A DNA stretch of 51,788 nucleotides from Bacteroidota bacterium. Its GTDB lineage: Bacteria; Bacteroidota; Bacteroidia; Bacteroidales; Tenuifilaceae. The notes under the pieces were generated by a model. The model had not been told where the DNA came from and searched no databases. It saw only the letters and a list, made by a program, of their open reading frames with translations. Position 1 is the first letter of the stretch. Each line of letters opens with the position of its first letter. The position numbers were made by a program, and so were the translations under genes. Below are positions 1-51,788 of the stretch, one piece after another. Location: assembly GCA_029558675.1 (NCBI GenBank), contig JAKQEF010000039.1:1-51788 (forward strand), in the 5' to 3' direction.

Positions 1-76
1 AAAAATTTCATGTACTTTTGAACGATTACGCCATACAGAGGTCATTTTATTGTAACCAATCGAATCTCTTGAAGCA

Positions 77-838
77 GTGAGAATAACCTTTTTAGGAACC
101 GGAACATCACAAGGTGTCCCTGTAATTACCTGCCCTTGTCAGGTCTGCCATTCGGAAGATCCACGCGACCGAAGGTTGCGAACCTCAGCACTGATAGAGC
201 ATAACGGAAGCACGGTGCTTATTGATGCAGGGCCCGACTTTCGTCAGCAAATGCTCACGGCCAATGTTATGAATCTGGATGCCATCCTTGTTACACACGA
301 ACACCGTGATCATATTGCCGGGCTCGACGATATCCGTGCTTTCAACTACTTTTTGAACCGACCCATGGATATATGGGCAGAACCAAGGGTGCATACAGCC
401 ATTAAGAATATTTTCGGATACGTATTCAGTGAGGATAAGTACCCAGGCTCTCCCGAAATGAATTTACATGTCATCGACGGCAGGTCGTTCAGGGTAAATA
501 GTATAGACGTACTACCCATTAGGGTTATGCATCACAAAATGCCGGTATATGGGTTTCGCATCGACGATCTGACGTACATTACTGATGCCAATGGCATTGC
601 CGACGAGGAAAAGGAGAAAATGGCCGGAACAAGTTGCCTTATTGTTAATGCCCTCAGGCAGAGGAAGCATTTATCGCATTTTTCACTCCGTGAAGCCCTT
701 GACCTGATTGCCGAAGTTAAACCACAACAGGCGTACATAACCCATATAAGCCACCAGATGGGGCTTCATGCTGAGGTTCAAAAGGAATTGCCGCAAAATG
801 TTTTTTTGGCATACGATGGGCTCACCGTTGATCTATAA
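77..838 (+). CDS. MBL-fold metallo-hydrolase (PhnP-like)
   Basis: 253-aa ORF with a GTG start. The beta-lactamase-fold metal motif THEHRDHIAG is present, and the N-terminus ITFLGTGTSQGVP is typical of the family. Confidence 0.8.
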   Translation: MRITFLGTGTSQGVPVITCPCQVCHSEDPRDRRLRTSALIEHNGSTVLIDAGPDFRQQMLTANVMNLDAILVTHEHRDHIAGLDDIRAFNYFLNRPMDIWAEPRVHTAIKNIFGYVFSEDKYPGSPEMNLHVIDGRSFRVNSIDVLPIRVMHHKMPVYGFRIDDLTYITDANGIADEEKEKMAGTSCLIVNALRQRKHLSHFSLREALDLIAEVKPQQAYITHISHQMGLHAEVQKELPQNVFLAYDGLTVDL

Positions 839-897
839 TCTTTTGCCCTTTTGGGTAGCAAGAGTGTTCACTATGGCAGAACATTGAAAACAGCACC

Positions 898-1557
898 ATG
901 AGGTACATCAATTTTCATACACATTTGCATTCAATGATCGACAATACCGTTGAGGTAAAAAGTTTAACCACAACCGATATTGCCCAAATTGAAGCTGATA
1001 AACTTTATACCGTTGGCATTCATCCCTGGTATGCCCATCAGGGTAATATGGAGGAACAATTGAGCATTTTAAAAACCATTTCTTTACAACCCAACGTCAT
1101 AGGGATTGGCGAAATAGGGCTTGACAAATTGCGAGGCCCTGCGCTTGATGTTCAAAAACGTGTGTTAGCCGAGCAGTTGGTCATTGCCCAAGCTGTGAAC
1201 AAACCGGTAATTATCCACTGTGTAAAAGCATGGGATGACCTGGTTAGAATGAAAAAGGGTTTTGATACCGATACTCTTCAGTGGGCCATTCATGGGTTCA
1301 GGGGCAATGCCCGTCAGGCTTTGCAGCTGGTTAAACTGGGGTTTTACCTCTCGTTTGGGCACCACATCCTCGATAGCCAAAGCAAAGCGTTGGAATCATT
1401 GGAAGCCATACCACTCAACCGCCTTTTCCTTGAAACCGATGATTCGGGCGCTACAATTGCCGATTTATACAACCATGCTGCGCAGAGGGTAAACAAAACA
1501 CCTGGCGATTTGGCCCGGATAATTGAGGCTAATTTTAATGATTTCTTCAACCGTTAG
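898..1557 (+). CDS. TatD-family metal-dependent hydrolase
   Basis: 219 aa. It has an N-terminal HTHLH metal site, a GEIGLD motif and a C-terminal ETD motif, as in TatD-like hydrolases. Confidence 0.8.
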   Translation: MRYINFHTHLHSMIDNTVEVKSLTTTDIAQIEADKLYTVGIHPWYAHQGNMEEQLSILKTISLQPNVIGIGEIGLDKLRGPALDVQKRVLAEQLVIAQAVNKPVIIHCVKAWDDLVRMKKGFDTDTLQWAIHGFRGNARQALQLVKLGFYLSFGHHILDSQSKALESLEAIPLNRLFLETDDSGATIADLYNHAAQRVNKTPGDLARIIEANFNDFFNR

Positions 1558-1561
1558 TAAG

Positions 1562-1984
1562 CTATTCGCCGATTATCTTCACCAATACCCGCTTCCGTCG
1601 TTTTCCATCGAACTCGCCGTAGAAAATTTGCTCCCAGGGACCAAAATCCAGCCTCCCCTCGGTAATGGCCACCACCACCTCGCGCCCCATGATGGTGCGC
1701 TTCAAATGGGCATCGGCATTATCCTCAAAGCCATTGTGCTTATACTGCGAATAGGGTTTTTCGGGGGCCAACTTCTCCAGCCAAACCTCAAAATCGTGGT
1801 GCAGCCCCGATTCATCGTCATTAATAAAAACGCTCGAGGTGATGTGCTTGGCGTTAACCAGCAGAAGCCCTTCCTGCACACCACTCTCCTTGAGGCACTG
1901 CATTACTGAAGGGGTAATGTTTATCAACTCACGCCTCCTGCTGGTCTCGAACCACAACTCCTTCCGAAAACTCTTCATATCCAA
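1562..1984 (-). CDS. YjbQ/UPF0047 family protein (secondary thiamine-phosphate synthase enzyme)
   Basis: 140 aa. The size and sequence pattern ([24 protein letters not shown] ... [13 protein letters not shown]) are characteristic of YjbQ. Confidence 0.75.
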
Positions 1985-2020
1985 TGGGTAATACTTGATT
2001 TCAAAATTTTATGATGGACC

Positions 2021-3763
2021 CTACAAATTCATCTCCTTGATAATCCCTTCAATCTTCGCATCCAGCTTTTTCAACACTATCTCGTACTCGGCCGGCGATT
2101 TGATTTGCCCCTTAACCCCAAAGTAAAACTTAATCTTTGGCTCGGTACCCGAGGGCCGGATTGAAATCCGGGTACTGTCCTCGGTTATAAATTGAAGAAC
2201 ATCCGACTTGGGTAGATTGATGGCCTCCAACGTCCCTTTGGCAATATTTTGAGTTTGCTGCTTTTTAAAGTCATGCACCACCTTTACAGGCGATCCTCCA
2301 ATCGTTTTAGGGGGATTGGAACGAAATCTTTCCATCATGGCACTGATCTCTTCGGCTCCCTCTTTACCTTTTTTTGTAACCGAAATAAGATGCTCCTTGT
2401 AAAGGCCAAACTTAAGGTAAACCTCAATGAGCAGTTGATACAGGGTTTTACCCTGATCCTTTGCCCATGCTGCAATCTCTGAAAACAGTGCGCAACAGAG
2501 TATGGCATCCTTATCGCGCGAATTAGTACCCGCAAGGTATCCATAGCTCTCCTCGCCTCCGCCTATGAATGTTTTGGTGCCTTCCAGCTTCCTGATTATT
2601 TCTGCAATGTACTTAAATCCCGTTAACACTTCAAAACACTCAACGCCAAACTCCTTGGCCATGTCGGCAAGCAGGTCGGTTGTGACGATGGTTTTTACAA
2701 TATATTCTTTACCCTTGATCATTCCCTTCTCTTTCCACTTGGTGAGCAGGTAAAAGATAAGCAGCGTTGCAGCCTGGTTGCCATTGAGCAGAATATATTT
2801 CCCAAGGTGATTTTTTATGCCGAGCCCCACCCTATCGCCATCGGGATCGGTTCCCATAACGATATCCGCGTCAATCTTCTCGGCTTTTTTAATGGCCAGC
2901 ATCAGGGCCGATCCCTCCTCGGGGTTTGGCGATTCGACCGTGGGGAAATTCCCGTCAATCACATTCTGCTGGGCAATGGTGGTCACCGTTGCAAAACCAA
3001 ACTTATGCAGCAGCTTGGGAACAAGCTTCACTCCCGTGCCATGGATGGGCGTATAAACTATTTTCAGATTACGGTGTTTGAGATTGATCTCCGGCGACAA
3101 CGACATGGAAGCCAATGTGTTCAGGTATATTTCATCGGTTTCGGTTCCAATAATCTTGATGAGATTATCATCGCCATCAAACTTCACTTCGGAAACCGAA
3201 GAGATTTTTTGCACCTCTTTGATGATATTGATATCGTGAGGCGGTACAATCTGTGCACCATCCTCCCAATAAACCTTAAATCCATTGTACTCCTTGGGAT
3301 TGTGAGATGCAGTAATCACAATACCGCTATGGCACTTGAAAGTGCGAATGGTAAAGCTCAGCTGCGGAACAGGGCGCAAAGCTTCAAAAAGGTACACTTT
3401 AATTCCATTTGCGCTCATGATCTGCGCCGATGTTTTGGCAAATTCCATGCTGTTGTTCCGCGAGTCGAAAGCAATGGCCACGCGAATCTCGGGCAGGTAC
3501 GAGAATTGCTTCAACAAGTAGTTGGCCAAGCCCTGAGTTGCCATTCCCAGAGTGTACCTATTCATACGGTTTGTGCCCACTCCCATGATTCCTCTCAACC
3601 CACCGGTGCCAAACTCCAAATCCCTGTAAAAGGCATCAACCAGCCCTTTGGGGTTGGTCTCCATAAGTTTTTTCACCTCATCCCGGGTATGCTTATCAAA
3701 TTCAGGCTGTAACCACTGCTCAGCCTTTTTCTGGATCAATGCATCAACTTCAGAATTTTTCAT
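2021..3763 (-). CDS. Phospho-sugar mutase (phosphoglucomutase/phosphomannomutase family)
   Basis: 580 aa. It carries the catalytic phosphoserine loop TASHNPKEYNG and the metal loop GTDPDGDR. Confidence 0.85.
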   Translation of the reverse strand: MKNSEVDALIQKKAEQWLQPEFDKHTRDEVKKLMETNPKGLVDAFYRDLEFGTGGLRGIMGVGTNRMNRYTLGMATQGLANYLLKQFSYLPEIRVAIAFDSRNNSMEFAKTSAQIMSANGIKVYLFEALRPVPQLSFTIRTFKCHSGIVITASHNPKEYNGFKVYWEDGAQIVPPHDINIIKEVQKISSVSEVKFDGDDNLIKIIGTETDEIYLNTLASMSLSPEINLKHRNLKIVYTPIHGTGVKLVPKLLHKFGFATVTTIAQQNVIDGNFPTVESPNPEEGSALMLAIKKAEKIDADIVMGTDPDGDRVGLGIKNHLGKYILLNGNQAATLLIFYLLTKWKEKGMIKGKEYIVKTIVTTDLLADMAKEFGVECFEVLTGFKYIAEIIRKLEGTKTFIGGGEESYGYLAGTNSRDKDAILCCALFSEIAAWAKDQGKTLYQLLIEVYLKFGLYKEHLISVTKKGKEGAEEISAMMERFRSNPPKTIGGSPVKVVHDFKKQQTQNIAKGTLEAINLPKSDVLQFITEDSTRISIRPSGTEPKIKFYFGVKGQIKSPAEYEIVLKKLDAKIEGIIKEMNL

Positions 3764-3790
3764 AGTGGTAAATTTTGTGGTTAGATACTG

Positions 3791-4669
3791 CTACATCTCT
3801 TCTTTTTGCTTTAATGCAGTTAAACACTTCAGCAGGCTTTCTTTCCAATGTGGAATGCGAATTCCATACACTTCCTTCACCTTGCGTTTATTAAAAACGC
3901 TATAAGGGGGACGATTGGCTGCCAAAGGATACTCGCTGGTTAAGATAGGAATAATTTTGCATTTAAGATCATAGAACGATACGATTTCTAACGCAAAATC
4001 GTACCAACTGCATACACCCTCGTTGGAGTAGTGGTATATACCGGGGATAAATTTATTCTTGCCCATTTCCACGATGTCAACGAGGGCTTGGGCCAAATCG
4101 TGCGCCCAGGTAGGGCAGCCTATCTGATCGTACACAACCCTCAATTCGGGCAGGGTGCCGCCCTTCGAAATAATAGTTTTAACAAAGTTTTTACCATAAA
4201 CGGAGTAAAGCCACGACGTTCTAATGACCATCGCATTTCCCGACTTCAAAACCTCCTTCTCGCCCTCATACTTCGATGACCCGTAAACCGAAGCGGGTTC
4301 GGGAGAATCATCCTCATCGTAGGGTTTCCACGTCATGCCGTTGAAAACGTAGTCGGTTGAAATGTGTATCAATTTAAAACCTTCACTATCCGCCGCAGCG
4401 GAAAGGATTGCCGGAGCATCGATATTCAGGCGATTGGCATTCTCTACATCCTCTTCAGCCTTATCGACAGCCGTATAGGCTGCACAATTAATTAAATAAT
4501 CAGGCTTATAGCTCAGAAAGAAAGATTTTACGGCTTCGGCATCAGTAATGTCCAGCGTATCAACATCGGTAAACAGAAAATTTAACTTGGGGTGCTGTTG
4601 AGCCAGACGCTGTATCTCAGTACCCAGCTGTCCATTAGCCCCGGTTATAAGTACCTTTATTTGGTCCAT
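3791..4669 (-). CDS. rfbD: dTDP-4-dehydrorhamnose reductase
   Basis: 292 aa. It has a Rossmann motif (ITGANGQLG), STDYVF, and an RmlD-like length and layout. Confidence 0.85.
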   Translation of the reverse strand: MDQIKVLITGANGQLGTEIQRLAQQHPKLNFLFTDVDTLDITDAEAVKSFFLSYKPDYLINCAAYTAVDKAEEDVENANRLNIDAPAILSAAADSEGFKLIHISTDYVFNGMTWKPYDEDDSPEPASVYGSSKYEGEKEVLKSGNAMVIRTSWLYSVYGKNFVKTIISKGGTLPELRVVYDQIGCPTWAHDLAQALVDIVEMGKNKFIPGIYHYSNEGVCSWYDFALEIVSFYDLKCKIIPILTSEYPLAANRPPYSVFNKRKVKEVYGIRIPHWKESLLKCLTALKQKEEM

Positions 4670-4800
4670 CTTGACATGGCATTAATAAACAACTATTCAG
4701 ATCGGTGTGAAAAAGAGCAAATCCATGGCTGCGCTATCTTAAACGCTGTCTAATTACATGATTCTAACTCGAAGTGCTGCATATACTCTTGCATTCCGCA

Positions 4801-5745
4801 TCAGCTATTCTTTAGCAAATCTTTAAAATAATCAATGGTTTTAATAAGTCCATCACGAAGTTGGATACGGGGCTCCCAACCATTGAGTAATTTTTTGGCC
4901 AAGGCTATATCGGGACGTCTCTGTATGGGGTCATCCACTGGCAAACTTTGGTACGAAATCTTTGATGAACTTCCCGTTAGCTCCAGCACCAGGTTGGCCA
5001 ACTCCAGAATGGAGAACTCGTTGGGATTCCCCAGGTTCACTGGTCCTGTTACGCCATTGTTTGTATTCATTAACCTAATCAGGGCCTCGACCAAATCGTC
5101 AACATACATAAAGCTTCGCGTCTGCGTTCCCCGTCCGTATATGGTAATATCCTGTTTTTCAATGGCCTGAACGATAAAATTCGATACTACCCTTCCATCG
5201 TTGGGGTGCATCCTCGGTCCATACGTATTAAAAATTCTGGCAATTTTGATATCCACATCGTTCTGATCGTGGTAATTCACAAAAAGCGTTTCTGCACAGC
5301 GTTTCCCCTCGTCATAGCACGATCGAGGGCCAATGGGATTAACATTGCCCCAGTAGCTCTCGGGCTGAGGGTGTATCTCAGGGTCGCCATACACCTCGCT
5401 TGTGGAGGCCTGAAGGATTTTTGCCTTCAGCCTTTTGGCCAGGCCCAACATGTTTATGGCCCCCATTACCGAAGTTTTAACGGTTTTAATGGCATTATAC
5501 TGATAATGAATGGGCGAAGCTGGACAAGCAAGATTATATATCTCGTCAACCTCAATGAAAATGGGCGTGGTAACATCGTGCCTGACCAACTCGAAGTATG
5601 GATTTTTGAGCAGATGGACAATGTTGGACTTGCTGCCCGTAAAAAAATTATCCAGGCAAATCACATCGTTGCCTTCGTTGAGCAACCGTTCACAAAGGTG
5701 CGAGCCTAAAAATCCTGCACCGCCTGTTACAAGTATTCGCTTCAT
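4801..5745 (-). CDS. UDP-glucuronate decarboxylase (UDP-xylose synthase), SDR family
   Basis: 314 aa. It has the motifs [12 protein letters not shown] and YDEGKR (YxxxK), and the overall sequence is UXS-like. Confidence 0.85.
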
Positions 5746-5998
5746 TTGATGCTTTTATGGTAAAAAAAGAATCTCAGCCCCATAAGGGGCTAGATGCCAA
5801 ATTTCGTTTGGCTCAAAGATAAGTTATTCAACCCTAAAACGGAAAGCAAAAAATTTTATTTCGACGTTTCGCCAAAGCGCATTCCGAAACCAAAACACAT
5901 CTGCTTCTCTATCTACAATATTCAAAGCATCCGAAGTTGAAGCATAACGCGTAAAACAAAAATAATCATCTTTTTTTCCTATAAATGATAAAGTTATG

Positions 5999-6006
5999 TA
6001 TTTTTG
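5999..6006 (+). promoter_or_regulatory. Candidate Bacteroidota -7 promoter box (TATTTTTG) upstream of rpsA
   Basis: The sequence matches the TAnnTTTG consensus and lies 55 nt upstream of the rpsA ATG. No clean TTTG -33 element was seen. Confidence 0.4.
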
Positions 6007-6060
6007 CACTCATATTTTTATTACGTATAATGTCTAACTTATTAATTTTAAACAAGTTTA

Positions 6061-8268
6061 ATGATTAATCAAGAAGAAAACGCTTCAAAAGAAGTATTTG
6101 AAGAAAATGAAGGTAAGTATCAGAATGATTCTCAACTAGAGAATGAAGGTACCGAAGCAAAGGGCAACGATGAAACCGAACCCGAAAAGGATGAAGGTCC
6201 CATGGAAGACATTGTCGCACCCGTCATCGACAAGGTCGTCAATGTAAAACCCGAAGAATTTGACTGGGAGGCTTACGCACAGGATGAGCCATACTCCAAA
6301 GAACAAAAAGCCGAGTTACTTGAGATGTACGACAAGACCCTCTCGTCAGTGGGTGAGGGCGAGGTGGTAGATGGCACCGTAATCGCATTGACCAAACGCG
6401 AGGTTGTTATCAACATAGGTTATAAATCCGAAGGGGTTATTAGCCTAAGCGAATTCCGTCACAATCCCGACTTGAAAATAGGCGATGTCGTTGAGGTTTA
6501 CGTTGAAAACCAGGAGGACAAGCGCGGACAGCTTGTGCTATCGCACAAAAAAGCCCGGTCGCTTCGTTCGTGGGATCGCATAAATCGGGCTTTAGACAAG
6601 GATGAAATTATTAAGGGTTACATTAAGTGCCGTACCAAAGGCGGAATGATTGTCGATGTTTTCGGTATCGAGGCCTTCCTGCCCGGATCACAAATTGACG
6701 TTAAGCCTATTCGCGACTATGATATCTTTGTTGGCAAGACCATGGAGTTTAAGGTGGTTAAAATTAACCAGGAGTATAAGAACGTAGTGGTTTCGCACAA
6801 AGCACTTATTGAAGAGGAACTCGAACAGCAGAAAAAAGAAATTATTGCAAAACTTGAAAAAGGGCAAGTACTCGAGGGAACCGTTAAAAACATTACCAGC
6901 TACGGTGTGTTTATCGATTTGGGTGGTGTTGATGGGTTAATCCATATTACCGATTTGTCGTGGGGACGAGTTTCTCATCCCGAAGAAATTGTTGAGCTTG
7001 ACCAAAAACTCAACGTGGTTATCCTCGATTTCGATGATGCCAAGAAACGGATTGCCCTTGGTCTGAAACAGCTTGCACCACATCCGTGGGATTCTCTCGA
7101 TACCAACCTGAAAATTGGCGATATAACCAAAGGGAAAGTAGTTGTCATGGCCGATTACGGAGCATTTGTCGAAATAGCTCCAGGGGTTGAAGGATTAATT
7201 CATGTTTCGGAGATGTCATGGAGCCAGCACCTTAGAAGTGCCCAGGAATTCATGAAAGTTGGCGATATTGTTGAGGCTCAAATACTCACTCTCGACCGTG
7301 AGGAGCGAAAAATGTCGTTGGGTATCAAGCAGCTCAAACCTGATCCATGGGATAAGATCGAAGAAAAATATGCCGTTGGTTCTCGCCAAAGTGCTAAAGT
7401 AAGGAATTTTACCTCCTTCGGTGTATTTGTTGAGATTGAAGAAGGAGTGGATGGCCTTATACACATATCAGACCTGAGTTGGACAAAAAAAATTAAGCAC
7501 CCCGCCGAATTCACTACCGTTGGTGCTGATATCGATGTAGTTGTTTTAGGCATTGATAAGGAAAACAGACGCTTAAGTTTAGGTCACAAACATCTTGAAG
7601 AGAATCCATGGGACGTATTCGAAACCATTTTCACCGTCGATTCAATTCATGAGGGCACCATTATCGAAACGTTCGATAAAGGTGCTGTCGTTGCCCTTCC
7701 ATACGGAGTTGAAGGTTTTGTAACTCCAAAACATCTTGTAAAAGAGGATGGAACGGTAGGAAAAATTGATGAAAAGTTAGAATTTAAAGTCATTGAATTC
7801 AACAAATCAGCTAAGCGTATAATCCTCTCGCACAGCAGGGTTTATGAGGATGCCAGGAAGTCGGAAGGCAAAGCCGACAAAAAAAGTAAGACTTCAACCA
7901 CAGAAAAAGCTGTAAAAAAGTTGAAAGCTAGTTTAGAAAAGACTACCTTAGGGGATATTTCCGAATTGGCTGCCCTGAAAACCGAACTCGAAGAGAATCA
8001 GAAGAAAGTAGAGATTCAGGAAAGCAAGAAAGTTAAAGAACCTGCTAAGGCTAAGGTAAAAAAAGAGGAAACGGAGAAGAAAGAAGAGGTAGAAGAACCG
8101 GCAAAAAAAGTTGAAGAAAAAAAGACCGCAACCAAAACCAAAACCAAAGCAAAAAAGGAGGAAAGTAAAGTAGAGATTGAGAAGGAAGTGAAGGCCAAAC
8201 CAAAAACCAAATCCAAAAGCAAAAAAGCAGAAGAGGGCAGCGAACAATCGGATGAGACAGTAAAATAG
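6061..8268 (+). CDS. rpsA: 30S ribosomal protein S1 with an acidic N-terminal and a Lys/Glu-rich C-terminal extension
   Basis: 735 aa. Six S1 OB-fold repeats are recognisable, for example GTVKNITSYGVFIDLGGVDGLIHITDLS and GKVVVMADYGAFVEIAPGVEGLIHVSEMS. Confidence 0.9.
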   Translation: MINQEENASKEVFEENEGKYQNDSQLENEGTEAKGNDETEPEKDEGPMEDIVAPVIDKVVNVKPEEFDWEAYAQDEPYSKEQKAELLEMYDKTLSSVGEGEVVDGTVIALTKREVVINIGYKSEGVISLSEFRHNPDLKIGDVVEVYVENQEDKRGQLVLSHKKARSLRSWDRINRALDKDEIIKGYIKCRTKGGMIVDVFGIEAFLPGSQIDVKPIRDYDIFVGKTMEFKVVKINQEYKNVVVSHKALIEEELEQQKKEIIAKLEKGQVLEGTVKNITSYGVFIDLGGVDGLIHITDLSWGRVSHPEEIVELDQKLNVVILDFDDAKKRIALGLKQLAPHPWDSLDTNLKIGDITKGKVVVMADYGAFVEIAPGVEGLIHVSEMSWSQHLRSAQEFMKVGDIVEAQILTLDREERKMSLGIKQLKPDPWDKIEEKYAVGSRQSAKVRNFTSFGVFVEIEEGVDGLIHISDLSWTKKIKHPAEFTTVGADIDVVVLGIDKENRRLSLGHKHLEENPWDVFETIFTVDSIHEGTIIETFDKGAVVALPYGVEGFVTPKHLVKEDGTVGKIDEKLEFKVIEFNKSAKRIILSHSRVYEDARKSEGKADKKSKTSTTEKAVKKLKASLEKTTLGDISELAALKTELEENQKKVEIQESKKVKEPAKAKVKKEETEKKEEVEEPAKKVEEKKTATKTKTKAKKEESKVEIEKEVKAKPKTKSKSKKAEEGSEQSDETVK

Positions 8269-8295
8269 ATGTTAAACCGGTAACTCAAAAATCTG

Positions 8296-8661
8296 ATGGC
8301 AATGGAATTTAAGATTAACAAACTTGAGAACTACTCTGTAATAGAGGTTCTCGAAGAAAAATTGGATACCAATATTGCTCCCAGTCTTAAATCGGAGTTG
8401 GTGCTCATATCAGGAAACGGTGAAAAAAATATTGTGCTCGACCTTTCGTCGTGCCGATATTGCGACTCATCGGGGTTAAGCGCCATTCTTGTTGCCAACA
8501 GGTTATGCAAAAATGCCAATGGCACTTTTGTGCTCACCGGGCTCACCGATGCTGTCGAAAGGCTTATTACCATTTCTCAGCTGGATACAGTTCTTAACAT
8601 TGCATACTCTCGCAACGAGGCAGCTGAAATAATCAGAAAGGCTGAAAGCGAGAATAAGTAG
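8296..8661 (+). CDS. STAS-domain protein (anti-sigma-factor antagonist family)
   Basis: 121 aa. The CDSSGLSAIL loop contains the conserved phosphorylatable serine context seen in SpoIIAA/RsbV-type proteins. Confidence 0.75.
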   Translation: MAMEFKINKLENYSVIEVLEEKLDTNIAPSLKSELVLISGNGEKNIVLDLSSCRYCDSSGLSAILVANRLCKNANGTFVLTGLTDAVERLITISQLDTVLNIAYSRNEAAEIIRKAESENK

Positions 8662-9590
8662 TGACTTTTTCTTTAACCATTTTAGGCAGCAGCAGTGCGC
8701 TGCCCACATCGCAAAGATTTCCTTCCGCTCACGTGCTCAATGCACGTGAGCGGTTGTTTTTAATTGATTGCGCCGAAGGCACACAAATTCAACTACGGCG
8801 GTATAAAGCCAAACTCTCTCGCATCAATTCCATTTTCATCTCTCACCTTCATGGCGACCACGTGCTTGGCTTGGTAGGATTAATCTCAACCCTCAACCTT
8901 CTTGGGCGAACCAAAGAGTTAGCCATATGCGCCCATGCTCCGCTGGAGCCTATTCTCAGGCAGAATATCAATTTTTTCGTTGATGAACTGATGTTCCCCA
9001 TACGCTTCATATCCCTCGACACCAAAAGGAAAAATGTTATTTATCAGCAAGGCGATATAGTAGTCGAAAGCATTCCCCTTAAACACCGCATAGCCTCAAA
9101 TGGCTTCATCATTCGAGAGATCGTGAAATATCCGAATATAAAAAAGGAGTTGATAGAGAAATACTCAATACCCCTTGCCGAAATTAACAGGATAAAACAA
9201 GGTGGCGACTTTGAAACCCCTGAAGGGAGAATTATTCCAAATGCAGAGCTAACCTACTATGCCTCCCTGCCACGCTCTTATGCCTACTGCTCCGATACCC
9301 GATTTTTCGAAAAGTTGGCACCGATGGTTGAGGGAGTGGACATCCTGTACCACGAAGCCACATTTGGCAACGATATGGAAAAAATGGCCAAGGCCACCGG
9401 GCATTCCACTGCAGCGCAGGCAGCCACCATTGCCAAAATGGCCGGAGCAAAAAAGCTGATTATCGGACATTTCTCTTCGAGATACAAAGATGTATCGGTA
9501 CTTGTTGAGCAAGCCCGGGCCATATTCCCTGAAACCTACCCGGCTAACGATGGTGACATGTTTGACATCCCCATAAAAAAAGGGTGCTAA
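8661..9590 (+). CDS. rnz: Ribonuclease Z
   Basis: 309 aa with a GTG start that overlaps the STAS stop codon (TAGTG). It has the MBL motif SHLHGDH and an N-terminus ILGSSSALPT typical of RNase Z. Confidence 0.85.
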   Translation: MTFSLTILGSSSALPTSQRFPSAHVLNARERLFLIDCAEGTQIQLRRYKAKLSRINSIFISHLHGDHVLGLVGLISTLNLLGRTKELAICAHAPLEPILRQNINFFVDELMFPIRFISLDTKRKNVIYQQGDIVVESIPLKHRIASNGFIIREIVKYPNIKKELIEKYSIPLAEINRIKQGGDFETPEGRIIPNAELTYYASLPRSYAYCSDTRFFEKLAPMVEGVDILYHEATFGNDMEKMAKATGHSTAAQAATIAKMAGAKKLIIGHFSSRYKDVSVLVEQARAIFPETYPANDGDMFDIPIKKGC

Positions 9591-9637
9591 GAAAAGAATA
9601 TTAAACAACGCCACACAGTTTTATGATGTAAAAAGCG

Positions 9638-9645
9638 TAAATTTG
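9638..9645 (+). promoter_or_regulatory. Candidate -7 promoter box (TAAATTTG) upstream of guaA
   Basis: The sequence matches TAnnTTTG and lies 27 nt upstream of the guaA ATG. Confidence 0.4.
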
Positions 9646-9671
9646 CGCACTCATTTTTTTATCACTACCCC

Positions 9672-11201
9672 ATGCGCGATTCGATCGTTATCCTCGATTT
9701 TGGCTCACAATATACTCAGTTGATAGCCAAGGGCATTCGCAAACTTAATGTCTATTGCGAAATCGTCCCTTACAATCACATCCCCGAACCCAATCGAAAC
9801 GTGAAGGGTATTATTCTATCGGGAAGCCCCGCCTGTATTAATGATCCCGGAGCACCCGATTTTCAACTCAACACATTACAAGGGGGCGTGCCGCTTCTGG
9901 CCATAGGCTACAGCGCACAACTTCTGGTAAAGAGAGGAGGGGGTGAAGTGAGACAATCGGCAAAGAGGGAATATGGCAAAGCCACCCTTTCCATGTCAAA
10001 ACACGAAACCCAACTTTTCAAAGGGATTACCCCAAGCACGCAGGTATGGACATCACAGGGCGATGCCATTGTCCAGCTACCCAATGGATTTCGTGCTATA
10101 GCCCATACCGATTCAGGAGAAGTGGGTGCATTCAAAATCGATGGTGAGCAAACGTACGGAATACAATTCCATCCCGAGGTTTACCACACCACTGAGGGGT
10201 TGGCCATTCTCAAAAATTTTGCGGTGGACATATGCCACTGCTCCCAAGGATGGACGCCCGCCTCTTTTATAGAGGAAACAGTAGCCTTGCTCAAGGCTCA
10301 AATTGGCAACGACCGGATGGTTTTAGGCCTTTCGGGAGGGGTTGACAGTTCGGTTACGGCCATGCTTCTGCATCGCACCATTGGCAATAACCTCCATTGC
10401 ATTTTTGTTGACCACGGTTTACTCCGAAAAAATGAATTTGAGAGTGTTCTGGATTCCTATAAAAGCATGGGCATTAACGTGTTGGGTGTTGATGCCAAGC
10501 AAAAGTTTTACCAAGGTTTGCAAGGGATTACCGATCCTGAATTGAAAAGGAAGAGCATTGGCAAAAATTTTATTGAGGTTTTTGAACACGAAGCCAAGAA
10601 AATTGAGGGCGTTAAATGGCTGGGACAGGGCACCATATACCCCGATGTGATTGAATCCGTATCGATTAATTCACAGTCAGTTGCTATCAAATCGCATCAT
10701 AACGTAGGAGGATTGCCCGAGAGGATGAATCTGAAGATTGTGGAACCCCTGCGACTGCTTTTCAAGGACGAGGTCAGGCGTGTTGGCCAAGAAATGGGGC
10801 TTGCCCCAATCATCCTAAACCGCCATCCTTTCCCTGGGCCCGGTTTAGGTATTAGAATCATAGGCGAGGTTACCGAGCAAAAAGTCAAAATCTTGCAGGA
10901 GGCCGACTCGATATATGTGAATGGACTTCGCGAATACGACCTTTATGGTAAGATATGGCAAGCCGGTGCCATACTCCTGCCTATTCAAACCGTTGGCGTT
11001 TCGGGCAATGAGCGTACTTACGAGTATGTAATTGCCCTGCGGGCAGTTACCTCAGTCGATGGCATGACAGCCGACTGGTACCCACTCCCCTACGAGTTCA
11101 TGTCAAAAATATCAAACGATATCATTGGCAAAGTAAAGGGCATAAACAGAGTGGTTTACGATATAAGTTCAAAACCTCCTGCTACCATCGAATGGGAATA
11201 A
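9672..11201 (+). CDS. guaA: Glutamine-hydrolysing GMP synthase
   Basis: 509 aa. It has an N-terminal GATase ([13 protein letters not shown]), an ATP-pyrophosphatase P-loop ([10 protein letters not shown]) and the C-terminal KPPATIEWE. Confidence 0.95.
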
Positions 11202-11289
11202 TAGCGACAACATTATCGAAATAAATACGTTACTAATTGAACAATCCGTTTGCGCTTTGCCAACAAATAACTAAAAAAAATCAAACTTA

Positions 11290-12894
11290 ATGTTCCGAAA
11301 TCGTTTCACCGCCATACTCTTCACCATAGCCATTGTACTTTTCCCTTTTTCAGGGAGTACACAGATTTCATCCAATCTCAGCTTGTTCAAAATCTATCGC
11401 TTTCTTCAGTACGTTTCAAGCGACTACGTTGACACTATCAATATAGACAAACTGGTGGAAGAGGCCATCATTGAAGTTTTACAAAATCTCGACCCTCACT
11501 CGGTTTACATATCGAAAGAGGATGTAAAGGCAATGAATGAACCCCTCGAAGGCAACTTCGAAGGCATTGGCATTGAATTTAATATATTGAATGACACTCT
11601 TTTCGTGGTTAACCCCGTGCCCGGAGGGCCATCGGAAAGGGTGGGCATTATTGCCGGAGACAGGATTATCAATGTTGATAGTAAGCCCATTGCCGGGGTA
11701 GGACTGAAAAACTCTGATGTTACAAAAATGCTTCGTGGCAACAAGGGTACAAAAGTAACGGTTCAAATCCTGCGTAAAGGGCTTTCGGAAATTCTTGAAT
11801 TTACCATTACCCGTGACAAGATTCCTATTTATAGCCTCGATGCGGCCTACATGGTTGAGCCGTACATTGGATACATCAAGTTAAACCGCTTCTCGCTCAC
11901 CACGGAGGAGGAGTTTTTAGCCGCCCTTAGCAAACTGAAGAAGGAAAAAATGCGCGACCTGATCCTTGATCTACGGGGTAATGGAGGCGGATTTCTAAAC
12001 GCTGCCGTTGCCCTTTCGGAACAGTTCCTGGACGAGAATAAACTCATCGTTTACACCGAAGGGAGGAATTCGCCACGTTTCGATTTCTTTCCAACCAAAA
12101 AAGGTGAATTCAAAAAAGGCAAGTTAATCATCCTTATGGATGAGGGGTCGGCCTCGGCAAGCGAGATTGTTGCCGGAGCTGTACAGGACTGGGACAGAGG
12201 GATTATCGTCGGACGACGTTCGTTCGGAAAGGGTTTGGTTCAAAACCAGCTCCCGCTACCCGACGGATCGATGATCAGGCTTACCGTAGCCCGATACCAT
12301 ACTCCTACCGGCAGGGTGATTCAAAAGCCTTACAACATGGGCAAACTGGACAGCTACTACATGGATCTCAGTAGCCGCTATGAAAAGGGAGAGCTTTTCA
12401 ATCAGGACAGCATCTCTTTTCCCGACTCGCTGAAATTCTACACTCTCCGGAATCAAAAACTCGTGTACGGCGGCGGGGGAATAATGCCCGACCTATTCAT
12501 TCCTATCGACACCAGCTACTACTCGGACTACTACGGGAAACTGGTGAGAAGAGGAATTATCAACCAGTTCGTTTTATCGTACATCGATGAACAACGCGAC
12601 TTCCTTAAAAGATCATACCCGAAATTTGATAAGTTTGATAAGTATTTCAATGTGGATAACATTGTTATCAACAAACTTATCGATTACGCCGAGAAGCAGG
12701 GAGTGCAATACGATGCCGAAGGCATAAAGACATCAATGGACGAGCTTTCGATACAAATCAAAGGCCTAATAGCCCAGAACCTATTCTCAACCAACTACTA
12801 TTTTCAGGTAGTAAACAAGGAGAATAAATCGTTGCAAAAAGCTGTAGAGATAATCAACAACTGGGACAGCTATAAGCATCTGGTAAAGGAGTAA
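11290..12894 (+). CDS. S41 family C-terminal processing peptidase
   Basis: 534 aa with a signal peptide. It has a PDZ-like segment (GGPSERVGIIAGDRII), the motif DLRGNGGGFL and the catalytic-region sequence GSASASEI. Confidence 0.85.
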   Translation: MFRNRFTAILFTIAIVLFPFSGSTQISSNLSLFKIYRFLQYVSSDYVDTINIDKLVEEAIIEVLQNLDPHSVYISKEDVKAMNEPLEGNFEGIGIEFNILNDTLFVVNPVPGGPSERVGIIAGDRIINVDSKPIAGVGLKNSDVTKMLRGNKGTKVTVQILRKGLSEILEFTITRDKIPIYSLDAAYMVEPYIGYIKLNRFSLTTEEEFLAALSKLKKEKMRDLILDLRGNGGGFLNAAVALSEQFLDENKLIVYTEGRNSPRFDFFPTKKGEFKKGKLIILMDEGSASASEIVAGAVQDWDRGIIVGRRSFGKGLVQNQLPLPDGSMIRLTVARYHTPTGRVIQKPYNMGKLDSYYMDLSSRYEKGELFNQDSISFPDSLKFYTLRNQKLVYGGGGIMPDLFIPIDTSYYSDYYGKLVRRGIINQFVLSYIDEQRDFLKRSYPKFDKFDKYFNVDNIVINKLIDYAEKQGVQYDAEGIKTSMDELSIQIKGLIAQNLFSTNYYFQVVNKENKSLQKAVEIINNWDSYKHLVKE

Positions 12895-13005
12895 CCCGCA
12901 CCCCGATGAAAATCAGCACGGGATTGAATATTGTTGGGCCTTCGTTATTACTCTACTAAAATAATGTACTAATCAATTATTTACCCACATTTTTAATTCA
13001 TCATT

Positions 13006-13037
13006 TTTGGTTGCAAGGGCTGTTTGAAGTATTTTTG
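13006..13037 (+). promoter_or_regulatory. Candidate Bacteroidota promoter (TTTG-N20-TATTTTTG) for the DEAD-box helicase gene
   Basis: TTTG lies at 13006-13009 and TAnnTTTG at 13030-13037. The 20-nt spacing fits the -33/-7 consensus, and the element sits about 30 nt before the ATG. Confidence 0.5.
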
Positions 13038-13068
13038 CAGACGAAAATTTTAAAACACAATTCATTCA

Positions 13069-14649
13069 ATGAAAGAACAAAAGGAATTTATGCAATTCGG
13101 TTTTTCCGATGAAACCCTGAAAGCCATTGCAAAAAAAGGATTTGAATCACCAACCCCAATTCAGCAACTGGTCATACCGGTATTAATGAGCGAGAATGTT
13201 GATGTCATTGGGCAGGCACAAACAGGAACCGGGAAAACTGCTGCATTTGGGATTCCAATACTGGAGAATTTTTCAACTGACAAGTTGGGCGTAGTAAAAG
13301 CTCTCATCCTGGTGCCAACCCGAGAGCTGGCCCTGCAAGTAACCGATGAAATCATATCATTTCGCGGCAAGCGCGATATTGCCATCAGCACGCTTTACGG
13401 AGGACAATCCATAGCAGAACAGCAGCGACGTTTACGCAAGGGCATCGACATAGTTGTTGGAACCCCCGGACGCATTCTCGATCTGCTAAAACGTGGCGAT
13501 CTGAAAGTTGGACATTTGGAGTGGGCTGTGCTCGATGAGGCAGACGAAATGCTTAACATGGGCTTCATAGAAGACATTGAGGAAATTTTAGGCCATACCC
13601 CGGAGCAAAAAAGGATGCTACTTTTCTCGGCCACCATGCCCGACAGGATTGTCAACCTGGCCATGAGGTTTATGAAAGACCCGAAAAAATTGATGGTGGG
13701 AAAACAGAACCAAACCGTTGACCTGACAGACCAGATCTATTTTGAAGTTAACAAGAACGATAAGTTCGATGCGCTCACCAGGATTATTGATATAGAACCC
13801 GAATTCTACGGTTTGGTTTTTTGCAGAACCCGCGTGGATGTCGACGAGCTGGCCACCAAGCTCATCGAAAGGGGCTACTCATGCGAAGGACTGCATGGCG
13901 AAATAACTCAGGCTCAGAGGGAAAAGACATTGAAGAGGTTCCGTAACAAGTATATTAATACCCTGGTAGCAACCGACGTTGCAGCGCGAGGCATCGATAT
14001 ATCTGACCTGACCCACGTAATCAACTATAGCCTGCCACAGGATCCCGAGTCGTATATCCATAGGGTTGGACGAACCGGAAGAGCCGGCAAAGAGGGCACT
14101 GCCATCACATTTATTACCCCCGATGAGTACAGAAGGTTCCTCTACTTCCAAAAATTCATGAAATCGAACATCCGTAAGGAGATGTTGCCCGAAGCACAGG
14201 ATATTATTGAAATGAAAAAAGCCAAGATACGGGAAGATCTTCAAACCATAATTGCCAACAAAACCTACGTTGATTACCTGGAAATGGCGGGAAATATTCT
14301 CGACACGAATAGCCCCGAAATATCGTTGGCCGCATTGCTGCGCATGGCATTTAAAAATCAGCTCGATGAGAGGCTTTATCCCGAGATAAGGGGATTCAAG
14401 GTTGACACCAAAGGAACAACCCGGCTTTTTATTGCGTTAGGCAAGCGCGATGGCATGACTCCAAAGAAAATTTCAGCGCTAATCAGGAAAGAGATTAGCA
14501 TCCCCGACAAAAAAATAGACGACATAGGAGTTTACGATGAATTTTCGTTTGTAACCGTGCCATTCAACGATGCTGATAAAATTCTCTCGGTATTTTCGAG
14601 GAGAACTCAGGGTGGTAAACCCCTAATTACAAAAGCTAAAGCCAAGTAA
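13069..14649 (+). CDS. DEAD-box ATP-dependent RNA helicase with a DbpA-like C-terminal RNA-binding region
   Basis: 526 aa. It has a Q-motif region and the motifs AQTGTGKT, DEAD, SAT and HRVGRTGRAG. Confidence 0.9.
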   Translation: MKEQKEFMQFGFSDETLKAIAKKGFESPTPIQQLVIPVLMSENVDVIGQAQTGTGKTAAFGIPILENFSTDKLGVVKALILVPTRELALQVTDEIISFRGKRDIAISTLYGGQSIAEQQRRLRKGIDIVVGTPGRILDLLKRGDLKVGHLEWAVLDEADEMLNMGFIEDIEEILGHTPEQKRMLLFSATMPDRIVNLAMRFMKDPKKLMVGKQNQTVDLTDQIYFEVNKNDKFDALTRIIDIEPEFYGLVFCRTRVDVDELATKLIERGYSCEGLHGEITQAQREKTLKRFRNKYINTLVATDVAARGIDISDLTHVINYSLPQDPESYIHRVGRTGRAGKEGTAITFITPDEYRRFLYFQKFMKSNIRKEMLPEAQDIIEMKKAKIREDLQTIIANKTYVDYLEMAGNILDTNSPEISLAALLRMAFKNQLDERLYPEIRGFKVDTKGTTRLFIALGKRDGMTPKKISALIRKEISIPDKKIDDIGVYDEFSFVTVPFNDADKILSVFSRRTQGGKPLITKAKAK

Positions 14650-14700
14650 TTCGCTTCCATTTTTAATGTTTATAACCCTTATTTTCAACGATTAAGATTG

Positions 14701-15855
14701 ATGCCAACAAAGTTTGAAATTGTGGCCAAAACCCTGCAAGGGCTGGAGGGAATCTTAGCCGACGAACTAAAGGCTATCGGTGCAGAGAACGTGGAAATAG
14801 AACGCAGGGCGGTAAAGTTTACCGGTGATAACGAAACGATATACCGATCGAATTTTCAATGCCGCACAGCCATAAGAATTCTCAAGGTAATCCACCAATT
14901 CAAGGCGAGGAACGAAGGAGAGCTGTACGATCAGGCCAAAAACTTCGACTGGGCGAGCGTAATGGATCTCTCCCAGAAATTTGCTGTGGACAGCGTTGTA
15001 AATTCCGATATTTTCACCCATTCACACTTTGTTTCACTAAGGCTAAAGGATGCCATTGCAGATCATTTCCGGGACAGATTTGGGAAACGTCCCTTTGTTG
15101 ACCCCCAAAAGCCTCATGTTCAAATCCATATCCACATTTCCAATCAGGACTGTACTATCCTAATGGATTCATCGGGCGAATCGCTGCATAAGAGGGGATA
15201 CCGCCTACATCAGGACATTGCCCCCCTAAGCGAGATTTTGGCTGCCGGGCTAATCATGCTCTCGGGGTGGGATGGGAAAACCCCGCTTATCGACCCCATG
15301 TGCGGTTCGGGTACCATATTAATCGAAGCTGCTCTCATTGCCAAGGGGATTGCCCCCGGTGTATTCCGCAAGCAGTTTGGCTTCGAACATTGGCTGGATT
15401 TCGACAAAGAACTTTTTGAAAAGGTATTCAACGATGACAGCAACGAAAGGGAACTGCAAACAACTATCATGGGAGGGGATATTGCAAAAAGGGCAGTAAC
15501 GGTAGCCACAGAGAACATTCGTAATGCTGGCCTTCAAAAGTATATCCGGCTTCAAACGCAATCGGTATTCGACTTCGATCCTCCCAAGGAACAGGGCATG
15601 GTGATTACCAATCCGCCCTATGGCGAGAGGCTTAGCCAAACCCAGCTGGATATATTCTACAAGCAGCTGGGCGATTGTTTCAAGCAACGCTACTCCGGCT
15701 ACGACATCTGGCTATTGAGCGGAAATCGGAATGCGCTCAAAACTTTTGGCCTGCATCCTTCAAAATCCATGACTCTTTTCAATGGGCCTATCGAGTGTAA
15801 ATATCAACATTTCAGCATATACACAGGGAGTAAGAAAGCGAAGTTTAAGCAATGA
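14701..15855 (+). CDS. THUMP-domain class I SAM-dependent RNA methyltransferase (RlmL N-terminal-like)
   Basis: It has the motifs DPMCGSGT (motif I) and NPPYGERL (motif IV). I use the ATG at 14701; the ORF track begins at a TTG at 14698. Confidence 0.8.
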   Translation: MPTKFEIVAKTLQGLEGILADELKAIGAENVEIERRAVKFTGDNETIYRSNFQCRTAIRILKVIHQFKARNEGELYDQAKNFDWASVMDLSQKFAVDSVVNSDIFTHSHFVSLRLKDAIADHFRDRFGKRPFVDPQKPHVQIHIHISNQDCTILMDSSGESLHKRGYRLHQDIAPLSEILAAGLIMLSGWDGKTPLIDPMCGSGTILIEAALIAKGIAPGVFRKQFGFEHWLDFDKELFEKVFNDDSNERELQTTIMGGDIAKRAVTVATENIRNAGLQKYIRLQTQSVFDFDPPKEQGMVITNPPYGERLSQTQLDIFYKQLGDCFKQRYSGYDIWLLSGNRNALKTFGLHPSKSMTLFNGPIECKYQHFSIYTGSKKAKFKQ

Positions 15856-16070
15856 TCATTAATTCTAAGACATCATTAAATGGCGGTTTGGTCAATGGAC
15901 AGCATATGTTGCCACCTTTATTTTGCGCTTTGCAAAAACGGCCACTGGATTTAAGAGTTTTTCTTCCTACTGTCCCTATTCTTGCTTTTTATTTCCGAAA
16001 CGGTGCCCGAATTAGTGATATATTTGAGTTTTTTTTTTCAAGGCTTTATGGTAATTCGTATTTAATTTTA

Positions 16071-16078
16071 TAGTTTTG
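16071..16078 (+). promoter_or_regulatory. Candidate -7 promoter box (TAGTTTTG) upstream of the SiaB/SiaC-like pair
   Basis: The sequence matches TAnnTTTG and lies 48 nt upstream of the ATG at 16126. Confidence 0.35.
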
Positions 16079-16125
16079 CGTAAGCTAACTTGTCCTTTAA
16101 AAAAATTGGTAAATCGCTTGCATCA

Positions 16126-16695
16126 ATGAGTGTTTTCTTAGATCAGTGTTATGAACATATGAATAAGGGTGAAGTAATTGTTGCCTATAAAGGGACTATT
16201 GGTGCCGATATAATTACCAACACGCTCAGCCTTGTTGAGTTGAAACTTGAAGATATCGATGTCCAGAATGCCGTAAAAAAGAAGTTGTACAACATACTGG
16301 TCGAAAGCCTTCAGAACCTCTACCACCACGTTGATGTTCCCCTTAACAACGGTAAATCTGACGATTGCAAATCGAATTTCGGTATTTTCATCCTGAGTAA
16401 ACTCGACGATGCGTTCAGAATATCAACGGGCAATTTTATTCATCACGACAGAATTCCTGTGATTAAAGGAAAAATTGATAAGATAAACTCACTTTCTGAG
16501 GAAGAGTTAAAAGAATTTTATAAATTTGTTCTCAATAATCAGAAGTTTTCCGAGAAGGGTGGCGGTGGTTTGGGGTTGATAGATATGGCGAGGAAATCGG
16601 GAAATAAGTTGGATTACAAATTTTTCAAGTATAGCGACGATTTCGAATTTTTTAACCTTACAGTTGTCATTAATGCACCAAGCAATCTAAATTAA
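16126..16695 (+). CDS. SiaB-family protein kinase (GHKL-like, DUF6272-type)
   Basis: The G-rich ATP-lid GGGGLGLIDMARKSG is present. The size (about 190 aa) and the position directly upstream of a SiaC homologue fit SiaB. The ORF track starts at a TTG at 16090, but the ATG at 16126 is preferred. Confidence 0.65.
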   Translation: MSVFLDQCYEHMNKGEVIVAYKGTIGADIITNTLSLVELKLEDIDVQNAVKKKLYNILVESLQNLYHHVDVPLNNGKSDDCKSNFGIFILSKLDDAFRISTGNFIHHDRIPVIKGKIDKINSLSEEELKEFYKFVLNNQKFSEKGGGGLGLIDMARKSGNKLDYKFFKYSDDFEFFNLTVVINAPSNLN

Positions 16696-16719
16696 CTCAA
16701 ATACTTAAAATAAACAGCT

Positions 16720-17100
16720 ATGGAATTGATAAATATTGAAGGAACCCCTAAAACCCCAACCATTACAATGAATGCAGAATCAGGGGTTATTGATATTAAA
16801 GGACGATCAATTCCTGAGAACTCCATCGAGTTCTACAAGCCAATCGTTGATTGGCTTGAGGAATACGCCAAAACTCCTGCTTCAAAAACCGTGGTGAATG
16901 TTCAGTTAGAATATTTTAACACGAGTTCTTCGAAATGCATCCTGGATGTTTTCAAAAAACTCGAGGTGCTTAAAAAGAATAATAACGATGTGATCATCAA
17001 CTGGTACTACGAAGAGGATGATGAGGATATGCTCGAAGCCGGTGAAGATTACGAATCAATCATAAAGGTTCCGTTCAAAATGATTCAAATCGTAGATTAG
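16720..17100 (+). CDS. SiaC-family regulatory phosphoprotein (DUF1987)
   Basis: 126 aa that align by eye along the full length to P. aeruginosa SiaC. The shared segments are GRSIPENSIEFYKPIVDWLEEY, LEYFNTSSSKCILDVF and WYYEEDDEDMLE. The phospho-acceptor Thr is conserved in the NTSS context at residue 68 (16921-16923). Confidence 0.8.
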   Translation: MELINIEGTPKTPTITMNAESGVIDIKGRSIPENSIEFYKPIVDWLEEYAKTPASKTVVNVQLEYFNTSSSKCILDVFKKLEVLKKNNNDVIINWYYEEDDEDMLEAGEDYESIIKVPFKMIQIVD

Positions 17101-17148
17101 CCTTTTTCTACCCGACTATTTAGTACATTCATATATTCACAATATTTT

Positions 17149-17177
17149 AAGCCAAGCCCTTGGGTTTGGCTTTTTTG
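17149..17177 (+). terminator. Rho-independent terminator after the SiaC-like gene
   Basis: The hairpin GCCAAGCC/GGTTTGGC is followed by TTTTTT. Confidence 0.6.
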
Positions 17178-17194
17178 CTTTTTACGCTTTGACT

Positions 17195-17222
17195 AAAAAA
17201 ACCGCTGCTTGAGGGCAGCGGT
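17195..17222 (-). terminator. Rho-independent terminator after yidC
   Basis: An 8-bp stem (ACCGCTGC/GCAGCGGT) has a 6-nt loop. On the minus strand it is followed by a T7 run, 20 nt after the yidC stop. Confidence 0.65.
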
Positions 17223-17242
17223 TCAAAGGTGAAAACATCCCT

Positions 17243-19105
17243 TTATCTCCTTTTTTTCTGAGCCTGCTGTTGCTTTGCCATTTGCTCGAGTTTCTCCTGA
17301 AATCTCGATTTCGCCACAGGTTTCTTGATGTTGGCCGTTAATCTATCCAAAATGGCCTTATCGTCAACAGTTTGCCTTATAAGGTAGGTTTGTCCAAGAG
17401 TTATCACGTTGGAAAGGAAATAGTAATAGCTCAAACCCGATGAATAGCTGTTGAAAATGGCCAGCAACATGACGGGCATCATGTATAGCATCATAAACTT
17501 CATCCCCGGCATTTGTGCATTGGTATCGGCCATCTGCGAAGTGCTTGTTTTAGAAGTGATAAACATGGCCACAGCCATGAGCAACGTAAAGAGGCTGATA
17601 TGATCGCCATACATGGGGATATTGAATGGTAAATCGAGTATGGAATCGTATGTCGAGAGATCGTCAGCCCACAGGAAACCCTTTTGACGAAGTTCGAACG
17701 AAGCCGGAAAGAAACGAAACATGGCCACGAGTATTGGGAACTGAATCAGCGTTGGCAAACATCCCCCCATGGGGTTTACGCCTACCTTTTTATACAGTGC
17801 CATAACCGCCTGCTGTTTCTTCATAGCATCCTCCTTCTTGGGGAATTTAGCGTTGATCTCGTCAACCTGTGGCTTTAGCACCCTCATTTTTGCCTGACTG
17901 GTATATGATTTATAGGTAAGAGGGAATAAAACAATTTTTATTATGATGGTTAACAGCAAAATAATCAGCCCATAGCTGGCAATATGATTATCCAACAGGT
18001 CGAAAAGGAAAATGATAATATAGCGGTTTATCCATTTGATAATCCATCCTCCAAGGGGCACAACATCTTCAAAACCATACTTATATTCCTTAAGAGTATT
18101 GAAATGGTTAGGCCCAAAATAGAACTTCATCTTTTGCACCTCTTCCTTTCCGTTTTCAAAAGGTAAACTTATCCGCGAAGTAAACTGCTTGGTAAACCCG
18201 GCGTCGGCTATCTTTATTGAACCTAACTCAGCGTTTAAGAAGTTATCCTCTGCAACCAAAAATGTTGAAAAGAATTGCTGCTTGTAGCCAATCCACTGTA
18301 TCCTTGTTTTCACCTCACTGCTGCTCTTGTCGGTACGGGGATTAAGCTCCTCGTAATCGCCATTGGGCAGGCGATAGGCAATGGTGGTGTATTTGGTTTC
18401 GTTCTCAATTCCCTTTTCAAGTTGCGGCATAAGGAAATCCCAAACCAAATCAATGGAGCCCGGCCTTCCCGAAATAATGTTATCCATATTCATGAATCGA
18501 ATGTCAAAATCGATCATGTACGAATGGGGGTATATGGTATAAACATAATCTATAAAGGACGATTCGCTCACAGCAAGCCTCATCACCAGGGTTTTTGAGC
18601 CCGATTCATCACTCACGGAAATTAACTCATCATGGGTATTGGGAGTAAAAAATAGCTTATGGGTCTCAATATTATTGTTGAATCCCCAGAACTGAAGGCC
18701 AAAAATATTCTTATCGTCAGCAAATAAAATTAAAGGGTTCTTGGCGTAGGTATGGTAATCCAAAAGTTCGGCTGAGTAAACGCTTCCGCCAAGGGTTGAT
18801 ATTTTGATCCGCATTAGATCGTTTTCCATGGTAACAAACGCCCGCTCTCCCACACTCGATTCGGCAAATGCCCCAAGCCGGGCCCTCTGATCAATGGATG
18901 TGAGAGAATCCTCATTGGCCTTATTGGCCCTGGCCAATTCCTGTGCCTCCCTCAATTTTTGATCCTGCTCGGCCCTAACCAGCGCCAGCGAATCGCTCCT
19001 TCGCTTTGCAGTTTCAATCTCTTCCTTTGAAGGACGGTTTAAGTAGCTAAATCCGATGAGAATTCCCAAAATAAGAACGAATCCAATAACAGTTTTCCTG
19101 TCCAT
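17243..19105 (-). CDS. yidC: Membrane protein insertase YidC
   Basis: 620 aa. It has an N-terminal TM segment, a large periplasmic domain and a C-terminal five-TM 60-kDa insertase core (GGCLPTLIQFPILVAMF) with a basic tail. Confidence 0.9.
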   Translation of the reverse strand: MDRKTVIGFVLILGILIGFSYLNRPSKEEIETAKRRSDSLALVRAEQDQKLREAQELARANKANEDSLTSIDQRARLGAFAESSVGERAFVTMENDLMRIKISTLGGSVYSAELLDYHTYAKNPLILFADDKNIFGLQFWGFNNNIETHKLFFTPNTHDELISVSDESGSKTLVMRLAVSESSFIDYVYTIYPHSYMIDFDIRFMNMDNIISGRPGSIDLVWDFLMPQLEKGIENETKYTTIAYRLPNGDYEELNPRTDKSSSEVKTRIQWIGYKQQFFSTFLVAEDNFLNAELGSIKIADAGFTKQFTSRISLPFENGKEEVQKMKFYFGPNHFNTLKEYKYGFEDVVPLGGWIIKWINRYIIIFLFDLLDNHIASYGLIILLLTIIIKIVLFPLTYKSYTSQAKMRVLKPQVDEINAKFPKKEDAMKKQQAVMALYKKVGVNPMGGCLPTLIQFPILVAMFRFFPASFELRQKGFLWADDLSTYDSILDLPFNIPMYGDHISLFTLLMAVAMFITSKTSTSQMADTNAQMPGMKFMMLYMMPVMLLAIFNSYSSGLSYYYFLSNVITLGQTYLIRQTVDDKAILDRLTANIKKPVAKSRFQEKLEQMAKQQQAQKKRR

Positions 19106-19164
19106 TATGTAACTTTTAAAATTGGTATTGATAGAATTACAAAGGCGTAATCCTTTAAGACTTG

Positions 19165-19172
19165 CAAAGATA
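19165..19172 (-). promoter_or_regulatory. Candidate -7 promoter box (TATCTTTG on the minus strand) upstream of yidC
   Basis: The plus-strand CAAAGATA is TATCTTTG on the minus strand. It lies about 60 nt upstream of the yidC ATG. Confidence 0.35.
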
Positions 19173-19318
19173 GTAAAGTATATAAAAATGCACCGTTGGA
19201 TTTGAAGTTTCTTCCATTGAATAATGCATCATAAGGATTATATTAGGTAATGCAAAACTGATTGCCAACCGGTAAAATGGAAATGCGTAAACTGACCTCT
19301 TAGTCGTTGAGAAAAAGA

Positions 19319-20926
19319 TCACTGGCTCAGCGCCGATTTCACAAAAGCAACGAATAAAGGATGCGGATTGAGCACAGTGCTTTTATACTCCGGATGGTAT
19401 TGAACACCAACAAACCACTTATGTTTTTCAATCTCAACAATTTCAATCAAACCGGTATCGGGGTTTAAGCCTGTTGCCAGCATTCCAGCTTTTTCAAAGC
19501 TGTCGAGGTACTCATTGTTAAATTCGTACCTATGGCGATGGCGTTCCTTAATTTCAGCTTTTCCATAGGCTTCATACGCCTTGGTTTTCTTTTTCAAAAC
19601 GCAGGTGTATGTCCCCAACCGCACGGTACCACCCTTTTCGGTATTTCCCTTGTGATTTTCCATTAAATCTATAACCGGATACGATGTATGCCTTACCATT
19701 TCAGTGGAGTTGGCATCGGAATAGCCAAGGACGTTTCGGGCAAATTCAATCACTGCGCACTGCATCCCAAGGCCAATACCGAAGAATGGAATGTTATTCT
19801 CGCGGGCATACTTGGCCGCTAATATTTTTCCATCAACCCCCCTATGGCCAAAACCGGGAGCGACTAGTATCCCCTTTAGGTGCCCCAGCTTCCCGCCTGG
19901 GTTTGCCATGTCAATATCTTCGGAATGAATGGACACCAGGTTAACTTTACACTCATTGACAGCTCCGGCATGTATGAGCGCCTCAACGATAGACTTATAG
20001 GCATCGGGCAACTCGGTGTATTTGCCCACTAATCCAATGGTTACCGATTTTTTGGGATTTTTAAGTTTGGCCACAAACTGTTTCCAAATGGTCAAGTCGG
20101 GTTTTGTCCCTTCGGATAGATTCAGCTTATGCAGTACTGTTATATCCAACTTCTCCTTAAGCATGAGCAATGGTACCTCATATATGGTTGAAACATCGAT
20201 GGACTCGATGACTGAATCCATGCTCACGTTGCAAAACAATGAAACTTTCCTTCGAATATCATCGTTCAGGGAATGCTCTGTTCTTAGCACCAACACATCG
20301 GGTTGAATCCCGTTTTCAAGCAATATCTTAACAGAATGTTGAGTGGGCTTGGTTTTCAGTTCACCGGAGGATGCCAGGTAAGGAACCAGGGTAAGGTGTA
20401 TGAATGCCGTATTGGATGCGCCCAACTCCCATTTCAACTGCCTAACCGCTTCAATGTATGGCAGTGATTCGATATCGCCGACCGTTCCTCCAATTTCGGT
20501 AATCACCACGTCAAATTTGTCCTTTGAGCCTACCAGCTTAATCCGCCGCTTTATCTCGTCGGTAACATGGGGTATCACTTGCACCGTTTTCCCAAGGTAT
20601 TCCCCCTTTCTCTCCTTGTTAATGACAAACTGATATATTTTTCCGGTGGTAACATTATTGGCCTGAGTGGTATAGGTATTTAAAAACCGCTCGTAATGGC
20701 CGAGGTCAAGATCGGTTTCGGCTCCATCCTCTGTGACAAAGCACTCGCCATGTTCGTAGGGGTTTAACGTGCCGGGGTCAACATTAATATAAGGATCGAG
20801 TTTTTGTATGGTAACCTTGTAGCCTCTGCTTTGCAAAAGCATGGCCAGCGATGACGAGATAATCCCCTTACCCAGCGAGGAGGTCACCCCTCCGGTAACA
20901 AAAATATACTTGGTATGTTGAGGCAT
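19319..20926 (-). CDS. pyrG: CTP synthase
   Basis: 535 aa. It has the N-terminal [16 protein letters not shown] and the GATase active-site region [12 protein letters not shown]. Confidence 0.95.
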
Positions 20927-20950
20927 AGTATTTAGGAAAAAAGGTTTCTG

Positions 20951-23188
20951 TTATGCTTGATCAATGCTATCAATCATCCGTATCTTTTCCTCTATCACCT
21001 TTAGCTCTTTGCGTGCCTTTTCAATCTTATTCTCTACCTCTTTAATCAGCTGTTCGGCCTTTTTCGATTTGGCGAAAAAGCCAATGTTATTTTCCCAAAG
21101 CACAATGTCGTTTTCCAGCTGTTTCATCTGATTGAAAAGCCTTTCGCGCTCAAACCTAATTTTATTCTCCTGCCTCGGATTACCTTGAATGGTATCGATT
21201 TTAGTTTTAAACTTAAGGATATTCTTTCGGGCATCATCTATTTTCAACCCTTCGAAATGCTTATTGATGGCCTCGCGGTAACTTTTCTGAAGTTCATCCT
21301 TTTTCTTCAAGGGAACAAATCCAATCTCAGCCCAACGGCGCTGAAAATCTTTCAGTGCCTTCAAATTCTCCTCCACATTCTCGGAAAGTTTGTATTGCTG
21401 AATCTCTTCCACCAGGCTCTCTTTCGCCTTAAGGTTTACAACATATTGATTGTCAACTTGTGAGAAGTGTTTCGATTTGTTTTCGAAGAACCAGTCGCAG
21501 GCACCTCTGAACCGTCTCCAAACCTCTTCGCTGTGTTTCCGTGGCACAGGCCCAATCTCTTTCCAGCGTTTTTGTAGGTTAATCAGCTCATCAGAAGTTC
21601 TTTTCCACTCCGTGCTCTCTTTAAGAGCCTCTGCCTGCATGCAAAGTTCAGTTTTTAGCTGTAGATTGCTCAGCTGCTCCTCCTTTGAATCTTTGTAAAA
21701 CTCGCGTTTGTTATTGAAAAACTGATCGCATGCCGTACGGAATCTATCGTATATTTTATTGTTGTCTTTCTTGGGAGCAAAACCGATAGTCTTCCACACC
21801 TGCTGCAACTCAATCATCTCATTGGTGTACTTGTTCCACTCTTTGGCAGAATTAATGACTTTTGCAGCCAGTTCCTCGGCTTTCTCGCATAACACAAGTT
21901 TGGCCTCAAGGTTGACCTTTTGATTCTCTCGCAGCGATTCAAAGTGCTCCTGGTGTTTCTTGTTGATGGTAGAGGTAACGCCTTTAAACCTTTCCCATAT
22001 CTCGGTTCTATTTTCTCCGGGAACAGGGCCAATCTCTCTCCACTGATTATGTAATTTCTGCAGTTTCTTAAAGGCTACAATTACCGATGGTTCAAGGAGC
22101 AATTCCTCTGCTTTTTCGCACAGCAAGATCTTTTCGTCAAGGTTACGTTTCAAATCGAGATCGCGTAATTCCTTGTTAATCTTTACATAATCGTAAAATG
22201 ACTGAACGTGATGATGGTAGGTTTCCCACAGATCGTTAAGATTGGCCTGTGGGACAGGTCCAATTTCGCGCCACTTCCTTTGCAATTCCCTGAAATCCTG
22301 GAAAGTTTGATTGACAGATTCATTACGGTTAACCAAATCCTTAATCTGCTCAATGATATTCTGCTTTTCTTCAAGGTTAGTAACCTTCTGTACCTCTAAG
22401 TCCCTGTTATGCTGCGACTTTAATTCTCGATACTGTTTTAACAGCTCCTTAATCTGGGGCTCCATTGGGTCTTCAGGAGCTTCGAATTCTACTATGTCAC
22501 CGCCCGCTTCAACCCATTCCTTGCGTTTCTTTTCAAAATCGGCCTTGTGTTTTTTATAAAAATTTATCTTAATGCTCTCAACATCTGCCCTTATTTTCTG
22601 GATTGGGCTTGAAGTAAGCAGCTGTGATAATCTATCTACCAGTTCCTCGCGCGATAAGAGAGAATAATCGACCAGCTCATTCTCACCAGCCTCCTCTATA
22701 TCTTCATCCTCAGCATCGTCCTCTTCCGCATCCTCGAATTCGGATATTTCTTCCAAAACGTTATCGATTGAACCAATATCCATCTCTTCTGTTTGCTGGA
22801 CTTCGCCCGTAGGCAGTGCATCTTTTACACTTTCTGTAGAGCTGTCAACCTGCTCGGTCTTTATAGCGGCATTATCCGTTGTTGCCTCTTCCAAAGGTTT
22901 TTCAGCCTCTGTTTTTGTCTTGGCCTTAGTTTTTTTAACCTTAGCATCAGGGGCTTTTTCTTTGGATTTAGGTTCAGCCTGAGCAGTTGCCTTTTTGGCT
23001 GAGCTGGCAGTTTTCGTAGTGGTTTTCCTGGTTGAACTTGTAGCCTTTTTGGTAACTTTCTGCTTCTTAGTGCCTTCAGCATCAGGCGAGAGAGGCTGGT
23101 CTGCCATTGGTTCAGTCTTTTCCACATTATCTTCGGCATTGCCGAACTGATCGTTTACGATCGGATCCTTCTGGTTGTCGATTTCCAT
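20951..23188 (-). CDS. DUF349 domain-containing protein
   Basis: 745 aa. Five copies of the DUF349 hallmark W(R/K)xIG(P/F)(V/A)P are spaced about 70-75 aa apart. The N-terminal tail is rich in K, T and A. Confidence 0.8.
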   Translation of the reverse strand: MEIDNQKDPIVNDQFGNAEDNVEKTEPMADQPLSPDAEGTKKQKVTKKATSSTRKTTTKTASSAKKATAQAEPKSKEKAPDAKVKKTKAKTKTEAEKPLEEATTDNAAIKTEQVDSSTESVKDALPTGEVQQTEEMDIGSIDNVLEEISEFEDAEEDDAEDEDIEEAGENELVDYSLLSREELVDRLSQLLTSSPIQKIRADVESIKINFYKKHKADFEKKRKEWVEAGGDIVEFEAPEDPMEPQIKELLKQYRELKSQHNRDLEVQKVTNLEEKQNIIEQIKDLVNRNESVNQTFQDFRELQRKWREIGPVPQANLNDLWETYHHHVQSFYDYVKINKELRDLDLKRNLDEKILLCEKAEELLLEPSVIVAFKKLQKLHNQWREIGPVPGENRTEIWERFKGVTSTINKKHQEHFESLRENQKVNLEAKLVLCEKAEELAAKVINSAKEWNKYTNEMIELQQVWKTIGFAPKKDNNKIYDRFRTACDQFFNNKREFYKDSKEEQLSNLQLKTELCMQAEALKESTEWKRTSDELINLQKRWKEIGPVPRKHSEEVWRRFRGACDWFFENKSKHFSQVDNQYVVNLKAKESLVEEIQQYKLSENVEENLKALKDFQRRWAEIGFVPLKKKDELQKSYREAINKHFEGLKIDDARKNILKFKTKIDTIQGNPRQENKIRFERERLFNQMKQLENDIVLWENNIGFFAKSKKAEQLIKEVENKIEKARKELKVIEEKIRMIDSIDQA

Positions 23189-23343
23189 GAGATAGAGTAT
23201 TATCTTCCTTACATTTCAGTCAATGAACTAGCGAAAGCCGGTTCGTTTTCAGCCCACGAAAATAAGGAATATGTGCTAATACTCAAAGATTTTTATGAAA
23301 AAACCTTTTTCTCCAGAAAAAGAAATCAATGCATGACATCAAT

Positions 23344-23386
23344 AAAAAAACCCACAGGCCGATTTAAAAACCAATCTGCCTGTGGG
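23344..23386 (-). terminator. Rho-independent terminator after the hsp20 gene
   Basis: A 9-bp stem (CCCACAGGC/GCCTGTGGG) is followed by a T7 run on the minus strand, about 45 nt after the stop. Confidence 0.65.
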
Positions 23387-23430
23387 TTACCCATGAAAAT
23401 AAACAACCTGTCTATCTGCTATTTGCTCAA

Positions 23431-23877
23431 TTAATTAACGCTAATGCTTCTGGGTGGTTTTTCTATTGCTTCTTCCCTTTTGGGTAGAGTAATGGTTAGA
23501 ATACCATCCTTGCTTGAAGCACCAATTTTTGTCGAATCGATGGCTTTGCCAATATTGAATGATCGTTGGAATTCGCCCACACCAAATTCACAGCGTATGG
23601 CTTTTGTCCCGTCTTCACTCTTAACCTCGGGGTTTGCCGAAATGGTCAGCACGTCTTTCTCCACATTAATGGAAAAATCTTTCTTGGTGTACCCGGGGGC
23701 TGCAAGTTCAATCCTGAACTGTTTGGGCTCTTCGTAAATATTTACTGCCGGAGTGTTTGCACACTCTTCAGCATACCTGTTAAACGCTCTGGAAAAGCTG
23801 TTAACAAAATCGCGATATTCATCACTTCCTGTGTATGGATTCGCAGCGACTGAACGCTTTGGGATTAATAGTGTCAT
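23431..23877 (-). CDS. Hsp20/alpha-crystallin family small heat-shock protein
   Basis: 148 aa with an alpha-crystallin domain (FRIELAAPGYTKKDFSINVEKDVLTISA ... DGILTITLPK). Confidence 0.9.
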   Translation of the reverse strand: MTLLIPKRSVAANPYTGSDEYRDFVNSFSRAFNRYAEECANTPAVNIYEEPKQFRIELAAPGYTKKDFSINVEKDVLTISANPEVKSEDGTKAIRCEFGVGEFQRSFNIGKAIDSTKIGASSKDGILTITLPKREEAIEKPPRSISVN

Positions 23878-24113
23878 ATTTCAAAATTTTTATTGGTTTA
23901 CTATTTAGATTCATTTTAAACAATGTCCATAAAAAACATTCCAAAACTTAAAATGGGTCAAAATGACACAGCGATATTAAAATTTATGCCTTTTTGTCAA
24001 CGCATTGAAACATTTAAAAAACATTTAAAGCATTTCTCTGCCATCCATACTCTTTAAGCTAAAAACGTGTTGCCATACTTAATCGAATCTGCTCCCTATG
24101 TACAATAATATTG

Positions 24114-24121
24114 TAGCTTTG
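24114..24121 (+). promoter_or_regulatory. Candidate -7 promoter box (TAGCTTTG) for the TonB-dependent receptor gene
   Basis: The sequence matches TAnnTTTG. It lies downstream of the track's ATG at 24098, which argues for the ATG at 24137 as the real start. Confidence 0.35.
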
Positions 24122-24136
24122 CGTTTCATATTAAGT

Positions 24137-26656
24137 ATGCATAATTCGGTTTTAAAATACTTGTTTAAAGTACGGAATGCCCTTTTTTCATACCGTAAGG
24201 TATTTCCGCTATTAATTCTGTTGTCTTTACTCCTGGCCATATACAAGCCTTGTTCGGCCCAAAACAGGATTACGGTGGAAGGGACTGTTGTTAACGATAA
24301 AAACTCTCCCATTCCATTCGCCAACGTTACCATCAAAGGGACTGATCATGGGGTGCCCTGCAATGCCGAAGGGCATTACAGAGTATATGCCACTCCATCC
24401 GATACATTGATTTTGGTATTCTCAGCAATTGGCTACACTCCAACCGAATATACGCTTAAAATTACAGGGGCTTTAAAGTATTCGGCCAACGTAACACTGC
24501 AAACAGCCGTTAGCCATTTGGAAGAAGTGGCGGTGCTATCCACTCAAAGGCATTTTGGGAGCATTGAAAGGATCAGCCCAAAGGATATACAGTTTATCCC
24601 CGATGTATCAGGCAGCTTCGAATCGATATTGAAAACCTTACCCGGCGTATCGTCATCCAATGAGATGAGTTCGCAATACTCGGTTCGGGGAGGCAATTTC
24701 GATGAGAACCTCGTGTACGTTAATGACGTGGAGATTTACCGGTCATTCCTAATCCGCTCGGGGCAACAGGAGGGGCTCAGCTTTATCAACTCCGACATGG
24801 TGGAAGGCATTGAATTCTCTGCCGGGGGTTTTAGCGCCGAATACGGCGATAAAATGTCGTCGGTTTTAAGCATTAAATACCGACAGCCTTTTAAAAACGC
24901 TGCAAGAGCCGATGTCAGTCTACTGGGATTCAACGGATTAGTCGAAGGAGTAGGGAAAAATGGAAAATTTACCCACATAACGGGTGTTAGGTATAAAACT
25001 TCGCAGTACATGCTTTCCTCGCTGGATGTAGGCGGTGAGTACAACCCTTCATTTATCGACTTTCAGTCGAACCTCACATGGCGGTTTTCCTCCTCATTCC
25101 TATTGAGCTTTTTGGGCAACTATTCATCAAACAAGTATCAGTTTATTCCCACGGTTCGCGAAACGCGATTCGGGAGTTTCACCAATGCCTTGCAACTGAA
25201 AGTTTTCTACGAAGGGCAAGAGGTCAACCATTTCGAAACAGCACAGGGTGCCCTTTCCGCCGATTTCCGGCCATCAGAAGATGTGCTGCTTAAGCTGATT
25301 GCATCAAGTTTCAGGGCGCGCGAAGCCGAAACCTTTGATGTCATTGGACAGTATCTCCTCAACGAGCTTGATAACTCTCTGGGATCATCTACCTACGGCG
25401 ACAGCAGTATCAATGTGGGGATAGGCGGATTCATTAACCATGCCCGAAATTATTTGGATGCCAATTTCTATCGTATCGAACACCTGGGAACCTATTCATT
25501 GGATGGAAACACATTGCGTTGGGGGCTAAGACATCAAATGGAGGAAATAAGGGATAGAATCAACGAGTGGGATTTGATCGACTCCTCCGGATACTCAGTG
25601 CCGTACAATGGCAACGATTTAATATTAGCTTACCATCTTCGGTCGTCCAACAATATGTTTAGCCATCGCCTGTCGGGTTTCGTTCAGGATGTTTACAAGT
25701 TTTCAGTAAACAAGTGGGAAATAACAGCCAATGCCGGTATCAGGCTATTATACTGGAGTTTCAATAATGAAACGAATATCAGCCCCCGTGCGTCCATTAT
25801 GCTAAAACCTAACTGGAAACGCAACATTGCTTTTCACCTCTCGGGCGGATCGTACCATCAACCCCCCATGTATAAAGAGTTTAGATATCCCGATGGGAGT
25901 ATCAACCCCAACATTAAATCGCAAAAATCGATACATACAGTACTGGGTATGGAATACCAATTTTTGGCATGGGAAAGGCCTTTCCGCTTTCAAACCGAGG
26001 TGTACTATAAGTATTTCAGCGACCTTATTCCCTATAAAATTGATAACGTCCGAATACAATATGTTGGCGAAAATCTTGCCAAGGGGTATGTCCAGGGCAT
26101 TGATTTTAAAGTGAACGGGGAGTTTGTAAAAGGATCGGAGTCGTGGGCCAGCCTATCGCTAATGCAAACCTACGAGGATGTGGAAAACGATTCGTATGTT
26201 GACCGTAATGGCGTAACCCATTATCCGGGTTACTACCCTCGGCCTACCGATCAGCGGGTGAGCATTGGGCTTTTCTTTCAGGATTTCATTCCCGGGAATC
26301 CTACCTTTCGTGTACACCTAAGCGGTTTTTTTGGCACAGGGCTCCCCTTTAACCCACCCAACTCAACGCGTTACGATGTGTATGCCCGTATGCCAGCGTA
26401 TAAAAGGGTAGATATAGGATTTACGAAAGTGCTAAGGGACAAAATCGGCAACGGAGTGACACCCCATAGGAAATACCCTTGGCTCAAAAGCCTTTGGATA
26501 GGTGCTGAAGTGTTTAACCTATTCGACTTTAAGAATACCATCTCCTACCTATGGGTGCAAACCGTATCGAACCAAAGCAACCAGTCGGGGCAATACGCTG
26601 TACCCAACTATCTCACATCGAGAAGGGTAAACATCAAAATTTCCGCAAACTTTTAG
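24137..26656 (+). CDS. TonB-dependent outer-membrane receptor with an N-terminal CarboxypepD_reg domain
   Basis: It has a signal peptide ending in CSAQ, a carboxypeptidase-regulatory-like domain (ITVEGTVVNDKNSPIPFANVTIKG), a plug and barrel, and a C-terminal aromatic residue (ISANF). The start is uncertain between 24098 and 24137. Confidence 0.8.
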   Translation: MHNSVLKYLFKVRNALFSYRKVFPLLILLSLLLAIYKPCSAQNRITVEGTVVNDKNSPIPFANVTIKGTDHGVPCNAEGHYRVYATPSDTLILVFSAIGYTPTEYTLKITGALKYSANVTLQTAVSHLEEVAVLSTQRHFGSIERISPKDIQFIPDVSGSFESILKTLPGVSSSNEMSSQYSVRGGNFDENLVYVNDVEIYRSFLIRSGQQEGLSFINSDMVEGIEFSAGGFSAEYGDKMSSVLSIKYRQPFKNAARADVSLLGFNGLVEGVGKNGKFTHITGVRYKTSQYMLSSLDVGGEYNPSFIDFQSNLTWRFSSSFLLSFLGNYSSNKYQFIPTVRETRFGSFTNALQLKVFYEGQEVNHFETAQGALSADFRPSEDVLLKLIASSFRAREAETFDVIGQYLLNELDNSLGSSTYGDSSINVGIGGFINHARNYLDANFYRIEHLGTYSLDGNTLRWGLRHQMEEIRDRINEWDLIDSSGYSVPYNGNDLILAYHLRSSNNMFSHRLSGFVQDVYKFSVNKWEITANAGIRLLYWSFNNETNISPRASIMLKPNWKRNIAFHLSGGSYHQPPMYKEFRYPDGSINPNIKSQKSIHTVLGMEYQFLAWERPFRFQTEVYYKYFSDLIPYKIDNVRIQYVGENLAKGYVQGIDFKVNGEFVKGSESWASLSLMQTYEDVENDSYVDRNGVTHYPGYYPRPTDQRVSIGLFFQDFIPGNPTFRVHLSGFFGTGLPFNPPNSTRYDVYARMPAYKRVDIGFTKVLRDKIGNGVTPHRKYPWLKSLWIGAEVFNLFDFKNTISYLWVQTVSNQSNQSGQYAVPNYLTSRRVNIKISANF

Positions 26657-26815
26657 CAATAACAGCGCTATTGGGATTGCCGCTAACGACTTCAATGGTA
26701 TTCCCATTTTTTCTTCCTATAAAAGGCGTAACCATTACAAAATCCATTTATTTATGATATATTGCGGAAATTTTATTCCGATCGTCACGCTCACTTAATT
26801 TTTAACCGGAACTGT

Positions 26816-27640
26816 ATGCAATTGAGCTATATTCAAAAAGGTTTCTTCAAATGGCCTATTGATGTATCAATTTTATCAGTAAAAACAGTTTCTCTCACAG
26901 GCAGTACACTGCTTTGGCTGGTTATAATTACTCTCGGTGTAGCCTTTACAGGTTCGTTGCTAATCATTCTGCTGTTGAAGCGAAGGTATCAGCGAAAGAT
27001 CACTGAGTTGGAACATAGGTTCCTTCTTGTTCACATGGATCCTCACTTTATATTCAACTCGCTGACGGCAATTCAAAACTACATCTTCAAAAACGATCCA
27101 TATCAAGCCACCCGATACTTTTCGAGTTTTTCAAAGCTGGTCAGATTGATTCTTGAGAATTCGCAAAAAGATTTTATTTCCATCGCTCACGAGGTGGAAA
27201 CACTGACACTATATTTAGAATTACAAAAGTTAAGGTTTGGTGATAAATTTGAGTTTACCATAACAGTAGATACCGATATTGATACTGAGCACCATACCAT
27301 ACCCCCAATGCTTGCCCAACCGTTCATCGAGAATGCCATTGAGCGCGGATCGGTCCACATGGGCAAAAGGGGATCTATCAACATCAGGTTCATCTTGAGA
27401 GGATCCAACATACTCTTTGAAGTGGAAGATAATGGCGGGGAGTACCCAACATCAAATGCCAATCAGCTAAAGTTGAAAAAAGAGTTTGAGGCTCATGCCT
27501 ATAGGATATCCAAAGATAGGCTTCTGAATTTGGGGAAAATTTTCCATCGGAAATATAAGGTGGAAATCAAGGATTTAGCGCAGGTTGCGGATAAGGGCAG
27601 ACAGGGCACGCTCATCAGATTTACCTTACCCATACATTAA
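26816..27640 (+). CDS. LytS-type sensor histidine kinase (His_kinase + HATPase)
   Basis: A TM segment is followed by HMDPHFIFNSLTAIQNYI (LytS/YehU-type H-box) and PPMLAQPFIENAIERG. The start is uncertain: TTG at 26762 in the track, or ATG at 26816. Confidence 0.7.
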   Translation: MQLSYIQKGFFKWPIDVSILSVKTVSLTGSTLLWLVIITLGVAFTGSLLIILLLKRRYQRKITELEHRFLLVHMDPHFIFNSLTAIQNYIFKNDPYQATRYFSSFSKLVRLILENSQKDFISIAHEVETLTLYLELQKLRFGDKFEFTITVDTDIDTEHHTIPPMLAQPFIENAIERGSVHMGKRGSINIRFILRGSNILFEVEDNGGEYPTSNANQLKLKKEFEAHAYRISKDRLLNLGKIFHRKYKVEIKDLAQVADKGRQGTLIRFTLPIH

Positions 27641-27658
27641 ACTAAAGATTCAACAATT

Positions 27659-28420
27659 ATGACAACCGCAGTTATTATTGATGATGAAGCACCGGCACGG
27701 GATGCCCTCAACAGTATGCTGCAGCATTTTTGTCCAAATGTTAAGGTAACTGGACAGGCACATAATGTTGAGTCAGGCTACAGCCTGATATTATCGCAAA
27801 AGCCCGAGGTTGTCTTTTTGGACATTCAAATGTCCGATGGGACGGGCTTCGATTTGCTGAACAAATTCAGCTCCATCGATTTTAAGTTTATCATCGTCAC
27901 TGCCTACCAAGAGTTTGCCATACAGGCATTCCGTTTTAGCGCCATAGATTTTCTCCTCAAGCCCATAGACCCCAACGAGCTGATTATGGCAGTAGAGAAA
28001 TTGAACGAAACCATTCGCGAGGAGGAGATTAACCAGAAATTCCAGGCCCTTATCGAAAATATCCAATCCGAAGCAAAAGCCCCTCAGAAGATCATACTCA
28101 AAACATTTGAATCGGTACTGGTTGTAAACAGGGAAGAAATAGTACGTTGCGAATCGCACAACAACTACACCATGTTTTACTTTGCTCACAAGCCCAAGGT
28201 TTTGGTTTCCACAACATTGAAAGAATTCGACGACATGCTCTCCTCCTCAGGTTTTTTCAGAACCCATCAATCGCATTTGGTAAACCTAAGCTACGTACAA
28301 AACTACCGGCGTTTTCCCGAGAGCGTTGTTATACTGCTGGATGGAACTACTATTCCGGTTTCGGTCAGGAAAAGAGAATTATTGACGACTTTGCTAAAAA
28401 AATTTCACAAGAAGAGTTAG
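27659..28420 (+). CDS. LytR/AlgR-family response regulator (receiver + LytTR DNA-binding domain)
   Basis: 253 aa. The receiver domain has VVFLDIQMSDGTGFDL, and the LytTR domain has FFRTHQSHLVNLSYV. Confidence 0.9.
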   Translation: MTTAVIIDDEAPARDALNSMLQHFCPNVKVTGQAHNVESGYSLILSQKPEVVFLDIQMSDGTGFDLLNKFSSIDFKFIIVTAYQEFAIQAFRFSAIDFLLKPIDPNELIMAVEKLNETIREEEINQKFQALIENIQSEAKAPQKIILKTFESVLVVNREEIVRCESHNNYTMFYFAHKPKVLVSTTLKEFDDMLSSSGFFRTHQSHLVNLSYVQNYRRFPESVVILLDGTTIPVSVRKRELLTTLLKKFHKKS

Positions 28421-28543
28421 TGAAATTTGAGGCAATTAAGCTATACTATTCCACTAAACAATATGATAAAATATGTGAATATTAAGATATTTCTTGAATA
28501 TTAATATTCGTAACTTGTCAAAAACAAAAGGCTTTTGGCAGGT

Positions 28544-30493
28544 ATGAGATTTGCTAAATACGTAGTATTATTTTTTGCCTGTATCGCAGGAAATTATATA
28601 GGTTTTTCCCATGATGATGTAACTTCTCCACAGATTGATAATAACCTTATTGACTCGCTAAATAACCTTGCCTATACTCATCGCAGGAGTAATCCAAAAC
28701 TTTCCCTTGAGCATGCCATAGAAGCCTACGAACTATCCAGTAAAACAAATTATATACAAGGGCTTGCCAATGCCATCCACCATAAAGGAACAGCATTAGC
28801 AGTTTTGGGAAGGTATGAATTAGCGCTGATTGATCTACTTGAAGCTTCAAAAATCAGGGAACAGATTGGCGATAATTCCGGCCTAGTTGCAACGTATAAC
28901 AACATCGGACACGTCCAATCGGAGATGGGGTACAGCGACGAAGCATTGCATTACTTTGAGAAATCGCTTAAATGCAGCAAAGAATTATCTCCTATCCCTG
29001 ATATCGGGGTTACGTTAAATAACATCGGCTGGGTATATTTTCGTAAAAACAAGCTGGATCTGGCATTAACCTACTTTTACCAGGCATTGTCAGCCAATGA
29101 GTCAACTAACGATATTAGAGGTATTGGAGCCAGCAAGGGCAATATAGGCACCATATACAGGCATATGGGAGATTTCAAAAAGGGATTGGGATACCATTAT
29201 CAAGCCCTCGATAACGCGCAGCAATTCGATGATAAATACTGGGAAATTATAACCCTTAGGGAGATTTCAAAAGATTACCACTCAGCCAACCAATTAGAGA
29301 AATCCATTGAATTTGCTAGCAGGAGTCTTGAGTTGGCAAGGGCACTGGGCTTTCATGTCGAAGAAAGGAATACGTTGGCCTGGCTGGCGTCTATCCACGA
29401 GACCAACCATCACTTTAAAAATGCCGCACGGTTTTACAGAATGGTTAACCATCTCAGCGATAGCCTCTTTAGATTAGAGAGGGCTGAAATACAGAGCCAA
29501 TTTTTCACTGTTTATGAATTTCAAGCTCAGGTTAAAGAGAATCAACTATTACAAATGGAGCAGGAGATTAACTCGAAGATAATCAGGAATCAGAAATATT
29601 TTCTATTCCTCTCTTTTGCTTTAATTATCATTAGCCTTGTTTTTACAGTCTATATCATTACAACCAACAAAAAGATGAAGATTGCAAACCTGCAGTTAAA
29701 GGATAAGAATTGTGAGATTGAACAGCAAAAGGAGGTTATACAACAAAAAGTTCAAGCTATAGAGGAAAAAAACAGGGAACTCGAAAAAATTAACCAGATT
29801 AAAGACAAGTTAATAGCCGTAATTGCACACGATTTAAAGAATCCTTTCAACAACATCTCCGGATATTCCGAAATTTTAGCTTCACGTTACGATTCCTTCG
29901 AAAAGAAGGAAGTTCAAGAATTTCTGAAAATTATCAACGAGAGCTCAGCCAAGGGTAATTATTTACTTGACAATCTATTACAATGGTATCGACTTCAAAC
30001 CATGAGTTTACAGTTTCTTCCATTGAAACTTAACCTTCGCAACATAGTAGAAAACGAACTGCTTTTCTTTACTAGCATTGCACAGGACAGGGGAATTAAT
30101 ATTATTAACTCCATACCACAGGAGGTTACTATTCATGCCGATTCCAATATGCTCAAAACGATTATCCGTAACCTAGTGAGCAATGCCATTAAGCATACCG
30201 AAACCGGTGGAAAAATCTCCCTTACGTCTTCGTCTGACCATCGCGAGGTAACCGTTGTGGTTGAAGATACCGGGTCGGGGATTGAACCTTCGATTAAGGA
30301 CAAACTTTTTACGGGCCGGCATGGCATTACGTCCACCGGTCAAAGCGGAGAAAAGGGAACGGGACTTGGCCTAATCCTCTGCAAAGACTTTGTGGAGATG
30401 CACCACGGCAGAATATGGGTGGAAAGCGAGCCCGGTAAGGGGGCAAAATTCTTTTTCACCCTGCCAATCCCCGAAGATACGGAGCAAGAATAG
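28544..30493 (+). CDS. TPR-repeat sensor histidine kinase (HisKA + HATPase_c)
   Basis: It has an N-terminal signal/TM segment, multiple TPR-like repeats, a coiled coil and a TM segment. The H-box is IAHDLKNPFNNISGYSEIL, the N-box is NLVSNAIKHT and the G-box is GTGLGL. I use the ATG at 28544; the track has a TTG at 28535. Confidence 0.8.
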   Translation: MRFAKYVVLFFACIAGNYIGFSHDDVTSPQIDNNLIDSLNNLAYTHRRSNPKLSLEHAIEAYELSSKTNYIQGLANAIHHKGTALAVLGRYELALIDLLEASKIREQIGDNSGLVATYNNIGHVQSEMGYSDEALHYFEKSLKCSKELSPIPDIGVTLNNIGWVYFRKNKLDLALTYFYQALSANESTNDIRGIGASKGNIGTIYRHMGDFKKGLGYHYQALDNAQQFDDKYWEIITLREISKDYHSANQLEKSIEFASRSLELARALGFHVEERNTLAWLASIHETNHHFKNAARFYRMVNHLSDSLFRLERAEIQSQFFTVYEFQAQVKENQLLQMEQEINSKIIRNQKYFLFLSFALIIISLVFTVYIITTNKKMKIANLQLKDKNCEIEQQKEVIQQKVQAIEEKNRELEKINQIKDKLIAVIAHDLKNPFNNISGYSEILASRYDSFEKKEVQEFLKIINESSAKGNYLLDNLLQWYRLQTMSLQFLPLKLNLRNIVENELLFFTSIAQDRGINIINSIPQEVTIHADSNMLKTIIRNLVSNAIKHTETGGKISLTSSSDHREVTVVVEDTGSGIEPSIKDKLFTGRHGITSTGQSGEKGTGLGLILCKDFVEMHHGRIWVESEPGKGAKFFFTLPIPEDTEQE

Positions 30494-30566
30494 CCCACAC
30501 CACCCGGCCTCATGAAGTGATGCCATATTTTACTATGCTTTCCCCTTTTCACGTGAGAGACTATAT

Positions 30567-30612
30567 CCTGTATGTGACCGTCAATATGTTGCTTAACATA
30601 CAGGTTTATAAA
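30567..30612 (+). terminator. Possible terminator hairpin after the TPR histidine kinase gene
   Basis: A 9-bp inverted repeat (CCTGTATGT at 30567-30575 and ACATACAGG at 30596-30604) is followed by TTTATAAAT. The 20-nt loop is long and the T-tract is imperfect. Confidence 0.35.
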
Positions 30613-30732
30613 TGCCAAAAATTTCAAAACTGAAAAAGAAATCTTAAGATTGTAGTCCTAAAAACGCAATTGGATAACCTTGTATTTATACTGTTTTTAC
30701 TATAAAAGAATATTTTTTAAACGATAATTGAC

Positions 30733-31947
30733 ATGATGACCAGCAAAGATTACATTAGCCGTGAAGAAAAATACGGTGCACATAATTACCAGCCACTTCC
30801 GGTTGTTTTGGAAAGAGGCGAAGGGGTATTCGTGTGGGATGTGGACGGAAAAAAGTATTTCGATTTTTTATCAGCCTACTCGGCTGTTAACCAAGGGCAT
30901 TGCCATCCTAATATTGTGGATGCCTTGGTAAACCAAGCGCGTAGATTAACCCTCACCTCGCGTGCTTTTTACAACAACGTACTGGGCGAATACGAAGAGT
31001 ATATAACCAAACTTTTTGGCTATGATAAGATTTTGCCCATGAACACCGGCGCCGAAGCGGTGGAAACCGCCATTAAGCTTAGCCGCAAATGGGGATATCA
31101 GAAAAAAGGTATAAAGGATGGCGAAGCCAAAATAATTGCATGCGAGAAAAACTTCCATGGACGCACTACCACCATTGTTTCTCTCAGCACCGACCCGGTT
31201 GCCCGTGCCGAGTATGGCCCCTACACCCCGGGGTTTGTCATTATCCCTTATAACGACATCGCAGCCCTCGAAAAGGCATTGCAGGATAAGAACGTGGTGA
31301 GTTTTCTGGTGGAACCCATCCAGGGCGAGGCAGGAGTTTATGTTCCCGATGAAGGCTACCTGAAAAAAGCCGATGAACTGTGTAAGAAGCACAACGTACT
31401 CTTCATAGCCGATGAGATACAAACCGGGATTGCCCGCACGGGCAAAATGCTGGCATGCGACCATGAGGGCGTTCGCCCCGACATCCTCATCCTGGGCAAA
31501 GCCGTTTCGGGTGGTGTGTTCCCCGTATCGGCAGTGCTTGCCGACGACCACATAATGCTTTGCATTAAACCCGGAGAGCATGGCTCAACCTTTGGGGGAA
31601 ACCCCATTGCAGGCAAAGTGGCCATGGCCGCTCTGGAGGTAGTAAAAGAGGAGAAGCTGGACGAAAATGCCGAGCGTTTGGGTAAAATCTTCCGCGATGA
31701 ATTTCGAGGCATTAAGAGCCACCTGATAGAATTGGTACGCGGAAAAGGTCTGCTCAACGCCGTTGTCATTCGCAACCAGCCGGGCAAAACCGCATGGGAC
31801 GTGTGCGTAGCCATGGCCGAAAACGGCGTGCTGGCCAAACCCACCCACGGAAACATCATCCGCTTTGCGCCACCGCTGGTGATAACCGAGGAACAGCTTC
31901 GCGATGCCATGGGTAGGATTAAGGAGGTCTTCAAGAAGTTTGAATAG
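30733..31947 (+). CDS. rocD: Ornithine--oxo-acid aminotransferase
   Basis: 404 aa, class-III aminotransferase. It has the motifs [12 protein letters not shown] and LGKAVSGG (PLP lysine), and the sequence is OAT-like throughout. Confidence 0.9.
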
Positions 31948-31974
31948 TATTAACTCCTAGGATTATACAGAAAA

Positions 31975-32003
31975 ACCGTTACCACAAGTAGCGGTTTTTT
32001 TTA
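31975..32003 (+). terminator. Rho-independent terminator after rocD
   Basis: An 8-bp stem (ACCGTTAC/GTAGCGGT, with one G-U pair) has the loop CACAA and is followed by T8. An A-run precedes it, so it could act in both directions. Confidence 0.7.
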
Positions 32004-32141
32004 TCTGATTTTGCCACGGTTACTCACGAAAACAGCAACCCATTGACCATTGGTTTAAGGTTATATATCTATCTAACCAAAACGGCGAGAAATTGGCGTG
32101 ATAATGATGCTGCTTCATGCTACAATGGTTTATCCCGTATT

Positions 32142-35100
32142 TTATTTCAATGCCTCCCTAATAATTCTTACCTCTTCCACCTCTTCAAGGGTGTCCATTG
32201 CCTGTTTTACAGGATGTTCGGCATGGCTTAACCGCTCAAACTCGCTTTGTATAACTGCCAGTTTCTCTTCTTCACTCATATCATCAGTTATAGGTTTTAA
32301 ATCTCCCAAATGCTTTAATATCTCTTTGCCGGCTGATTTGATTTCTTCGGCAAGAAAAAGTTCATAAACGATTACATCTAAAACCGATTCAAAAAACTTT
32401 GACTCAATAGTGTTTTTCTCTTTAGCTTTATTCCATTCAATCAAATAATCTACAATAAAAGAAGTGATTTTTTGACTATTCTTATTTGAATTTGGCACAA
32501 ACAATTTTCGTACGTTTAATGGTTTCACCTGAGCGAAAGTGCGACCACCTTCTTGAGTGAATTTGGTGTATAAAAAATCTGTAATGGTTGAATTTAAAAT
32601 TGATAATAAATACTTGTAGCTAAAATCTGTTTTTTGGGATTTCTTAAATACAAGTATGCTGTCAATAACATAAAACCCATTAGAGTCATTTGTAGCTCTA
32701 ATTCTGTCTGATGTCTGCCGCATTATTATTTTTTCTTCTTCAAATAGTAGCGGATACCTTTGTCTATTAAGAGCATACCAAGGCATTATTCCGCTTTTAG
32801 CTTCACTGCGTTTTTCTAGCTTTTCTTTGAATTCAAATAAGTAATCTCGAATGAATGGAAAATTATCAATGTTCGTTGATCTATCAGTGTAAACAACCAA
32901 ATGCTCTGTGTTTGAAATAGAATATTTATCTATTTCACCACCTACTAAAACAGGTTTTAGAATTTCCTTTTCAAAATTGTTTTGCACCGCATAATCCTTG
33001 GGGATTCTAAATATTTTATCGCCACCAGTAGATATACCGCTTGCCATCTCTTCAGCAATATCATCTATGGTAACTGAAACTTGTCGCAGCTTTTCAATAA
33101 TTTTGAATTCTTCTTCTGAGATACCAAATACAGATGCTGGGGTTTTCAAAGTAGATGAAACAGATTCTAACTTGAAAACTTCTCTGAAATCAAGATTTTT
33201 CTTGTTAGCATTTCTTAGGTCAGCATAATGATATCTATTAAGACCTGAATTGTTTTTTGACGTTAAGAAAATACAGGATGGAACTGTGGCTGTATTGAAT
33301 ACGCCATCACCTAAATTAATTCCAATATAGAATTGATTTTTAGCCAAAAGGAATTTTCTTGTTTTTTCATATTCAGACTGAAAAAACAAATTATTAGGAA
33401 CTATGTAGGTGATTATACCATCATTATGTAACAGCCTAAAGCCTTTTGAGATGAAATAATTAAATGTGTCAGGCGTTCTCATATGAACATCTGAAAACTC
33501 ATTCTTAAAGAATTTTTTTTCTTCTGCGGTTAAGTCTGCTCCATAAGGCGGATTCCCAATTACCACATCAAAGCCTATAAAATCTCCCTTTTCATCCAAC
33601 AAATTAGGAAATTCAAACCTCCATTCTAAAGCATTTTCATAAATCTTACCATCTAAGGTTTCATCTCTTTCTTCTTCAAGCTGTTTTAGCTTTTTATTAG
33701 CGTCATCAATTTGCTTTTTTGTTCCCGCTTGTTTTCCAAACACATCCACAAATTGAAGGTTTTGAACATCTCCTCTTGCTTTAGAAATCTTCTCTTTTTC
33801 TTTGTTTTGTAGGGTTGTACTAAAAGCATTTTTAATTTCCTTTATAAACTCTCTAAAGATTTGTTTCTTTTCATGAGAAGATTCAATCAAAAAATCATTG
33901 GTTATTTTTTTATAAAATTCAAGGTTGACTTCATTATTACCTACTAAATCTTTAATGGTTTTATTGTTGTAACTTTTATCTCGAATTTTCTTGTTGAATT
34001 CTATAAATACATCATTAATAGGAATATCAAGAGAATATCTGCTTATTAACGAATTGCCACAAACAATCTTATAATCTAAGTTGGGCAGGGTTTCAATGGG
34101 GTCAAGGTCGTCTTCGTCCACTACCAAGCTCAACCACAATCGCAAACGGGCAATGTCAATGGCAGAGCTGTCAATATCCACCCCGTAAATGCTTTCCTGT
34201 ATAATGTGGCGTTTCAGGCGGTAGATGTAGCGGCTGTCGCTCACTTCGGCTACGCTCAGTGTGCGTCCGTTTTCTTCAAAACCAAAGCCTTTTAATTTTT
34301 TGGTCAGGTAGTTGTAGCTTAAATGGGGTTTTAGAACCAGCATGGCGTTTACCAATTCGTGCAGTAGCCCCACAGGGAAAGCTCCCGAACCAATGGCAGG
34401 GTCGCAAATTTTAATGTCGCTTAGCTGCTTATCAATAAGGTCGGCATTTTTACGGATGCTTTCGGGCAGTTGGTATTGGTAGGTTTTGGTTTCGCCTTTG
34501 GCAGCTACCCGCTCATCATTTTCTAAGGCAAAATGTCCTTCGCGGATAAAGGTTTCGATGTCATTTTTCTTAACTTTTTCTTCCAAGGCATTGTCCAAAT
34601 AATGAATCAAGCTTTCCTGACACATATAGTGCACAATTTCGCGTGGGGTATAGAATGCGCCCTTGTTTTTACGCTCGGTGATATCGAGCATATTTTCAAA
34701 CACTTTTCCCAGCATTTCGGGGTCAACGGCCACCTCTTTATCCAGCGGTTCGTCCTCCTTAATGGTAAAGTTGTAGCGGTCGAACACGTCCAGAATGCCC
34801 GTACCTATATCACCTGCTTTGTTTTTTTCTTCGTTGCGGAACAGGTTTTCTGGAATGGTAATACCGGCTTCCTGCCAGTTGTAATCGGCTTCAAATAAAC
34901 CACCATTCAGGAAAGGAATGCGGCAATCAAAACGTTGGTAGTAAGAGTTTACATTGTCCCGCTCTTTGGCAAGGGCTTCATAAAATAGGTATTGTAGCTT
35001 GTCTTTAAAGAAATTGACCTTTTCTTTTTGGGCTTGGTCAAACAGTTCCTGCACAAATCGTTTTTTACCTGTTCCCCAACGGGCATTTTGAGCCACACCC

Positions 35101-35861
35101 AGCCAACCCTTTTTCTGCAAGAAGTACAGGAATACAATTTGCCCCAGGAGTTTTTTGGTAAACCGCGAGTTGTCTATTCCGGCTTTTTCAAATGCAGTCT
35201 TTACCCTGTGGTCGTTCTCAAAATGCTCATAAAGTTTGATGTAAAGGTCTTTGTATTGTATAAAAAACTCATCTGTAACTTTATCAATACTAAACGCTGC
35301 TTCTATCTGCTCAATGGTGGGGTTGCCGGAAATGTTTTGCAGCAAAGGCAACAGCTGATTTTTTGCAGTATGAGCTTTTTCGTATTCGCCCACCAAAAAC
35401 GAGTAGCGCTTGGCAGGGGTAAATTCTTTCCTAATTTTAACCTTACCCTTCTCCTCGTCCAACTCCGAACGGTATTCCAATTTGATAAACGAAAAACGCC
35501 AATCCGCACCACCATCCTCCTTGCTGTAGAAAGCCACCAAAGCGTAGTCTTTGTCGAATTTACTGAGATGCTTGATAACAAAATTTCGGAGTGCCGTTCT
35601 GGCCCGCTCCAACTTTGTAACGCTTTTTACTTCTGCTATCAGCACATCAAGTGCTTCGCCATTGGGGTCGGTATATTTGCCAATACGTTTGTAGGAGTTG
35701 ATATGCTCTTTGAAGTCGTCCCAAATCAAATTGCCGTTATACCTATTATCCCTGCTTTCCATATCGTTCAGCAGGTTTTTGGCAAAAATGGTGAACTGCT
35801 CCTCGCTAAAAGCGCTGTTGAACGTAGTTTCTATAAGGTCTTGTGCAGTTTTCTTGTCCAT
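32142..35861 (-). CDS. Large Eco57I/PglX/DrmMI-like gamma-class N6-adenine DNA methyltransferase with a C-terminal TaqI_C-like target-recognition region
   Basis: 1239 aa. Motif I is ICDPAIGSGAFP (about 34371-34406). Motif IV is VVIGNPPYG (about 33541-33566) and is preceded by the Eco57I-family ALEWRFEFP element. About 470 aa follow motif IV and could serve as a target-recognition domain. The start codon overlaps the upstream stop (TAATG). Confidence 0.85.
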   Translation of the reverse strand: MDKKTAQDLIETTFNSAFSEEQFTIFAKNLLNDMESRDNRYNGNLIWDDFKEHINSYKRIGKYTDPNGEALDVLIAEVKSVTKLERARTALRNFVIKHLSKFDKDYALVAFYSKEDGGADWRFSFIKLEYRSELDEEKGKVKIRKEFTPAKRYSFLVGEYEKAHTAKNQLLPLLQNISGNPTIEQIEAAFSIDKVTDEFFIQYKDLYIKLYEHFENDHRVKTAFEKAGIDNSRFTKKLLGQIVFLYFLQKKGWLGVAQNARWGTGKKRFVQELFDQAQKEKVNFFKDKLQYLFYEALAKERDNVNSYYQRFDCRIPFLNGGLFEADYNWQEAGITIPENLFRNEEKNKAGDIGTGILDVFDRYNFTIKEDEPLDKEVAVDPEMLGKVFENMLDITERKNKGAFYTPREIVHYMCQESLIHYLDNALEEKVKKNDIETFIREGHFALENDERVAAKGETKTYQYQLPESIRKNADLIDKQLSDIKICDPAIGSGAFPVGLLHELVNAMLVLKPHLSYNYLTKKLKGFGFEENGRTLSVAEVSDSRYIYRLKRHIIQESIYGVDIDSSAIDIARLRLWLSLVVDEDDLDPIETLPNLDYKIVCGNSLISRYSLDIPINDVFIEFNKKIRDKSYNNKTIKDLVGNNEVNLEFYKKITNDFLIESSHEKKQIFREFIKEIKNAFSTTLQNKEKEKISKARGDVQNLQFVDVFGKQAGTKKQIDDANKKLKQLEEERDETLDGKIYENALEWRFEFPNLLDEKGDFIGFDVVIGNPPYGADLTAEEKKFFKNEFSDVHMRTPDTFNYFISKGFRLLHNDGIITYIVPNNLFFQSEYEKTRKFLLAKNQFYIGINLGDGVFNTATVPSCIFLTSKNNSGLNRYHYADLRNANKKNLDFREVFKLESVSSTLKTPASVFGISEEEFKIIEKLRQVSVTIDDIAEEMASGISTGGDKIFRIPKDYAVQNNFEKEILKPVLVGGEIDKYSISNTEHLVVYTDRSTNIDNFPFIRDYLFEFKEKLEKRSEAKSGIMPWYALNRQRYPLLFEEEKIIMRQTSDRIRATNDSNGFYVIDSILVFKKSQKTDFSYKYLLSILNSTITDFLYTKFTQEGGRTFAQVKPLNVRKLFVPNSNKNSQKITSFIVDYLIEWNKAKEKNTIESKFFESVLDVIVYELFLAEEIKSAGKEILKHLGDLKPITDDMSEEEKLAVIQSEFERLSHAEHPVKQAMDTLEEVEEVRIIREALK

Positions 35862-36946
35862 TATTCCAATAATTTTTTCAAAGTTGACGAATCGGGCAAC
35901 GCTTGCTTGTATTGTTCGGGCAATTCCTTACTTGTTTTATAAGTAGCCACCCCCATGGCTTTGTTAAAATCTCTAAAGCTATACTCTACTATTTTTTTAT
36001 TTTTCTCTTTGCAGAGTATAATCCCAATGGAAGGATTTTCGTGGGGTTGTTTAACAATCTCGTCCAATGCAGAGAGGTAGAAGTTCATTTTACCCAAATA
36101 CTCGGGTTTAAATTTTCCTGTTTTCAGCTCAAAAGCAACAAGGCTCTGCAATTTTCTGTTGAAAAATAGCAAATCGACAAAATATTCTTGTTCTTCAATA
36201 ATCAACCGGTACTGATTGCCTATAAAAGCGAAATCGCCACCAAGTGAGAGAATAAATTTTTTTATGTTTCTTACTATTTCGCTCTCCAATAGCCGTTCAT
36301 CCACAAAATCGGGATCTTCAACATTAATAAAATCTAGCAGATATTCATCCTTAAACGACTGAATTGCTTGCTCTCTGATATGGGGTTGTAAAATAGTTTG
36401 AATGAAGTTATTGGGTAGAGTTCCCCGTTGGGAATATAAATTGGCCGCTATTTGTTTTTCGAGATGACGATAATTCCAATACTCTTCGGCTACTTTTGAC
36501 AGGTAAAAAAAGGCTTCATTAAAGTCATTACATTTAGATGCAATGCTATAATGATGGGTAAAACTAACAGAGAAAAATATGTCAGCAAAGTTACCGGGCA
36601 ATTGGTTCGGCAATGCCGAACTGATTGCAAAACTGTGATCTTCTATTTGGTTCGGCGGTAACGAACCAATTACTATTTGCTTACTCCAAAAATCGGCAAA
36701 AACCCGCATTTTTTTTAAGTTGCCGGCAGAAAAGCCCCGAAGGCCGGGTAATTCATTTTGCAACTCAATGGAAATTTGTTCCAGCACCTTGCTGCCCCAC
36801 GCTTCGTTAGTAGCCGTATCGCTAATTTTTTTACCTATGCTAAAATAGAGGGCTATCAATTCGCGGTTTACCAATCGAGCGGCCTGATAGCGGCTTTTTA
36901 AAATCGCATTTTTCAGTTCGGCAACTATGTGCTTTTCAATGGTCAT
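35861..36946 (-). CDS. DUF1016/YhcG-family PD-(D/E)XK nuclease-fold protein
   Basis: 361 aa. The hallmark C-terminal core is FVDLLFFNRKLQSLVAFELKTGKF (D ... ELK), followed by GKMNFYLSALD. It sits between the helicase and methylase genes, separated from the helicase stop by 2 nt and overlapping the methylase start by 1 nt. Confidence 0.8.
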   Translation of the reverse strand: MTIEKHIVAELKNAILKSRYQAARLVNRELIALYFSIGKKISDTATNEAWGSKVLEQISIELQNELPGLRGFSAGNLKKMRVFADFWSKQIVIGSLPPNQIEDHSFAISSALPNQLPGNFADIFFSVSFTHHYSIASKCNDFNEAFFYLSKVAEEYWNYRHLEKQIAANLYSQRGTLPNNFIQTILQPHIREQAIQSFKDEYLLDFINVEDPDFVDERLLESEIVRNIKKFILSLGGDFAFIGNQYRLIIEEQEYFVDLLFFNRKLQSLVAFELKTGKFKPEYLGKMNFYLSALDEIVKQPHENPSIGIILCKEKNKKIVEYSFRDFNKAMGVATYKTSKELPEQYKQALPDSSTLKKLLE

Positions 36947-36948
36947 TC

Positions 36949-39900
36949 TTATCCAATTAAATATCCTGACAGAATTACTTCACGTTTTTGGAATTTCTTG
37001 GCGTTTTGAGCTCCCTCAATGGCTACAAATCGGATGTACTTTTCCAGAATATGTAACATTTGCAGGGGGTCAGCGGTTTTCTCCAACTCGGTTTTGATTA
37101 ATTGGGCCGTTTTTTTCGCAATGGTGCCCTGCGCCAGCATATCGCGCACACCGTTCAAAAAATCATCATTGGTATCGGTAAACCCTTTAAAATTCCTAAA
37201 AGATTTGTCTTTCAATCTGTTTTCAATGTATTTGGCGTTGGAACGTCCGCCACCTCCTTTGGCCGGCTCATCACCAACGGTAGTGTCTAGTTCAAAGCGG
37301 GCCTTATTGGTTTGTAGCAAATGGTAATAGTCGTTTGGAATAGCGGCACGCCTGGTTTCAGGGCTACATTCCAATTCATTCACCGCATCAAAAAAGGTAA
37401 TTTCGTTGGATTTTCCATTTTGGTTTATATAAAATTTCTTGAGTTTCCCAATTCTGAAAAATGTAACCAAAGCATTATCCTCAAGGTTTTCCTTTTTGAA
37501 ACCCGAACGTGCTTTTTTGGGCAAGTGCTTTATTTTATCAAATAGTTCGGGCCGTTTATCCCTGATACTCCTCATTAACTCCAAATACTTAAGCTCGGAG
37601 TCGCCTTCATCTTCACCTGTATAGGATGCTTTGCTATTCAAGGTGTTGAATAGTTCCTGACTTCCAAACTCCTCGCCGTCGCTCAGGTATTTGGCATCTT
37701 CACCCAAAATATCGTGGAACATTTGAATTTTATTGGTAATGTTTACCTCCAAGCCAAGGTGTTTGTCAGATTGGGTAGTGGGGAAGAAATTAAAAATATG
37801 CACCTTGGGGAAAATGGTGCCCAAACGGTTAACACGCCCTACCCTTTGCAATACTCGAGTGGGATTCCAAGGCAAATCATAGTTAACAATCACATTGGAA
37901 CGGTGCAAATTGATGCCTTCCGCCAAGACATCTGTTGATATGAGAATTCTTAAGTCGTCAGTTTGCTCTTTATTTTTTGGGTCAAAGTTCTCAGTAATAA
38001 TATTTCTCGATACAGTATGGTTTGAAGTAAGCTTTTTATCCGTGTGTCTTCCGCCTGCACTTGAATAGAACATTACTTTTCCTTTAAACACCTCCTGCAA
38101 CGCTTCGTATATATAGTCGCCCGTTTCCTTCGATTCGGTGAAGATGATTAACTTGTTCTTTTTAAGAGCAGTCGTTGTTCTTAACTCCTGAATAAATGTT
38201 TCTAATTTCGGATCGGTGTTTATACAACTCCATAGTGCTTTTATCTCTTTCAAAATGGAAAGGTCAAATTCTAACTTGGTAATAAACTCTTTCTTGAAAT
38301 CTTTTGAATCGTATTTATGGGCCTTTTCTTCTTCTAAAAGATCTTCAAGACGTTCAAGATTGTCATTTTCAATTAAGTCGTACACATCAACCTTTTTGCT
38401 GATGTAAACCGTACCATTTTGATACATTGCAATGAACTTCTCATAGGAAATAATGAAGCGGTCAATACTTTGGCGAAATGCATGGAAACTACTTTCTAAC
38501 CTTTTCACCAAGATACCTTTCATAAATCCACCCACGTTGCGTTGCTGTTGCTTTTCAAATTCACTTAAGGCCTTGTTTCCAATATAATACAACAGGGGGG
38601 TATATCGTGCATAGGTAAATTCAGCTAACTTTTTTATTGTTTTAATAAATGTATCCTCCAGTTCTCCTTCGTACTCATATACAATCTTTTGAGGGTTGTC
38701 AATATCAGGGAAAGTCAACTCCTGCTTTTGCATGTCCTCTTTGAAGTAGGTCATTATATCCTTACGAGTTCTGCGGACCATTACATAGCGAAGAATTCTG
38801 TTACGTATATCATCAGAAATCTCTTTAATTAACTCTTTGTATTTTGGATCGGTTTTTTCGAGTTTTTTGAGTTTAGTTCTAAATCTTGCAAAATATTTTT
38901 CAAGGTTGGGAATACCCGGTATGGTTGAATTTTTAGGAGCTTGAAATAGTTTTAGTTGAGCAAAGATGTCGTCAATAGTATTGTTTAATGGCGTTGCTGT
39001 TACCAAAATCATTTTTTTTCCACGGCAGATGTCAAGCAGATTGGCGTAAGATTGCGTGTTTTCATTTCGGAAACGGTGCGCTTCATCCACAACTATGTAA
39101 TCGTAGCGTTCTAATCCCTTTTTTATTATGTGTTCCAATTTACCCAATGATTCAACCTCAAAACTTCTTATGCCAAAATCGAATAGAGAGTCTTTCCAAT
39201 AATCCTTCAGAACAGGCGGGCAGACAACCAGTGTCCTTCCGTGTAGCTGTTGCAGCAGTAAAGCGGTAATAAAGGTTTTACCCAGTCCAACCACATCTGC
39301 CAAGAAAACCCCGTTGTAGGTTTCCAATATCTTTTTTGCCTGAATAGCAGCTTGGTTTTGATATTTTAATTTCATAAAACCATCGGGCAGAAAGGGTTCA
39401 AACTCATCTGCCAGGTTAATATCTTCTTCCAGATACTCATATATGAGCTTTAGATATAATTCGTAGGGCAAAATCTGATCGTTCAGCCATGTTCTAATCT
39501 GTATTGTATCCACAAAATCTTCCGAAATGTCAACTGCATCCTTCCAAAGATTATTGAATTGTTTTTCAGCGAATTGAACGTCCCTCTTTTGTCTTAGTTC
39601 AACATTAAATTCCCTGTTGGCTACAAAACCCGATTCGGAAAAATTACTTGAACCTGTAATGACGAAGCCATAATCGCGATCATCGGGCTTAAATCTACCG
39701 ATGTAAACTTTTGCGTGAATGTTTCGAGTAGGGTAAGCTCTAATCTCTAATTTCTTTCCGTTACCATTTCTTGCTTTATCTGCTTCGGGATTAGGGCAAT
39801 CGGTTTGAAGAAATTCGATAAACTTGCGAATACCTACTTCAATATTGCTGTCGTTTTCATTGCTGTTCTCAACTTCTTCTTTAAGGTTTTGTTGGTACAG

Positions 39901-40191
39901 CTTTTTAGTTCGTTGATGCGATTCAAAATCAATGGTTGAACTTTTCTGATGGTATTGCATTATTTTATATGATTCCCTGTCCACGCTAAGACCAACAAGA
40001 ATTCTAACTTTTTCAAGCGGTTCTATGGCATTATAAAGCTGATAAAAACCACTTATCCTGAAATAGCCAACCAACACGTCAAATAGCTGAGTGTCTTTAA
40101 GTGTTGCCTTAAATCTACTCAGTAAAGTTTGCCCTTCTTCATTGGTGAAGAAAGTCAAGTCTGTTTGATCAGTATTATTGTCAGTGCTCAT
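36949..40191 (-). CDS. Fusion of an N-terminal PLD-family (single HKD) nuclease domain to an SNF2/SF2 helicase-like ATPase
   Basis: 1080 aa. The HKD region is IHAKVYIG...ITGSSNFS (residues about 158-185, 39640-39720). The helicase motifs are I ADVVGLGKT (39274-39288), II VVDEAH (39076-39087), III LVTATP, V STDVLAEGINLH and VI QRVGRVNRLG. Confidence 0.85.
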   Translation of the reverse strand: MSTDNNTDQTDLTFFTNEEGQTLLSRFKATLKDTQLFDVLVGYFRISGFYQLYNAIEPLEKVRILVGLSVDRESYKIMQYHQKSSTIDFESHQRTKKLYQQNLKEEVENSNENDSNIEVGIRKFIEFLQTDCPNPEADKARNGNGKKLEIRAYPTRNIHAKVYIGRFKPDDRDYGFVITGSSNFSESGFVANREFNVELRQKRDVQFAEKQFNNLWKDAVDISEDFVDTIQIRTWLNDQILPYELYLKLIYEYLEEDINLADEFEPFLPDGFMKLKYQNQAAIQAKKILETYNGVFLADVVGLGKTFITALLLQQLHGRTLVVCPPVLKDYWKDSLFDFGIRSFEVESLGKLEHIIKKGLERYDYIVVDEAHRFRNENTQSYANLLDICRGKKMILVTATPLNNTIDDIFAQLKLFQAPKNSTIPGIPNLEKYFARFRTKLKKLEKTDPKYKELIKEISDDIRNRILRYVMVRRTRKDIMTYFKEDMQKQELTFPDIDNPQKIVYEYEGELEDTFIKTIKKLAEFTYARYTPLLYYIGNKALSEFEKQQQRNVGGFMKGILVKRLESSFHAFRQSIDRFIISYEKFIAMYQNGTVYISKKVDVYDLIENDNLERLEDLLEEEKAHKYDSKDFKKEFITKLEFDLSILKEIKALWSCINTDPKLETFIQELRTTTALKKNKLIIFTESKETGDYIYEALQEVFKGKVMFYSSAGGRHTDKKLTSNHTVSRNIITENFDPKNKEQTDDLRILISTDVLAEGINLHRSNVIVNYDLPWNPTRVLQRVGRVNRLGTIFPKVHIFNFFPTTQSDKHLGLEVNITNKIQMFHDILGEDAKYLSDGEEFGSQELFNTLNSKASYTGEDEGDSELKYLELMRSIRDKRPELFDKIKHLPKKARSGFKKENLEDNALVTFFRIGKLKKFYINQNGKSNEITFFDAVNELECSPETRRAAIPNDYYHLLQTNKARFELDTTVGDEPAKGGGGRSNAKYIENRLKDKSFRNFKGFTDTNDDFLNGVRDMLAQGTIAKKTAQLIKTELEKTADPLQMLHILEKYIRFVAIEGAQNAKKFQKREVILSGYLIG

Positions 40192-40192
40192 A

Positions 40193-40468
40193 TTACTTAC
40201 GGTATAAAATGGTGTTCAGCGTCTCTTCCGGTCCGTTTTTTAAAAACTTTAATTCTCCTATGTCCAACAGGATGAATGATTTGATATATTCAATTTCCAT
40301 TTCCTTTTCTTCAACTTCTAGTTTCTTAGCCGGTGTCGGCAACATTTCTTTTGTTGCCACAAGTTCACTTCTTTCAATCTTGCTTAGAATAGAAGTGTCA
40401 ATATCAAGTTCTGCTGCAACCTTTCAAAATGGTAATCCCAGCTGTTCACGCCTGTTTCGTAAATACAT
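40193..40468 (-). pseudogene. XRE-family helix-turn-helix gene interrupted by an in-frame TGA at codon 15 (C-protein-like position)
   Basis: A manual minus-strand translation gives MYLRNRREQLGLPF*KVAAELDIDTSILSKIERSELVATKEML...LYRK*. The TGA lies at 40424-40426. The frame is kept across all 92 codons, and the sequence flanking the stop aligns to the canonical XRE HTH (GLsqeeLAekLgvsrstiSkiErg). The TAA at 40193-40195 is 1 nt from the helicase ATG. The gene is absent from the ORF track because both fragments are short. Confidence 0.55.
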
Positions 40469-40500
40469 CTATTTTGTCGTTAAAACATGGATTAATTATT

Positions 40501-40508
40501 CAAAATTA
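40501..40508 (-). promoter_or_regulatory. Candidate -7 promoter box (TAATTTTG on the minus strand) for the HTH/helicase/nuclease/methylase operon
   Basis: The plus-strand CAAAATTA is TAATTTTG on the minus strand. It lies 33 nt upstream of the HTH ATG at 40468. Confidence 0.4.
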
Positions 40509-40773
40509 CTAATAGTTTTTATAAACGGCGTCCATGCGATGATTATAATTCAAGTTCCATTTTTGCAAGAGTTAGACTATGTGTGGGGGAAAAACCAAAT
40601 ATGCTTGAATATTCGTAGGTTGTCTTTTTCCACTGACTGTTAATAATGAATATCTCTTTAAGGCTTAGTACATTCATCCACCATGAGATAGTGCCGTAAA
40701 ACCATTGCAATTTAATAAGGATTGTGTAACTTGGCATTTTAATTGTTCAGTCCATTTGAAAATGTAAAGAGCT

Positions 40774-41610
40774 ATGAAAACACATGGTACGCTATTTACT
40801 AGATTTTTTCTACTATCCTTTTATCTCATTCTTTGTTTTCAACTGAATGCACAGGAGGTAATTAAAGTTAAAAATGCCAAAGGCGACGGCGTGATCGCCG
40901 GCCGTATAAGCTTTGAAGATGCACGGAATGAAGCCATTAAAAAAGCCAAAGTTGATGCCCTGCGCAAGGCAGGTATATCCGAACATATTGCGTCGTATGA
41001 GCAACTATACCGAAGCGAACTCAACAATGACTTTGCGGAATTTTTCAATTCCGATATTCAAACCGAATTACAAGGGGCTATTAAAGAATACACCGTTGTA
41101 AATCAAGAAACTACAACCGACCCACTCACTAAACTTCCCAGCATTGAGGTAACCATTGACGCCACAGTGATTAAATATTCTACCCGCCCCGACCCCACAT
41201 TCAATGTTAAGGTTGAGGGAATAAAACAGGTATATGAAGTGGGAGAACACTTAAGTTTTACCATTTTCTCGACCCAAAATTGCTACCTGAATATTTTTGC
41301 CATTGCTGACGAATATACCTGTCTTCTGTATCCCAATCAGGAGCTGAAAGAAGTTTTCACTGAAATACCCGCACAGCAAAAAGTATCCTTTCCTTTTCGC
41401 CCCGACTTAAACGATTACGAGCTATACAAAGATTCAAAAAAGCCTGAAGTGAACCGAATAGTTCTTGTTTTCACTAAAAAACCTGTACAATACCTCAACC
41501 ATACGGGCGGGTATGATCAGTTCACCTCTGCAGAGTCAATTTTTTCATGGATTTACGGATTGACCCCCGACGAAAGAAAAGTTGACTACCACGTTTTCAC
41601 CCTAAGATAA
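40774..41610 (+). CDS. Secreted hypothetical protein (LPP20-like N-terminal helix region, DUF4384-like C-terminal region)
   Basis: 278 aa with a signal peptide (FLLSFYLILCFQLNAQ). The N-terminal ARNEAIKKAKVDALRKAG and the C-terminal VGEHLSFTIFSTQNCYLNIFAI...LLYPN resemble those families. The assignment is tentative. Confidence 0.45.
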   Translation: MKTHGTLFTRFFLLSFYLILCFQLNAQEVIKVKNAKGDGVIAGRISFEDARNEAIKKAKVDALRKAGISEHIASYEQLYRSELNNDFAEFFNSDIQTELQGAIKEYTVVNQETTTDPLTKLPSIEVTIDATVIKYSTRPDPTFNVKVEGIKQVYEVGEHLSFTIFSTQNCYLNIFAIADEYTCLLYPNQELKEVFTEIPAQQKVSFPFRPDLNDYELYKDSKKPEVNRIVLVFTKKPVQYLNHTGGYDQFTSAESIFSWIYGLTPDERKVDYHVFTLR

Positions 41611-41663
41611 ACCCGTAAGTTCATTCCTTTTGATAGGATTGAATGGCATTTTTATAGTTCAGT

Positions 41664-43694
41664 TTACCCTTTCAGCGTAAAGCTATTGAGGCTGTTTAAA
41701 ACCTCATCAACCTTTTGTGTAGGCTTAAGGCAACTATTGGCATGGCAGAGTTTTAGTCCATCCTCCTTTGAAGCCACTGTAGTACAAATGGGTACGGCTG
41801 ACCGGTTGTTCGAAACGTAAGTAATCAGGAACGGGTGGGATGTTTTTTCAACCACCTCCCTCAGCATTTCCTTTCCCTTCTCCCCCACAGCCTGCAATTC
41901 AGCGGGTCCGATGGTGCACTTCAAATGGGCCCCTGCCCAACGATAAAGGTATGGGCCACCCTTAACTTGCTGTTCGCTGATCTTCAAAACCATCTCCCTG
42001 GCCATATCAGCATATTTCGGTTCGCGGAAGTAACCGGATAAGAAGAATAAATTATCGGCCATTACTGCATTGGATGAGGGCATAACGCCATCGGTCATCT
42101 CCATCTTTTTAACGATGAGATGGTTATGGTTATCTGAGGTGTAGAAGAACATCCCGTTTTTCTCATCAAAAAAGCCATTGATAGTAAAATCCATCCATTT
42201 TTTGGCTTTCAGAAGATACTCTTCGTCATGGGTTGCCCTGAACAATGCCAAATATGCCTCAACGAGAAATGCATAATCATCAAGGAAAGCACTAATTTTT
42301 GTCTCACCCTTGCAATGAACTCTGTATAGCTCTCCCCCATCATCCATCAATTTATCCTCGATAAATTTAATGGCACTAATGGCATCGGTTAAAAAACGGT
42401 CATCGTTAAATACTATGTATGCGCTGCTAAACGCCGTAACGGAGAGTGCGTTCCATGAAGCCAACTGCTTGTCGTCGGTGGCAGGTCGAATCCTGCGAGC
42501 CCTTTCATCAAACATTTTTTTCTTGGCACTTTTCAAACGTTCAGATACCTCTACTGGCTCTATACCCAGCAGGCATGCCGTTTCCTTTTCGGATGCTGCC
42601 AACCGCAATACGTTTTGTCCCAAATGGTTACCAGTGGCCGAAACGCCAAACGCTATGGAAAAGGCTTCGGCATTGTCGCCCAGAAAATTCTCTACCTCCC
42701 GTTTGGAAAAGGTGTAAAACCTCCCCTCCTCCCCCTCGCTATCGGCATCAATGGCGCTATAGTATCCCCCGTTGGGGGAAAGCATTTCACGTTTCATGAA
42801 ATCTGCCACTTCATACACAATGCGACGATAGTTATCATCCTTAAAATGTTTGTAAGCCATGGAATACAAGCTAATCATCAGGACATTATCGTAAAGCATC
42901 TTTTCGAAATGCGGCACATGCCAATGCTCGTCCACCGAGTATCGGAAGAATCCGCCGCCAAGGTGGTCGTATATGCCACCATTCATCATTTTATCCAATG
43001 TATTACGTACATGTCCCTTCACCGTGTCATCGTTAAACAGCCACGCGTAATCCAACAGGAACATGAGCGAACCGGGCATGGGGAATTTTGGCGCACCCTT
43101 GTTGGCACCATGTCTTGCATCGAAATACTTGCTCCAGTTTTCTACATACTGCTTTATCACTTCAGGTGAGAGCATGCCCGATTTTCCATCTACACCGGTA
43201 ATCAGAACGGTAGATAGCCCTTGGGTCAAATCGTCGGCCACATTCATAACCCTTTGCTTATTGGTAACCCAGGTAGAATGGAGGCTTCGGATGATATCCA
43301 TCCAATGCTCGGTGCGAAAGTATGTACCGCCAAATACGGGACGACCATCGGGTAGGGTAAAGCAATTCAATGGCCAACCCCCCGAACGGGTGATTATCTG
43401 CACGGCGTTCATATATATCTGGTCAACGTCGGGGCGTTCTTCGCGGTCAACTTTAATGCACACGTAGTTTTCGTTGAGAAAACCGGCCACTTCCTTGTCG
43501 GAGAATGCCTCCTTTTCCATCACATGGCACCAGTGGCAACTACTATAGCCTATGCTTACGAGTATTAACTTATCTTCCTTCTTTGCCTTGGCGAAGGCTT
43601 CATCTCCCCACGGAAACCAATTCACCGGATTTGAAGCATGCTGCAGTAAATAGGGGCTGGTTTCGCCCGAAAGGCGATTATAAAACTTGGACAT
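41664..43694 (-). CDS. Thioredoxin-domain protein of the YyaL/DUF255 family (N-terminal thioredoxin-like domain plus six-hairpin glycosidase-like domain)
   Basis: 676 aa. It has the motifs [13 protein letters not shown] and [13 protein letters not shown], typical of DUF255/YyaL. Confidence 0.85.
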
Positions 43695-43867
43695 ATTTTT
43701 GCATTATCACATTCACAACTGTTTTAACAAAATGTCGCACTTATTGTTGAAAACAAAGAACATGAAAAGGGTTAGAAAAGGATAAACTTTTATACTTTTG
43801 GCTAAATAATTGTGTTATATCCCTAACCGAAGAGATATTTATTTTTGTTCCATCAGCACTCCTCGAC

Positions 43868-45268
43868 ATGAAAAAAATATTTGCACTCGTTGTACTCACC
43901 CTAATGACTCTCACGGCATGTACCCAGGGTCACAAAATTGATGTGAAAATTGATGGTCTTAAGGATACCACCATTATACTGGGCTACCACTTTGGCGAAA
44001 AGAAGTTTGTTTCCGACACCGCTCTGGTTGACTCCGGAGGCAAGGCCGTTTTTCAGGGCGATTCTCTGCTCCCCGGTGGAATGTATCTGATTATTCTTCC
44101 TCAGCATACCTACTTTGATTTTCTCATAAGTGATAATCAACACTTCAGCATCCACACCGGTGTCGATAGCTTAACGCACAGTTTATCCTTTAAAAATTCC
44201 AAGGAGAATACGGCTTTTGCCAACTACCAACGGTTTATGGCCGACAAGCAGCAGAAAATGGCTGAACTTCGCAAGCAACTTCAGGCAGTTGCAAAAAACA
44301 CCGATGAAGAGCAAAAGGTTATTGACCAAATGAACCTGTTGGATACTGAGGTAAAGAACTACTGGGACAGGGTTATCAATGAAAATCCGGGAACATTCTT
44401 TGCCAATATCATAAGAACGCTTAAACCCATTGAATTTCCCACTTTCGATATACCCGAAAATGCCGGTAATCCCGATTCGCTGAAATGGGTGATGAGCTAT
44501 CGGTATAATCAGCAGCATTATTTCGACAATATTGCTTTAACTGACGATAGGCTTATTCGGACACCTTTTCTCCAGAACAGGATAGATAATTATTTCGACA
44601 GGGTTTTACTGCCAATTCCCGATACCATTAAACTCTATGCCGACAAGGTTATAGAGAAGACCCGTCCTAACGATAAAATGTTTCAGTTCATGGTATCTCA
44701 CCTGTTGAGCAAATACCAGAATCACTCCATTATGGGCATGGATGGGGTTTTTGTGCATTTAGCCGAGAAGTATTACCTCTCGGGCGATGCAACATGGCTG
44801 AGCAGCGAACTGTTGACACAAATTGCTAACAGGGTTAACGAATTGAAACCCAATCTTATCGGAGAAATCGCACCCAATTTCAGGATGATGGATATCAATG
44901 GAAAAATGCGTGAACTACACGATGTGAAAGGGAAATTAATCGTTTTGTATTTCTGGGAACCGGGATGCAGCCACTGCAAGAAGGTTACACCTCAGCTCAA
45001 AGACATATACTCCAGGTACAAACAGATAGGATTGGAAGTGGTAGCTGTTTACACCCAAACCGAGATGGATAAATGGAAAGAGTATGTGGCCACAAACGAA
45101 TTGAACTGGATAAATGTTTGGGATCCCAATCGGATAACCAACTACCATAAGTTTTACGACATTTACAGCACTCCCACCCTCTATATTTTGGATGCCAATA
45201 AAAAGATTATCGGGAAGCGTATAGGAATTGAATCGTTGGAGAAGTTTATTCAGGAAGAACTATACTAA
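43868..45268 (+). CDS. TlpA-family thiol:disulfide oxidoreductase lipoprotein with a long N-terminal Bacteroidota-type domain
   Basis: 466 aa. It has a lipobox (LTAC) and a C-terminal thioredoxin fold with the CxxC motif (FWEPGCSHCKK). Confidence 0.75.
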   Translation: MKKIFALVVLTLMTLTACTQGHKIDVKIDGLKDTTIILGYHFGEKKFVSDTALVDSGGKAVFQGDSLLPGGMYLIILPQHTYFDFLISDNQHFSIHTGVDSLTHSLSFKNSKENTAFANYQRFMADKQQKMAELRKQLQAVAKNTDEEQKVIDQMNLLDTEVKNYWDRVINENPGTFFANIIRTLKPIEFPTFDIPENAGNPDSLKWVMSYRYNQQHYFDNIALTDDRLIRTPFLQNRIDNYFDRVLLPIPDTIKLYADKVIEKTRPNDKMFQFMVSHLLSKYQNHSIMGMDGVFVHLAEKYYLSGDATWLSSELLTQIANRVNELKPNLIGEIAPNFRMMDINGKMRELHDVKGKLIVLYFWEPGCSHCKKVTPQLKDIYSRYKQIGLEVVAVYTQTEMDKWKEYVATNELNWINVWDPNRITNYHKFYDIYSTPTLYILDANKKIIGKRIGIESLEKFIQEELY

Positions 45269-46290
45269 TCCGCTGTTAAATCCTTCCCAAATTCGGAAAG
45301 ATTTTTGGCCAGCTCGGTGAGGCTGTTGACCTTGAAAACAGTTTCACCATTTTTAACAATCTCCCAGCATGAGCCTTCTTTCTCAACGATTAACCTAACC
45401 ATAAGGCCTGCCAATTCTGCATCAACCACTTCGAAACCAAGCCTTTCAACTAATCGCCGGGTCCACGTTATACCATCCCCCTCCCCTTCAATGGCTATTT
45501 TATAATGATATTGACGATAATTCTGGAAAGTACCCGACCGAACATCGAAACGAACCTGGGTGTTCTCCAGCAGCTGACGGAAATGGAAATTGAGAGCCAG
45601 GTCTTCGGGAGCACCATGTACCAATCCATCGGGCAACATCATCCAAACCATGTCGGCTTCGCCCATGGCACCCTGCAGGTCGTGGGTAGAGTAAATAATT
45701 GTTTTGCCCTGCGATTTGGCCAACTGCGAAAGCAAGCGAACCACTTCAAACTTGTTGGGCAGATCGAGAAATGCCGTGGGTTCGTCAAGCAGAATAATCT
45801 GCGTATCCTGCGCCAGCGCAAAGGCAATCATTGCCCTTTGCCTCTCGCCATCGCTAATGGTCATTATATCCCTATGGGCAATGTGGTCAACCCCCACCAT
45901 GGTCAGCGATTCATCCACAGCCTGCCAATCGCCCGGCGATAATCCCACCGCCCAACCCGAATAGGGGAAACGCGCCGTAGCCACAAAATCGCGCACCCTG
46001 AGGTTTGCCACCCTTACCGGGTCGGCAGGAACAAAACTGATGTATTTGGCCCGCTGCCTTCGCGATAATTCGCCTAATAGCATCCCCATAATATTGACAA
46101 TGCCCGAGAGCAATGGTTGCAACCCTGCAAGAGCCCTGAGAAGTGTGCTCTTCCCCACCCCATTGCGGCCAATTATAGCTATTAGTTCTCCGGCATGCCC
46201 CTCCACCGTGAAACGGGGAAATATGGGGTTTTGCACCGTATAGCCCAATAAGGCATCAACTATTTCGATGGATGTTACCCTTGGCTTCAT
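45265..46290 (-). CDS. ABC transporter ATP-binding protein (FecE/BtuD-type) with a C-terminal extension of about 85 aa
   Basis: 341 aa. Walker A is GRNGVGKST, the signature motif is ISDGERQR and Walker B is IILLDEPT. The 3' end overlaps the convergent TlpA-like gene by 4 nt. Confidence 0.85.
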   Translation of the reverse strand: MKPRVTSIEIVDALLGYTVQNPIFPRFTVEGHAGELIAIIGRNGVGKSTLLRALAGLQPLLSGIVNIMGMLLGELSRRQRAKYISFVPADPVRVANLRVRDFVATARFPYSGWAVGLSPGDWQAVDESLTMVGVDHIAHRDIMTISDGERQRAMIAFALAQDTQIILLDEPTAFLDLPNKFEVVRLLSQLAKSQGKTIIYSTHDLQGAMGEADMVWMMLPDGLVHGAPEDLALNFHFRQLLENTQVRFDVRSGTFQNYRQYHYKIAIEGEGDGITWTRRLVERLGFEVVDAELAGLMVRLIVEKEGSCWEIVKNGETVFKVNSLTELAKNLSEFGKDLTAD

Positions 46291-46292
46291 GG

Positions 46293-47348
46293 CTATACTC
46301 CTGCAAACTTCTGATTCTTAAACACTACGTAAATCACGATGGGTATACCCAACAGTGCCGTAACAGAGTTCAACGGCAGGGTTCTGTCCAGCCCCGGCAG
46401 CTGCGACACGATGTCGCAAAAAAGCATAACAGCACTACCCAACACCAATACTCCCGGAAGAAGAACACCATGGCTCGATGTTTTGAACAGCATACGGGCA
46501 ACGTGGGGAACGGCAATACCAATAAACCCTATGGGTCCGCAGAATGCGGTAACCGCCCCCGCCAGTAGTCCGGTTGAAGCAAAAATAACCACTCTGGCGA
46601 CAATTATATTGAGTCCCACAGTCTTCGAGTACGACTCTCCTAGAAGCATAACGTTGAGTATCCTGATGGAAGATATACTCAGCACCAAGCCAACGGCAAC
46701 CGAAGCGGAAAAAATTACCAGATGAACTCCGGCAACAGATTGCAGACTTCCCATCGTCCATATAACAAATGCCTTAATCATGGGCTCGCTGCCGGAGTAT
46801 TGCAGAATGCTCACCAATGCCGATGCGGCAGAGCCAAACATCATTCCCAGTATCAGAATGGTCATTATATCTTTTACCCTGAGCGATACGGCAAGGATTA
46901 CCGTGAGCACAAGCAACGCTCCCAACCATGCAGCCCCCACCAGCGAGAGCCCTGTGAGCATGCCCGATGCATTGCCAAAGCCCAAAGCCGAAGCACCTAA
47001 CACCATGATAGCCACACCCAAACCAGCTCCCGAGCTGATCCCCAACACATAGGGGCCCGCCAAGGGGTTACGAAAAACCGTTTGCATTTGCAAGCCGCTA
47101 ACCGATAGGGCACTGCCAACCAGAACGGCAGCAATGGCTTTGGGCAACCTAAAGTCGTTAACTATGGTTTGCCAAACCTCGTTGTCGCCACGCCCCATTA
47201 AAATTTTAAAAACATCAGCCACGGGTATCCTAACTGACCCGATGAAAAGGTCCAAAACGAATAAAGCGATCAGCAGAATTACAAGGGAGGCGAATAGTAC
47301 TACCCTCCCTGAGCGATTGCCTTTGTTTGCCATTTGTTCAGAACTCAT
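46293..47348 (-). CDS. FecCD/BtuC-family ABC transporter permease
   Basis: 351 aa, polytopic and rich in G, A and L, with a BtuC-like pattern. It overlaps the upstream substrate-binding-protein gene by 4 nt. Confidence 0.85.
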   Translation of the reverse strand: MSSEQMANKGNRSGRVVLFASLVILLIALFVLDLFIGSVRIPVADVFKILMGRGDNEVWQTIVNDFRLPKAIAAVLVGSALSVSGLQMQTVFRNPLAGPYVLGISSGAGLGVAIMVLGASALGFGNASGMLTGLSLVGAAWLGALLVLTVILAVSLRVKDIMTILILGMMFGSAASALVSILQYSGSEPMIKAFVIWTMGSLQSVAGVHLVIFSASVAVGLVLSISSIRILNVMLLGESYSKTVGLNIIVARVVIFASTGLLAGAVTAFCGPIGFIGIAVPHVARMLFKTSSHGVLLPGVLVLGSAVMLFCDIVSQLPGLDRTLPLNSVTALLGIPIVIYVVFKNQKFAGV

Positions 47349-48487
47349 TTTAGCCTTTTATAGTAAACCAGCCCATGATTGCCCGATTGGGGATAAAAAA
47401 TCTTGGCCAAATCTCTAAGAATTAAATGAGGATTCACCGCCCCCGATTCCCAAAAATCGTTACCTCCCGCCGCATTTATACGACTATTATTGTTAAATAC
47501 CCTTCCCTCCTTATAGGCGGGGAATAAGGTTGTACGAGGAAATTCCCTGCTTATGTCAGCCAAACTTAGAGCAGTGCCTGTATTTATCCAAACATCAGCT
47601 GTCATGCCCTTGGCCAAAGCCACCTCAAAGTTCAAAGGATAGCTCTGGTTTCCTTCGAGGTGAGAGAGAATGTAGTGGCCACCGGCATCATCAATGAGCG
47701 CAGCCATGTAGCTTTGGTTTCCCGGGAAAAACCAGGCATCCTGCCACGGAAGATTGATAAACACCTTGGGCTTATGGGTAGCAGCGGCCAAAGATTCCTT
47801 CACATCAAGATAATCTCTCTCGATTTGGGAAAATATGGTGCATGCCTCGTCATACTTACCGAACATGGCTCCGAAAACTTTTATCCACTCGGCCTTGCCC
47901 AACGGGTCTTCCTCAAGGTATTCGGCAATGAATACAACGGGAATATTCAACGATTTCAATTTCTGCAGATAGCCAACAGATTCGGACCCAACCCCATAGC
48001 ACAATACGATATCGGGGCGGAGTTCCACAAGCAGTTCATAGTTAATCAGCTGTTCATAGCCCACATCCTTCACCAGCCCCAATTCGATATTTCGCCTAAT
48101 CTGCGGATTGGATACGAATTGCGCTCCCGATACGCCCACCACACTATCCAACTCACCGATTTTTTCGAGAAAAGCAATATGCGTTGTGGAAAGACACACC
48201 ACCCTCTTGACAGGCATGGGTATCACTGCCTCGCAGTGCTTAAAATCCTCACTATCGGCATTTTCAGTAAAAGCATACCGATACTTCACCCCCGTAGAAC
48301 CCTGCCAGGGGTTATAAACATCTACCACTGCACCATTTGTCAATAGGTTGATGGAAAAGCTCTTGGCATATTGTACCTCCTGTCCAACCCCTTCGTCCCC
48401 AGTAGAACTTTCACGATGATGGCTTGGGGAGTTGCACCCGGCCATCAGGGCGAACATCACAACTGCAAGAGTTTTTAGGGTCTTCAT
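47345..48487 (-). CDS. Periplasmic-binding-protein type 2 (BtuF/FhuD-like) ABC substrate-binding lipoprotein
   Basis: 380 aa. It has a lipobox (LMAGCN) and is the first gene of a binding protein/permease/ATPase operon with overlapping junctions. Confidence 0.8.
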   Translation of the reverse strand: MKTLKTLAVVMFALMAGCNSPSHHRESSTGDEGVGQEVQYAKSFSINLLTNGAVVDVYNPWQGSTGVKYRYAFTENADSEDFKHCEAVIPMPVKRVVCLSTTHIAFLEKIGELDSVVGVSGAQFVSNPQIRRNIELGLVKDVGYEQLINYELLVELRPDIVLCYGVGSESVGYLQKLKSLNIPVVFIAEYLEEDPLGKAEWIKVFGAMFGKYDEACTIFSQIERDYLDVKESLAAATHKPKVFINLPWQDAWFFPGNQSYMAALIDDAGGHYILSHLEGNQSYPLNFEVALAKGMTADVWINTGTALSLADISREFPRTTLFPAYKEGRVFNNNSRINAAGGNDFWESGAVNPHLILRDLAKIFYPQSGNHGLVYYKRLK

Positions 48488-48660
48488 TTCCTTTATAAAA
48501 CTGACGATTAAGTTATTACAACCATATCAGTGTTCTGTCAGTAGACGGCTCAAAAGTAACAATATTAACCCGGATGTTTCAACTTTCGATTTACAAAACG
48601 GCTACCCTACTATCCATGCTTCATGTATCCGCCACAAGAAAGAGTTTGTCGGCATACCCT

Positions 48661-48711
48661 AATGCAAAAGAGGAAGCATCCTGCTTTGAGGGTTCATTAC
48701 AGGATGCTTCG
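48661..48711 (-). terminator. Rho-independent terminator after the metallopeptidase gene
   Basis: A perfect 11-bp stem (GAAGCATCCTG at 48674-48684 and CAGGATGCTTC at 48701-48711) is followed on the minus strand by CTCTTTTGC. It lies about 50 nt after the stop at 48761. Confidence 0.6.
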
Positions 48712-48760
48712 CATTGGCAAAAATCGAAATCAATATGGGCTGATAAAGCCCGACCAATAT

Positions 48761-50815
48761 CTACTGAGCTTTGCTAAGCGCTGCAATCGCTTTTTCCGAA
48801 GCCTTCAGAATGGGGTCAATGGATAGCGGCTCGCCCACTCCACCTTTCATCCAGAGCTGAGGAATAACAGTGCCCTGCTCGAATATGCGCTGAATCTCGT
48901 TGGCAAAGTGCTTTCCTGCCAAGTGCTGCTCCAGCTGAAAACTTATGAGATGCCCCAGGGGATAGGCTGACAGGTATAAAGGATTGTCAATCATATGGCT
49001 GTAAATGGCCAGGATGGTCTCATCTTCCCCGCCAAAAACATCCTTGTAATAGCGATTCCATACATCCCTGGCAATACGCATGGTGGCTTGCTTCACCTCC
49101 TCGCTCGTTGCATTGGGGTTTTCGTAGAGCCATCTCCAAAGGTTAATATCCACCAGAGAGACACCCATAATCTCGTAGCACGACCACAGGTCGTCCAATG
49201 CCATCAGGTGGTCCTTCTCCGGATTATCATCCTTTATGTTGAGCACATCCAAATCGCGCTTCTGGAAGATGAATGCCAGAGCCTCGGTAAATGCTGTGTT
49301 TGGCACGCCATTCATCATGTAGTAGTCCACATCGTGCATGGTGATGGTTTGCTCCACGGTATGCCCAAACTCGTGCATGGCTATATTGAAACCCTTGTAG
49401 TTCATACCACTCCCCTCGATACGCGTGCGGAGCAGGGCAACATCGGAACGCATGGCGCCTCCCCAGGCATGGCCTGCTCCCCTGCTACCCTCAACCCTGA
49501 TTTTCGATGCCAAGAAGTTGGCCTTCTCCTTACTCCAACCCAAGGATGTGAGAATGTTAGGAATTTCGTTTTCAAATGCCTGGGCACTGGTAAAGCGCTT
49601 ACCAACAGCAGCATCCAGTTTTTCTGCAGGAATGGTACTACGCGATTTAAACCCATCGTACCAAATATCGAATGGCTCCAACGGTCTCCCCAACTTGCTG
49701 CTGATGAGGTTCCCCAAATCGCGCACCTGCTTAGAAGAAACCAAATCGATGAAAAGCTGCTCAACATCCTCAACGGAAAGTTCGTAGCTCCCTTCAAACG
49801 TACGCTGTATGTAGTTTGGCATGGTAGAATAAAATGGATCCATATCCTTAAGAGCCCCAAACAGATTTACCACCTGCTGGTAGCGGGTGTTGGGCTCGGG
49901 TTTGAAGTTCACCTTTTCGCCATCCTTCATCAGCTCATTGGTCACCGGATTCCATGTGTAATCAGGGTTATTAATCACCTCTTGCGGAATGGTCTGGTCG
50001 ATAATTCGCTTCATCACAGCATATACCATTCTCTGATTGCGCAGTCCGTTTTCCGTGTCGGCATACTGAGATTTCAGCTCATCGCGCAGCCCCCAGTGGG
50101 TAATCAGCTTCATATCCTTCGGGAATAGAGCATTCCCATTCTCATCACGCAGATTCCCCATGTAGATATTGTATTCGCTGATGTAGGTATCGGCCTCGGT
50201 GCTGAGTTTGGAATAATTTTGGATTAGCGAAGCCGGAACTCTGGAGGTAAACATGTTACCCATACGGGCATAGGCCCATTGAAGCCTTGTCCAGCCCTCA
50301 CCCAGCTGTTCTTTCTCGGCAAGTGAATAGTATGGGAAATTGAGCGCAGTAACAAACGCTATCTTGCTGGTAAACAGGTCTTCGGTCAGGTGTGCCCCGG
50401 CACTAAAACTGCCAAACATCATATCGATGGGTGTAATTTCGCCCATATCCAAATGCAAAGGGCGCATCAAATCCTTGGTTATCCTTAAAAAGTAGCCATT
50501 AAGAATTTCGTAACCCGCCGACAGCTTCTCAAAAAGAGTGTGAAGTTGTTGGGCATCGGCAACGAATTCTTCCTGGCAAAACGATTCGAAATCTTCAACG
50601 CTGCCATCGGAGGTGCGCCATAGGTTGGCCACCTGATTCACACCCCTTTCAATGCGGAACTGCAAATCCGAACCATGCTTTTCAATCAGTTTGTCAATAG
50701 TTTTTGCCACCACCTCCTTCGGAATGGGGCTTCCTTCGGGTCCCTTTTCGGCTTGCTTACACTGAACCATAATCATAAGAATTGGAATGGTTAATAACAC
50801 TGCTAACTTTTTCAT
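48761..50815 (-). CDS. Putative zinc metallopeptidase lipoprotein (HExxH), family not assigned
   Basis: 684 aa. It has a signal peptide with a Cys (MIMVQC) and a single HEFGH motif (NIAMHEFGHTVEQ). I could not place it in M2, M3 or another family by eye. Confidence 0.55.
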   Translation of the reverse strand: MKKLAVLLTIPILMIMVQCKQAEKGPEGSPIPKEVVAKTIDKLIEKHGSDLQFRIERGVNQVANLWRTSDGSVEDFESFCQEEFVADAQQLHTLFEKLSAGYEILNGYFLRITKDLMRPLHLDMGEITPIDMMFGSFSAGAHLTEDLFTSKIAFVTALNFPYYSLAEKEQLGEGWTRLQWAYARMGNMFTSRVPASLIQNYSKLSTEADTYISEYNIYMGNLRDENGNALFPKDMKLITHWGLRDELKSQYADTENGLRNQRMVYAVMKRIIDQTIPQEVINNPDYTWNPVTNELMKDGEKVNFKPEPNTRYQQVVNLFGALKDMDPFYSTMPNYIQRTFEGSYELSVEDVEQLFIDLVSSKQVRDLGNLISSKLGRPLEPFDIWYDGFKSRSTIPAEKLDAAVGKRFTSAQAFENEIPNILTSLGWSKEKANFLASKIRVEGSRGAGHAWGGAMRSDVALLRTRIEGSGMNYKGFNIAMHEFGHTVEQTITMHDVDYYMMNGVPNTAFTEALAFIFQKRDLDVLNIKDDNPEKDHLMALDDLWSCYEIMGVSLVDINLWRWLYENPNATSEEVKQATMRIARDVWNRYYKDVFGGEDETILAIYSHMIDNPLYLSAYPLGHLISFQLEQHLAGKHFANEIQRIFEQGTVIPQLWMKGGVGEPLSIDPILKASEKAIAALSKAQ

Positions 50816-50963
50816 ATTGGTAATGTTTAGGTTTAGGTTTATATTAAAAAAGTCAAGGTTTTTGCTTTGTAAAAATAATCATAAAAACTCTCTCGTGTTA
50901 GGCCAAACTAATAGATATCAAGAATTGTTGGAATTATTTTTAAGCGAATGGTTTTCTTTTCTT

Positions 50964-50971
50964 TAATTTTG
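50964..50971 (+). promoter_or_regulatory. Candidate -7 promoter box (TAATTTTG) upstream of mgsA
   Basis: The sequence matches TAnnTTTG and lies 23 nt upstream of the ATG. Confidence 0.4.
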
Positions 50972-50993
50972 CATCGGAATAATTAAAAACAGG

Positions 50994-51464
50994 ATGAAAC
51001 AGACAAAAACTATTGCCCTGGTAGCTCACGATCACCGTAAGAGGGATATGGTTGAATGGGTTGAATGGAACTGGCAAAAGTTGCTTCGGCATAGGTTGGT
51101 TTGTACCGGTACCACAGGAAAACTGGTAGAAGAGGCCTTCAAGCGCATGTATGGCGACGAGGCTAAAAAGCATATCGCAATAAAAAAATTAAAATCGGGG
51201 CCACTGGGTGGCGATCAGCAGCTGGGAGCCATGATTGCAGAAGGTGAAATAGACATACTCATTTTCTTTTGGGATCCCATGGAACCCCAACCCCACGACG
51301 TGGATGTTAAGGCACTGCTCCGCATTGCCAGCGTTTACAATATCCCCACAGCCACTAACCGATCCACTGCAGATTTTATCATAGGATCACCATTATTAGA
51401 CGAGGTATATTTGCCAAAACTCGTTGACTACGAATACTACATAAACAGGAAAGTGGATAGTTAG
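50994..51464 (+). CDS. mgsA: Methylglyoxal synthase
   Basis: 156 aa. It has the motifs IALVAHDHRK and LVCTGTTG and the MGS fold pattern. Confidence 0.9.
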   Translation: MKQTKTIALVAHDHRKRDMVEWVEWNWQKLLRHRLVCTGTTGKLVEEAFKRMYGDEAKKHIAIKKLKSGPLGGDQQLGAMIAEGEIDILIFFWDPMEPQPHDVDVKALLRIASVYNIPTATNRSTADFIIGSPLLDEVYLPKLVDYEYYINRKVDS

Positions 51465-51484
51465 AAGGAGGTTTTTTTGATCAA

Positions 51485-51788
51485 CTATCGTTTGCCCTTT
51501 TTATCGTCCACTTTCAACTTCCTGAGTTGATCTATGGTCCAATTTATCCGTTTCGCATAGAAAGGGCTTGCCATTACGGAAAGGTATTCCTTTATATCGT
51601 CGAGAATTGGGATAGCATCGGGGCCAATGGCAATAATGGTATCGAGTATTCGAACTATTTCCTTGGCACTTGTGGTAATAAAGAAACGCTCCACCAAAGC
51701 ATCCACGGCATCGGTGCCGAAAGAAACCAGGTTTTCAATATTCCCCTTAAGTATTTCATAGTTTATCCGAAGATCAACATCCTTGGGG
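51485..51788 (-). CDS. Hypothetical protein, 5'-truncated by the window edge
   Basis: The stop is at 51485. The track's start at 51706 is a GTG. The frame stays open to nt 51787 (...PKDVDLRINYEILKGNIENLVSFGTDAVDALVERFF...), so the gene probably continues beyond the window. Confidence 0.4.
   Translation of the reverse strand, partial: PKDVDLRINYEILKGNIENLVSFGTDAVDALVERFFITTSAKEIVRILDTIIAIGPDAIPILDDIKEYLSVMASPFYAKRINWTIDQLRKLKVDDKKGKR

Follow-up and report, generated by a model that had tools for sequence, protein, structure and literature searches.

A PLD nuclease-Snf2 motor fusion encoded next to a Type IIG-like methyltransferase in a member of the Bacteroidota: predicted motor-nuclease subunit of a restriction-modification-type defence module

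In restriction enzymes of the Type III and Type ISP classes, a methyltransferase/recognition unit acts with an SF2 ATPase-nuclease, and ATP-dependent communication along the DNA precedes cutting; the same logic is proposed below for a different set of domains. The nucleases of these enzymes, however, belong to the PD-(D/E)xK or Mrr kind, and none of their motors is an Snf2 protein; the Type III Mod subunit is a beta-class methyltransferase and Type ISP enzymes are single polypeptides. The ATP-dependent Type II enzymes CglI and NgoAVII also possess a PLD-family nuclease, an SF2 ATPase and a methyltransferase, but their PLD nuclease is said (by Zaremba/Toliusis et al.) to have its own DNA-recognition domain and their ATPase to be separate and non-Snf2. 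Single-HKD PLD domains, as in Nuc, BfiI and Zucchini, each supply half of an active site, which is completed by another copy. SauUSI, the ATP-dependent Type IV enzyme of Staphylococcus aureus (7CLG), combines in a single chain an N-terminal single-HKD PLD domain, an SF2 ATPase and a C-terminal domain; it targets modified cytosine through a recognition domain of its own and works without a partner methyltransferase. It forms a stable constitutive dimer via its nuclease domains and can cut single-site DNA, its ATPase powering translocation and shredding, with cuts made at a distance from the site (PMC7913695). In Type-2 BREX-related (BR, formerly 'Hma') systems, an N-terminal HKD endonuclease fused to a Swi2/Snf2 helicase acts with an N6-methyltransferase in an R-M-like manner (PMC12839542). 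The hallmark of BR systems in general is a DUF499 AAA+ ATPase, to which Type 2 adds DUF3780.

Pairs of a PLD-Snf2 protein and a 'Type IIG' enzyme have been annotated or hypothesized before (PMC6098607, PMC5608340, PMC9881135), and in one of these published loci a DUF1016 gene lies beside the methyltransferase. The same two-gene arrangement and domain content are found in orf33/orf34 of Lactococcus lactis pLd8, Prevotella intermedia 17F, Cj0031-like loci and CDD entry cd09178. The PLD domain was already proposed as restriction function next to a Type IIG-like methyltransferase, e.g., for pLd8 orf33/orf34 (PMC6098607), and a role as restriction partner of the adjacent enzyme has been put forward in print (PMC6098607, PMC9881135, PMC12839542). 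For P. intermedia, the m6A motif GGYGAB was attributed to pin17FIII, a Type IIG gene of the locus, whereas expression of another gene by itself led to no modification; the study attributed no role to the upstream helicase (PMC5608340). Architecture, methyltransferase pairing and R-like reading are thus already present in databases and papers (pLd8, P. intermedia, Milman 2023, Type-2 BR); biochemistry or experiments on the PLD-Snf2/methyltransferase family were not found in the literature.

The present analysis concerns such a locus in a 51,788 nucleotide stretch (the window) of a Bacteroidota genome (Tenuifilaceae; contig JAKQEF010000039.1), where it forms a low-GC island amid housekeeping genes; the flanking genes code for an aminotransferase, a histidine kinase, a DUF4384 protein and a thioredoxin-domain protein. 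Features are compiled in Table 1. An earlier note, made from the letters alone, had described the central ORF as a fusion of a single-HKD PLD nuclease to an SNF2-type motor. The ORF is intact, and its layout was confirmed as an N-terminal PLD nuclease domain with a single HKD, followed by an intact Snf2 motor and a C-terminal domain of ~250 aa: PLDc_2, SNF2-rel_dom and Helicase_C all score above their Pfam cut-offs on one chain, and the best PADLOC match is the model C3a139 'HKD+Snf2' (E 1.6e-50). All strings quoted in the note were recovered from the translation, namely LFDVLVGYFRISGF (residues 36-49; 40045-40086) and IHAKVYIGRFKPDDRDYGFVITGSSNFS (residues 158-185; 39637-39720); for the latter, which holds the HxK...GSxN element, the lower bound had been given as 39640, i.e., 3 nt off.

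Table 1 Features of the PLD-Snf2 locus in the window
Feature	Position	Strand	Extent and remarks	Basis
PLD-Snf2 gene	36949..40191	-	1080 aa, ATG start, stop codon included	ORF and translation
N-terminal single-HKD PLD (Nuc-like) domain	39487..40134	-	residues ~20-235	AF2 and Foldseek
Catalytic core H159-x-K161 ... G180-S181-S182-N183 ... E194	39610..39720	-		conservation in relatives
Snf2-family SF2 motor	37702..39384	-	residues ~270-830	Pfam, PDB sequence matches, motifs
C-terminal domain, family-specific	36952..37701	-	~250 aa; conservation 0.54-0.76	no profile matches
DUF1016/YhcG PD-(D/E)xK nuclease gene	35861..36946	-	between helicase and methyltransferase genes	Pfam, PADLOC
Eco57I/Type IIG-like gamma-class N6-adenine methyltransferase	32142..35861	-	1239 aa; TaqI_C-type recognition domain	Pfam, PADLOC
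Possible PD-(D/E)xK-type motif D65-x11-E77-x-K79, methyltransferase N-terminal domain	35625..35669	-		read from sequence
Disrupted XRE-type HTH (controller-like) gene	40193..40468	-	directly upstream of helicase gene; in-frame TGA 40424-40426	

Placement of the N-terminal domain outside the PLD superfamily by profile searches had been named as grounds for abandoning the fusion; the search instead returned PLDc_2 above threshold (36.4 bits, cut-off 27; residues 146-216), with the N-terminal PLD model of RE_NgoFVII just under its own (22.7 vs. 23.8). A structural model of residues 1-270, predicted with AF2 from an alignment of 62 sequences (pLDDT 88, pTM 0.83), matched 62 PDB entries at E 0.001 or better in Foldseek. 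The PLD domain of SauUSI ranked first (7CLG, E 3e-10), followed by NucT, the NgoAVII R-protein (rank 10), Nuc, Zucchini and BfiI, with PLD3/4 also within the top 50. The domain contains a helical insert at residues ~70-145. As claimed, there is only one HxK...GSxN element in the protein, and it belongs to a full invariant catalytic set, as Pfam, alignments and Foldseek agree: all 50 locus-encoded relatives keep H159, K161, S181, N183 and E194, and among 62 representatives with 33-65 % identity K161, G180, S181, N183 and E194 are likewise invariant and H159 is retained in at least 90 %. The corresponding 50-residue block is among the most conserved of the protein (0.87), and its GSxN...NRE stretch aligns with Zucchini. 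The Asp of the HxK(x)4D signature is structural, not catalytic. It is indeed replaced here, position K+5 being occupied by R166 and by R or K across the aligned relatives; the acidic residues noticed a few positions later do exist (D170-D173), but are not kept in more distant relatives and are therefore unlikely to stand in for it.

The motor possesses every motif previously listed, i.e., GLGKT (302-306), DEAH (369-372), TATP (398-401) and QRVGRVNRLG (782-791), and scores well above the cut-offs of SNF2-rel_dom (53.7 vs. 24.9 bits) and Helicase_C (60.3 vs. 23.5). It contains the Snf2-specific motifs DEAHRxxN, TxTPxxN and QxxGRxxRxG, and the residues of Walker A, DEAH and motif VI do not vary among the 50 relatives, apart from A371 (49/50). 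Among the best 60 of 140 PDB sequence matches, all are Snf2 remodellers, RapA or DEAD-box helicases, headed by ISWI, DDM1, Chd1, SSO1653 and RapA; the motor of SauUSI is not among these 60. The distinction drawn earlier from Mokosh, which pairs PLD with an SF1/Upf1-like RNA helicase, holds: the motor is Snf2/SF2, and no Mokosh model occurs in the best 25 of 37 PADLOC matches. The 'insertion' of ~330 aa reported in the motor is only partly one, as the SNF2-rel_dom match extends to residue 507 and residues ~465-660 align to the same region of the defence Snf2 proteins DrmD, HmaA, BrxHI/II and DpdE; this stretch thus represents a trait of the whole group and is not peculiar to the PLD-Snf2 protein. 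The C-terminal region, rightly described as unassigned (no match in Pfam, PADLOC or PDB-profile searches), is longer than the ~200 aa estimated. Its moderate conservation is unlike that of a variable specificity domain.

The fusion is not rare, but belongs to a very large, catalogued family. More than 7700 homologues exist, with identities of 78-87 % across phyla, and at 50 % identity the PLD domain accounts for about 1600 clusters, whose full-length members comprise 930-1300 aa with the PLD match at the N-terminal end. Overall, 80 related loci were compared, 70 of which could be assessed for methyltransferase linkage. In 69 of these 70, from at least eight phyla, a methyltransferase homologue follows immediately downstream on the same strand, usually with a gap of 2-10 nt or an overlap. 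On plasmids of Parabacteroides and Rhodococcus, the pairing is still seen at identities of 25-31 %, while on a Thermus plasmid the methyltransferase gene is found upstream instead, one gene away. Neighbours include GmrSD, McrBC and NotI, which places the related loci in defence islands. With its constant methyltransferase neighbour, the PLD-Snf2 protein would appear to supply the cutting and translocating functions of an R-M-type module. The linkage and its translational-coupling distances also speak against a stand-alone, SauUSI-like Type IV enzyme that reads modified phage DNA with its C-terminal domain and is merely co-located with the methyltransferase. SauUSI has the same order of PLD, motor and C-terminal domain, its PLD domain is the top structural match and the C-terminal domain matches no assigned family, all of which would fit; but profile searches of the PLD-Snf2 protein detected no SRA, DUF3427 or other reader domain, and a modification-dependent nuclease co-operonic with an active adenine methyltransferase would risk self-attack. 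A Type IV identity is hence considered highly improbable, and membership of the SauUSI type was rejected for the undetected reader domain and the obligate methyltransferase partner. In contrast to SauUSI, specificity would be expected to come from the separate methyltransferase, and unmethylated DNA would be the expected target.

The methyltransferase matches Eco57I, N6_Mtase and TaqI_C in Pfam and REase_MTase_IIG in PADLOC (E 2e-194), and displays motif I DPAIGSGAF at 34377-34403 and GNPPYG at 33540-33557. As in Type IIG enzymes, the gamma-class N6A methyltransferase and the recognition domain share one polypeptide. Assignment to Type III R-M was rejected, since the nuclease is of PLD type and the methyltransferase of Eco57I type (motif I before NPPY). 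Conservation covers residues 1-600 and the last ~80, whereas residues 600-1150, i.e., the catalytic-C-terminal and recognition half, are hypervariable; the PLD-Snf2 protein, by contrast, is uniformly conserved. This is the pattern expected if the methyltransferase holds the specificity and the helicase acts as a generic effector, and the methyltransferase is the likely source of sequence specificity for the PLD-Snf2 protein.

Retention of D65...E77-x-K79 together with the REBASE-derived Type IIG label of PADLOC means that the methyltransferase might cut alone. The PLD-Snf2 protein would then be an auxiliary of a self-sufficient Type IIG enzyme with its own N-terminal PD-(D/E)xK nuclease, and might degrade the DNA once a first cut has been made, strip off bound proteins or back up an inhibited primary enzyme. 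This is in keeping with the best match of the methyltransferase to the PADLOC Type IIG REase-MTase model, which includes its first 330 residues, and with the solitary homologues of the Cj0031-like family listed by Milman et al. (PMC9881135). However, among 52 helicase-linked methyltransferases, D65 is present in all and K79 in 48, but the putative catalytic Glu at position 77 in only 31 (Q in 15, K in 3, others in the remainder). In 21 partners, about 40 %, its place is taken by Q, K, N, Y or H, as against a PLD catalytic site that is never lost in 50 relatives and is more strictly conserved than anything in the methyltransferase N-terminus. Neither Pfam nor PDB-profile searches supported a PD-(D/E)xK nuclease fold in this N-terminal domain, and the authors of the L. 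lactis study saw no restriction domain in the putatively orthologous protein (PMC6098607). On balance, a self-sufficient methyltransferase is regarded as unlikely.

Relationships to exclusion systems are evident from the helicase, which matches the DrmD, BrxHI/II, HmaA (in the motor region) and DpdE profiles, and from the methyltransferase, which matches DrmMI and PglX; pairs of Snf2 and PglX-like methyltransferase proteins recur in BREX type 3, ARMADA and BR (PMC12839542, PMC12458937). Such a pair might keep unmethylated DNA from being replicated, with no classical cleavage involved and the PLD domain being secondary. Against this stand scores far under the family cut-offs (DrmD, NF038317, 151.9 vs. 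610 bits; PglX, 111 vs. 500), the lack of PglZ, BrxC, DrmA/B and DUF499 genes both in the window and as recurrent members of related loci, and the invariant PLD catalytic residues, which argue that nuclease chemistry is essential. A BREX/DISARM-like exclusion mechanism is therefore given a low probability. Class 1 DISARM likewise possesses an Snf2 motor (DrmD), an Eco57I-like N6-methyltransferase (DrmMI) and a PLD nuclease (DrmC), to all of which the window proteins show weak profile matches, but its PLD is encoded by a separate gene, and neither DrmA (YprA-like helicase) nor DrmB (DUF1998) is present in the window flanks or recurrent in the 80 loci. The DrmD score likewise rules out DrmD identity, and NF042964, 'phospholipase D-like domain-containing anti-phage protein' (158.9 bits, cut-off 1100), indicates a related protein, not a member. 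Type-2 BR shares with the window the N-terminal HKD on a Swi2/Snf2 helicase beside an N6-methyltransferase; membership was rejected because DUF499 and DUF3780 are absent from the operon and its flanks and were not among the recurrent neighbours tested in related loci.

Further genes accompany the pair. A recurrent third gene, coding for an SMC/ABC-type ATPase (SMC_N/AAA_21/AAA_23/AAA_15), follows the methyltransferase in 35 of 46 related loci (76 %), and an HTH homologue directly precedes the helicase gene in 24 of 68, a controller-like position as in many R-M operons. The ATPase is missing from the window locus as from 11 of the 46 relatives, and 44 of the 68 have no HTH gene; neither gene is thus universal. 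In the window, the break in the HTH gene was recognized by comparing its translation with an intact homologue (locus L001), which matches HTH_31, HTH_3 and the PADLOC 'Control_protein' model. The DUF1016 gene (YhcG_C, E 1.8e-55; DUF1016_N, E 1.5e-28; PADLOC PDC-S02) begins 2 nt past the helicase stop codon and shares its last base with the first of the methyltransferase ORF. It occupies this in-between position only in the window and two related loci (L004, L055), and is, as judged from this distribution, an occasional passenger and not a core part. The in-frame TGA, the missing ATPase and the foreign DUF1016 gene inserted in the operon could also mark the window copy as a decaying or silenced remnant without defence role, whatever the family does. 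Both large ORFs are, however, full length with every catalytic motif intact, and loci without the ATPase or the HTH gene occur among the relatives as well, so that decay appears quite unlikely; the broken HTH gene and absent ATPase may mean that this copy is regulated differently or weakened.

Taken together, the PLD-Snf2 protein is predicted to be the motor-nuclease (R-like) subunit of an ATP-dependent R-M-type defence module formed with the downstream methyltransferase, a reading to which we assign a probability of roughly 60 %. Judging by its homologues, the methyltransferase would read a short specific sequence via an exchangeable recognition domain and methylate host adenines; at unmethylated sites it would recruit or license the PLD-Snf2 protein, as the strict linkage and the conserved non-specificity parts of the methyltransferase suggest. 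The Snf2 motor, going by family membership and intact motifs, would hydrolyse ATP and translocate on double-stranded DNA. Going by their fold, their invariant catalytic residues and what is known of the family, two PLD half-sites would form one metal-independent HKD active site, most likely within a permanent homodimer as in SauUSI, and would cut the DNA at a distance from the unmethylated site. Accessory roles would fall to the HTH gene, the DUF1016 nuclease and the ABC-type ATPase of related loci. The earlier note had envisaged two converging or dimerising motors. By analogy, the PLD-Snf2 protein is probably dimerised through its PLD domains, and a permanent dimer with two motors appears no less likely than dimerisation upon collision in the manner of Type III or Type ISP enzymes, because SauUSI, the closest solved analogue, is constitutively dimeric and active on DNA with one site. 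Counted against the R-M reading was DISARM, a related Snf2/methyltransferase/PLD system in which the PLD gene has reportedly proved dispensable (Ofir et al. 2018).

Tentatively, and with more doubt than confidence, the family may be viewed as a distinct, unnamed class of ATP-dependent R-M systems: an Snf2 translocase of double-stranded DNA with a Nuc-like half-site nuclease would serve as R subunit, a swappable Type IIG-like methyltransferase with a decaying ancestral nuclease domain as specificity/modification subunit and an ABC/SMC ATPase as usual third partner, and Type IV enzymes and DUF1016 genes would insert preferentially into the operon. If this holds true, the PLD-Snf2 protein would be the first restriction enzyme driven by an Snf2 motor, and the family would stand naturally between Type IIG enzymes on one side and DISARM, BREX and BR systems on the other.

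Positions 32142–40191 of the window are filled by three co-directional minus-strand ORFs encoding the PLD-Snf2 protein, a DUF1016 nuclease and an Eco57I/Type IIG-like N6-adenine methyltransferase. The DUF1016 ORF begins 2 nt past the stop codon of the PLD-Snf2 gene and has one base in common with the methyltransferase ORF, a spacing that suggests translational coupling of the three. The earlier note had described a PLD nuclease with a single HKD element at the N-terminus of the PLD-Snf2 protein, and the sequence strings quoted in support were all found in place in the 1080-aa product. Only one HKD element is indeed present, and the replacement of its canonical Asp (by Arg or Lys) extends across the whole family; the acidic residues remarked upon past the Lys exist in the window protein, but are not kept in distant relatives. 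All 50 of the relatives encoded at related loci have H159, K161, S181, N183 and E194. Among 62 representatives of 50 %-identity clusters (33–65 % identical to the window protein), K161, G180, S181, N183 and E194 show no variation, and H159 is retained in at least 90 %. Judged from these alignments, the catalytic set of the PLD domain is complete.

Pfam assigned PLDc_2 to the protein (36.4 bits, cut-off 27). Searching PDB with a sequence profile of the PLD domain yielded only Zucchini at a non-significant E-value of 0.58, and a fold search was therefore needed to place the domain. A model of residues 1–270 built from 25 close homologues (75–85 % identical) was unusable (pLDDT 35); the model from the diverse 62-sequence alignment reached a pLDDT of 88 and a pTM of 0.83. 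Its top Foldseek match in PDB was the ATP-dependent restriction endonuclease SauUSI (7CLG, E 3e-10), and further matches include FAM83-type PLD-like domains, NucT, the NgoAVII R-protein, Nuc, PLD3/4, Zucchini and BfiI. By these structural matches, the N-terminal domain is a Nuc-like PLD nuclease; Pfam and Foldseek both locate it inside the PLD superfamily, against the possibility raised earlier that profile searches would put it outside.

SNF2-rel_dom and Helicase_C were likewise recognized by Pfam, and the best PADLOC model for the protein is 'HKD+Snf2' C3a139 (E 1.6e-50), ahead of DrmD and 'PLD_Helicase'. In the motor, the residues of Walker A, DEAH and motif VI are as invariant among the 50 relatives as the PLD catalytic set. 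The stretch of about 330 aa described as an insertion within the motor is not peculiar to this protein: most of it is covered by the DrmD, HmaA, BrxHI/II and DpdE profiles, and the region is a feature common to defence-type Snf2 proteins. The C-terminal ~250 residues (821–1080) had no match in Pfam (all members), PADLOC or a PDB search with a 17-sequence profile.

The full-length PLD-Snf2 protein has, at the least, more than 7700 homologues among 8000 candidates scored. The top 120, which usually bear the names 'helicase-related protein' or 'HKD family nuclease', are 78–87 % identical despite originating from Bacteroidota, Firmicutes and Acidobacteria, and this is indicative of horizontal spread. 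Taken alone, the PLD domain retrieved about 1600 clusters at 50 % identity (E ≤0.001), the full-length members of which comprise ~930–1300 aa, mostly 1030–1130; it is N-terminal in all but one of the 150 matches listed. By these sequence matches, the PLD-Snf2 fusion makes up a large family of its own. No PLD-Snf2 homologue was detected in phage genomes, where the motor part alone occurs in three records, and all plasmid matches to the protein are below 33 % identity. The window gene adds a further copy to this known and widespread family, on which the open-licence papers searched contained no experimental work.

Pairing with the methyltransferase was assessed in 80 related loci (54–87 % identical, from one-genome-per-species contigs) of Bacteroidota, Firmicutes, Cyanobacteria, Gamma- and Deltaproteobacteria, Chloroflexi, Nitrospirae and Acidobacteria. 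A methyltransferase homologue lies directly downstream of the helicase gene, on the same strand, in 69 of the 70 assessable loci, i.e. those in which the 3' end of the helicase gene is complete and 300 bp or more of sequence follow it; in the one exception the contig ends within an inserted DUF1016 gene. The pairing is kept at 25–31 % identity on Parabacteroides and Rhodococcus plasmids, and on a Thermus plasmid the methyltransferase gene is located upstream of the helicase gene, one gene away. Overall, the pair was found in at least eight phyla.

The methyltransferase is composed of Eco57I, N6_Mtase and TaqI_C domains, has intact motif I and NPPY, and is best matched in PADLOC by the model 'Type IIG REase-MTase' (E 2e-194). 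Column conservation across 49 pairs is even along the helicase, with the PLD active-site block (0.87) level with the motor motifs. In the methyltransferase, residues 1–600 and the last ~80 (1160–1239) are conserved, and residues 600–1150, including the recognition domain, are hypervariable (0.13–0.31), except for a block of 50 residues surrounding NPPY that reaches 0.43. This pattern reads as that of a constant effector combined with interchangeable specificity modules. Constant ends that enclose the hypervariable middle and recognition region of the methyltransferase also fit specificity swapping by recombination. No inverted partial methyltransferase copies that could serve phase variation are present in the window, since only ~195 bp separate the methyltransferase gene from the next gene.

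The methyltransferase N-terminus carries D65-x11-E77-x-K79 (35625–35669, minus strand), which resembles the PD-(D/E)xK motif of Type IIG enzymes. The main rival explanation, in which the methyltransferase is a self-sufficient Type IIG enzyme and the helicase an accessory, is retained because the window copy keeps Glu at position 77. Across 52 partners, D65 is invariant and K79 nearly so, and position 77 is Glu in 31; the other 21 have Gln (15), Lys (3) or other residues (3), the replacements being Gln, Lys, Asn, Tyr and His. Neither Pfam nor a profile search of PDB matched the domain as a nuclease fold. This hints at a nuclease domain that is decaying or has been repurposed for docking, and the loss of Glu in many partners, together with a PLD site that never varies, suggests that cleavage has been handed over to the PLD-Snf2 protein.

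Coordinates of the putative restriction locus in the window and of accessory genes in related loci of other genomes (L numbers; own coordinates)
Feature	Locus	Position	Strand	Basis or remark
PLD-Snf2 gene, 1080 aa	window	36949–40191	-	ORF
HKD stretch IHAKVYIGRFKPDDRDYGFVITGSSNFS, residues 158–185	window	39637–39720	-	translation
DUF1016/YhcG PD-(D/E)xK nuclease gene, 361 aa	window	35861–36946	-	ORF, intact; PADLOC candidate PDC-S02
Methyltransferase gene, 1239 aa	window	32142–35861	-	ORF
XRE-type HTH gene, broken	window	40193–40468	-	in-frame TGA 40424–40426
DUF1016 gene between core genes	L004	13249–14331		related locus
DUF1016 gene between core genes	L055	13222–14340		related locus
SMC/ABC-type ATPase	L005	16729–18231		example, related locus
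SMC/ABC-type ATPase	L018	16734–18593		example, related locus
SMC/ABC-type ATPase	L001	18382–19917		example, related locus
Hotspot insert	L001	16572–18425		related locus
Hotspot insert	L011	12417–15636		related locus
Hotspot insert	L037	16820–18217		related locus

Three further genes accompany the pair. The DUF1016 gene occupies the position between helicase and methyltransferase genes only in the window, L004 and L055 (3 of ~70 loci) and therefore looks like a passenger exploiting the operon, a role in which DUF1016 also occurs in Type I operons (PMC9881135). In 24 of 68 loci the helicase gene is immediately preceded by an XRE-type HTH gene (92–102 aa) with weak matches to restriction-modification controller proteins; in L001 this gene is an intact ORF of 96 aa. 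Downstream of the methyltransferase, 35 of 46 assessable loci encode an SMC/ABC-type ATPase (500–620 aa; Pfam SMC_N, AAA_21, AAA_23 and AAA_15, with weak PADLOC matches to mad3, LmuB, AriA and PtuA), which may form the third core part of a so far unnamed system. Thirteen of these 35 genes overlap the methyltransferase gene or lie no more than 50 bp from it, the overlap with the methyltransferase stop being 4 nt in seven loci; the remainder stand behind inserts of 0.3–4.8 kb with GmrSD, McrBC or DUF262-HNH genes. The gap between methyltransferase and ATPase genes represents an insertion hotspot for Type IV genes (GmrSD, McrB/McrC-like, DUF262-HNH), and in L001 a NotI-like REase and a D12 methyltransferase are located just downstream. 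Lacking the ATPase and carrying an in-frame TGA in its HTH gene, the window holds the minimal two-gene form plus a broken regulator gene.

The near flanks consist of ordinary chromosomal genes (for an aminotransferase, a TPR histidine kinase, a DUF4384 protein and a thioredoxin-domain protein), and pgm, an S1 protein gene, guaA, pyrG, yidC and a TonB-dependent receptor with CarboxypepD_reg domain in the outer flanks point to a Bacteroidota chromosome. A 684-aa ORF (48761–50815, minus strand) has no Pfam match at E ≤1e-5. GC content is 0.33–0.43 over the block versus 0.44–0.49 around it. A search for island boundaries at ~31.5–41.7 kb (repeats, tRNA, integrase) returned only short chance-level repeats and no tRNA gene. 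Promoter and terminator scans remained at background level, with the sole exception of a hairpin at 31969–32001 (14-bp stem, T-runs on both strands) between the convergent aminotransferase and methyltransferase genes, which is likely a bidirectional terminator marking the distal operon end.

The fusion has been catalogued as CDD cd09178, cited by Milman et al. (PMC9881135), as 'HKD+Snf2' C3a139 (PMC6546367) and, in PADLOC, as 'PLD_Helicase'. For Lactococcus lactis plasmid pLd8, the link to a Type IIG-like methyltransferase and a proposed restriction role of the PLD domain have both been published (PMC6098607); both were likewise noted for P. intermedia (PMC5608340) and at phase-variable Cj0031-like loci, one with a neighbouring DUF1016 gene (PMC9881135). 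The open-licence papers searched contained no biochemical study of the pair. NCBIfam NF042964 ('phospholipase D-like domain-containing anti-phage protein') is related but distinct (158.9 vs 1100 bits). Type-2 BREX-related systems likewise combine HKD+Snf2 effectors with N6-methyltransferases (PMC12839542); membership in these (Hma/BR) was rejected, as their defining DUF499 and DUF3780 genes are absent here (PMC12839542). Class 1 DISARM shares three activities with the window pair; it needs DrmA and DrmB, and the window scores far below DISARM cut-offs. Membership in DISARM, BREX, Mokosh and NF042964 was also considered and rejected; Mokosh, Type III and Type ISP differ from the window pair in the type of motor or of nuclease.

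Observed here were the domain architecture, catalytic sites that are intact and invariant, the obligate linkage of the two genes, a pattern of specificity swapping and a setting in a defence island; to these, a proposed mechanism with cleavage by the PLD-Snf2 protein can be added. The methyltransferase protein would recognize and methylate a short site and, where this is unmethylated, engage the PLD-Snf2 protein; the Snf2 motor would then translocate on duplex DNA at the expense of ATP, and two PLD half-sites would build one metal-independent active site that cuts. The earlier note had proposed cleavage by converging or dimerising motors. SauUSI, the nearest solved analogue, forms a stable dimer through its nuclease domains; target recognition switches on its ATPase, and the enzyme translocates and shreds the DNA between sites, single-site DNA also being cut (PMC7913695). 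A constitutive PLD-mediated dimer is, by this analogy, more likely than collision-induced dimerisation; the earlier observation is correct, and its interpretation is reasonable, though not new, and probably puts too much weight on collision.

For the window the finding is ordinary, and the remaining interest lies not in this copy but in the family, with its would-be Snf2-driven restriction enzyme, the possibly decaying Type IIG nuclease motif of the partner and the common ABC-ATPase as third gene. If the mechanism is true, this very widespread pair would be an ATP-dependent restriction system made of parts unseen together in characterised enzymes, namely a chromatin-remodeller-type Snf2 translocase, a metal-independent PLD nuclease and a Type IIG-like methyltransferase. 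It would bridge simple Type IIG enzymes and the multi-gene DISARM, BREX and BR systems, the mechanisms of which are still debated, and would offer a two-protein model for the biochemistry of Snf2-driven defence; many 'helicase-related protein' annotations could then receive a name.
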